Source of the DNA: Nageia nagi
Lineage: Eukaryota > Plantae > Pinophyta
Direction of reading: 5' to 3'
NCBI GenBank assembly: GCA_050084985.1
Contig: JBITNC010000002.1
Location: 9,920,001 to 9,984,000, forward strand
Length of the DNA: 64,000 nucleotides
In this document: in pieces, positions 1-64,000 of the stretch
Layout: every line of letters begins with the position of its first letter
How positions within the stretch are numbered: the first letter of the stretch is position 1
The notes under the pieces: model-generated
Database searches by the model: none
The model's input: only the letters and a program-made list of their open reading frames with translations
Told to the model about the DNA's origin: nothing
Program-made: the position numbers and the translations under genes

Positions 1-329
1 AGAATGTATTATAAAGGTCCTTGATAGTAAAATGATAAACACATGACATGGAAGCTACAAAAAATACTTTGTATTATTCAAAGTGTTTTCATAAGTAGAT
101 AATATTTGGATTTCATAGGAAGAAATAAAAACTTTTAACAATGATAAGTTCCAAGCATTTATTAGAGTTACTTGCAAGAGATGAGTTTTATTCAACCTAA
201 GGAGAATGATGCATCTTGCCAGTACCATAACTTTTGATCTAGGTATTTATTTGAGCTTGCTTATTTTTTGTTAGATTCAAATATGAAGATATATGGTGAG
301 GAAAATCCTACTAGTCTTAGGTAGTTATC

Positions 330-800
330 GACACTTTTTAAAGCCCTAAATCTTTACCTAGTGACCTAAAATTTGCTCTAAATGTAATTTTCAATTTTTT
401 TGGGAACTAAAAAGTTTTATTATCTTTTCTCTACATGAGGAGAATAAGGGGATATTTTGGGATAGTAATTAAAGAATAATGGATTCATGATTCTTTTTTG
501 GATTCCATTTGAGTTATATGATTACTAAGAATAGTATGTCTTCTAAATAATAAACTTACTACAAATAATAAGTAGTATGAAGGTAATATTTGGCTAGGGT
601 TTTAGGTGTTATAAGTAGTTAGTTATTGCATTGTAACAATAATGTGGATTTAGAATAAGAAAGAAAACTATTTCTAGGTTTTCTTATTTTTTTGAATATC
701 TTATTTTACTACAAAATTATCTTGGTGTCTATTGTTGGTCACTTGTAGTAAATCTACATCATTTAGTATCAAAGCAAGTGTGATCTTCCCAATGGGAAGA
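330..800 (+). mobile_element. Decayed LTR end with tRNA-iMet primer-binding site
   Basis: ..ctacatCA(761) tt TAGTATCAAAGC (764-775) equals the canonical PBS TGGTATCAGAGC with two G>A changes. The left boundary is a guess. Confidence 0.45.
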
Positions 801-2179
801 GGATGGTTAGAAGAGTGATAATAGAATTAAGGGTCTCTACCTAGATGAATAGGTAGATGAATGATCTACATGCAAAAATATCATAATTAACTAATTAGAT
901 TAATCATATGTTATGATATTACATGATATTTTATTAGATATATATTTGATATTAAGGTTACTGGGAATGAAGGATTAGATATGGATATGGTACTCTATAG
1001 AGCCAAGAGTCCATAGGAACAAAGTAGATCATATAGTTGCATGATGCATTATATGTTTGCTTATCAATTTTAACCCTTGTAATATGTGTAGGTTTTCATA
1101 ATATCAACATGGTGCACCTGTAGGAAAAAGAATGAATACAAGATTAATTCTTAAGGTAAAATTAATATTTATTTGCATGGTAAAATTTGATAATATCATG
1201 ATTATTAATTTTACTATGATTAAGAACTAAATAATCATATTATTTTTTTGATTTAATAGTTAATGGTTAATGTTGTATTTTAACATTAAATGTATTACTA
1301 TTTATTAATTTAGGAAAATTTATTATAAAATACATATGACTAAATTAATAATTTATAATTAAAATTGTTATTACTTAAATTAAAAGTAGGGAACATAAAT
1401 AAAGTAAAGAAACTTATTATTTCACTAGCTCTAAGAGAAATAAAAGAGCTTGAGTGCGTACTTATTTGATCAATATTCCTCCTCTATTGGGTAATGGTAG
1501 ATGATGGAGAGTGGACATTGGAATATTAAAAGAATCCCTCCATGATCTAGAAACTTTTTACATTTATTAATTTGTGTTAAAAATTAGTAGAGTTAGGTGT
1601 AGAATCAATGAGGAAAAAAATCCTAAAAGAGAAAAAAAAAAGGAATCCCAAGAGGATTTGGTACTAAAAGACACCCAAAATATTGAATACTATGTTAGTT
1701 CTCCTCTTTTACATGTTGATTTTAGTTGCAATCTATGAACGATGTTTGTATCATGTTTTTATCAAATTAAGGATGATCCCTTTCACATATTCATGTATGC
1801 TTATCATGAAATCACTACATACAATGGGATTTTAATTTATGTTATAATTATTTGAATAGATTTTCATTTCATTATGCATCTTGATCTAAGAATATATGAT
1901 AATTTTCTATTCCATGAGATGGTACATCTCTATTGCATTTGGTAATTTGAGTATAGCTTATAATCATTAAATTTTATGAGATGGTGTATCTATATTTAAT
2001 TTATTAGTATTATACAACTTCCTACATGATCATAATTTTATCATTCCTAAATACAAGGTACTCACAACCACATTAATAAAGTTTCTATTTAAAGAGTCCT
2101 TGATGTATGTATAAACTGAATAAAATTACTAAATTTTTATTATGCTAGAAAAGAAATAATTCTTTATTATCAAATTCCA

Positions 2180-2760
2180 CATCATACAACATAAGTATGC
2201 TATTTGGAATATATATTATTTCCTTAATTACACTTGACAATTTATTCAATCTTCCATGGATATCTCATGTTTGTAGGTGCAATCTCTCTCCTACAAGAAA
2301 AACATATATACTTTTGTCAAAAAGTTTGCATGCCTTCTCTATGCTTTTAATTTTTACATAAACATATACCATAACAATTTTACAATTACTTACAGATGAA
2401 AACCACTTCTTATTATTTTCCAATGAATGCCAGCACTCTCTACGAGTATCCTCTATATATTTAAAAACCTAGCTTCTATATTTATAAGAGAAAATAACAC
2501 AATGACATATAAGTGGAAACTAATTTTATCTATTCTAAAAATAGTGTATTGTAGTAAGATAAATATATATTTTTTCTTCAATTTCAATTTGGATAGAGTT
2601 GTATGAGAGTAATTTTCATATTATTACTAAAACAATTTATGGATAACTAATGAGATTGTATAATTATAAAAATTCAACTAAAAACATTTTACAATCCATG
2701 AAACTGTGTTTGCCTCATGCATCTTATCAAACATTTCATGTGAGGCTATAGGAACTCTTT
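2180..2760 (-). pseudogene. Scrambled PLS-class PPR / E+ domain fragments
   Basis: Minus strand reads HEMFDKMHEANTVSWI (~2745-2695), GIHWKIIRSGF (~2435-2400), SIEKACKLFDK (~2345-2312) and FLVGERLHLQT*DIHGRLNKLS (~2305-2235). Confidence 0.65.
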
Positions 2761-4409
2761 TCATAGTACTTTTATATATTTTTTCTATTATGTGATAACT
2801 TTATTCTTTGTTATATAATCTATGTGATTTAAATCATGGATAAAAATAAAACATATCTCTAGTATAAACTACACTTTAGCTTTAAAGAAATTACATAATT
2901 ACCTAGTAATATATATGGATTATTAGAAATATAAACCCAATATAACCATCCACATCACTTCTCCTTTCATGATAAACCTTATTATTTGAAGTTGGTAAAA
3001 CCAATTCGTTTAAGAAAAAAAAAAGATAATTATTCTCAGGAAGACAAATTCTACTCTGAAAGGAAATCATAACTATTGTATTCATTTTATCGCTTAATTT
3101 TATCTTGAATTATTTTTATACTATTTGCCTCTTTGGATATGACATATGATAATTGGAATTTCATTGCTTCATATGTCCATCATAGGTCTAGAAAATGCTT
3201 CAAACTCCTTATGATTGTTGAACATTTATTAATATGTAGGTTATTTGCTCTCATTGCAAATGAATATGCTTTGGAATCTAGATGACCTAAATAATATTTT
3301 AACTTTAAGTTATTATTATCATATTTAAATATGATATTTTTATTTAAATACAAAAAAACTCCATTGTTGTTGCATACAATATTTGTATTATTTTATTTAT
3401 TTTTAAATAAAAAGTACTATTAATATTGAAAATATAGACTTTAAAAAGGTGAAAAATTTTAACATTTTGGATGTATTAAGACGTAATAACAATTTATTAT
3501 TTAATAAAAATTGAATAATAAATTATAATCAAAAGAAAAAATAATATTCATGTTAAATGTATTATGCAATTATAGAAGCATATTCAATTACCCTAGCTCA
3601 TGAGGTTTTCATATGAATAAATAATTAGTACTTCAAGGATTTAAATATAATAGAAATACTTTGAAAAATTATTTTTCAAACCATAGGGAATACAAGAAAG
3701 TATTAATATTATTGTTACAAATGATGATTGTTAGGATATGAAAATGGACATTATCCATAAATAAATAACACAACCTTAATATTAAAAAAGGGTAGAGTTT
3801 ACAAGGTTAACATGTTCTAATGAAAAGAGTATACCAAAAGCTTGAGTAAATAAATTTTGAAGTTATTTTTTGAAGAAATATATGAAAATTAAAAATTTAA
3901 TAGGAGTTGTTGATTTTTATGATATATTATCTAATCATGTTTTGAGTTATGCTTGATAATTTTATTATTTTATTTGATAACCTCCTAGGTTAAGGAAGCA
4001 GGGATCATTTTAGCCATGAATATTTACTTATAAGTGAATTTTAGGAATTGTAAAATTAGAAAATGGAAAAAAATTTAGTTTAGATTTGAAATTGAGTTGC
4101 CAAAAGTTTTTTTTTTTGGACCTAGGTTGCCAAGTTTAAAATAAATTTTAAATTAAATTTTTATTAATTCACCAAAATTTTGAAATAATAACTAACCAAC
4201 TTCACCTTGAAATTACAAATTATTATTTATCTTTTTTATTAAATCACCCCATATAAATACATAAATTTAAAATATATATTTGATATATCCATATTTGTGC
4301 AAGCATGTAAACAAAGCCTACGAAATCTAAAAGGAGTTGCAAATCTACGATAATAGGTAAGATCATATTTTGAATTGTATTATGTTTCATCATTTGAAAT
4401 TCAAATCTA

Positions 4410-5160
4410 CCATCGAATGGTAGCAATCTAGCATATGTATCTAAACAAACCATGATGCTTTCGAATAGTGGCATATGCTTCCACATGATGTCATGTGCTT
4501 TCATATGGTAGCAAACTACCAAATGGTTGTAGATTGCTACCGAACGGTTGCAAGTTGCTACCTTAAGGTTGCAATTTGCTATAAAATGGTAGCAAATTGC
4601 AATTGATTGCAGATTGCTATTGAACAGTTGCAAGTTGCTACCTTAAGGTTGTAGTTTTCTATCGAATGGTTGTAAGTTGCTACCTTACGATTATAATTTG
4701 CTACCCTTCGATAGCAACCTACTACCAGATGATTGTAGATTGCTACCATTTGGTAGCAACCTAATACCTAACCTTGTTACCAATTGGTGATAATATGCTA
4801 TCATTTAGTAGAAAAACATTCTACTATTTGGTAGAGGTAGCAAACTACTACCAAACGGTAGTAGGTTACCACCAAATGGTAGCAACTTGTTACTAGATGG
4901 TTGGAGTTTGCTACCATTAAGTGGAAACCTACTACCATTTGGTAGTAAAACCTATTACCATTTGGTAGCAACCATTCCTGCTAGATGGTTATAGTTCTAC
5001 TACCATTCAGTGGCAACCTACTACCATTTGATGGAAACCTACTACTGTTCAATACTTGCTACCTGCTTCTACCATGTGGTTGCATTATTTGTAAACTTGA
5101 TCAAGAAGTAGAAAAAAATCCAATTGCACAATAGCAGCTCTTACTGGATGGTAGCTAATT
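4410..5160. repeat. Left subterminal array of the hAT element (TTGCTACCAnnTGGTAGCAA quasi-palindromes)
   Basis: Dozens of gctacc/ctacca/ggtagc motifs in both orientations, e.g. ttgctaccatttggtagcaa at ~4740. Confidence 0.85.
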
Positions 5161-5235
5161 ATTCAACATGTTTATATTTTTATCTATTTGCGATTGTATT
5201 AAATTTTTTTTAATCAATTGTTAATTATATATTCT

Positions 5236-7960
5236 ATGGACTCCAAGAATAGTAGTAAAGGGGGATGAAAAAAAGATATATTATCTTATTTTGCTAATAT
5301 AAAGTCACAAAATGAAGGAACTCATCAAGCATCTTCAATTGATATAGGTACTTTTCTTAGGTGTTATTTTTAATGTAAGGCTTGAAAGTCTAAATTTATT
5401 AATTTCAATATATGGAAATATATTGTGATTATAATGATATACCACCTAATAATAATCATGTTTCACCTAATTTTGGTCCAATTAATAATAATGATAATTT
5501 TTAATTTCAATATGCAGAAAACCCCAATAATCATGTACCACCTAATTTTTCTCCAATTGATGTACAACCACTTTTAGTTGAGTACCCTACAAATGGACCA
5601 CCTTTACATGATGATAATCCTCCTAACCCATCTATAGATAAAAGTTCACAAAAATGTATGGATAAAACTATAGACAAATCTACAAAAAATAATAGTAGGA
5701 AATTGAAAAGAAAACATGGTACAAAATGGACAATTGGAAGAGTTTTTAGGTTGATTGGGAAGAAAATATCTATTCATATAACCAATTGATCTTAGTGATG
5801 TAAATGATCCAACAAAGTGCAAATGTAAAATATATTTTTGGGCAACAAAAAGAGAACATCCAATGCAACTGAAAATAGATACAATACAAAAAAATTATGG
5901 TAAATTATATTACAACAAAATAGATGAGAATGGATAGACAATTAAGTGTTGCAAGGATAAAATTAAAAATGAGTATAATCACTTACGATATAAAGTAGAA
6001 TATGATAGGTACATGAAAGAAAAACAAGATCTACAAGATAAAGGTGGAACACTAGAAACACATTTTGAAAAAAAATTACTGATGTAAAAAGGTTAACAAA
6101 ATTTACATAATTCTGTACTATGTTTTATATTCTTAAATAGGGTAGGCCTATTGCAAATTTTATGAATTTTAAAAGTTTATTTCAAAGAGTAGGATTACAA
6201 AATGTACCATAAAAATATTGGTCAAAGATAAGTGCTTGGGAAATAGAAAAATATTTGTTGATGTTTGAGATTGAAAATTTAAAAAACAAAGTGAAAAAAA
6301 CACAATTTATTTCATTATGAATTGATGAAGTTACAATGGTGGATAATACTTCATGGTTTTGTATGCATGTATACACTTTTCATAATAATTGTAGGACACC
6401 ATATATATTGAATGTTCATAAAATGGATGGAAATTGTAATGCAAAAAATCTTTACAAGTTAGTTATTTCTAACTAAAAAGATTTGGTTGGAATAGATGAT
6501 TATGAAATTCCTACAAAATTGATATGTGTTGAAGCATATGGTGCATCAATAATGAAAGATAATTGAAATTATCTTCATGTTAGATTACAAGATATACTAG
6601 CTCCTTATATGATTCCTATTCATTGTATGGCACATAGAATGAACCTTGCATATAGAATTGTCAGCACTTTCATAAGCATATCAAAAGTGGAAGAGCTTAT
6701 TTGTGATTTGCATGCATATATTGCAAGAAGCCCAAAAAGATATAGAGAGTTCAAAAATTTATTTGTTGGAATAACTGATAGAAATAAGCTTTTAAAATAT
6801 AATGATACAAGATGGATTTCATTGTATGAACTAGCAAAAAGAGTTTTGATTGAATATCCATCTTTAGTTGGTTATATGTATGAACACTGTAATACGATTG
6901 ATAAAGAAAAAGATTTACTATTTCATTTAATAGATTTTTAAATATTGCTAACTTTATGTAGAATTCTTCCAATGTTACAAGAAATCAATACTTTAATGAA
7001 ACATGCTCAAGAAAGATCTATATACATATCTGATTTCATGTATTTGAGAAAAAGGGTATCTTTATCTTTGGATATGCTTTATATAGGTGCAAAAAAATTT
7101 AAACATCCTTTATTTCAAAGATGGAAAACTTTGAAAAATGTTAATCATCCAAACATTTTTTTGAAATTTAACATCAATGATCATATTTGTATAGAGCTGA
7201 AAGAAAAATTGATACTGTTACATGTTTAAAATATTAGAAGGGATTTGGTTGGAGAAGAATATGAAGATGAACCTGTAATTCATCTTCTTTTTTATAATTG
7301 TATTTATGAAACACGTGTTAATTTGAAAAATATTTGTACAATCTTAACTAAAGAAATCTGTGAATGATTTCAAAGATATGATTTACTTGAATCTATGGTA
7401 GTTGTGAATCCCAAATTTTGGAATACATATAATGGTGAATAGTTAATTTGTGATTTGTTTCGCAAATACATGGTAAATCTTGGAACATATTTTGGTAAAA
7501 TTGTAGAAATAAATCAAAAAAACATTAATGGTATTTTAAATAAAGATTTGTTGACAACATAAGCCAACCATTAAATGTCTTTGGGTGAAACTTTATCCAA
7601 ATTCTTATCTCCAAGGTAATATTAGTGGGTATTTTAGATTATATGAATTATGTCAAATAATGATTTTGGGTTCTATTGAAGATGAAAGGGTATTCAGTGC
7701 TTTATCTTTTATTAAATTCAAGCTTTGAAATAAATTGGACAAAAATTTGGATATATGTATTAGATTATATGTTTCTTCTATTGCTCTAGATTCTTTTCTG
7801 ATATAAAGGGTAGTGAATCTTTGGTTTTTTGCTGCACAAAGGAGAGGTGCAAATAATTGTGAAGAAAATGCTCCAATAGAAAAGTACACATCAATAATTA
7901 AAAATATCATAACAAAAAAAGTTATCAAAGGGTTTGAATTTGAAATACCTAAATAAAACA
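5236..7960 (+). pseudogene. hAT transposase relic (ZNF862-like: zinc finger, DDE core, hATC dimerisation domain)
   Basis: Translated fragments: CKCKI zinc-finger remnant (~5820); ISL*IDEVTMVDN (~6310-6350, first catalytic D); decayed DGAS motif (~6530); IHCMAHRMNL (CxxH) and DTRWISL in ORF 6609-6941; GSIEDERVFSALSFIK (~7670-7720). Many stops and frameshifts. Confidence 0.9.
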
Positions 7961-8204
7961 TTGTTGAAGGGTTTAAATTTCAAACACTTATAGTTTTGGA
8001 TCTTATATTCTAAAATTTGCTTTACTATTCAAATTAGTTTCATGTTATTGTTGGCTTATATTTTCAATAAGCATATTTTTTTTCTGTGTATGTTATTTTT
8101 TACTTATAAATTCAGTTACTATATTTGTATTTTTTGTCCAAAATATTTCTTGCTTGTTATTATTTCCAAATCAAAATAAATTTGAATAACTATATAAATT
8201 TTAA

Positions 8205-8720
8205 CAAATATAACATTCAACCATAACATTTCAAAGAATCAAATATAACATAACCATAACATTTCTAATAGAATAATAAAACCATAACATTTTAAATATA
8301 AAATAAACATAACATTTCAAATATAACCAATAAATATAACCATAACATTTCAAAAAATATATAATCATATAACATTTCAAATAAGTATAACCATAAAATT
8401 CAAGTACAACATAAATTTGAAATAGAAGATAACCATCACATAAATTTCAAAGATAATCAAACATAAGCATATAAACTATCAATGTAGTCTAAACCAAACT
8501 AGTCTTAACAATAACATAACCTTATAATAGTTCAAATAAGCATAACCATAAAAATCAACTACAAAATTCAATTACAACATAAATTTGAAATATAAAACAT
8601 AGTATAACCATCAAAGTATTCTAAATCAAACATAATAATAAAAACTATAAATGTATTCTAAACCAAAGTAATCTTAACAATAATCATAGAAGCCATCAAA
8701 GTAGTTCAATAGAAACCATA
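8205..8720. repeat. Degenerate AACCATAACATTTCAA tandem array between the 3' ends of the two hAT genes
   Basis: Repeated ataaccataacatttcaa / aacataaatttgaaata units. A longer unit (aaactat..aatgta.tctaaaccaaa.ta.tcttaacaataa) occurs twice (~8475, ~8643). Confidence 0.7.
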
Positions 8721-8749
8721 AAAGTACTAAAAAGTGTCAAATCAAACAA

Positions 8750-11620
8750 AGATCACTTCCCCCCTTATCCTCCTCCAGAACCCTTTGGCTCATCTAAAAG
8801 CCCAATAAGATTAGCAACTTTGGTAAGATTGCATAATATATAATTGTCTGAGGTAGATACATTGTCTTATGAAAGCAAACTCGGATCTACATCAATTATC
8901 TCTTTCCATAAAATGTCTAGATCGAGTTGATGCTCTTTAATTATCATTATATAAGCTTTATTCATTTTCTTCAATTGGGCCATTTCATCCTTAATTTGAA
9001 TGAATGTTGTAATACTTTTTTTTGTAGTTTTCAAATGAATTTTAAACATTTAAACATCTTTTAACAATTTATCATACCTAGCCTGCAATCAAATAACAAT
9101 ATAAAAATCATAAACATGAATATAAATATATTTTTCAAAACATAAATATAACATATGTAAACATTGAAATTAAGAAATAAAATTGTTACCTCAGCTTGTT
9201 CCTTTTGCGCTTTCACAATCTCTACCAAATTTTTATCTCTTGACCAAAGATCATAGTAAGCTTTGGCCTTTGCATTTAAATTTTCTAAATGGTTACACAT
9301 AATACCCATTGTGTTATCATTATTTTCACATTGAACATTGATTGAACCTACTTATGATTCTTCAAACTTTCTATTTTAGCTATTCATTCTCAACCAATGT
9401 GTACAAAGAATCATGTTGAGAATGATTATGATAACAGGTATTAATTTCCTTTATCAATGCTTTGGCCTATACTTCCTATGTCTTTAAAGTATTGATGTTA
9501 TCTAGGATAACATCATTTATCTATTCAAATGTATCATCTACAACAAGTGCATTCAAGGGAAAGTAGATGAGTTCATCATCCATTTTACCAACAGTGTCCT
9601 CCACATTTTGTGAAGGTGCTATAGTACTTATCTGTTGCAAATGAGAAACATGAACTTGAATCTAAATGATATCATGGGTGCTCAATGGTGGATTTGAACT
9701 AGTATCCATCCCTAAATAATTCACATCCAAATAGATGTTTCATAAATTAAAAATACCAACACTATGTACATCATCCAAATGTAGATCAAGAAAATAAGAA
9801 ATTCTTGATAATTTCACCATACTGTAGCTCATGGAAAGAGCATCCTATTGTAAATTCAAGCATTTTCCTACTCTTATTATGGTTACTGGATGTGCAACAA
9901 GAGGAGGAGGCATAGGTGATAATGACTTCTACTTTTGAGAACTAGATTTGCCACATATATCAAAAAAAAAATATTATGAAATATGAATTTGTTTCTATGG
10001 AAAAAAAAGTTATGATAAAAATAAAATCCAAAACTAGATACCTAAAGGAGGTGTAATGGAAGGAGTTTGAAATGGTTTATTAGGTGAATCCACCATATCT
10101 TAACTATGATGATTGGAATAGAAATTGAATTAAAAGTTGAAAAGATTTAGCATCTATTTATAAACTATTTTGTTTTGTACATTGAAAGAATGATACCACA
10201 TGAAATTAAGATGCAACCAAATGGTTACAAGTGCTATCAAGCAACTGTGCGATAGTAGAATGCTACTGTGCAGTTGCATCCTGCTACTTGCAATTGCATC
10301 TTGCTATATTATGATTGCAATGTTGAATAAAAAAATAAAAATAACAAATTTACTATATTACCTCCTTGTGTTGCATTTTCATTGAAAGGAATTTCTTATT
10401 CAAATATAAAATTTGAATACCTATCAAGAAATCTTGTCTTAGGAATAGCAACATTTCCTTTTACTACAACCATAACAATTTGTGAAAAAGTTAAGATAAT
10501 ATAAATAATATAATAAAATATTGTTAATTAAAATGTAAAATACTTATATTCATTGAACATTCACCGATGATAGGAGGTGAAACATTCCTTGTTCTCCTTG
10601 TAGAGGATAGTATTAACATTAATGGACTTGAAGTGTCCATAGACTCATTGTCACCACTACCTTCTATATGAACTCCTCTTAGTGTTGCTTCCTATTTCTT
10701 TAATGTTTGTTTTGAAAGATGTTGAAAAAACATAATTTGATTAATGTTAGTAAAATTTTAAACATTAAAATATGTTAACTTAAAATGAGAAATAAATTTG
10801 ATTTATAAATACATGGATTTTCTCAATTGGTAAAGTTAGAGCTATCATTTGTGAATCCAATGTTGTTGGAATTGGAGCTATATTGATAACATTATGGAAA
10901 GCTTCATAATAGAGCTAAAATGTAATTTGTGCATGATATAAAACTACCATCATTTTGAATGGAAAAAGACACATAATATTTAATTTTGTCTGAAATATAT
11001 GTACACCAATCAAATTTTTGACCACTCAATGAACAGAGAATGTAAACTATAGGCCATAATGGAATGTTGGATGTTCTACCTTGAAAAACAATTCTCAACT
11101 AAAAAAATTCATAGATTGCTTTGAAGTAGTCATGGGGGAAGTTTTTTTAAACTATTCCTCTTTTGTTTCGATATTATGCATAAAAAAAAAAAGATGATGC
11201 TTAATCAATTAACTTTTAGTTATAGATTAATAGATAAAATTATCTAAAATGAAGTTTAAAGAACAACTTACCAACATTATCAATTTGAATGTGGTAAGTT
11301 TCCTATAAATACAATTTTTCCTCTCTAGACAATAGAACTTTAGAGGTAACAGGCATACATCATCACCATGATGTGGTAAACCAATCAAATGACTAATATC
11401 TACAATTGAAACTCCAAAGGAAAAGCTTCTTGATTTCATAACCACATAAAATCTTGCTTTCTTTATATCACAAATGAGCATAAGATAGTCCAATAAATTT
11501 GAATCTATTTCAAATTATGGCATAAAAAAGCCTTTTAAACCTTACTTGGTCCACCCATTCTGAGTAACATTGTAGGGTAAAATAAGATAAAATACCAAGG
11601 CATGATATATTCCTATAAGA
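8750..11620 (-). pseudogene. Second gene of the hAT element: multi-exon, PMD (plant mobile domain)-like N-terminus, coiled-coil C-terminus
   Basis: Minus-strand translation ...RFKRLFYAII*IDSNLLDYLMLICDIKKARFYV..SFGVSIVDISHLIGLPHHGDDV (11540-11350) resembles the PMD pattern ID..L..L...W.....F....(T)I.LEDV..LLGLP..G. FDWCTYI (~11010) resembles the later W motif. A GT-AG intron at 9189..9083 joins ORFs 9061-9309 and 8867-9049 in frame (..KEQAE|ARYDKLLKDV*MFKIH..). Confidence 0.6.
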
Positions 11621-11959
11621 AAGTCAATGATTGGTGGATGATGAAGGGTGGGACATGGTTTTATAAAAGTAAAATTTGTGATTGAGGTAAAATATTGCAA
11701 AAAAAACAACAAAAATGATAACTATGAATGGTTAGAATTATCTAAAACAACTAATAAAATTTTACTTTATGAAAAAGAAGAGCACATGGCACCTTGATTT
11801 GGAAGGAAAAGAGAGCTTTGGATAGGTAGAGAAAATGACAAAATGAAGAAAATGAGTCATCTAATGTGCATATATGGGTAATTCATATGTGGCACCATGA
11901 ATTGGAAGTTGACACGTGGAGCATTCAATAGCATTTTATGGGATTGTTGTTGGTGAGGG

Positions 11960-12200
11960 TTTGCTACCAATGGGAGCTATATGAGGTGGCATCTGCTACC
12001 ATGTGGTAGTAAGATGCTATCATGAGGTAGCAAGATGTTGTGGTACAGTAGCAAATTGCTACCATGTGGTAGTAAAAACTTGGTTGCTACTGCTCGATGG
12101 TATTTTGCTACCATGCGGTAGCAGAAGCTAGCTTGTTATTGACCAATGGTAGTTTGCTACCGTGGGGTAGTAGAAGCTAGCTTGCTACTGCTCAATAGTA
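11960..12200. repeat. Right subterminal array of the hAT element
   Basis: Repeated tgctaccatgtggtag-type units, same motif as 4410-5160. Confidence 0.85.
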
Positions 12201-13489
12201 GTCTATTTTGTATTTGGTCTTACCAAAAAAATATACTTTTTTTTAGAAAATTCAAATTTGCCTTAGTGTTTTTGAATTTTTAATTTAAAATCATCCTTGT
12301 TACATATCTAATTAGCCTTTAATTTTCCAAGTAAGTTTTAAAAAAGGGCTCTTAAAATAATCCCTATAATTAAGGAATACTAAGTAAAGGTATTTAAGAT
12401 ACTAATCATGATATTTTCAAATTAATTTGAGATTGATTCTTTCTTGGATTGAAATGTTATATGAATTATTAAGAATTATATATTAAAATTATTGTGAGAA
12501 TATCTTAGGTCAATGAAGAAATATTTGGATGTTAAATAATCATAAGTTTTATTAAAGTAAGATTAGTATATTTTCTTTAAAATAGTATTGCATATTAAAA
12601 TATATTAAGTATATTGTGAACAAGATAGACCTCCTAGGTCAAGGAGGGAATATCTTGTTGAAAGATACTTAAAGGATTTATTAAAGAAATATTTATTTAT
12701 GCTTTTTTGATGTATAAATCATATAGTTCCATTCATGAAAAAGATACGTATTAAAATCCATTTGAATCCACAATCCTTTAAGTGCTAGAAGGGTAAGTGA
12801 AAGAGGATGGGTCCACTTTGTGGCCAAAAAATGGAAGATTTTTCTTTGATTTTTCATTTGGTCACAATTAATCTCAAAATTTAAACTATTTGGAGATGGA
12901 ATATTGAAAAGGTCACTTTGATAAAAATGTAGTGGTAGTGCTCCAAGTCTAGTTTTCAAATATATAATTTATTTCAATACCCATATGATAGAAATTAAAT
13001 TTTGATAAGCATTTATTATTTCAAGAAAATACTAATAATTGTTAGGCCCACATAATTTGACCTAAATTAAAGTATTTTTTAAGATCCTTTTGCAAAAATA
13101 TAGTTAAGATATGGAATAATGTTGAGAATACTTTTTCATAAGTTTTTGAAGAAATTTTTTACTAATTTTTCATTTGCCCTAATTATGTTTTTTAATAGTG
13201 CTTTTGTTAGGTTAGCATAACTTGACCTAAACGTATCCTTTTTTAGAATTTTTTATTTATTTAGTACAAAATTATGTGTATAATGTTTCCATGTAGTGTT
13301 TTTCATAATTCTAAAAAAAAAAGGTTATTAAAAAAAATAAGACAACCTACTTTTACAAGTTTATGGACAAGTTTGATTGAAAATTAATTGAAAAATAGAA
13401 AATATAATCCAATTACCATTGATAAGAACTTGCATGTGCATGTTCAAGACCGAGGATTGACTCACCATCCTCTCCCAATCCAAAATACA

Positions 13490-13860
13490 AGGAAACCCCC
13501 AAGGGAAGTAAATTTTAAATTTGGAAGGAGATCCCATTATAAAATATGATGCAAATGGGATCCCGTCATATATTTGGATCCCATTATTTAAAGTATAGTG
13601 GATCTATGTGAAAAGGAATGGGATCCCATTTTGCATTAATTTATTATTTTTCAAAACAAGAAAATGGGATCCCATTTTGTAAAATAAGATCTCATTTTGT
13701 TTGAGTTTCAAAACTGTATATCAAGATCTCATTTTCATTTTGGCTCAAGAACCCAAAACAAAATAGGATCACAATTTTTACAATATGTAATCCCATTCTA
13801 TCTAAAAAAAATGAGTCTACCCATGTCCACTTTTAGTGGACCCAACTTCTTGCATGCAAC
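13490..13860. repeat. Cluster of GGGATCCC-centred palindromes (probably TE-internal or MITE-like)
   Basis: Perfect AAAATGGGATCCCATTTT at 13661-13678 plus about 8 degenerate copies (13530, 13555, 13576, 13618, 13686, 13725, 13763). Confidence 0.7.
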
Positions 13861-16064
13861 CAGAAAGCCAATGATCCTTTTGATAATTTTAGAGATAAAA
13901 GGATATTTTCTTTTAATAATTGGAACAAGAAAAATTTTAAGATCATTGAATGGAATTATGATTTTTGTAAGGAATTATATGATGTTTTAGTTCATGATTT
14001 CATCAAATTGAAGGGATAGATATTCACTACTTTATAACTTGATTTGCATTTTGAAATTAATAAAGTGATCATTTGCATGGGTTTGGCTCATGAGTTTTCC
14101 TTTTCTATAGAACATAAAGAGGTTCCACTTTAATAAAATATATTATCTTATGATAAATGATTGTATTAGTATAATACTTGATGGATGATTAAAATAATAA
14201 ACAAATTAATATAACCCACAATGATGGATTATAAGGTTAATAAGTTTAGGTTAATATCTTTCATGGTTTAAGAGTTGTATAGGTGAAACAATGTTTATGA
14301 ATGTATACAAGAATGTATTCATGTTTAAGCTTGATAGTTATTAAAAACCATATCAAAATATATTAAATAAAATTTGTAAAGAGGGTACAAATTTAGATAT
14401 ATAAGCTTTTAGTATTAAAGAGTGAATTTATTCCATTTACGTATTATAATTTGTACACTATGAAAATGTGTCATGAATTAAAAATCATACATATAAAAAG
14501 GAAGTGTTTATTCAACTAAATAATTTAATGATTATATGCTTATGTGGTTAATGATATTTGTAAAGTGATGCATTCATACAATGATAGTAGATAAGAAAAT
14601 GGGTAAATAGTTAAATCATAGCATGAAAAGAAAATTTTTTATTTTATTAACTCATATGCATGTATTCAAGTTATAGGTTATTAGATATAAATTATATTAT
14701 AGTCATTTTTGGTAAAACAATAATTAACAAGTAGAGAACCTTATGAATGACTTCTTATTACTCATTCTTGGATATATATAGGATTAGATAAAAGGAAAGT
14801 AAACTTAGTTTGTCTCCCTTACATAGATGAATCGAAAATCCCTATATGGGTAAGGAGGGTATCAATTGGAAAATGATGGGTTCTAGTAAATATATATGGA
14901 TAAACTAGAACTTATATTCATTATTGTGTGATGACCAAGGGTAGAAATTAATAAAATATGCACTTGTATCTGGTGATGACACAAGGTAGTATTTCTTTCC
15001 TTACATAGTGAGGTAAAAAGATATGAACAAAATTTCTATGAGTGATGTGATGTACCCACATTATTTATGTGGAGGGTTATTTATATATGAGTGTGAATGA
15101 TATTTTTAAATAGGTTATATTGGGTGATATGGGCCCCAACATAAAATCAAATAATGTTATGATCAAAATAACTATATACTAGAGGTGAGGTAATTAGTAA
15201 TAGAGGGATCATATATCAATATTTTTTCTAATAGGTGGTGTTGTTAATAAAGTAAATTATCAAAAATAATTATGCAAGGTTGATCAAACCAGGCTTGATC
15301 AATTTATCCCACTTCATGAGTATCAAACTATATAGTAATGTATTTAAACCTTAATGTGGATCATCTTGCCCAATATAAAATTTATTATAGGTATAACACT
15401 AAAATAATTCCTAAATTTTGGGATAAATATGTGTTGGTTTTAACAAGTCTGTTACAATAGTCATAGAATCCCAAACATATTATCAACATGACTTGCATCA
15501 CTTCACTTCACTTTTTGAATATATAAAATCTTATATTTGATGAGAAAATGTTTCCTCTTTATCAATGGTGAAGCAACCAATATTCTACATATCTCCTATC
15601 GACCTAATACATTCTAATAGATATTTTGATATAATGCATTAGTGAAGATGGGCCATCAAAATTCTAGTAGGTCAAAGAACATTCATGATGTGAATTTATT
15701 TCAGTTAATATAGCATACATGACTTTCCCTTCCATCTATCCTAGTACAATCATGATATGAATATCCTTGTTACATTCATTATGTGAATGCCCTTAGTACA
15801 TTCATAATGTGAATTTCCTTGATACATTAATAAAGGTAATGTACTAAAATAGGTCAACCATTTGGAAACTCATTCACAACAAAAATGTACATGGAACATT
15901 AACATTATAAATATACTAGGGTAGGCTGACTATTTAAAAGAATAACTTATATCATGAATGCACCAAGAATGTTCATGACATGAATGTACTCAAATATACT
16001 TCTACTTATCCTGAATTTGAATTTCTTTTGGGATTCAAATTTTAATTTATTCAAGTGAGATTCA

Positions 16065-17382
16065 CTCAAATAAGATGCATGTGATGATTATAGGATATGC
16101 ATAAATGATGTTTTTGAGAAATTTAAGGAAATGCAATGGTCAGGAGTAAATTCAAACTTTTTAACCTTCTCTAGCATTCTTCTAATATGTGCAACCATGG
16201 GATTTCTAGAATAAGGTTTAGACATCCATCAAAGAGTAGTTGAAAATGTGTTTTCTTTTATTACCATGAATGTAAATATGGAAGAATATGCAGATTCCAA
16301 TAATTATTTGATAATTTGAATGATGTAGATATGATTTTATGGACATCAATGATTGTAAGATACATAAAATGGGATTCATGAAGATGCACTCTAAATATTT
16401 TTGAGGTAATGTAACAAAGTGTTATTGTGTCAAAATAATTCATATTTACCAATGTTTTTTCTCTATGTACCATCTCAACATCCTTAGAAGAATATTGATA
16501 TTCATAAAAAATTAATAAAAATTTATTAACTATGATGTTGTCATACTTAATCCTTTGATAGACATGTATCTTGAGTTGGGAGATATGCACAAAGACCATT
16601 TATGGTTTGATAAAATAATAGATAGGAACATGTTCTTATGGTATATAATGATTATAGGCTATGAATAGAATGGGTTTCATGGTGAAGAAAAGAAATATTT
16701 TAAGGAAATACCTCAAAGGGATATAATCTTATAGAATACAATGGTTATATGATAGGCATCGGAAAAGCATGGTTTAAAGGCTCTCAAGTATCTTTGAAAA
16801 ATACAATTGATTGGTTTTGAACTAGATTTAATAACCATTGCAAATATTATGGTTGTAAGTGCAACTTTAGTAGCTTTAAAGTCTATATGTTATGTTCTTC
16901 TCTCAAATATTTATGCTATGATGAGTAGGTAGAATCAAATTAGAAATAGTGTTGAAATATAAAGGTATCAAAATACTAATTGGATGTAGTTGGATTATGG
17001 TTAATAAATAAGTTCATATTATTTTATGGGATACAAATCATATCAATAAATATAAGAAATTTAGGATGCTTTGGAGAGATTATCTCTAGTGATGAAAGCA
17101 GTAGGATATGTTCCTGATACCAAATTTATTTTGTGCGATGTCAAGGGGGAGGAGAAGGAATAAATTAATTTCCATCGTAGTGGAAAAAAACTAATTATTC
17201 TTGGGTTGTTAAACATATCCTCTAGAAGAACCATTTGAGTTATGAGGAACCTTTGAGTATGAGGTGATTTTCACTTTGCCATAAAGTTTCTCTAAAAAAT
17301 TATTGTACGTAAAATCATTGTAAGGGATGCCAAATATTTTTACCATTTCAAGGATGGAAAATTTTCTCGTAGTGATTTTTGG
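16065..17382 (+). pseudogene. PLS-class PPR-E-DYW (RNA-editing factor type) pseudogene with internal deletions
   Basis: MIIGYA..FKEMQWSGVNSNFLTFSSILLICATMGFLE*GLDIHQRVVEN; YVLLSNIYA (E domain, ~16890); PG-box remnant GCSWI (~16982); MKAVGYVPDTKFILCDVKGEEKE..VMRNL*V*GDFH..IIVRDAK..HFKDGKFSRSDFW ending GAT TTT TGG at 17374-17382. Multiple stops, and the zinc ligands are mutated. Confidence 0.92.
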
Positions 17383-19079
17383 TTGTTAAATAATGGATGT
17401 TTACTATGAGAATGGAATGAAATGTTTTTCCAAAAAATAATCTATTTTAGAAAATTATTTTACTTCCATGATATTGGAGTTGTATTGTATGTAGATAAGC
17501 ATTTGAATATAATCTATTTTGGAATTCATTCCAACCTTTTGTTAGATTAAAAAAATCTTCAAACCTTGAGGTGTGATTTTTAGACTAGAGTTTTCCTAAA
17601 ACATAATCCAAATAATTGTTAATATTAAATTACTAAAGATATTTATATAGAGTTTAATTAAAAATATTTTATTCTTGTAAAATTAGGCTTTTTTATGTTA
17701 GGTGTGTTGGAAACCTAGCATACTAAATATCATAAGCCAACATCAAAAAGAAAGGTTTCCTACACTTTGCTCATAAACATGGTCCCCACCCCATTTTATT
17801 AGGTTCAAACATGGTCCCTATCATATTTTTAGTAAAATGCAACCATTTTTACCAAATGTGGTCTTGTTTCATAACAAAAGTGAGTTTTGACTACATTTTC
17901 TAGTTTTAGTTAAATTTTTTCAAGTTTGAAAAATTATCTTAATTTAGCTTATTCTCTTGATTCATAGGAATGACTTCTACTAAGTTTAGAGTATCTTAGA
18001 TAGGATTTCTAAGCTATTTTAGGAGTATTGATTTGTAGATTGAATTGTAACTATTGCAATTCTCACATCAATTATAATTTCTTAGGACCAAAAAGCATGA
18101 TTTGAATCAAAATAAGCTTCCTTAAACCATAATATACATTCAAATTAGTTCAAAATAATCATCCAACCCAACTCTATTAAAGAACCCTTACAAGACAAGT
18201 TGTATCATTATTTGTAATTTCATTTTATTGTATCAATTGAAATATATTTTGACTTCAAAACTTGGTTATTTTATGATAATCTTATATTCTCCCATTTGTT
18301 TTCTTCTAAAACAAGGCTTAACAACAAGCTTGCATAAGAAATGAAAATCCTATAATGATTTTGAGTAGAAAGAAAAGTTATAGGGACCTTTCCTTTTCTA
18401 TTCTCTTCTATCACTCCTTCTAATTTATCTCTATTACAAAAGTTATTTTGTAGGTATTTTTTCTTTGTTGGTTAATGGATAAGAGAGAGTGTTAATTTTT
18501 CTCTGATTGCATAGAGGCAATCGAAGCTATGATATTGAGATAAAATGATTCTCTAGAAAAAATATAAAGTGAAGTGGAAAAAAAGAAAATAATATTTTCT
18601 TAACTAGAGCAACATGTTTATTCATTCATATCATATTCTACATAAGTTACACTAAGAAATGATCTTACGTAATTCATAAAGTATGTCATCACTAGATATA
18701 GATAATACATATTATTATAAAAATATGGAAGTTATTCTTTTAGTTAGGTGAAAAACACCAAATCAAGCATAGTAACCCATTCTTTGAAATTATGCAATCT
18801 GTTAATAAGTAGGGTATCACCTCATTCTTGAAAATAACATAATATCAATGGTAATTCTAATATTTTTTTTAAAGAAATGCATCTTATATAGAACCAAATA
18901 ATATTTCAATTTAATTATTTGGGCAAATATTTAGGGATGATTTCCCCAAGTAGTGATTAATAAAGAGGATGATTTTAAACATGAATTGGTGGAAAATATT
19001 TCCCAATAGAGGGTAACAAAGCTTACAATTTGGCTAAAACTTGAAACTGGTTGAGGCTAATTTGAAGTAAGAATTAGCA

Positions 19080-19590
19080 AATTCACAATTATAGCATCAT
19101 AGTGAACAATTTTTTCTTAGTTGTTGATAGATGTCAACACATTCTTCCAAGGATGTTGAGTTCATACATAAAGAAATAATAGTAGCAAATGTGAATTCTT
19201 TTGCTACAACACCACATCATTGCATTCTCTTAAAAATATTTAGAGCACCTCCTTATGAATCTTATTTTGTGTATATCCTATAATCATTACAATTTATGAA
19301 ACTTTGTCTTCATTATGCATCTTATCAAATGATTCCTAGGCCTTGTGTATTCATCCACATTTTCAAGGAAATCACAACCACAACATTCAATGAAGCCATT
19401 TTCAACTACTCTTTGATAGATGTCCTTACCTTCTTCTAGATCTCCCATAGTTGTACATGTTGAAAGAATGTTGGCAAAGGTTGCAAAGTCGAACTTTACT
19501 CCTAACCATTGCATTTTCTTAAAAGTTTCCAAGTCTTTCTCAGAAAACCCATTTGTGCATATCCTACTATCATCACAAGCATCTTGTTCG
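19080..19590 (-). pseudogene. PLS-class PPR fragment, inverted homolog of 16065-16550
   Basis: ORF 19287-19532 ETFKKMQWLGVKFDFATFANILSTCTTMGDLEEGKDIYQRVVENGF, followed by FDKMH..MIIGY. Nucleotide homology to 16065-16550. Confidence 0.88.
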
Positions 19591-21749
19591 ATTGAGTCAC
19601 ACCTGAATGGAATTCAAATTTGAATCTTGCCAAATGAAATTCAAATTTGGGACAAATGTGAATACATTCATGACATGAGTGATTCTATCAAGTGGTTGAT
19701 CTATTCTAGTACATTCATGATGTGAATGTTCTCAGTACAATATCCACATCATGAATATATTTTCATGTGGCTGACCTATTATAGTACATTCACATTGTGA
19801 ATGTGCCAAGGACATTCACACTGTGAATATAGACAGAAGGGCCATATGCGAGGGGTCCATTAACTTAAATACATTCATGTATTAGACGTTATGGAAAGTG
19901 GATAGCTCCACCTTCTTTAACAGGTTGTGTTAGAATGTGTCAGATCCATAGGGGATGATATGAATGTTGGATACGCTTTACCCTTCATAAATCTTCTTTT
20001 TTAAAAGGTGTTGAAACCTTTGAGATATCAAAATATACAATTTATATTTGTTGTGGAGTGGTAACTTGTCTCTTTTTAAACAATTTATTTATTTTACTTC
20101 ACTATCATCTTTTCTCCAACTTTTATTATAAATTTATTATTTTTAATGTAATATTTATATTTTTTTCTAATATTAATATTTGATCACTTAAGATGTTATT
20201 TAATTTTAAATAATAAGATATAACATTATAAGTAAATTATTAATAAAACAATTTTCAAATAAATATTAAATAAATTCTATTTGTGAATTGCTTATATAGT
20301 AACAACATATTTTAACTTATGGAATGGTATAGAAGGTGCCAAATAATAAAGACAACAATAACTTAAATTCCTCACAAATATCAACAGAATATTTCTGCAT
20401 AGGACGACATGACGGACCATTTGGCAATTTAATCAGTTCACACGGAATTAATTATTTCCTGCTTTATGCATTTTCTACGTATGAAGACAATTCACTAATA
20501 CATCAAATCCCAGAATTGCACTATATAGATGAAGAGGACAAGAAGAGACTTGAAGATGATGACGTCTTGCTCTTGCTTTTACAGAATTTTACCTTCTAAA
20601 TTGAAAGTTTAGGGATCTCTTTGATATTATTACTTTAAAATGAAAGAGATAAATATTTATTTAATTATGTAATGTATTTTTGGATGAGATATTAGAAGTA
20701 TGAAAAGCGTCGAACAATGACGATTACAAGAAAGAAAAACTTGGGCTTCCATTTACATGTCCTTCATTCATCAACTACATTCAAATTGTATTTTATTTTT
20801 TATAAAAAATTTCATAATGTTTTATATTTACTATTATTATCTTTGTATTAACTTTACTTTTAGGAGCTTACATTCTTTTTTTAATGGTTTTTGTTTCTAT
20901 AGAAGTTTCTTTTTTGTTGAAGATGTTAAAAGTGATAACCATAGCTCGAAGAAAGTGATTTAGGAAGTTCATAATAAAAATTTGCCATGAGATAATTAGT
21001 TTACCTTTAATATTATTTTCCCTTGTCATGATTTTGATCATGTATGTAGATGGTTATAGCAACATATTTTTTAGGTCATATCTCAAATGATGCTCCCATT
21101 TGATAATAGGTACACATAACTTAGCATCCACATCGTATGAAGATTAAGTCTTCAAAACCTTACCAAAAGTATCCTAGTATGTTCAAAGTACCTATTTAGT
21201 AATTCACTCTTATTATAGAAATTTCTTATTTTCTAAGGGGGATTTATAACTTGAATCACCAATATGATTGGACTTGGCAAGGCTTCATTTACCATTGACC
21301 TCTTCTTTAGTCTCTAGTGGCTTCCATAGGTAAGTTCATCTACATGAAGCAACCTTAATTTTATGTTATTCAACCTCATAAATGCCTATATGTTTAAATT
21401 TAACTCTTTTGGAATCTTAAATAATTTATAGATATTTAGGTAAGTTATATCACTTTTAATGATGAATTATTTATATTAACCTACCAAATTCTTTCTTTCA
21501 TTACCAAAACTCAACATATAAGATTAAATATTGCCCATTTAATAGAGGTTTCTTCAAGTCTAAAGCTCCTCAAGCACCATCTTAGGCACCCTCTTTACCT
21601 ACATATATAACTAGTGGGGTACAAGAGGAATATACTATAATCTAAAATTACAAGTGAATAACATTAATATGAAAAAGGGGAAGGCCATCCTCCCTACAAA
21701 TTCATAACATAACTTGCACATTTATGATCTTTGGGTTGCAAACAAAATT

Positions 21750-22495
21750 AGTTAGAAATTGATGAAACAGGATTGGATTGGTAATGGGGTGCTTGAATTT
21801 GGCTTGCTTTGGTCTTCATTTGTTGGAGTGTGGAGCCTATTATCCTAGAAGGTGCATGTATGCAGCTATGTACGATGGAGCACCCTTATGAACCCTTATT
21901 TACATGTACATCTAGATTGGCATTTAAGCAAATTTAATTGTGTCAGGTGCAACAAGGCCCCTCTGCCCAACCAATGGCCTTAATCGAAGGTTGAGCAAAC
22001 TTTTTGGGTCTATTTTTAGTCATTTTTTAGAAATAATGTTATTCATGTAAAACCTATTTTTAGTGGTGAATCTAGATCGTTGATATTTAGGTCATATATT
22101 GTATTCTCCATTATATAAGAGGATTTTGTATGAAGGAAATATCATTGTATTAGAGTTGAGCTAGGGTTTGAGCATATGGGAGCTTGATAGAGAGCTTATG
22201 AGAGACTGAGGAGATATTGCATCAGGGTTGATGATGATTGTAATCCCTCTATTTTTTGGACTATGATAAAGATCTTATTTGTAGTTTCTCTAGGGATGTA
22301 GCCCACACTAGGTGAACCTTATTAAATATTATGGTAATCTCTTGTGTGAGTGTTCTTGATTATTTTTTTACTCATGCAAGTTTTATTTCGCATATATATT
22401 TTTCTTGAATCTATATTTACCCCTCGTGATCTGTCTATCTTGATCATTTTTTGCTAATTTGAAGTATAAATGCCCAAGATTTAGAGCATAAACAT
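21750..22495 (+). mobile_element. Probable solo LTR (Copia-type U5 motif)
   Basis: TATAAG (~22114) and ggatgtagcccacactaggtgaacc (~22295). The latter matches ggatgtagcatacattgggtgaacc in the PBS-adjacent LTR at ~47805-47830 (minus). Ends approximate. Confidence 0.5.
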
Positions 22496-23687
22496 CTAAA
22501 GTATATGATCCAATTTGGAGGGAGGATAGTCATGTCCTATGGAAAATACTTTTGTCCCTTATAATAAATACTTGTGACCATAGTTTAATAAAATCTCTTA
22601 CTAGATGCATGTATCAATAAGCATAAACCAATGACAATGCTAGACCACCTAATTGGCTCAAATTATCATGAATCTCAAATGTTTACTATAAAATCTCCTT
22701 CAATAATCTCAAGTTCATAAGACACTATGCATCACACTATAAACATCCAACCAACCAATGCACTAACATAATTTGATGTTTTTATACTTTTCAAAAGGAT
22801 AAAGAAGAGTCTTCATTTTTAAAAAAGGTACTAAGTTGAAATCATACATGAGAAGTATTGATTGGTTTGATGATGTGAAAGATTTTGATCATAAGAGTTC
22901 TTTCTTATAAATAAGAAAACAAGGTATTTGAAGATATAAAATAAGAATACAAGAATATCAATAGAATTTGAACACTTTAATGATTTTAAAGTAATACAAT
23001 TATGATTATATTAATATTTTAGAGTACAAGTCACCAATAATAATCTAATGATTATAATATACAACAAATATTGGTATTCTATTCTTGCTCAATGGTATGA
23101 TACACTTTTTACTTCATCACAGAGAATCATGATGATCAATTGTATGAATTCATACTATAGGATTTTAAATTATTTATCACTAATTACTCTTATAATCCAT
23201 ATCATCATTCATTATAATCTAAATTAATATTTATATCACTATATGGAAAACCCTTTTTACATTACCACAATTTTTCAAATCGCTAAAGTCTCCAAATTTC
23301 TAAGCGTTCTAGAATTCTTTATTTCTTAGGATATATTTGAAATTCTCTCTTAGTAATAAGAACCACTAGAGTTTCATTTCAAACATTCTCAATTTCCCAA
23401 GGATGTTTTGTATATTAAGAATATTGAAGAGGATATCTACCTTAATCATTCCTCATTTGTTTCTCTATTATAGACTATTGATAGACTTAGAAACATATGA
23501 TTTTAAAAAGCCTAATATATTTAGTGTAGAAATATTATGTTGCAGATAATATTTACCTCAAAAAACTAAAGCTTGTAATATTTTTACTATAAAGTACATG
23601 CTAATATATTTTTCTTTATGGTCAAATTTATAATACTTGTAATGATTTTAAGTGGGATGGTATCATCCTTTTCCTTTTACAATATTA

Positions 23688-26600
23688 AGATTCATAATTA
23701 GTTATAAGAAATAAGTTAAATGAGCATCAACACTAAAGGGAATATCAACATTAGGATTCCTAAAGAATTAGGTGTTGGCATGTCAATGGATCATGGAGAG
23801 AGGTGGTTGTTTCATCTAAGGGCATTTGGAGACTTGATCATACATGCTTGTTCTACCAAAATGGTCCCTAAATTATTGACCTAATTTAGGATCCAACTTA
23901 GGTAGCCTTGCCCTATTATAACTTGACATACTACATTGAATGGTAGTGTCAATGTTGAGCTAAGCATCGATGCTAAGGTCCTTTTAAGGTTTTCCTTTAG
24001 ATTTGTAAATTAAACATAATGTTGTTTATAATTGCTTTGGTTACTTTTTGTTCATATTTTCATGTACTTATCCTAGCATTAAAATTGGCGTAGAAGAACA
24101 TATTTTTAGAAGTTGAAGTAGTTTTAGGCATTTTAAAATTAGTTCTTGGGAGTTGGAAAGTCATGTAACTATCTAATGGCTTTGATTTTCATAAATAGAC
24201 ATTCCTAGGACTTTATTAACAAAGAATTTTGTATTTTCCATGCATAGAGAAGATTGTTGAAAGATAGAACAACCATATTTCATGAATATATAGTAAAGAG
24301 AAGATTTTGTTGTGTGACAAGTGTTGCAGATCTAGGAGTTGCAAAACAAGGCCTCCTCTTGGTTGAATGTATTGTTCTTATGAAATAACTAAAGTCTAAA
24401 TACTCTTGAACCTATTATATATTTCTATGTTATTCATTTTTATTTACTTGGATGTAAAATGTGTTGGAATGCATAATACATTATTGTAAAGGTTTTGTAA
24501 TGTTCCTCTTTGTAAATTCACCAATACTTAATTATATCACTAGATACCTTAAGTATTTAAATGAATATGATAATGTAACTTGTCCTACACTCCATGTCAT
24601 GAGCATGGCCCTTTGGTAAAAAGGATTTGCATGTCATGCCATTGTACAATGGTCAAACGGGTGATCCAAAGGGGGATTTTGGCCTATAAATAGAATGCCC
24701 CCTCTTTTTGATCACTCACCAATTTGAGAAGCAAAGTTTTTCTTTAGGATAGTGATTAGGAGATGAAGTTAGGAGGATTGTAAGAGAGTTGTATTTGTGA
24801 ATGAAGTAAGATATTGTTAATGGATGTACTCTTGGTTGGAGGAACCACTTTATATCTTGAGTTATTTTTTGAGATTGTATATGCTTGTGTTCTTGATGTT
24901 AGAGTGAGCTTCCATGTGGTCTTGGTAGTTTAGTATTATATTAGTTATATTTAAATACCTTAATAGAAGGGATATTATTTTGTAAGAGCAATTATAGGAT
25001 AATCATTATATTTTATTTTGAATACATGGAATGTTGATAATATAAAAAATAAAAGTCTTAAAATCCCTATTTCAGGATTCTTTCAAATCCATAGGATTAA
25101 GGTGATTACATATCATGTGGTATCAAATTTGGTTGAGATTATTGTTTGGAATTTATTAATTTATTTCAAAGTTATAGTTATTTTATGTTTATGACTAGAT
25201 CTAGGAATGAAAGCAACTTGGTGGAGATAGACCTTGAGATTGGCTCTAGAATTTATTTAAGAAAGAAAAAAGAAATGGACATTATAGAATCATTAGTTAA
25301 AGAGGAATATTGGAACCATATAAGAAATGCATAAAGACTTGATCATATAAATTATAGAGTTTAAGACCACCAATGCAAGAAAAGAACCTTATTTTGGTGA
25401 GAGTTCACAACAGGCACAAAACATACCTTTGAAACTAGAGGTAAATTTTAACTTTAGTTCTTTTGTAGGTGAAATTAATGTCAAAAAGTTAAATCAATGG
25501 TTAAATAAAATGGATGTTTTTTTTAGAATACAAAAGATTTAGGATGGTAATTATAAGATTCAGGTAGCTACTCTTAAATTAGAAGGACATGTTTTAGTTT
25601 TGTGGGAAGCTTATTGTGATGCCATCAAGAATGGTTATGAATTTAATGTTTCAAAATGGAAGAATTTCAAGGAACTTCTACAAAATAAGTTTTATTCTCT
25701 TGGCCATCAATAAAATCAAACCATGGAATGGTTCCATTTCTAACAAGAGAAAGGGAAAAGTGTCAAAGAATACAAAATTAAATTCAAAAAGAGGGCTACA
25801 CTAATTGGTATTTCCTTGAAAAGCCAAGAGACTTTGTTGAAATATATTGGAGGTTTAAATAGTTATCTTTGCCATAGTATTTTTCCTTTTAATACTTCCA
25901 ATTTGGATCAAGCTTATATTCAATAACAACACTTGGAGGCTCATGGGAAGACCAAAAATGAGGAAAAATACTCTAAGAAGAATCCATAAGAGAATGAAAA
26001 GGTTAATGTAACAAAATAAAAATAAAAATAAGAAGATTTAGTGCTCAATTTGCAAGAAGACATGGCATGAGGAAGATAAGTGTTGGTACACACAACTAGA
26101 GCTTAAGCCAATATAGTTTAAGGAGAAACCTAAGAAAAAGGTAGCATCAATATTCAAGGCAACATGATCACTTAAGCAATAAGAGATTTGTAAGGTTGAA
26201 GATCATGTAAATGTTGATGAAGCAATTAATTACATGGTTCTTAGTGGATCATCATTAAAAGGTGAAGAGGAGGAGAAGAAAATATAATTGTTCTCCATCA
26301 AGGTACAAGATAAGAAGAGCAATATTGATGCACTTGTTGATCTTAGTTCTCAAGTAAATTTATTTTCAAAAAAATTGATGCATAGGTTGGGGTTCAAGAC
26401 TAGTTATCCTTATCCATAGCCTTATCCACTTAGGTGGGTGACCAAAAATGAAACTATGCAAGTCACACACCAATGAAAGTTAAGGTTTACTATTAATGCT
26501 CATTATATTGATGAGGTTGAATTTGATGTTGTGCCTATTAATATTTCTATAATACTATTATGTAGTCTTCATTTGTTTGATAGGGATGCTATATATTATA

Positions 26601-27986
26601 TAAATAGGAATGAGTATCACTTTGTTAAGGAAGGTAGGAAATTTTTAGTAAGATATCATATGAGAAAAATTACAAATTATACCCTCATCATGAGAAATAC
26701 AAAGTATATTATCAATAATTCTATAAAACTAACACTTATGATGGTAAAACATCAAGGGGATAAATAGTCATTAGTTCAAGTATAGTGTGATCATATTGTG
26801 GGAAAAAACCCCAAATTAAGAAGAGAAAAAAGGATTTGTATTATTATATAAGTAATTGTAAAAAAGGCAAGAATAAGAAACCAAGAATAAGGGGAAGAAG
26901 AGTGGGTGTGCAAAAAGATGCAAAACTTCACCACCCGTACATGCATGTTAAGGGATTTTTCTAAGAAATCCTTGGATTATTTCAACACAAAACATGGGTT
27001 AAACAATGTTATGTAATTCCTTGGGGACCTATTTTTCCTCATTATTATATATTTTAAGAATCTAGAGACTAAATTCCTTCTCATTATGGAGGTATGATCT
27101 AAAACTAGATCATAAATAAGTTAAGTGAGCACTAGCATTGGGATTCTTGAAGAATTAGGTGTTTCCACTTTAGTGGATCATGGAGAGAGGTGTTTGTTTC
27201 ATATAAGGTAGTACATAGACTTGATTAGAAATTTATATTGTGCCAAAATTGTCCCTAACCTTTTTACCCAACTATGAAACTAACCTTTTGACCCAACTAA
27301 GGACCCAAATTGGGTATCCTCGATGTGACTATAACTCAGAATACTACACTTAACAATAGTACTAATGTTGAGTTGAGCATTGATGTTAGGGTTATTCAAT
27401 ATTTTTGCCTTAAAATTTGGAGATTGAACTTAATGTTATTTTTAATCACTCATTATTACTTTATGTTCATATTTCCATGTACTTATCCTAGTGCCAATGT
27501 TGATGTAGAAAAACTTATTCATAGAAGTTGAAGTGGAAAGCCTTGTAACTATCTAGGATGCTTAGGTTTTCATAAATAGAAATCCCTAAGACTTCTTTAA
27601 TAATGAATATTGAATGTTCTATGCATATAAAAGATAGGTGAAAGAGACAACAACCATATTTCATGAACATACAGTAGAGAGTAGATTTTGTTATACAAGA
27701 AGAGTTATAAACCTAGGAGTTGTAAAACAAGGCATCATCTTGATTGAATGTAATATTCTTATGCAATTAATAAATTCCAAATACTCTGAATCCTATTGTA
27801 AATTTTATATTCTCCATTTTTCTTTGCTTAAATGTAGAATGAATACTATTTTGTAAGAGCAATTATAGGATAGTCATTACATTTGAGTTTGAAGACATGG
27901 AATATTGATAATAAAGAAAATATAAGTATTGAAATGTTTATTTGAAGATCATTTGAAAGACATAGGATTATGGTGATTATGCTCCA
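23688..27986 (+). mobile_element. Ty3/Gypsy LTR retrotransposon, gag+protease only (no RT/RNaseH/integrase), degraded
   Basis: Direct repeats ~23688-25115 and 27095-27986 (e.g. ggatcatggagagaggtg.ttgtttcat; tattttgtaagagcaattataggata). PBS TGGTATCA at 25118. Gag remnants (ATLKLEGH..LWE), CCHC knuckle at ~26042-26086, protease IDALVDLSSQVNL (~26324) and PYPLRWV. Purine-rich stretch before TG at 27095. Confidence 0.85.
24462..24965 (+). mobile_element. Solo LTR (504 bp) nested in the 5' LTR of the Gypsy element
   Basis: Absent from the 3' LTR, where the empty site reads gta-gaatg-aatactattttg. Starts TGTTGG and ends taata (decayed ..aaCA). Flanked by aaatg / gaagg (decayed 5-bp TSD gaatg). Internal CTATAAATAG. 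Homolog at 56544-57050. Confidence 0.8.
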
Positions 27987-29479
27987 AAATATGATCCTAA
28001 ATAATATTTATGCTCCAAGCTAAGCTCCTAAATAATATTTATGCTCTAGAATAAGCTCCTAAATAATATATTTTATAGTATTGGATCACTCTTTTGGTGT
28101 CATCTAACATATGAATATTATATGATGATTTTAATATGTTTAAAAAAAACTATGATTTTAATATGTTTAAAAAAAACTAATTGACAAGGTTGTCCATATC
28201 TTTATGCCTTGGTGAATGTGAGAATTATGGTACAATTTAATAAAAAATACATTAGGCTTATTAAACATTCATTCCTATATTTTACAAACTAGTTTTGGAA
28301 ACCATTGACTATATTCCTAGTCTAATGAACATAATTAGGATAATAGAAAACTTATATAACATGATTATGCAATGTTATCTTATAGAAAATCTTTCACCTT
28401 TCCAATCTTCTCTTTTGTATCTCTTTTTTTAGAGGCAATTCCAAATATTGTACCATGTAATCATTTTTTATATAAAATATTCCTCAGTCTAATCCAAATA
28501 GTTCAAATCTTAATTTTTTTTAAGTCATCCCTTCTTCAACATCCTAAAATAGTGCTTCAAATAAATAGAATCAAGAATTTGGTTCCTCTCCCTATTGGAT
28601 ATAATATATTGATAGTGTTGACATTTAAGTTTTTCCACCCTTAGGCGAACTTATTAAGTGTGGGTTATATTAGATTGTTAATTGTTATATCTTAATGTAT
28701 TGTTATGAATTTCTTCTCATGTACCTTTTCTTTCTTTTTATGCAAGGTATCCCAGTATCAACACTAGCCTATAGACATGTATTGTAGGAGTTTTATTTCC
28801 TATAAATGGAGGATTAATATACATGAGGAGGCTATCTGATCTTGATCTTGATAATCACACTCAATTACTACTTTTAGGTGTTCTTCAACACCACCTATTA
28901 AGATTGATATTTTATATCACACAAGCTCTATCATTCTTCTATTTTGCTATTATATGCTATATTAGGCTTGTTGATCATTATATTGATGTTGGATCTTATT
29001 TGTGAATATTAAGTCATAGGGATCCTAATGTGTAAATTTATATGAGCATGGATGCCATCCCAAATGCGAGTCCAAATGTGGTTCATTCCATCTCATTTTT
29101 TTCAAAGGTTTGTAATATTGAGATCTACATTATTGATAAGTTTTGATCTGCATATCACTTTGGTTTTCAAGGTAAGGTGAAAAGGATTTATCTTTCTCAA
29201 TTAGGTTGGTTAATTATAGATCTGATCTAATAATCTAAGTTTATGATTTATATATTTGCATTTTTATTAAAATACATTATATTATTATCATTTATTATTA
29301 TCTCACTATTAATATTTGTTATCATTAATGTTAATTTTACCTTAGTTCCATATAGGTTAATATTAGAGGTGACTAAAAATATCCAATATATTGGCACGCA
29401 CCTTTTATTTACATTTTGTTTAAATATCCATCTCTTTGTTAGGGTTGAAATATTTTCTTTCCAAATTGACCACATTTTT

Positions 29480-31450
29480 TACAAAATGTCAAATGTAAAG
29501 ATTTCTTGTGGTCCTACTAATGATGCATGCAAAGATGCTCTAAAGAGGATAAAAGTTAATAAAAATGATAACAAGTGAAAGGAATTAGAGGAAACATCAA
29601 CTTGTTGAATCTAGAAGACTTAGCCATGATGAATCATTTGTTGAATCTTATCAAGAGAACATGTAAGAGATTCCTTCTTATTGTGAAAGCTCTACAACAA
29701 GTTCAAGTAGTTCCAAGAGAGCAATTTACAAAGAGATTCATATTGATGATGAAGATCCTAAAACCCTAATAGATCAATAACAGAGACCCTTATCAAAAAA
29801 TAAGAATAGTGTGAAAGCTTTGAATGATGATGATACTCTCATATAAGTTATGAGCTCTAGAGAAAATATATGTTGATTTAACATCTTTCTTAGAGAGTTA
29901 CCTATTACAAAAAGGATTATTTGGTTATTTTTATTGAATAATATGAAGAAGTGATTAAGTGAATATCATTATGGCATTATAAGGAGCTTTCTTTGCAAAA
30001 TAATAAGAGTATAAATGCAATGATCACAACTATATGAAGGAAAAGTTTTAGGTTTTTATCATGAAGATCTAAAGTGCCGCAACTTATTCAATTCTTAAGT
30101 CTTGGAAATCCTAGTGCAAACACTTATATAAGCATTCACGCATATGTTTCCATTGAAATTATGGAAGAGGCTTATCCTATAGTCCTTGAAGTTTAAGTAG
30201 AGTTTGTTGATGAGAGAGAAGTGCTTATTGTTGTTACAAAGCATAGTGTTGATGTTTTGCCTTAGGATACATTAGGGAAATTACTTCATTAGGAAGTTAC
30301 TAAAGAATAAGAAAATATTGAAAAATATATAAAAGAATATATAAAAGAACAATTAGTTTCCAATTTGACAATATTGAATATTTGGATGAATATGATTATG
30401 AAGATATTAATTTCAATGAATAAAAAGAAAATGAGGAGCCTATAGAACAACAAGCAAAATTACAGAAGGTAATGAATGAATATATTTCCCTATCTAGATT
30501 AGTCATCCAAATATAATAATATTGACATTATATTTCATCATGGGAAAGAAGGACCACATGTGGGATCATGGTTAACAAATTAAGTATTACAAAGCTTGGA
30601 TATAGAAAATTAAGGAATACCATGAAAAAAGAGTTAGTATCTTTGAACCTGTAGATAAGCAAGTCATGCAAGATACCAATGAAAATATCATGGATCCAAG
30701 GGAGAAGAAAATAAAAGAATTCCATTTTATGATTTCTCATGCTATGCATCCTAACATCAAATGGAGTGAAGAAGAAAAAGATATCAAATGTATGCAATTG
30801 TATAAATTCAATGAAGAGAATTTTCTCAAATTATCTTATGATAATATGGTATGGCATTGATGGAGGATAAAGATATTATAAGGGGATAATTTGAGTGCAT
30901 ATTCCCATATGTTCATGTCATTTCATTCTATTGCATTGAAGAAAAACCTAAAGCACAATGATTAGATCCAATTAAAGAGTAGGTTCAATGTAATCCTTTA
31001 TAGTTAGATCTCATTGAAGAAGATATTGTTATGATTTGAAAGGATATGAAAGAATTGGATATAAAACATATAAAGGAAGTGGAAAGTAACAATCCTTTGT
31101 GCATGATAATAAGGTTAAAGATTATTTAAACAAAGAAGGTTCTTAAGGACCTTTCAAAATATGATGGTAGTGGTGATCCAATAATGCGTGCACATATTTA
31201 TAGGGATGAATCTTCTTTGATTACAATGGATAAGGATTTGCATGTAAAATTATTTCATTTGAATCTAATGGGATAAGCCCTTCAATGTTTTAACAAGCTA
31301 CTATTCTATTTTTGGGTAACTTAAGAAGGCTTTCATCAACTTCTATAAAATGAAAATTCTAAAGGAGATCACATTCTTCGATTTGGTTCATATTAAGCAA
31401 AGAGAGGTATAATTAGTTGAGAAATTTATGAAATATTGAATAATAATTAT
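29480..31450 (+). mobile_element. Ty3/Gypsy (Tat/Ogre-like) gag-region relic
   Basis: ~31152-31300 translates to SKYDGSGDPIMRAHIY..KLFHLNLMG*ALQCFNKL, followed by IKQRE, a retrotransposon gag pattern. Upstream is purine-rich decayed coding-like DNA. The left boundary is approximate. Confidence 0.6.
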
Positions 31451-31587
31451 TATTAAAATACTCTAATATTATCTTTAAGGTAAATATTACCAAGGCTTAG
31501 CTCAAGCTCAACTATCAATTAAATTATTTCTTGTAATAATATGTTTTATAAATTTGGTACCAAGTAAAGGTTATAAATCTTTATGAA

Positions 31588-34500
31588 TGTTGAAAATTCA
31601 AATCACAACACTTCAAAATCTGACCTCTAAAATAAATTTCATTCCCCCTATTTTTAAACACAATCACATTTGAGAAATGCAATTGCATTCTAAAAATGTA
31701 GTCTCATTCTAGAAATGCAACTGTATTTTTTTGGGTAGTTTTAGTAATTTTTTCAGTGCACTACCCTTTCATTTTAACTTTATTTTTGGTAGTTATAAGT
31801 TTTTTTTTCCTCTTTTTCATTTTTGATAGTATTAGGGGATTTAAATTCATATTTTGTAAGTTTTCATGGGTTGGATTGATATATTATTATGAGATCAAGT
31901 AAATTGGCATTGAACTTATCATGCCAACTATTTGATAGAATGTATCCTTCCATTTTTACATGAATAAAGAATTGATTTCAATCCCATTTCTTGTTTTTTA
32001 TTCATATATGTATATGAATAAATGTGTTAAGTTTATATTGATAAAATTCATTTGGTATCAGAGTAAGAAGATCATGTTTTTTGGCTTTCAATAAGCTTGT
32101 GGAGTTTGAAGAAAATATTTTGGGTATTGTTGTAGAAGTTCTCTAATGGCCAACAATACAAACTCACTTGCAATACCTAATTCTAATGGATTAGATTATG
32201 AATACTGGAGCATCAAAATGATGAATTTTCTTAAAGGAAAAGACCTTTGAGGTATTTTAGAGGATGGATGTATAAAGACCTAATGATGGGATGCATTGGT
32301 TCATGATGCCAAGAAAATTATGAATGAGATAAGAAGAAGAATCCCCTTGGTCTTTCTCATCTACAATCAACCTTTAAAAATTCTATATTCAAAGGATTCT
32401 AGGATGTAAGACAACAAAAAAAGAATGTAAATCCTTTAAACAAGGCTAGTAAGGAAGTGTGAAGGTGAAAGAATTCAAGCTTCAAACCTTGAGAAGAGAT
32501 TTTGATATTTTCCATAAACAAGAGAATGAGAGTGTTGGTAACTATTGTGTGAGAATGGAAGCCATATTTTAAAAAATAACCACTTTAGGAGAAGCATTTG
32601 ATAAAGCACTACTTGTCAAGAAATTCTTGAGGACTTTAACACCAAAATGTTACAATATTTCCATTATTATTGAAGAGTTAAAAGAACTTTCCACCATGTA
32701 GTATGATCAATTTATTGGTTGTCTTACATCACATGAAGAGAGAATTTTTAAGAGATCAAGAGTTATCACAAGTTATAATGAAGAAAAAAAATTCTCTGCA
32801 AAAGATAATGAGGGAAATAATTATGGACATGGTAGAGATCAAGGTAAGGGTTCTAGAATAAGGGGTAGAATAGGAATAAGAGGAAGAGAAAGATGAAGAG
32901 ACCATAATTTAGAAGGTGATCAAGACCACAATACGAGAGGAGGATCCAATGCAAGAGGAAGAGGAAGAGATAAGAGGAATGTGCAATGCTATCATTGCAA
33001 TAGAGTTGGCCACTATGAGAGGGAGTGTAGGCTAAAATAAGCCTCTAATAATGGAAGATCATCCCATTATGGAGAGGAAGAATCTTATGGAGAACAAAAC
33101 TTGTTTCTTTCCTATGCAAAAGAGGAGTTGCATGAAAATATTTAAATCTTCATTTCTTATGAAAAGTAAGAAAATTTAAGTAATGAGACTTGGATCATTG
33201 ATAGTGGGTGCAAAAACCACATGACTAGTAAGAAGGATTTATTTTCATCTCTTGATCCTTCCTACAAATCAAGCATAAATATTGGGGATGAGAAGAGCTT
33301 GGATATGGTAGCAAAGGGGATAGGGATGTTCCTACAAAAAGAGGTTAAATAAAGGTAAAAATATATTTATTGTGCACTTTATTTGAAGCATTCTTTAATG
33401 TGTAATGGGGACATGCTTGAAAAGAACTATAAGTTGATTTTTGAATATAATATGTGCAATATTTTTGAAAAAAATAAAGGTGGTAGGCTGGTCATAACAA
33501 TCAAATTGACTAAGAATAAGCTTTTTCCTTTGAATTTTATTGAGAAAGAGGTAGAACTTGCTTTTATGGGTATTCAACATGAAGGTCATATTTGGCATTT
33601 GATATTTGGGCATTTGAATTTTCAAATTTTGAAGATGCTTTCACCACTTATTTATGGTTTTTGAAAGGTTGAAGACTACAAGGAGGTTTGTGAAGGTTAT
33701 GCAATTAGAAAGCATGCAAGGGGGTATTTTCCAAAAGGTGAAGCATGGAAGGCTTTATATCCTCTTGAATTGGTTCATAGTGATATTTGTGGACCAATGC
33801 AAACACAAAGTATGGGTAAAACTTCATATTTTCTTAATTTCATTTATATTTATCAAGGTATTCTTGGGTGTATTTCATCAAATAAAAAGATGATGTATTT
33901 GATTTCTTGAAGGAATTCAAAGATTTTATAGAGAATCAAAGTGGGAGCACCATTAAGTTTTTGAGGACTAATAGAGATGGTGAATTATTTTCTAATGAGT
34001 TTATTCAATTTTGTAGGGACTTTAGCATCAAGAGGCAAATAACCTCTCCCTAAACACCCCAACAAAATAGGGTTGTAGAAAGAAAGAATAGGAAATTGAT
34101 GGAGATGGTTAGGTGTATGATACAAACTAAAGGTTTTAGTAAGTTTTATTGGGTTGAGGCTATTAGGATTATTTTTCTTATTCTTGATAGAACTCCTACA
34201 AAGAGTTTGGAAGGTGTCACTCCTTATGAATGTTGGTTTGAAAAGAAACCAAATGTGAAGCATTTTAAGGTATGTGGGTTTGTGGCTTTTTTTCATTTGA
34301 ATGATGAAAATAGAAAGAAATTAGATGCAAAATATGAATATTGTATTTTTATTGGTTATAGTGAGCAATCTAAGGCTTATATTTTTTTTTAACCCAAGAT
34401 TATTGTGTCTAGAGATGCAATTTTTGAAGAAGGGGGAGTTTGGGGAAAAATCAAAAATTATGTATTGATGATGGTTTTATTCAAGATATTTTTTCTAATG

Positions 34501-36876
34501 ACCAAGAAATTATTTAGCCTAAACATGTTTCAAAAGTTAATGTGCAGCCCAAAAATGACAATTTTGGTTCTCCACCTTATATGAGGTTCTCAAGTCCATC
34601 TTCAATTATAAGAAAAAGCACTCCAAGTGCTTATTCACCTCCATCACTAATTGAAAATGTATAATACTCCAATAAAGGTACAAGAACAATTAAATACCAT
34701 CAACCACCCTAAACCATTGATATCAACTTCAATAGAAGATTGATAAGTAGCTAACATCAAGAAATTAATCAAGTTTTATAAATACTTATAAGTTTATAAA
34801 TGTATGGAGACGAAGCTAATGGTAAGCCTAAAGGTGATGTGGTAAATTATGCTCTTGTTTCTATTACTTCCAATGTACATGTTTCTAAAGTTGATGATTT
34901 TGAGCCTTCTTGTTTTGAACAAGCATGTTATAAAAAAATGTGGATGAATGATATGCATGAAGAGATATCTTCCATTATCAAAAATGACATATGGTATTTG
35001 TGTGATTTTCCTAAGTACAAGAAGCATTTTGGATGAAATCGGATTCACAAAATCATGAGAAATAGTGATGGTTCCATTGCAAGGTACAAGGCGAGATTGG
35101 TAGCTAAAGGTTTTAATCAAAAGTATGGCATAAACTATAAAGATACTTTTTCTCCTATGGCTAGGGAAGAGATAGTTCAGATAATATTTTCATTGTAAGC
35201 CCACAATAATTGAAGTGTGCATCATATAGATGTGAAGGGTGTATTACTTAATTGGAATCTTGAAGAAGAGGTGTATGTGGCAAAACCTCAATTTTTTGAA
35301 GTCCAATGCAAACAAGATTGAGTTTATAAACTAAAGAAGGTAGTTTATGGGAGGAATAAATATCCAAGAGCTTGGTATACCATATAATCAATTATTACTT
35401 CTAGAGGTGTGGCTTCCAAATAAGTAATATTGAGCATACTTTGTACTACAAGAAATAAGGTATAGATATTCTACTTATTTTCTTATATATTGATGACATT
35501 TTGTTTATAAGAATTAATCCTCATTTTAATGCATCTTTCAAGGATGAGATGAAAAAGAATTTGAAGTGACTAATATTAGTTTGATGAGTTACTTCCTAGG
35601 CATGGACGTACATCAAACTAGTAATGAATTTTTTCTCTACCTTGATAAAGAGATGTTGAAGAAGTTTAGGATGGATCCATGTAAGCATGAAGCTACTCCA
35701 ATGACACATGGAGAGTTTTTATGTATTGAATATGGGGCTGAAAAATAAAATAAAATAAAGTATAGGAGCATTATGGGGAGTCTCATTTTCCTTTTCAATA
35801 CAAGGCCTAACATTTTGTATGTAGTATATCTTTATTCTAGGTACATGGTTGATCCTTCTACATTGCATTTGAAGGATTCCCAAAGGATATTGAGGTTTGT
35901 ACATGGTATAATTGATTTTGGCATACATTACTCCTCTACTAAAATTTTGATATTGGTTGGTTTCAATAATAGTTATTGGGGGAATAATCTTGATGATCGA
36001 AAGTCCCATAGTGGAAATTGCTTCTCACTTTGATTAGGTTTGATCATGTGTAGTTCCAAGATACAATATAAAAATTCTTTTTCTTTTATTGAGTCAGAAT
36101 ACATTTCATTTACTTCAATAGGTGCAAAATCCTTATGGCTATGAAAGGTTCTTGAAGATATTAGTAAGAAGCAAGAAGGATCTACTACATGTTCTTGTGA
36201 CAACACTAGTGCCATTAAGTTGGCTTAAATCCATTCCATCATTTTTGATTAAAATATTTTTATATTAAGTAACATTTCATCTAATATTTTGTGGATAATA
36301 ATACAATCAAACTGATTTATTGTAACACCAAGGACCAAATGCCAAACATCTTCATAAAACAAGTTGGAAAATATTAGGTTTTGATACTAAGAGACTTGAT
36401 TTTCAACCCTCTGATCATCAAGGGGGTATGTTGCAAATTCAAATCATGACACTTCCAAATATAGCCTCCAAAGATAAATTTCATGCTCCCTATTTTTAAA
36501 TGCAATCACATTTGATAAATGTAGTTGCATTCCAAAAATGTCACTACGTTTTATCTAGGTAGTTTTAGTAGTTTTTTGGGTGCACTAGAATTTCACTTTA
36601 GCTTTATTTTTGGTAGTTAGAAGTTGATTTTTTCCCCTATTTTGATTCCATTAGCATTAGTGGATATAAATACATGTTTTTAAGGGTTCATTGATTATAT
36701 TGATAAATTATTATTGAGATCAAGTATATTAGCATTGATATTGTCATGCCAATTGTTTGACATAATGTATCCTTCTATTTTTTGCATGAATAAAGAATTG
36801 ATTTTAGTTCCATTTATTATTACTTATTCATATTTTTCTATGAATGAATGTATTAATTTTATATTAATAAATAGCA
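31588..36876 (+). mobile_element. Full-length but inactivated Ty1/Copia LTR retrotransposon
   Basis: 5' LTR 31588-32050 (TG..CA), PBS TGGTATCAGAG at 32053, gag from 32147, CYHCNRVGHYEREC knuckle (~32987), protease WIIDSGCKNHM (33191), integrase (LELVHSDICGPM; RKKLDAK..CIFIGYS), RT (YKARLVAKGF; LYIDD), RNaseH, PPT caagggggta, 3' LTR 36429-36876. TSD atgaa / acaaa (atgaa in the duplicated copy). Confidence 0.95.
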
Positions 36877-37596
36877 ACAAAATTTACAAATATCAATAAA
36901 TTAATACAAAAAATTGACTTTCTTAATATTAGAGATTAAATTTCAAAGGATTTTATCCAACATATTTGATCTCATCATAAGGTGGCTCGAATAAATGCTC
37001 TTTAGGAACTCAGAGATCATATCATTTCTCTACCTCCATATTCAAAGAATTTTTCTACCACTCTCATTAAATATTATCCTCTCAATTTTTCTCCCATCAT
37101 TAAGAAAATACTCTTTAAGAGTGTTAGGTAGTAGTACTTATCAAATTGTTAGAGTCTTAAAATATTTCTTACAATAAGTCTCTTACCATTAAGGAAATCT
37201 ATGAGGTATTCTCTTAGATATGAATGTATTAATTTTATATTAATAAATAGCAATGAAATTTACAAAGATCAATAAATTAATACAAAAAATTGACTTTCTT
37301 AATATTGAAGATTAAATTTCAAAGGATTTTATCCAACATATTTGATCTCATCATAAGGTAGCTCAAATAAATGCTCTTTAGGAACTCATAGATCATATCA
37401 TTTCTCTACCTCCATATTTAAAGAATTTTTCTACCACTCTCATTAAATATTATCCTCTCAATTTTTCTCCCATCATTAATAAAATACTCTTTAAGAGTGT
37501 TAGGTAGTAGAACTTATCAAATTGTTAGAGTCTTGAAATATTTCTTACAATAAGTCTCTTACCATTAAGGAAATCTATGAGGTATTCTCTTAGATA
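36845..37596. repeat. 376-bp tandem duplication spanning the Copia 3' LTR end and flank
   Basis: Copies 36845-37220 and 37221-37596, about 12 substitutions counted by eye. Confidence 0.95.
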
Positions 37597-38346
37597 AACA
37601 ATTATATTTCTCTTAATTTATATGGTTTCCTAAAATAATTCAACATCATTTGGCTTCTAATTGGGACCATGTGTATTAAGAAGCCATATTAACTAGCACT
37701 TTTGAATTTTTTATTAACAATCAAAATATTAAACTCCTTTTCAAATGTAGTTATATGGATTTTATCTCAAATCAGTGCCTAAAATTATTGTTGAATATTT
37801 CTAACAATGTCATTACTAAGGCCTTAGCTATTAGAATTCATCACATTCGCCTATTTATTATTTGATAAAAGAAAACATGTTTTGTCAATAATAAGTACAA
37901 TACAAATAACATTCTTGTTGTATGAGATGTTATACAATAGGCTCAATAGTCTACTAAACATACCTTATTACTCAAGATTGATTTTTAAAAAGTATAAGAT
38001 CATATTAAATGAGCATTTCATATTGGTAATACTCAATTCTTTAGGATTTATTAGTAGATTTATCAATTTAGTAAGAATACCATCTATTGGTACATATGTT
38101 ATGGTTAGAATTAATAAATATCAATATGATGTGGTAGGGATCTTTCATTCTATATAAAAGAGTTTCATTGTAGTACAGTCATTAAATGTTCATGTAACTA
38201 TAGGCTTTAGCCTCTTTACATATTAGTTACCTATCAAGTAGTCAAAAGAATATCCCTTTCCAATAGTTAGGTTAAACCACTTAATGGTCATCTTGTAAAT
38301 GAATTCTTTATCACTGCATATAATGATAAAACATCTTAAAAATAAG

Positions 38347-38349
<3 letters not shown>

Positions 38350-38426
<77 letters not shown>

Positions 38427-38432
38427 TATATA
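38350..38432. repeat. (TA)n microsatellite
   Basis: About 40 TA units with one C interruption. Confidence 0.98.
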
Positions 38433-39769
38433 GGTCCTTTTTATTGAATAAAATGATATAACTCCATTTGTTACAAAAACAATATGAATTGCCTCTTTTA
38501 AAGTACCCTTCTTATCTCTATACAAAATGAATTAAAGCAATGCAATATTTACATTTGTTGGGATTCATTTTTCATTATAGATATCCCCTCCTAATATTTG
38601 GAATTATGTCACTTGGAGAGTTTATTCCAAACTTCTCCTATTGGGTGATAAAAAAGATCTCTTTGGAAAGCAATTTCCAAATTTATTTTAAAAATTGTAA
38701 TAACATCATATCTCTTCTCATTCATTGTGGAAGGTTACTTCTAAGGGTTATTACCAAACATCATAAAATCTTATTCAAAAAATTTTATACTCTATTTCTT
38801 GTCTATTTTAATGCTTTTATATAGTTGTTTATGGAATTTCTTTCATCCCTAAGAATTGTTTATACTATCAACACTAATGTACAATGCTCTGCATAAAATT
38901 GATTACATGAGCACTTAAGATTTATGAGGCTTGAAAAATTATTGATATATATTTGATCTAATTTTGTTTCCCTTATGGATTCAAGGAATGCAAAGAGGTG
39001 TATTTTCTCACCTTTTTCTTACTCTAGTGCTTATCAAAATCACTAGCTCCTTTATCATCAACAGTATCTAGAAAACTTGGGAAATGATAAATCTTATATA
39101 TATAGGTCCTTTTTATTGAATAAAATGATATAACTCCATTTGTTACAAAAACAATATGAATTGCCTCTTTTAAAGTACCCTTCTTATCTCTATACAAAAT
39201 GAATTAAAGCAATGCAATATTTACATTTGTTGGGATTTCATTTTTCATTATAGATATCCCCTCCTAATATTTGGAATTATGTCACTTGGAGAGTTTATTC
39301 CAAACTTCTCCTATTGGGTGATAAAAAAGATCTCTTTGGAAAGCAATTTCCAAATTTATTTTAAAAATTGTAATAACATCATATCTCTTCTCATTCATTG
39401 TGGAAGGTTACTTCTAAGGGTTATTACCAAACATCATAAAATCTTATTCAAAAAATTTTATACTCTATTTCTTGTCTATTTTAATGCTTTTATATAGTTG
39501 TTTATGGAATTTCTTTCATCCCTAAGAATTGTTTATACTATCAACACTAATGTACAATGCTCTGCATAAAATTGATTACATGAGCACTTAAGATTTATGA
39601 GGCTTGAAAAATTATTGATATATATTTGATCTAATTTTGTTTCCCTTATGGATTCAAGGAATGCAAAGAGGTGTATTTTCTCACCTTTTTCTTACTCTAG
39701 TGCTTATCAAAATCACTAGCTCCTTTATCATCAACAGTATCTAGAAAACTTGGGAAATGATAAATCTTA
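38424..39769. repeat. ~673-bp near-perfect tandem duplication anchored at the (TA)n tract
   Basis: Copies 38424-39096 and 39096-39769. Only a 1-bp indel (gggattcatttt vs gggatttcatttt) was seen. Confidence 0.95.
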
Positions 39770-40735
39770 GGTAAATAGTAGAAATTGAATGATGTTAAGA
39801 ATTGTTTATCTATTTTTTTCAATTTATTTTATATTGCATGTATTGAACTTTTATTTCATCCAATTTATAGAGGCCCATTAGATTCCTACATGAAAAATCT
39901 ATAAGTAAGAAATTTACATGGTTATTATTAGCAATCTACATATTAGTTATCCTAGGATTACTTGAAAATATCCTTGAAATACAAAAATTAAAATAAGGAT
40001 ATGATTAAAAAGGATTGTGGAGAGATTAGAAGTAGCAAATTGATACTATTGAACTTAATTATTAGGCTAAATATTTTCTTATCTTTTCTAATATCTAATC
40101 ATTATAAAAGTGAATGAATGATGGAATATAAATTTACCTTAGAAAATATGTGCTCGATGACTTCAAATAGTATTGGTTGTTTACTTGGAATCAAAATAGG
40201 CAATCTTGGATTGGATTGCAATGCTTCATGCATTACTAGTGCTTAACCATGTCAAAAATCCTCAAATTAAAAACCTTATTTTTCCTTTTTATCAATCTCT
40301 AAAAGATGTTAAACATCTCTTATGGATCTCAAATATAACACAGGATGCCTAGAGGTAGATATTTTAATATTTCTTTTTTTTTACTAAAATTGGATAAATT
40401 GATATTAATAAAAAAAACTAGAGTTTTGAAAGGGTATTTTCCCCTTGTAAAAAATTGAGTCATCTACAATACGTATAATATATACAAAAAAAAATATCAT
40501 TATCCATATATCATTGAAAATACAACAATATTATAATCCTTCTCTCACAACTAAACACAACACCTAAGATTCTTACATAGATCATACTACAAAACATAGC
40601 TAGTATTAATAGACTTCCAGAACAAAATATATCTAAAAGGATTTTAAATATTTAACTACCTCATGTCTTGTGGGATCTAATTATCTTTTCAATGAATACT
40701 ATCATTCTGTTAAACTCCCCAAATTATTATGCAAT

Positions 40736-41417
40736 CACTACGACGAAAAAAGGGATTTGCATCCTTTTTTACATCCAAATTCTTTGTTTTTTTTGTGTTT
40801 TTTCAATTTTTTTGATGTAAAAAAGGATGCAAATGGCAAGTGAAAATTTGCATCCTTTTTTGGTTACTTACTGCATGTGATTTTTGCATCCTTAAATCCA
40901 CTTTTTGCATCATTTTTTGCATCCTTAAAGCACTTTTTACATCATTTATTACATCATTTTTTAGAATTTGTGTCAATTTTTGCATTGTTTTTTGCATCAA
41001 ATTTTCATAATTTGCATTATTTTGTATTTTTTCATCATTTTTTCAAAAACTAATTCATAGAATCATAGATCTTTTGATTCTATGCAATTAAAAAAAAAGG
41101 GGCTCAAAACAATATCCAAATCAAAAGTTACAACCTCTGCAAGTTACATCATTTTTATTAGGTCTTTGGGGAAATGACATAGGTCCATTAAACCCAAATT
41201 CAAGAATGGGGTAACTAGTTTAGATTTTAAAATTTTAAATTTATATTTTTTTCAATGAAATATGATGCAAAATTTGCATAGGAATTTGCATCAAAAAAGT
41301 GAAAAAATAAAATAAAATGATGCATGTTGATGTAGGAGGATGCAAATTAACATCAATTTTCATTTTTTATGTTTAAATACATAAAAAAGGATGCAAATTA
41401 GCCTTTTGGTAGTAGTA
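40736..41417. mobile_element. Non-autonomous CACTA (En/Spm) element, 682 bp, complete
   Basis: Left TIR CACTACGACGAAAAAAGGGATTTGCATCC. Right TIR reverse complement TACTACTACCAAAAGGCTAATTTGCATCC. 3-bp TSD aat/aat (40733-40735, 41418-41420). Many TTGCATC/GATGCAA subterminal repeats in opposite orientation at the two ends. Confidence 0.92.
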
Positions 41418-42789
41418 AATTGTATGGTATATTCATGGAAATAGTATGGGTGAACAATCCTCCTTCTTTAATATGAGCTCATTGAGGTTGTATTCATAAA
41501 ATTCTTCTATATTCTCTTCAATCTAGGATTAAAACCACCCATTGCCTACTGATTGATCTTTTGGCCAAGGTACTACCTCATATCTTTGATTTGACCTTCC
41601 ATCCAATTTTATTTTCTCTACCAGCATTCAATTGTGGATCATATAGCTTTTTGGCATCCTTATGAATTTCATTTTCTATCTCATTCTTAGCTATGGAGCT
41701 TGTTCTTCTTCTTTATCATCCTTATTCCCTTCCTCCTCCTTGCATGTCCCTCTTACTTATGGATCTTAGAATACAACAATTGCCCATTTTGCTTACTCCT
41801 TTTGTTGTGCCTCCATATAGACCTTTGTTGTGAGTATTGTTTTATCTATTGATTATGTTTTTGATGTATTTTATTTTTAGGGTTCATTTTCCTTAGTAAA
41901 TTCCCAACTTCTTACTCTTTGACTACTACATTTTATCTTATTTTGGTTGGGGAAATATTCAATTCTTGGCTACCCTCCATTTCTTTTGACTTCTTTATCT
42001 TCTTTCCTACTAAGCCTGAGGATAAAGTCATTACATCCTCTTTTTCCCTCCTTATCCTCTTTAATTTTGGGATATATTTGCTAAATGGGATATTTTCATC
42101 ACTTTTGTCTAGTGCAATATTCACATTGGTCTTATTTTACACTTGATTAGCTAAATGCATATCATAAACTAACTTAATTATAGACTGATGAAGAGGTAGA
42201 TCCTCCTAGCTATGCTTCACTTTCTACATAGAGTCATGGATGAAAAAAGGTAAATTTACCTTCTCCTCTTTGAACTTAAAATAGTTTAGCATTCCAAAAT
42301 GGAAAGATAACATTTCTTTTATGACATCCATCCAACAAGAGATATTTCATGATCTATACCATCACTTTATCCCTAGGGTGTGGTAGGGATTCTCCAAAAT
42401 ATCTTTTTCTATATCTATACACCTATATATTATCACTTTAAAATTGTTGAACCTCCCCTACATTACAATAATTAGCATTCCTCCTCAGCTCTTTACCCTA
42501 TTTATATAAAGATGTAGCTTATGAGATTATTTGGGGGCTGAATATGCTGGTCTTTTTAGGAATTATGCAAATTACTTCCTCCTAATTATTTGCTACATAT
42601 CTAGATAGCCTAGGATAAAATTCTTAGCATGCTTCCATAAACTATTGCATGCCTCCTCAGCATAGGATATCCCACACCTCTTGATTAGTCCTTACATTCC
42701 TAATGATCTAAAATGGATTTCAGAGTCGTAAAAAAGTGATTTTACAAGTTTGTAATTTTGTTGATTATTCTCTTTCATATTAAAAAGAT

Positions 42790-44300
42790 CTCTTCCATGA
42801 TTCCAATGCTTCAAATAGTGAATAAAATGGACCTATAATTTTTAAGTTAGGGCTTTTCAAAAATTGGAGTTAAATATAAAAAATGCAAAATATGCATGGA
42901 AGGCTCTATTGACGGACTCACTAAGAGCAGCTCAGGTTGATTCATATTTTGAAATTTGGAATGTTGGTATCTTATATTATGTTTAACATATAGTTAAACT
43001 TTGAAGATATTTGAATAAAATACATGAAATTTATAGCACTTACAAAATGGCAAATTCTCATTCTACATTCATGGTAATCAAATTTTGACAACTATCTAGT
43101 GCAAATCTGCATTAAAGGCCAACTTGATGATGATGCTTGGAGATAATAGTAAAGATTTAAAGTACACAATTTGGACCAATTAAGATACATATATCCAAGA
43201 AAACTTGGATGAAATTTTATCACATTTGGAATTATGATCATGAAGTTGTGGTCATGACAAAATGACACCAGAAGCAATTTTGATAGGTTTTCAAAATCCA
43301 AAAAATTGGAGCATATAACCATATGAGGATAAAACAATGCAATGGGAATACAAATGAGGGAGATTATTGTTGCAAGGGTGAGAGAGCATACTGTAAAGGA
43401 GGAAAAATAACAAATATTATCTTATCACCATGTAACCATAAACTCTAAATTTGTAATCCATTAATGTTATAAAAGGGAACATGGAGTTTACAATAAAATG
43501 GAGTCTTCTATATTCTTTTCAAACCTACACTAGCTCTATCTCAAGAGGATATCCACTAAAAATCTCTCTTGCATGATTCCAATGCTTCAAACAATGAATA
43601 AAATGAAGCTATGGTTTGTAAGTTATGGCTTTTCAAAACTTGGAGTTAAATATTAAAAATGCAAAATATGCATAGAAGGCTCTATCGATGGACATTTGGT
43701 TAAAATTTTAAGACATTTGGATACAATACTTGAAATTTATGGTGCTTGCAAAATGGTAAATTAGCATTTTGCATTCATGACCTACTCAAATTTTGACAGT
43801 CGCTAGATGCAAATCTATGTTGGAGACACACTTGATGACAATGCTGGGAGCTACCAGTAAGGAGTTAAAGTATGAAATTTGGACCACTTAAGCTACATAT
43901 ATCCAAAAACACTTGGATGAAATTTTGGGATATTTGGAATTATGATCATAAAATTGTAGTCATGAAAAAATGACACCAAAAGGAGTTTTGACAATTTTGT
44001 AAAATCTACAAAAAAATAAGAGAATATAACCATATGAGGCCAAAACAATGCTATGGGTATACAAATGAGGGAGATTATTATTGTGAGGGTGAGAGAGCAT
44101 ATTTTAAAGGAGGAAAAAAATAAATATTATCTTATCATCATGCAACCATAAACTCTAAATTTATAATCCCTTAATGTTCTAAAAGGGAACATAGAGAATG
44201 GAAAAGGGGAATTCTTTTTTAATGGATTTTCCTTTTGAGAGGGAGTTAGTGTAGGTTTGAAAAGAATGTAAAAGACTCCATTTTATTGTAAACTCCATAG
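42790..44300. repeat. Tandem pair of a ~775-bp unit with an inverted linker segment
   Basis: Units begin catgattccaatgcttcaaa at 42796 and 43572 and end taaaagggaacat at ~43482 and ~44192. The second unit has a deletion. 44215-44298 is the reverse complement of 43481-43562. Confidence 0.9.
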
Positions 44301-44699
44301 GAAATAAAAAAATCATGAAAGTAATATTGGAGGTAAATTTCAAGCTTGCATAGAAGAAGAAAAAGAACATGGACAAGATTATTGCCATGGAGAAAGATCC
44401 AAATTAAATACTTAAGTAGAGTTTACAAATCACCTAGTATCTTTGGGATTTTTGTACACTAAGTATCCCCCCATTATCAAGCCTTATGATTTCTATGTTT
44501 TCCTCCACCAACTTTTAGGTTCATTAGTATTTGGATGGTTCAACATGACAACTAAAGAATTAATAAGTATTGATTGAATTAATTACTTACCCCCTTTCTT
44601 CCTTTCATCTAGACTATCAGCACACTTTGAGTGGTTGATGTGATTGATTGCATCATCTCATAATTTATGCTATATGATCTTTTTACTAGCTATCCTTAC

Positions 44700-46230
44700 T
44701 CCCCCTTACTATCTTATGATTATTATTTAAATTTGATCTCTTCATCATTACTCCTAATTGTTCTAATATTCTCTTCATATTTTATTTGAATAAATCTTAT
44801 AATCTCCTTTGTTGCATTTTGTTTCCCTTCAAATACCCTTAGATTTCTTACCTTCTAGGTCTACCACATCACATGGGCTAAAATAATATTCCAAATAATC
44901 CTCATACTCTTGTTCTTGACTAGGGAATCCCATTATTCAATACATTATTGGATGGATGTTGATTGGCTCTGCACTCTTTGTATTTTTCAACATATTTATC
45001 TCTAAATATTTTGCATATGTCCACATGTTTGTTTCCTCCTCCTTGCTACATAAATAACATATGTTTGGGATTTGGAAGATCATTTTTTAAGATTATCAAT
45101 TATTTAGAGCTTGTTATGAGCTAGCATCTAGAGGAAAAAATAAATTTTAGGAATCATATTGGGCATCCATACCTTACTCCATAATCCCTTAGAACCTATT
45201 GGTGGATTATTACTCAGAAGATCCACTACCTCTACAGTCATATATTCTCTATTTTTATTCAAGATCCAATTTGGTTTATCTAGTTTACTACTAGGTGATG
45301 TTTTTGTTATGTTAAGTATTATTTCCAACCATTGTATTTAGGTCCGATGGATTTTCACATATCTACTCTACTATATGTTTTTATCATAGAACTGTAATAC
45401 TCTTTTCTCATTGATTCTCTTTCAACTAGTGGGTTCCTTTCTAAAATTTCATGTAAATATGAAGGGGTATTTTTATAAGTCATGCATATTCATACATATA
45501 TATTTCCTTCCCTATCCCAAGTTCCCATTTTATGTATTTGATGATAATATCAAATCATTCCAAAATGATGACCCATAAGGGGTATTATCAATTCTAGGGA
45601 TAATAACTTTCCCTACATATACTTAGCTTGGCAAATTGTTATCCATTCTTTCCTTTTTCAATAGAAAATATTCAAATTTATTTACCTCTCAAATATTGAA
45701 TCATATGGAGTATCTTTCTTAGCCCTAACCCTCCTTTATATTTCTTTGAGCATATTTTATTCCATGCTACCAATGCCATTCTTTTCTTTTCTACTAGCCC
45801 ATTCCAAAGGAATATGTTACACAGCTAAACTATCTTGTTGTAAATTATAGTAGGAATCTTAAAGACTAGATAATTGTATATTAGAATGCTCTATAGAGTA
45901 CTTTTAATCAAAGTAAGATTACTTACATAACTAAGTACTTTTTTTTCTCCATCCTACTAGATATTTCTTATTTTTTGAATCAAATTGTTCTAGAATTCTA
46001 CTATTAATCTTCCAACAAAGAGTGGCATTCCCAAGTATATTGTTGGTAGCTTCCCTTCTTTACAGCCCCACACCATTATATCAATCCTTTCTTTGCACAC
46101 TCCTTTCTCCTCTATTTCCATCCTACATACACACCATTTATACCTGTAAGTAGCTTCACCATCAAAATAATTTGATCTTGCATTAAGGATTCCACCTTCT
46201 TTTTCATGGTAACAAACTCCCACTCCTTCC
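44700..46230 (-). mobile_element. 5'-truncated L1-type LINE (RT C-terminus + zf-RVT)
   Basis: WGCKEGKLPTIYLGMPLFVGRL (ORF 45990-46223), LVAWNKICS..YKGGLGL (~45775-45720), LWSKVWMPNMIPKIYFFL (ORF 45128-45328). Confidence 0.85.
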
Positions 46231-46239
46231 TATATTTCT

Positions 46240-48041
46240 CTTGCATTAAACATTAATAATCATCAATGTATAAACCATATTAAAGTATGAGGTAACTTTG
46301 GCTTACCCTCTCAAATCTTTCAATATCCCTTAATGGAATTTTCTTAACCTAATGTTGAAGACTTCTTTGCACCTTTAGTATCCACATATTCCTTATCTCT
46401 CCCTTGGAAAAACCCTTTTTAACCATTTTTCTTTTCATAAAACCCCACTTTATTTTTATCTCCATATTTGTAATGTCCCTTATTTGCATTCTTCCCACAT
46501 GTAGGAGCTAAGTTGATAGTATTGTAAAAGGAGCTAGTAATCAAATGAAACATACCAATAAGATCAATCTTGCTAGTTGAAATGAGATTCCTTCTCAATT
46601 TTGGTATGGGCCTCACCTCCTTGAGCACACACCATTTTTTGTTAGGCATCTTTATCTTAACCTTTTGGCTCATCATTATCCAACTTAGCTTGTCTAAAAT
46701 ACCCTTGAACATACTTAACAAAATAACCTTGGTGAGAAGTTGCATGGAAAGATGCACCTAATCCAATACCCAATAGTTATTATACATGTCTAGAGATAAT
46801 ATAAAATCCACCTCAATATACTCACCAACCATGTTTACCTCATGATTATTATCTTGATTCTCATCGCTTTCTTTCCCATGTTGCTTTTTAGCCTTATAAT
46901 CCCTTTTGAAGTGCCCCTTGTTCCCAAAATACCAGCATTCACTATTGAATTTTCCATTGGAGTTTCCTTGTTGATTTCCTTGAGATTGTGACAGACATAT
47001 CTCCTTTTGTCTTCCCCTTTTCTCAATAATTAGTCAACTTATATAACTAGATGGCTCCCTCATGGTTTCCCTCTACATGTCCTCACCAAGGAGGATACCT
47101 ACCACATCTTCAAACACTAGCTTGATAGAACATGAAATAAAACTACTGACTACCATCACCAAGCTACTCTAGCTATTTGGTAATGAACACAATAATAATA
47201 AAGTTCTTATTTTATAATCAATATCAATATTCATGGAACTCAATTTGTTAGTAATAATATTAAACTCATTGACATATATTTTAGAATGGATTCACCTTCT
47301 ACCATTTGCATGCATTAAATAATATTTTCATGAGAAATACCTTGTTTGTTATTGAGGGTTTCTCATACATCTTAGCCAACTTGTCCATCACATCCTTTGT
47401 GGTTTTCTCTCAAGCATAACCTTACTATATCCAATGCCTCTCTATCAACCAAAGCCTAGTCCTCATCATACATACTTGAAGGTTTCTTTACTTCTCCCTT
47501 AAGAGGTAAAGTACAAATCCTTTTGATATAGATAGTCCTACATTTGGATCTTTAAAAACCCAAAGTTCTTTCTTACCATTAAACCTCTCAATCCTCAATC
47601 TTCCTTCTTCTGCCATTGCTCCCACTTAATATAGAATCCCTACCTTCAAAACTTGAAGCTCTTCCTTCAAAACTTGAATATCGAATACCACTTGTTAGGA
47701 TTCAACATATAAAAAATAAAGTTTGAATAATCCAATTAATACAATTTTAGAAGACTATTTAAACAAACCAAATCACATAAGAGAAGATACAAGTATGCGA
47801 CATGGTTCACCCAATGTATGCTACATCCATAGAGAATATCCAATCCTTTATTATTTATTAGTCCAAAGCCACCATGAGATACAACCAACAACAACATCAT
47901 TGTACTTTCTCTTTGGTTACATAAGAATCCTCACTACAATAGTCTCTCTTCCTCTCTTAGATATATATAAACTATACTCTCCAGAATCTTTCAACATTTC
48001 TCTTTGCTCCACCATTAAAAGCTTAATATATTTTATGATGA

Positions 48042-48139
<98 letters not shown>

Positions 48140-48263
48140 TCTTAATTTAGGCCTAATTGGAGCTAAAAAGACATGCAATAAATTTTTCATTAATGGCAAT
48201 ATCAATTCCCAAACTTAGAACAAAGCAAAAGTGAGTTAAAATGCTCAAAATAGAGCTTTTACA
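46240..48263 (-). mobile_element. Truncated Ty1/Copia (Tnt1-like): 5' LTR, PBS, gag, protease, fragments of pol
   Basis: LTR ends ..cctaaCA at 47693, followed by AGTGGTATTCGA (PBS). Gag MAEEGRLRIERFNG from ~47616. Protease WVLD*GASFH (~46770). LKEVRPIPKLRRNLISTSKID. YIDD remnant (~46270). The LTR start is uncertain. Confidence 0.85.
48045..48133. repeat. (AT)n microsatellite inside the Copia LTR
   Basis: About 44 perfect AT units. Confidence 0.98.
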
Positions 48264-48289
48264 CCTCTGGAATAGTTATTGATCAACTA

Positions 48290-48736
48290 ATAACTCTCAA
48301 ACCCTCAATCAATGAACTCAATGTAAACCATGGATGAATCCACTAATGGAGAACTAAAGGGATTTTGTCCTTCAACTCTCATATCTAAAGGGGTTTCATC
48401 CTTTAACTCTCATATCCAAAGGGGTTTCATCCTTTAGTTCTCACTTTTGTTGGGTGTCGTCCACATAAGAGGCGGAATTATGTTGATCTAGCTTCTCTCT
48501 CCATAATTCAATTAAGAAATAAAATCATCAACAACCACTCTCAATGAGTCACTTCACCCTTTAAATAGATGAGTCCACATTAAGTATCCCTTTTTGGAGC
48601 TCATAATTTCACATTAAAAATACCATTAATAGTAATATTATTAATAATACCTTTAAATATGAATTTACACTAAAAGGTGGATGCCCCGTTTCACTTTATA
48701 AAATAATCATTAATGCCAATAAAAGGGGACATTACA
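48290..48736 (-). mobile_element. LTR fragment / solo LTR
   Basis: Minus strand starts TGTAATGTCCCCTTTT (48736). TATA-like ctatttaaagg (~48565). Short 31-bp tandem repeats at ~48355-48445. Confidence 0.5.
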
Positions 48737-49149
48737 CATTAGTTTTTACGCACGTGATTTTAAATGAATCCACCTAGGTGTATTGATACCTTAGTGATTG
48801 GACTTGATGTATTGCGGCTAGGTCTTAGGTTCAATTCTCTAAGTGCTCAAAACTACGAAAAATTTACTATCTTCATGAAAAAAAAAAAATGTTCAAACCG
48901 AAACATTCCATATTTAAGTACCCAAATAAAATGAGAATACTTAGTATCCTAGCATGATAAACCCAAAAAACATAAACACTTGATCCCACACTATAAAATT
49001 TTCCTCCTAAAATATTGATATTCCAATTATAATACCATCCAAGAAAAGTCATCCTTAGAATCGTCACTAATATATGAGCTTAGATAATCTTAAATTTTAT
49101 GAGAAGAAGTGACCTCTTGAGAAACCGTTTTGGGAGTGTGTTGAGGATC

Positions 49150-50338
49150 TCAACATATAAATAATTGATTTTTCTTAAAAACTCATTGCGCGTGGAAATT
49201 TAGTTTAGTTAAAAGTCAATGCATGAGGAGCTTGCCAGCTATAAATTTATTACTTCTAATATAATTTATTTCCGCTAGTAGATGGGACGTATCAAAAATA
49301 AACCTTGAATTATCCGTCAATAGATAAGATTTGTTAATAGAAAATTATTTATAAACGTATAAAATAATTATAAAACAAAAAATCTATTTCGGAATTGCTT
49401 CTATAATAATAATATGTTTCAAATTAAAACTTGCTATAAAAAGCGCCGACTGCTAATTAGTAAATACAAATATAAATCTTCTGCATTGAATAACGCTACA
49501 CCATCTACGGCTAGAAATAAATCTAAAACAAAATAAATGAATCTTTAATATATTAACGGCTGAATATTACCAAATTCTTTCCCTAAACGGCTAAACCCCA
49601 CCAAACCCTAAAAACGAATCTTAAAGACTCACAGGACAGGTTGTTAACAATTACTCTGAGAGACAATCTTGTCACAGTTCAACGGTAACCAGATCTTAAA
49701 AACCCTATTATTAATATTGTTAAGATAATGATTAACGAGAGCTACTTGATATCCACGTCAAGCCCAGCACAGCTCTGTCCGTTCTCACAAACTTCTTGAA
49801 ACGGATGAAAATATATAAATTTAGGGACTGTAATATATTCATGAAGGGTGGGCCAGAAAAGAAAAGCTGTCCGTCTCCCGCCTCAGCTGTGTTCCCATTT
49901 ATTTTCATGGATCAATGACAAACCAAGACTAAACATAGGGTTTTCTAAATCTAAATATAGGTTAGAGAAGAAAGCGGTTTAATTATATCCGCTTTATTTG
50001 CTTGGCGGTGAGTTGTACACAGCTAGAGTAAAGCATTTGGCTTGTCAAGCGGATAAACGTAGGCTGATTTTTGCGTTCCGTGAAGACGGACTTTTGACTC
50101 ACGAGTTGGAAGGGCGAGTTGGATTTGGATAAGGTAAAAATCAACAACCAGGGAATTCGGATAGCTTTTACCAACAACCTAGGCCTTAGATTGAAGTGCA
50201 TGCCTATAAAACACAATGGGATCCTTCAAAATTTTACAATACATGCTTTGATTGAGGGAAAGCCTGGTTAAGTCGCTAGAGAAGAAATATTTCAGCAGTT
50301 TTCTTTTAGATTTAGTTTTCTGAGAGCTGTGAGTGATC
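49150..50338 (+). promoter_or_regulatory. STP promoter / 5' region (CpG-retaining) with TATA box and candidate cis-elements
   Basis: TATAAAA at 50205-50211, ~130 bp before the ATG. Overlapping TATCCA/CCACGTCA/GTCAA at 49750-49761. Several TTGAC/GTCAA cores. CG dinucleotides are common here and nearly absent in flanking TE DNA. Confidence 0.6.
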
Positions 50339-52174
50339 ATGGCGGGGGGATTCGCTGCCCCGACGGGGCCTGTGAGAGACTACGCAGCGAAGATGACGGT
50401 CTTCGTCTTCGTAACCTGCGTCGTGGCCGCCACCGGTGGTCTCATCTTCGGTTATGATATTGGAATTTCCGGTGGGTATTTCGGATTCTTGGTGGGGTTT
50501 TTTTTTTTAACAAAATTTGGTGGTGGGGATTGTGATGGTAAGGTTGGATTTGACTTGGTTTATGATTTGCAGGAGGAGTGACGTCCATGGATCCTTTCCT
50601 GAAGAAGTTTTTCCCGGACGTGTATAGAAAGGAGAAGAGGAATCAGGGTCATCAGAACGACTACTGCAAATTCGACAGCCAGCTGCTCACGACGTTCACG
50701 TCGTCGTTGTACGTTGCCGGTCTGATCGCCTCGTTCTTTGCCTCCACCAGTACGAGGGTTCTGGGTCGAAAGCCCTCCATGCTGTTTGGAGGAGCGTTTT
50801 TCCTTGCTGGCGCGGCCATTAATGGAGCTGCTGTTAATGTCGCCATGCTTATCATCGGCCGTATTCTGTTGGGTATAGGAGTGGGTTTTGCCAACCAGGT
50901 TAGAAACAAATATCTTCACCCTTTTCTTGTTCAGAATCTGTGAAATTAATGCTAATTGAAAAAAGAAAAAAAAAAAACCCATATTTACTATCTTATTGTA
51001 TGTGTGATTACAGTCTGTGCCGCTGTATCTATCAGAGATGGCACCGCCGAGGCTGAGAGGAGGGCTCAACATGTGTTTTCAATTGTTCATCACAATTGGT
51101 ATTCTGGCTGCGAATCTCATAAATTACGGAACGCAGAGAATTCATGACTGGGGATGGAGGGTATCGCTTGCTTTGGCGGCCGTTCCAGCAGCCATTATGA
51201 CCATCGGATCGCTGGGTCTCCCCGATACTCCCAACAGTTTGATCGAACGAGGGCACCATGAAAAGGCGAAGGCCATGCTGGTAAAAATCCGTGGCACCGA
51301 CAATGTTCAGGGCGAGTTTGATGATCTTCTGGAAGCCAGCGAGTCTTCGAAGCAAGTGAAGCATCCTTTTCGGAATATATTACAGAGGAAATACCGCCCT
51401 CATCTGGTCATGGCCATCGCCATTCCCTTCTTCCAGCAGCTCACAGGTATCAATGTCATCATGTTCTATGCTCCCGTTTTGTTCAAGACTATTGGGTTTG
51501 GAGACAATGCGTCTTTGTTTTCTTCTGTGATCACGGGGCTTGTCAATGTGATCTCCACGGTGGTTTCCATTTTCACTGTTGACAAGGTTGGCAGAAAGTT
51601 TCTATTCATGGAGGGAGGCGTTCAGATGTTTATTTCTCAGGTATACTTTGTATTCTAATAGGGTTATTAAAGCTATTTGGGGGGTGCATGTGATTTTGAC
51701 ACATTTTTGGTACAGGTCATAATTGCAGCAATTCTGGGCAAGGAATTCGGGGTCTCGGGTGAGGGAAGCATAAGCAAAGGAGTTGCGGTCTTGGTGGTGA
51801 TATTTATATGTATCTACGTGGCCGCCTTTGCATGGTCTTGGGGGCCTCTGGGATGGCTGGTTCCCAGCGAGATTTTTCCCCTGGAAATCCGATCTGCAGG
51901 ACAGAGTATCAATGTTTCTGTTAACCTTCTCTTCACCTTCGCCATTGCACAGGCCTTCCTTGCTATGCTTTGCCATCTCAAATTCGGATTGTTCCTTTTC
52001 TTTGCGGGGTGGGTGGTGATCATGAGCACCTTCATCTATGTGTTCTTGCCAGAGACAAAGGGGATCCCCATTGAAGAAATGGTGCTTATCTGGAAGAACC
52101 ACTGGTTCTGGGGAAAATTCATTGAGGATACCGACCAGGATGTTGAGCTCGCAAAGACAAATTCTAAACCATGA
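50339..52174 (+). CDS. STP: Sugar transport protein (STP/MST family hexose:H+ symporter, MFS), 4 exons, 514 aa, intact
   Basis: Exons 50339-50471, 50573-50898, 51014-51640, 51716-52174. All three introns are GT..AG (101, 115, 75 bp). Spliced length 1545 nt = 514 aa + stop. Family motifs [123 protein letters not shown]. Intron positions are the canonical plant STP ones. The exact paralog number cannot be assigned. Confidence 0.97.
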
Positions 52175-53700
52175 TGGTCACTTAAAAGCCCTATTTTAAT
52201 ATAGGGATGTGTTTTTTTTTTAATATTTTGTTGGTGTTGCTCCGGGTGAAGTCATATGCGGCGACTGTCGTTACCAAGCTGTTCGAATCCTTATTGTTAT
52301 TGTAATTTATACTTTTGAATGGTTATGTACAGAGCTGCGAATCAGTTTATTGTATTCTCTGGTTCCAAACTGTTCAGTAAACTAATAATCGATGCTTGCA
52401 ACGTCCATTGTAGTACATTTATGCAGCTTATTCGTTTTGGGCACCAGTATTTTTGTTTGATAATAAGGGAGAATTTTATTCTTGTATATTCAATTTAACC
52501 TATAGATATTTAAGAGATTCCATTATTTTATATGGAGTACTTGGAAAAAAAACAGATAAAGCTGCACCGCTGCTTAAAACTTAGTTTCCAATCTCGGCGG
52601 ACTCACACTTTTGACTACTAGCGAGGACGGGATGAGGGGTCATTTCACGCGGAATCAATTATTTCCTAGTTTCTGCGATTTTCACCAATGAAGACAATTG
52701 ACTTGACTAGTTCAAAGAATTGCAATCTAGACTAAGTTTAGATGATCTCATCCATACATGGGCCTGATCTATCAATGTACGAATATCTAGTTGTGACATG
52801 AGTTACTGTGAACGTTAAGGGTTCATTCTTATATGCTTAGAAATTTTAAAAATTTCATGTCTGAGCTAGAAAACAAGACCCTATAATAGTGATCCAAATT
52901 GACCTTTCTTTGGCTTATTGTTTATATGTTAAACTGATAGCAAAACTACAAGTTCACAAGATACAAATACTAAGAAACAAGTGAATCAATTTGATACTAA
53001 CAACACATTTAAAATATGATGATTATAATGTATCTTCAACTATGAGCTTTACGATGATTCTAATGTATATTTAGCTATGAACTTTATAAGCATGAAATAA
53101 AACAAAAAAAAATCAAGATCATTCAAATCATTTTAATTGAAAGGGAAAAAAATGAAACAAATTTGGTATGAGGTTTAATTTGTACTTGTTGATCAAAAAT
53201 ATGAATAATCAATTAGATCTATAAGAATTTTATCTTTTAAGTTGGCTTTTAAGTTTATGTAGGGAGAGAGGATATAAGTAGGTCCTTGAGAATGGATTCA
53301 CTTGGTTTAATATTAGTTCATCATAAGATTATAAATTTTATTTTTTTAAGTTATTTTATATTATAAGATAAGTTTTTAGTGTTCTTTGAAATTTGATGGA
53401 TTGTAGAATCTAGTAAAATTTGTTTAAAAATAAATATAATTAATCATGTATTTGAATGCTTGTTTCTAATACAATAAAGTTAAGTATAATAAAATTCTTA
53501 AGCTTTTTTTTATTTATCTTGGTTTAAAAATTCATGGAAGTTATAATTACAAATATTTTTATAGGTTTGTATAATGTGTTTATAAAGTGGACCAAAAAAG
53601 GCAAATTGAGTCTCATCTTCTATGGTATTTAGGTTGCAAAGTTTACAAGTTCATTTATCCCAAGGTATTTTAGGTATTATCCATCTACCAATTTTGTTAT

Positions 53701-53960
53701 CACTACACTAAAAAGGGGCTTTAGTGGCAGTCTAAAAGTGCTATGAGTATGAGAACCCTTTAATGATGGTTATCGATTCACCACCTATTAGGTCATCGTT
53801 TAATAACGTCTAATGTTCTAAGGAGATGGTTATTGATTACCCTTATATTCTAAGGTGGTAGTTATAAACTTTTCACCTTAAATACTAAGATGGTGATTAT
53901 TAATTGCCCCCTTAAATTCTAAAGTAATAATTATAAATTATCGTATAATAGTTACTTATT
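53701..53960 (+). mobile_element. CACTA left terminus with subterminal repeats (no matching right end found)
   Basis: CACTACACTAAAAAGGGGC at 53701, followed by repeated ggttat..at..cc.cttaaatt/attctaag units. Confidence 0.6.
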
Positions 53961-54091
53961 TTTTAAAAAATTAAGAGTAATAAAACCATTCTTGAGGTAT
54001 CATGCGCTCTTGAAGAATAGTCTAATGAAACTGACTAGTCACCATTTAGTCTCTTACCTTACTTATTCTAGTCCAAGATTGATGGCACTCA

Positions 54092-54178
54092 AAGGAATGT
54101 TAAGCATACCTTTACAATAGCCCAATCCATGGATAAGGAATGTTAAGCATACCCTTTACAATAGCCCAATCCATGGAT
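54092..54178. repeat. 43-bp tandem duplication
   Basis: aaggaatgttaagcatacc(c)tttacaatagcccaatccatggat x2. Confidence 0.95.
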
Positions 54179-54244
54179 ATGTGATGTACCTGTTGCATTG
54201 ATACCTTTACTTTCCTTGCCTTTCCTATGGTTATGAATACCCTA

Positions 54245-54612
54245 TAGACATGAATGCATAATGTAGAAGAATATGCGAGGCCTAAGAATTATTTGATAAG
54301 ATGCATGATATAAACATAATTTCATGGATAATAATGTTTGAAGGATTTGTAATTCATGGCTACAACAAGCATTCCCTTAAAAAACTTAATTTGATAAAGC
54401 ACTTGGGAACCAAACCTAATAGCATAACCTTTGAATGTATTCTACTTGCATGCAACCATGTAGTTTTAGTGGATGAAGTTTGTAAATACTTTAATAGAAT
54501 TAGTAACTCGTATTGTATTATTCTTATGATGAATAATTATAAATGCATTCTTGATCTTCTTAGTTATGAAAGTTATCTTGAGGAAGCTTTAATATTGTTT
54601 CACCAAATGTAA
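54245..54612 (+). pseudogene. PLS-class PPR fragment
   Basis: ELFDKMHDINIISWIIMFEGFVIHGY..LGTKPNSITFECILLACNHVVLVDEVCKYFNRISNSYCI..YKCILDLLSYESYLEEAL. Isolated fragment with drifted consensus residues. Confidence 0.9.
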
Positions 54613-56543
54613 TAAATAGTAGTAATAGTCAAACCAAATCAACTTTAACTTTTCTAACATTCTCATCTTTTTATATGTTCTACTTTTATATAGGGTATTA
54701 TAGATAATTATACATAAATAATTAATGCTCAATTAAAATAAACCATTCATTTTTATGAAAGTAACAAATAGCTAGGATACAAAGTGTTCTCATTTAAATT
54801 GTTAACCAAGTTTACATGTGCAAAAAGTTTCCAATTGAGCATCAATTCATATATCCCATACATCCAACATTTTATCATAACCAAGTATTGTGAGGGTAGA
54901 GTTGAGGTTGTTTTCTTGTTTACAATGAGGCCTTCACCTGGATAGCCTCATACAACACTTAGTGATAAAATCCAAGCTGTGATGGAACCCAAGTCCTACT
55001 AATCTTCATCCAGTTCCCTTATGGTCAGTAATATACTCTCACAAGGAGAAGTAGTAACTATTTTCCAAAGGTGTGATGTATGTTAGATCAGCCAAATTTT
55101 ATCTTGATTAGGTTTCAAGTTTTCTTCCTAGGTTATCAAGATAATCCTTGAATGGAAATGCAGATAAGTGGTATCACTACACACATGCTTGTCCACCTAT
55201 ATGGAATTATATCCAGAACAACAGAGGACTTAGGTGAAATTAAGAAGTATAGACTTTATACCATTTGGATTGATAGACTAAAGGCTCCATTCTACCTTTT
55301 CCTCCCCTTATGGCTCCCCAAACAAGTCATGTTGTGGAATAATACATGAATATGTGTTCATTTTAGGGGGTGCATTTTCAATATTTATGATTCATTTACA
55401 AAAATAAAGAAAAGTGCTTAACATAAAATGCACAAAAAAATTACGTCATCTAATTTGAATCTTAAGAGTATACAATAGGTTTTTTCATAATCCCAAAAGG
55501 ATCTTTTTACAAAAAATGCATTAGTTCATTATTTTTAAGTAACAAGAAGTCCCCCTTTTACTTAAAAATTGAACTTAGCAAAAAATACTCGCTTCCTTAA
55601 ACATTAAAAAGTGTACTTAGGTTAAAGAAAAATACCCCCAATGCAATTTTACCTTAGAGAAGGAAATAAAAAACTTCTTTTAACACTAAGGAAAAGAGAG
55701 AGAGAAAATAACTCCCTTTAAAAAATTGAATCCCCCTATATTTATCATAGTAATAAGGGATTACCTTTACTTAAAGAAAAAAATTTATTTTAAGAGAAGG
55801 AAGTTATACTTTGAAATGCTTTTACCTTATAAATGAAGCAGTTGGATAAACCTCCAAGGATGAAGAAGATTGAAGCCTCAAAGAATGGCTCTATATACCA
55901 TGTAGACCTCAAATAATGCATAAATGATATAACTAACATACTATTTCTCTAGAATATTATATTGAAGCATATATCAATAATATAGTAACAATGAACAATA
56001 ATAATCAATGTACCTTCATCGCAATTGCATAAAAATCACATAAATAAATCCATTCGTAAAACACAAACATGTATTCATCCGTACACATGTTGCTAATGGC
56101 CCATAAGTGCTACATTGCTAACTTCATGGAATAAGAAATATTATGAACACAATAAAAGAGCATGCAATAGCAAATGAAGGGTTTAGTAGATCTATATAGA
56201 GGTGGTGTTACAAAACATTAATGTATGTAGAATAAAGTGATATTGCATTTGTTGAAGTCTCTCTAGGATTTTTTGATACCCTTGCATGATCCCTTTTGTG
56301 TTGCCTTTGATATCCTTATATAACAATGTCCTTATCTTCTTGGATTCTTGGGATCATTGCACATTACATCATTTGAGGAATCTTTTAGACATTTTACCCC
56401 TTATGACATTGTACAATGGTCAATTACATTGATTACATTACCTTGGGTATTATTTTAACCCAATTTTACAATAAATATCCTTAATGCTATAAAATTAATT
56501 ATTTAAATAATAATTATTCATTTTTAGGTGTCTAAATACCAAT

Positions 56544-57050
56544 TGAGAGAAAATAAGCTTAAATGACTATATCCCTAATTACCTAAGATCACATGAAGGC
56601 TCTCTCAAATTCCTTAAGCATTAAGAACATAAACTCAAAATACCATATACACATGATGACACCAATATAAAGTGGTTCCTCAAATCATGGGAGTACACCC
56701 ACTAATATAAGATCTGAACTTATTCTCAAAGAGCACTCTCTTACAACAACTCACTTTTCCAATTCTACAACCTAGATAAGAGCATAACTTTGCTACAAAC
56801 TTAAGTGAGTCATATAAAGGATAGGGCCCTCTATTTATAGGGAAAAATCCTCTCTTGGATCACCCTTTTAACCATTATACAATTTCATGATATGAATCAC
56901 CCTTTTACGCAAGGGGCATGCTCATGAGATGGAGTGTAGGCCAAGTTACATTATCATATTCACTAAATACTTAAGGTATCTAGGGATACCCTTAAGTATC
57001 AAGTGAATTACATTAAGGTACCTTACAATAATGCATTATACATTTCAACA
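56544..57050 (-). mobile_element. LTR copy of the same family as 24462-24965, with possible PBS remnant
   Basis: Minus strand starts TGTTGAAATG. It shares tagataccttaagtattta.tgaatatgataatgtaacttg.cctacactccat.tcatgagcatg, ctataaataga and gaggaaccactttatat. It ends ..ctctCA-at-TGGTAT. Confidence 0.8.
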
Positions 57051-57099
57051 TGAGTAAGATTTCATAAATTAGTCTCCTCCTTCCTCTCATCTTGCATAC

Positions 57100-59300
57100 T
57101 CTAGATTAAGTATTCCATTCATAATGTGATGGTGTTGGGGCTATATGATGGCCTTCTTATTGAATTTTCTCCTAAGTTTATGAATTTATCCTTTGAAAAT
57201 GTGTTCCCCTAAATGATAAGAGATCCTACAAAGTGAATATTCCCCTACATATACATTATCAAAAATAGTAATTTTCACTTTGTATTCTAGTTTTATAATT
57301 GCTCCAAATTGACTAGGTCTTTTAGGTACAAATATTTTATGGATACAATAGACTAACTTGTACTTTCTTAAATTCATAAATATTAAGGTTAGAAAGTACC
57401 TTATTAGTAATTATTTCCTAATTTAGAGTTGGACATTTGGAAATTTTCTTTTTTATTTGCTTGTATTTTCTTTTTAAGGATATGGGTGAGACCTGAATTT
57501 GATTCTCAAATTTTGAATTAGACCTATGCTAAATTGATTGGGGAATTGAGGGTACATGGAGTTAGTGGGTAAGGACATATATTAATATATAATGTAAATA
57601 AGCCATTACTAAAAACTCTTATTTTGGTTCCTAGCTTTGGTAATGGATCCATCAAGGGAGTAAAGTAAAAAATATGGAAATTTTATATGATTTCTTCTTT
57701 GAAAATGATATAGAAACATAAAATAATACTAAAGAAATATGTTATGGTACCCCTCAAGCATGATATATCCCTTGAGATCCTTAAGAATATTTTTCCATGG
57801 TTATGGGAGGCTACTCCTCTTATATGCTTCTTTATATCCCTAAAAGTTATTCTTTTCTCCAATAAAGGATCTCACATTCCTAGATAGATTTTAATGATTT
57901 ACCAATTCTAATTAGAAAGTATTTTTACCAACAAATGAATATGAACCTAACAAGGATTTCATTAATAATAATAAAAATAATAATATAAAAATGAAGGTTA
58001 ACCTACCAAGGAAAAAAGAATAGAAATAATAATATATATACCAAGTTTGAAAAAGGGTTATTTCATTAATAATATCAAATGAGTATAATTCACCAACAAC
58101 TCTAGCAATGTATATCAAATCCTATAAACTACACCATGAGATTCCATTTGACACATCCATAGAATGTTGGTGGATACTTGAATGATGCTTCATTGTAGTT
58201 ATGCAATTCATTATTCATAACCCCTTGAATCACCTTTTATCTCTTCATATATCTTCAAAATTGGTGCATTGATTCATTATCTTTCATACTGATTCCAGAT
58301 TAATGTGTTAATCTTGATTAATTTTTTCAAGTTCTTCAATTTTTAAACTAATGTGGTTCGATTACAAAACTAATTTTTATATATCATGAAATTGATATAT
58401 CTGATAATTCGCCAAGTCGCTAAGTATTATCATCAAATCTCTTTCGAGTTGCCAAGTCATTAAGTCACTAGTTGCTTTGAATCCCTAAAATATTATTTTG
58501 AATTTATCATGTTAATAACCTCCCCATATTAATACAAAGGATAATTCTTGATACTTCCTTTGGGTATATCAACATTATGTTAATAAGGGCATCATTGTGA
58601 ATATTGATAAATCATGATAGAAGAGAAGGGGTTCTCCCTTCTTAGATCTTTTTTCAAAGTCAACATGATCCCCTTTACCTTTTGATGAGGTAATGATGTA
58701 TCCCCTCAAAATATATTGCAAATACCTTGGTATAGGTCCTCTTTATCTCTCTTATTTTCAATTTGTACTACTCCTACTCTAACATAGTGACCAATTGGCT
58801 ATCTCCTACTCTAACACATGACCCAACCGATTATAATCTAATCATGTTTTACGTATATAGTTATAATACAAATTACTCTATCAATTCTTGATAATTTAAA
58901 TTCTTTTAACTCTTTATTCCCTCCAAGAAAAGTTTTACTTCTCCACCTATCTTCTAGCTATCTTTTATAATAATTACTTTCTCTCAATTACTATCTTTAT
59001 TTTATTTTATGAGTATTGATTCCTTATTTTCAACTATGACCCAAAAACTATATTATAATTCTTCAATTCATTAATTCCCTTTAGATTTGACTAATTTTGT
59101 GTATATTCCCATGATTACCTTAATGATTTTACTGATATTGTTTACTAGTTCTAGTATTTTTTTCTTTTTTGCAATCTAACTCATCCTTGCAATATTCTAA
59201 AACTTGGTGATTGTAGTATTTCATCAAAAGTTAGTATCTTTTTTTTTATGACCTCAATTAAATATTTTATTAGCTTATGTTATAACTAATAGGACAGATA
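57100..59300 (-). mobile_element. Probable decayed LINE relic
   Basis: Weak minus-strand RT-like remnants around 58560-58850 (FEKRSKKGEPL resembling RGLRQGDPL). Composition resembles the other LINE relics. Confidence 0.3.
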
Positions 59301-59328
59301 ACTCTAATATCAAAAAGCATTCTATTAG

Positions 59329-62300
59329 TGTAGAATATTATGTAAATACAATCTAAGAAAGACTCTTCATGTTCACCTTCTTGGGTGACCTTTGAGATAC
59401 ATTGTAACTCCTCATATTCTATAAGAAATGACTCTTTAAATTCTAGCACACTTAAAGCTATGAATTTACTAAATATATTTAGTATCTAATACTATACTAA
59501 CTATACCATAATACTTAAGGATTAGGTGTCTAACATTCCTCCCTTAATCCAAAGGGGAGTTGGTAAGTCCAAGCATCTTCATGAACTTCTCGAACTTTTC
59601 TCTTCCAAGTTCCTTAGTGAAGATGTCTGTTGTTTACTCATATTTGGGACAATGTTTCACTTGAATTATCTTGACCTATATATGATGTCAAATCAAATGA
59701 TACTTTGTGTGTGATTTGCTTTGTTCGATCATGAAACTTTAGATTCTTGGCTAATTGAATTGCAAAAATATTTATAATTAGAAGTGGAGTTGGATTCACT
59801 TATTTTTTTTGCAAATCTTCCAGTATCTTCCTAAGCCACATAATCTCCTTTATTTCCTCTGTAGTAGCTACATACTCTACCTCTGTAGTGGAATCTACTG
59901 AAATGAATTACTTTCATGATCTCTAAGAGATAACTATCGATCCAAGACTCATGGCATATCTTGAAGTCAAAACTCCTTTTTCTTTGTCACCATCAAAGTT
60001 TGAATCTGTATATCTAATCAATTTGAATGCTCTTACTTTGGAGTACTTGAGCCCTAATTCCTATGTGCCTTTCAAATATTGAAGAACTCTTTTTGCTGCA
60101 TTCTAATGTCTTTCACATGGGTTTTGCATAAATTGAGAGAGAATTCCAATCGCAAATGAAATGTCTAGTCTAGTTGTGGTTAGATATATGAGACTCCCAA
60201 CAAGTTGTCTATACTTTGTTGCATCCTAAAATGCATTCCCTTCAATAGATTTCAACTTCAAATTTTGTTCCATTAGAGTGGAAAGGGGATTCCAATCTGT
60301 CATGCCAAATCTATTCAATAATTCTCAAATGTACTTTCTTTGGGAAATGAAAATGTACTTTAGGTTTTGTGTCAATTCAATGCCCAAATAGTAATGAGAA
60401 TGTCCCATATCTATAATTTCAAAACCTCTCTTCAAATCTTATTTCATGGATGCAATGTAACTTTCATTGTTCATAGTTATCAAAAGATCATCTACATACA
60501 CCACAAGATATACAACTATTTTGCCAACTTTTCTAACAAACAAAGTTGCACAATCCAAATTAAAGTGTTCAAATTTTATCTTTAAGAGATGCTTAGTAAG
60601 ATTTTTGTACTAAGCATGAGGAGGTTCTTTTAGACCATACAAGGACTTGATAAGCTTACAAACTTTTGTTCCTAACCCTTCATTGCAAATCCTTCTAGAT
60701 ATCTCATGTACACATTTTCTTTTAAATCACCATTTAAGAAAGCAATCTTCACATCCATTTGATGAACCTTTCATCCATGCTAAGCTTACATTGCTAACAA
60801 AGAATGAATAGTAGCCCATTTTACTATGGGAGCAAATTTTTCATCATAATCAATACCTTGTTTCTATGCAAAACCCTTTGCTACAAGCCTTGCTTTGTGT
60901 TTTTCAAGTGAGTCATCTAATCTGTATTTGTTCTTGTAAACCCAATTGCATCTAATAGGTTTGGTTCCATATGAAGGATCCACCAACTTCCTTATTCCAT
61001 TCTTGATCAGAGCATCATACTCCTTCTTCATAACATCCCTCTAGACATCATGAGAAAAAGCTTCTTTAAAGGAAGTTGACTCATAATTAGCAAAGAAATT
61101 CAATTCACAATAAAATTAACATTCCATATACTCAATATCATCATCTAAATCTAAATCCTCTACTACTCCATCTTCAATTCTATTTTTATAGTAATTCCTA
61201 GTTCTCGTATTTCCAACTTCATCAAGATGAACACTCTCAAGGGGTTTGGAAAGTCACTTAGGAATCTTCTACAATGCTTCTAGTTCCTTAATCAACTGAG
61301 GAGTTTCTTCATCCTCATCAAGACTCAACCTATCAAACCTTTCAATCACATCATCCAAAAAAGCTTATAGAATTAACAAAGAGGAAGGATCTTCTTATGG
61401 TGGAGGAGGTGCTTGTACTGTTGGAACAAGTGCAACTGCTAGATTAGGCACTTCTAAAATAGGCACAATTGGTGTAGATTCTAATAAATGATCCAAAATA
61501 GGTATCCCCCCCTCAACATAATCATGTTCAAAGAAATGCTTTCCATGAGTAAACCTATCAAGGTGATCAAGCTACCGCTCAATAGTGGGGTCACTCTTGG
61601 AACATTCTAAAAAAATAATGTCCCTTACAAAGGGGAACTTTTTGTTTACCTCATCATAAATCTTATAACCCATGGTAGTATCTAAGTACCCCAAGTAAAT
61701 ACATTTTCAAATCCTAGAACCAAGTTTGTTTCTTTGTTCGTTAGGGACTAGGGCATAGCAGGTGGAACCAAAAACCTTGAGATGTCGAATTGAAGGAACA
61801 CAGCCAAACCATATTTCATATGGAGTCTTATCATCAAGAGCATGAGATAGACATTTATTTCTAACATACACTACACAAGCAACTGCATCACCCCAAAATG
61901 TCATCTTCACATTCTTGAAAAACAACATTGCCCATGTCATATTCAACAAAGTTTTGTTCATTCTTTCAGCTACACCATTTTGTTGTGGATTATAGGGAAC
62001 AATTATTTAATGCTTGATTTCATGTTGACTAAGATAGTTCTTGAATTCAACTAAAGTGTATTCACCTCCATTATCATAATGAAGTTTTCCAATATGAGCA
62101 TTTGCTTCCTTCTCAATCATCACATGAAATTCTTTAAACTTTGCAAAACATTCATATTTGTTCTTTAACAAATACACCCAACACATCCTAGAGTAATCAT
62201 CTATGAGGGTCATGATATATTTATTTCCAGCAGTAGAAGGGACAAGCAATGGACCAGACAAATTGAAGTGTATTAGTTCTAGTTTTCTACATGCTCTAAA

Positions 62301-64000
62301 ATTTGAATCATGAAAAGGTTGTTTGTTTTGCTTTCCTAGGACACATGCTTCACAAGGTTCTATGTTCTTAGGAATAGTAGGCAAACCCAAAAAACCTCTC
62401 TTTTTCAAAAATGGAGATCATCAAAATTGAGATGGGAAAATCTTGCATGCCACAAAAGACTAGATGAGAGAGTACCTTTTTCTTGATGGGTCAGGTAGGC
62501 ATAATTTTGTGATTTGGTAGAACTTCCATGCATCTTCAACAACTTCTCATCCTCCTCACCAATCATCACCACTTTATTGTTAGAACACCTCCTTATCTCC
62601 ATAATGCCATCAAACATATTGTTAGAACACCTCCTTATCTCCATAATGCCATCAAACATATGAATAGAGTGTCCTTGTTATTGAATGAACACAAGAGATA
62701 GCAAGTTCCTTTGCAATTAAAGAAGATAGAGCACATTTCAAAGAACCATATCTAGAAGGCTTGGCTATTTAAGTCTCATAGTACTAATACCTAAAGGTTT
62801 GATACAAGAATGGTTAGCAAAATATATCACACCATCAATGTTGGTATTCATCTCTTCAAATAATTCTCTTTGAAAGGTCATGTGACATGTAGCACAATAT
62901 CAAGCAACCATGCATCCTCCCAAGATAAAAATGAAGTATTACATAAGTTTTTAATGGTATTGTTACAATATGTAGTAACATAATGAGTAGAATTAGAGTT
63001 CTTACTCTTGTCTTGCTCCTATTTTTCATTCCTTCCTTTGATCTTATACCATGGAGTGCGATAGATATTAGCTTCATGGCCTCATCTATCACATCTTTTG
63101 CAATGGAGATTATTCCTATCATAATGATCACCTTGATTAGATCTAACCCCTACCTCTATAATTCCTCCTACCATGACCATGATTGCTGCTTTCACCTCAA
63201 GAAGAATCATGAATAACATTCTTTCCCTTTTTAGCAATACACAATGTGTCTGAAGTAGAATCACTAGATTTCTTGCCAAAAGCCTTCTCACATTCTACAA
63301 TCTTATCTACCAAAGTGTCAAATATGAGAGACTTTAGGTTACCACTACCTTGGAAAGATTCAAGATAGTTTAAATAGGTGGGATACAAATTTTTAATCAA
63401 ATCTATGAGAGCAATATCAATCTTCCACACTAGTAGAGTCAATGTCATGCATTATTGCTCTAATTTTTGAAATTAATACCATGGGATCATCATTCTTTAA
63501 CTCTAGGTTAAAGAGTTTCAACTAAAATTGGATCAATTCTAATTCAGAATGGGAGTTAAATAAATATTTAAATTTATTTAGTGCATTCCAAGCATCATCA
63601 ATAGAGCTAATATGGTGGTTAACCTCCTCACTAATCAAAGAAGTAATCAAAGCATATGCCTTATTATTTTTCATGTTCCAAACTGCAAGCTCCTTGGCAT
63701 AAATTAGTTTGGTAGGTTGGTTATCAACATCACAATTGGAAATCCAAATATCATTGAAAATTAAAGTATGCTTTATTTTCCTAGATCACTCTGACCAATT
63801 TTCTTTTTTGGTTAAAACAACACCAATAACACTCACAAGGGAATGCATCTTTGAAATAGAAATTTCTAGCTTTATTTATTACCTTTTTCAAACTTTTACA
63901 ATGCCAAAAAATTTCACACACTTTACAAAAATAATAATGTCCACACTAAATGAAGATTCTTTTTACTCACACCACACCAAAAATTGCTAAAAGAATAGAA
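59329..64000 (-). mobile_element. Ty1/Copia retrotransposon, degraded; 5' LTR outside the window
   Basis: Gag from ~63848. Integrase LLWHARFSHLN, CEACVLGKQ, LIDDYSRMCWVYLLK, DNGGEY, PQQNGVAERMNKTL, HLKVFGS. RT HKARLVAKGF, QMDVKIAFLNGDL. RNaseH. PPT ggattaagggaggaa (59550-59536), then 3' LTR TGTTAGACACC from 59535 to ~59329. Confidence 0.95.
62575..62660. repeat. Perfect 42-bp tandem duplication within Copia pol
   Basis: tattgttagaacacctccttatctccataatgccatcaaaca x2 (MFDGIMEIRRCSNN x2). Confidence 0.95.

Follow-up and report, generated by a model that had tools for sequence, protein, structure and literature searches.

hAT elements are, to our knowledge, regarded as one-gene transposons, and the anti-silencing accessories of plant DNA transposons that we know of come essentially from Mutator-like elements, either as VANC or as PMD domains fused to or lying beside MURA-type transposases. 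In maize, Ac has the TIR C/TAGGGATGAAA, an 8-bp target-site duplication and subterminal repeats to which its transposase binds (PMC3260210). The VANC protein carries DUF1985, binds tandem motif arrays and removes methylation (PMC5735166). PMD-C has been reported to be structurally similar to the DUF1985 of VANC and to act through DNA motifs (bioRxiv 10.1101/2024.09.27.615353), and PMD domains are known from retrotransposons, host genes and angiosperm Mutator-type DNA transposons (PMC8616336; PMC12973397), not from hAT elements. Two convergent genes between one pair of ends are found in maize MuDR (mudrA/mudrB), where the accessory protein interacts with the transposase (PMC12973397). Outside plants, hAT7 of the rust fungi carries a second gene, a TET/JBP dioxygenase that is thought to counter methylation-based silencing (PMC12730594).

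We analyzed a 64-kb stretch of DNA, hereafter the window, for which a preliminary description had proposed that one TIR pair with matching subterminal arrays encloses a plus-strand hAT transposase and a convergent, multi-exon gene on the minus strand (gene 2). Both relics can indeed be read between positions 3999 and 12366. Like Ac/Ds, the element has termini that start C/TAGGGAT, an 8-bp duplication, short motifs repeated in both subterminal regions and the hAT signature blocks (PMC3260210). Unlike Ac, which makes one transcript and one protein, it carries a second convergent multi-exon gene; its arrays are also much longer, the left one measuring ~650 nt, and one more array lies in an intron of gene 2. 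The convergent arrangement recalls MuDR, which differs in its superfamily and its long TIRs. The rust hAT7 shares the superfamily and the presence of a second gene, but it lives in fungal hosts, makes a 7-bp target-site duplication and carries a cargo enzyme of a different fold, unrelated to gene 2. It is the precedent outside plants (PMC12730594), and in the literature searched we found no description of such a two-gene layout for plant hAT elements, in agreement with the suggestion that it is undescribed. Reading all of the evidence jointly, we think that 3999-12366 is probably a single insertion, complete but long dead, of a DNA transposon family of the hAT superfamily that is very abundant in an AT-rich land-plant genome and whose autonomous form carries two convergent genes; gene 2 is most likely of the PMD/DUF1985 type.

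Ends, target site and transposase

Self-BLAST detected no second copy of the element within the 64-kb window. A second insertion of the family, L002, was recovered from public metagenome contigs, and it is the one copy besides that of the window (n=1) in the end-to-end comparison. L002 has a perfect 8-bp target duplication, ATTAAAAT, on both flanks (8/8). It matches window positions 3996-10162 and 12373-10331 with a divergence of 16-28%, its right part being inverted within its contig, and its order of end, transposase, spacer, gene 2 and end is that of the window. The features of the window copy outside gene 2 and the arrays are as follows.

3991..3998, no strand: left target-site duplication TAAGGAAG, with an exact TTAAGGAA at 3990-3997
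3999..4015, plus strand: left TIR CAGGGATCATTTTAGCC, identical to the left end of L002 (L002 1673 onward)
5400..7955 (start approximate), plus strand: decayed hAT-type transposase gene, motifs read directly, 84% identical to L002 2367-4747
8000..8750, no strand: AT-rich spacer between the convergent genes, with tandem repeats of the AACCATAACATTTCAAA type (period 25-35) and units of ~155-169 nt
12347..12366, minus strand: right TIR, reverse complement TAGGGATTATTTTAAGAGCC, matching the right end of L002, TAGGGATCATTTTAAGAGC
12367..12377, no strand: right flank with the other copy of the duplication, in register TAATTAAG (12367-12374), with TTAAGGAA at 12370-12377

The termini CAGGGATCATTTTAGCC and TAGGGAT[CT]ATTTTAAGAGC are present in both copies and are short TIRs of the YAGGG type, as in hAT elements. 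The first 7 nt of the left TIR equal those of the Ac 5' TIR (PMC3260210). The target duplication of the window copy is imperfect, with 6/8 nucleotides identical when TAAGGAAG and TAATTAAG are compared in register. An exact TTAAGGAA nevertheless occurs at both flanks (8/8), offset by 1 nt on the left and 3 nt on the right, and a small indel of 3-4 nt beside the right end is therefore likely. The GC content is 26-30%, and the repeated spacer has a homologous counterpart in L002 (5356-6157).

The transposase pieces contain a DGAS.M.G-type block, HC.AH..N.A and TRW.S blocks and a C-terminal EDERVFSALSFIK, read as GTDGASVMQG, IHCMAHRMNLA, NDTRWISLYE and VEDERVFNALSFIKSKL. We take the hAT transposase signature to consist of a D.A..M block, a C..H block of the HC.AH.LNL type, TRW.S and a C-terminal S...ER.FS. 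The N-terminus is basic and is followed by a Cys/His-rich block that looks like a candidate TTF-type zinc finger; this end of the protein may be of the TTF-zinc-finger/ZNF862 type, unlike that of Ac. Pfam hAT models (PF05699 Dimer_Tnp_hAT, PF14291 DUF4371 and others) gave no match at E<=1 or E<=10 when queried with single stop-free pieces of 45-151 aa from the decayed window copy, L002 and family fragments P0011-P0016. For either gene, single pieces and the profiles A1 and A2 found no sequence relative in the PDB, neither Hermes nor any other hAT protein.

The window copy is inactive now. The earlier claim that it is dead is borne out by the transposase segments, which contain at least 11 stops, and by exons 1-4 of gene 2, which show 5 stops and 4 indel events against the L002 frame.

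Gene 2 as a component of the family

Gene 2 begins beside the right end and is predicted to be transcribed inward from there, through at least six exons. Its layout comprises four 5' exon blocks, then a long intron 4 and, near the 3' end, a further short intron.

9050..11656, minus strand: gene 2, decayed, with several exons, ATG at 11656-11654 and TAA at 9052-9050
11279..11656, minus strand: exon 1, ~127 codons, containing FEIDSNLLDYLM...FSFGVSIVDISHLIGLPHHGDDV, with 3 stops and 2 indel events; donor G/GTAAGT near 11270
10813..11080, minus strand: exon 2, 90 codons, ...KFDWC.[FY]IS.K...FISCTNYILA..YE, no stop, one 2-nt indel, 60/90 residues identical to L002
10584..10707, minus strand: exon 3
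10355..10457, minus strand: exon 4, followed by donor GTAATAT
9083..9189, minus strand: GT-AG intron of 107 nt, phase 0, conserved in L002

The 3' intron had been proposed to join two open reading frames in frame. The GT-AG borders stand at exactly the positions given for them (9189..9083) and the frame is kept across the intron, but the TAA at 9052-9050 separates the two reading frames. Because L002 has the same TAA, it is probably the true stop of gene 2, in which case the open reading frame at 8870-9049 would be 3' UTR. In L002, exon 1 is intact over 136 codons (P0008), and further fragments of the gene 2 family (P0001-P0005 and P0010) share 42-67% amino acid identity and retain a GLPHHGDDV core. 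For the C-terminus, which the preliminary description had called coiled-coil-like, Pfam gave sub-threshold matches only (Sec20, ING, NAM-associated); these failed to recur from one copy to the other and were set aside. P0006 and P0007 were rejected as false matches; they are low-complexity repeat proteins (MOZ/SAS and a Phage_base_V repeat).

That gene 2 belongs to the family, as first proposed, follows from three observations, which together argue against a private nested insertion. It has the same layout in L002, an insertion with a perfect target duplication of its own, and both junctions of the segment 8750-11620 recur there. Thousands of Logan contigs from four sequencing runs leave none of the 30 bins of 6400-12390 uncovered, spanning gene 2 like the rest of the element. 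No internal termini surround gene 2: a search for a TIR pair or a duplication at the edges of the segment returned AT-rich chance matches only, with 11 pairs against 1-16 in shuffled sequence. Nothing positive speaks for another element having inserted into this hAT copy, and we regard that origin of the segment as highly improbable. Gene 2 might also descend from a host gene, or a fragment of one, that an ancestral hAT element captured by transduplication and then amplified passively, the sequence having no role for the transposon. In favor of this, filler or captured gene fragments are found in plant hAT elements and other plant DNA transposons (Ds2 and Ds-like elements; PMC3260210), the gene contains introns as genomic genes do, no family model names it, and purifying selection could not be demonstrated from two copies. 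Ka/Ks (Nei-Gojobori, window against L002, transposase) was 0.56-1.0 in the true frame and 0.29-0.86 in wrong frames, leaving the real frame unseparated from the wrong ones, and it carries no signal because the divergence between the two copies is mostly decay after insertion. Passive capture is unlikely all the same, since gene 2 is entire as a gene, has an ATG of its own adjoining the right end, stands convergent to the transposase and occupies the same position in an insertion as diverged as L002. Protein fragments down to the lowest identity in the family keep both an open reading frame and the core motif, indels avoid the exons (6/872 gap columns between window and L002 in exon-like blocks vs 77/426 in introns), and both copies carry an array of end-like motifs within an intron of the gene.

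Affinities of the gene 2 protein

Exons 1-4 (~290 codons) would encode a domain of the PMD/DUF1985 superfamily, and the remainder looks helical. The preliminary description had called the gene PMD-like, a label that finds some backing in the Atlas, which places PMD and DUF1985 closest among its named clusters, and none in Pfam, where PF10536 (PMD) and PF09331 (DUF1985) gave no match even at E<=10 with stop-free pieces queried exon by exon (window, L002, P0001-P0005, P0008 and P0010). For the window piece of gene 2, the nearest named Atlas cluster was DUF1985, with a score of 0.94 and 188/256 features shared. For the intact exon 1 of L002 (P0008), it was PMD and DUF1985 at 0.88; scores below 0.9 count as leads only, and one third of shuffled proteins also yield ten matches of the same clan. 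The closest structure model to P0008 was MAIN-LIKE 1 (TM 0.57 over 120 residues), with DUF1985 at TM 0.50, the query model itself having a pLDDT of only 0.54. AF2 runs on the family alignments A1 and A2 reached a pLDDT of 39.7 and 47.7 and were unusable, the gene 2 model standing at ~40. In its nearest clusters and structure, gene 2 may resemble the PMD of the PMD-C proteins MAIN, MAIL1 and MAIL2 and of MULE and Ty3/Gypsy elements, from which it differs in lacking a PF10536 match.

Gene 2 could be a genuine accessory gene of the element and yet lie outside the PMD/DUF1985 group, unclassified and perhaps a MURB-like helper of transposition, its resemblance to PMD being a short motif shared by chance. 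This would fit the silence of Pfam at any threshold, the calibration of the Atlas scores and the outcome of an exhaustive HMMER search of 1.84 billion representatives and of a profile search, in which no PMD-annotated protein appeared and nothing came back but short fragments of this family, none of them named. It fits less well with the high-scoring DUF1985 cluster of the window piece, or with the PMD/DUF1985 clusters and the MAIN-LIKE 1 model obtained for P0008. The block F.F....[ST]..D[IV]..L.GLP..G..V is moreover followed in gene 2 by a block [FY].W[CG]S......, which is the order of the PMD landmarks. We consider a protein outside the group a possible but less probable reading, and we lean, with some reserve, towards gene 2 encoding a DNA-binding protein of the PMD/DUF1985 type, on the strength of protein-language-model look-alikes, low-confidence structural look-alikes and the motif.

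Motif arrays and possible roles of gene 2

Short palindromic motifs are concentrated beneath the two ends, and end-like motifs recur inside gene 2.

4400..5070, no strand: left subterminal array, palindromic TTGCTACC/GGTAGCAA motifs spaced at a period of 21/42/80 nt, 15 exact TTGCTACC matches at 4419-5063
10194..10306, no strand: internal array, the third, with end-like motifs of the TGCTAC/GCAAC type (period ~20), located in intron 4 of gene 2, which is long and variable; a repeat copy at 10194-10230 and a further stretch at 10261-10306
11950..12200, no strand: right subterminal array, TTGCTACC/GGTAGCAA motifs spaced at a period of 21/49 nt, 5 exact matches at 11961-12161

Exact matches to TTGCTACC number 21 in the window against 1.1 expected, and 20 of the 21 lie under the two ends, where the TTGCTACC/GGTAGCAA arrays have an overall period of 21/42/49 nt. 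The related G[GA]TAGCA occurs 32 times in the window, 26 times inside the element. At the corresponding place in intron 4, L002 has an array at 11961-12149 with five G[GA]TAGCA matches.

In the mechanism that we propose, the transposase of gene 1 would mobilize the element by cut-and-paste at the C/TAGGGATCATTTTA ends, producing the 8-bp target duplications. By analogy with VANC in VANDAL elements, the gene 2 protein may bind the element's own motif arrays and shield the element from silencing, a role that we put forward tentatively. The VANDAL elements of Arabidopsis are likewise DNA transposons that combine a transposase with a DUF1985-type protein (a candidate here) and with tandemly arrayed short motifs in their non-coding DNA. 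They belong to the Mutator superfamily, however, whereas the ends, the length of the target duplication and the transposase motifs described here are of the hAT type, and the Pfam model of DUF1985 fails to recognize gene 2. The arrays could equally be binding sites of the transposase, as in Ac, and gene 2 might instead help transposition, as the analogy with MURB in MuDR would have it.

Carried further, the comparison with VANC raises the speculative prospect, rather unlikely as it stands, of a hAT lineage with its own sequence-specific anti-silencing protein of the PMD/DUF1985 type, in a plant genome that is heavily methylated and very poor in GC. The protein would co-evolve with arrays of the G[GA]TAGCA type under both ends and in its own intron. 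Such a VANC-like system would have arisen or been acquired outside Mutator. Were the host a gymnosperm, as the preliminary description assumed and as the GC content would permit, the system would be one from beyond the angiosperms as well. A very successful hAT family with a conserved second gene of this general kind would mean that equipping an element with a chromatin or anti-silencing factor and with the motifs which that factor targets is a strategy not limited to one superfamily. It would also provide an independent second case in which to study DNA recognition by PMD/DUF1985 domains and their action against silencing. In annotating the genome, the thousands of gene 2 fragments that it contains are to be treated as transposon relics and not as host genes.

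Termini and transposase of the element

The element is bounded by short inverted ends and carries a decayed transposase gene (gene 1) on its + strand.

Element ends and transposase in the window
3999: left end, starting CAGGGATCATTTTAGCC
about 5400-7955, + strand: transposase, a run of short open pieces with hAT-type blocks
12366: right end, finishing ...GGCTCTTAAAATAATCCCTA (reverse complement TAGGGATTATTTTAAGAGCC)

The first seven bases at each end are those of the Ac/Ds termini, C/TAGGGATGAAA (PMC3260210). The in-register 8-bp flanks, TAAGGAAG and TAATTAAG, are identical at 6/8 positions, and an exact TTAAGGAA lies 1 nt beyond the left end and 3 nt beyond the right end; the target duplication is therefore real, with a probable small indel since. 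Within the transposase pieces we read a D-rich IDEVTMVDNTSW, IHCMAHRMNLA, NDTRWISLYE and a C-terminal EDERVFSALSFIK, and a GTDGASVMQG block was read in a better-preserved copy. Together we take these blocks to be the hAT signature. Upstream of them lie a basic region and a block rich in Cys and His, the latter read as a putative TTF-type zinc finger. Judged by its ends, the length of its target duplication and these blocks, the element is very probably a hAT transposon. Searched piece by piece, the transposase matched no Pfam hAT model and no hAT transposase in the PDB, and a structure prediction (AF2) from the C-terminal transposase family alignment was unusable. A 132-aa ENA fragment, P0016, is a remoter relative of the transposase C-terminus (53% identity) with a long acidic tail, and suggests that public data contain another hAT family, diverged but of this type.

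Structure of the second gene

Gene 2 runs convergently to the transposase, and after four 5' exon blocks it continues through a long intron into more exon-like blocks.

Gene 2 features in the window
11656-11654, - strand: start ATG
11656-11279, - strand: 5' exon block 1
11080-10813, - strand: 5' exon block 2
10707-10584, - strand: 5' exon block 3
10457-10355, - strand: 5' exon block 4
9189..9083, - strand: GT-AG intron

The GT-AG intron lies exactly where the preliminary description had placed it. That description also had it joining two ORFs in frame; the frame is indeed shared, but past the intron it stays open for only 10 codons before a TAA at 9052-9050, which separates off the in-frame ORF at 8870-9049. 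We take this TAA as the true stop of gene 2 because an identical TAA is found in the second copy described below. The window copy is dead, as had been proposed: exons 1-4 of gene 2 contain five stops together with four indel events, and the transposase segments contain 11 or more stops.

A second insertion and the abundance of the family

Self-comparison of the 64-kb window revealed no second copy of the element. Queried exhaustively with HMMER, the exon-1 piece recovered unnamed, short fragments of this protein from public data, and scanning JGI metagenome contigs with the alignment of these fragments yielded one locus, assembled three times (L001-L003). By BLASTN, L002 1673-7626 aligns with window 3996-10162, from the left end through the transposase (84% identity) and the spacer into gene 2, whose 3' half is 78% identical. 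L002 9235-11939, reversed, aligns with window 12373-10331, taking in the right end together with gene 2's 5' half (72%). Outside the left end lies ATTAAAAT, and outside the right end, as shown in the contig, ATTTTAAT, which is ATTAAAAT on the element strand. With this base composition, eight bases would agree by chance in about 2 of 10,000 cases, so the two parts belong to a single insertion as its opposite ends, at another genomic site than the window element.

The right part of L002, with 1.5 kb of flank, is inverted in the contig relative to the left part. A perfect inverted duplication of 123 nt flanks the inverted part (L002:7565-7687 and L002:12197-12319, and also at the L001 ends), and this contig arose in the assemblies of three samples. 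Either the inversion is real, of a kind that aberrant hAT transposition may produce, or the assembly followed a path across a repeat. Whatever the inversion's origin, the transposase-spacer-gene 2 and gene 2-right end junctions both recur in an independent copy. The alignment seems to break at window 10162/10331, but this is just the variable intron 4: L001 runs on through about 960 nt of differing intron and then rejoins window 10162-10104. The preliminary description had itself raised the reading that gene 2 is a nested insertion with termini or a duplication of its own. This is contradicted by the recurrence of both junctions in L002 and by the edges of the gene-2 segment, where we found no inverted-repeat pair or duplication marking them.

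Substitutions between the window and L002 are equally frequent in exons and introns, and gap columns number 6/872 in exons versus 77/426 in introns. Ka/Ks between the two copies is 0.56-1.0 for the transposase read in its true frame, with wrong frames giving 0.29-0.86, a comparison blind to selection because the divergence is essentially post-insertion decay.

Public sequencing-run contigs (Logan) from four runs with four organism labels covered each of the 30 bins of 6400-12390 at a likeness of at least 80%; at 1,476 to 11,490 contigs per run and about 200-300 nt each, these attest presence and abundance rather than linkage. Over the same interval, runs under four organism codes from three studies each held 127-655 contigs at least 99% like the old window copy, plus thousands at 80-95%. 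The labels may denote closely related organisms or a single species; otherwise, parts of the family would be very alike in different species. Transitions predominate among the differences between the window copy and family contigs in 6400-12390 (C>T 176, G>A 212, T>C 146 and A>G 150 out of some 1,046 places in X1), a pattern consistent with decay by methylation-driven deamination in a genome of 26-30% GC. The window itself is 23-34% GC throughout, except for one 46% block at 50-52 kb, and the 29% GC reported for Welwitschia (PMC8275611) resembles the 26-30% here.

Kinship of the gene 2 product and the motif arrays

Within gene 2, ...FSFGVSIVDISHLIGLPHHGDDV is followed in exon 2 by KFDWC.[FY]IS.K...FISCTNYILA..YE, which by eye we take to be the order of PMD landmarks. 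In Atlas, a resource of protein feature and structure look-alikes, the nearest named cluster to the window gene 2 piece was DUF1985 (0.94, 188/256 shared features). P0008, the intact 136-codon exon 1 of L002, retrieved PMD and DUF1985 clusters first (0.88), and its nearest structural neighbor was a MAIN-LIKE 1 cluster (TM 0.57 over 120 residues, on a model of pLDDT only 0.54). These look-alikes favor the "PMD-like" label of the preliminary description, but no Pfam model matched any gene 2 exon piece of the window, L002 or the database fragments at E<=10, in queries made exon by exon and hence less sensitive than with a joined protein, and neither the exhaustive HMMER search nor a profile search with gene 2 recovered a PMD-annotated protein. 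PDB searches with gene 2 returned nothing, and an AF2 model built from the alignment of exon-1 family members reached pLDDT 40. On balance we lean towards placing gene 2 in the PMD/DUF1985 superfamily. The two candidate families are linked, since PMD-C domains are reported to be structurally like the DUF1985 of VANC and to act through DNA motifs (bioRxiv 10.1101/2024.09.27.615353); VANC, which carries DUF1985, binds short motifs in tandem arrays of VANDAL non-coding DNA (PMC5735166).

PMD is known from Ty3/Gypsy elements, host genes and Mutator-type DNA transposons, and is angiosperm-only according to one review (PMC8616336; PMC12973397). Ac yields a single transcript and a single protein (PMC3260210), and in the literature searched we came across no plant hAT that carries a second gene of this kind. 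Two-gene hAT elements do have a precedent, as rust-fungus hAT7 elements carry a TET/JBP gene (PMC12730594).

The palindromic motif TTGCTACC has 21 exact matches in the 64-kb window, where 1.1 would be expected; it forms arrays beneath both ends with periods of 21, 42, 49 and 80 nt, and 26/32 window matches to G[GA]TAGCA fall inside the element.

Motif arrays
4419-5063: left subterminal array, fifteen TTGCTACC matches
11961-12161: right subterminal array, five TTGCTACC matches
window 10194-10306: third array, in gene 2 intron 4
L002 11961-12149: third array, in gene 2 intron 4, five G[GA]TAGCA matches in 175 nt

Exact TTGCTACC is almost missing from L002, where the arrays use GATAGCA, GGTAGCA and AGTAGCA variants; the motif thus drifts between copies. 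By analogy with Ac, whose AAACGG repeats are transposase binding sites (PMC3260210), the arrays may bind the transposase; by analogy with VANDAL elements they may instead be targets of the gene-2 protein, or they may serve both. The sole exact TTGCTACC match outside the element is at window 33307-33314. Where the convergent genes meet at their 3' ends, the AT-rich spacer (window 8170-8700 and L002:5356-6157) consists of tandem repeats in both copies, with AACCATAACATTTCAAA-type units of 25-35 nt and also units of about 155-169 nt.
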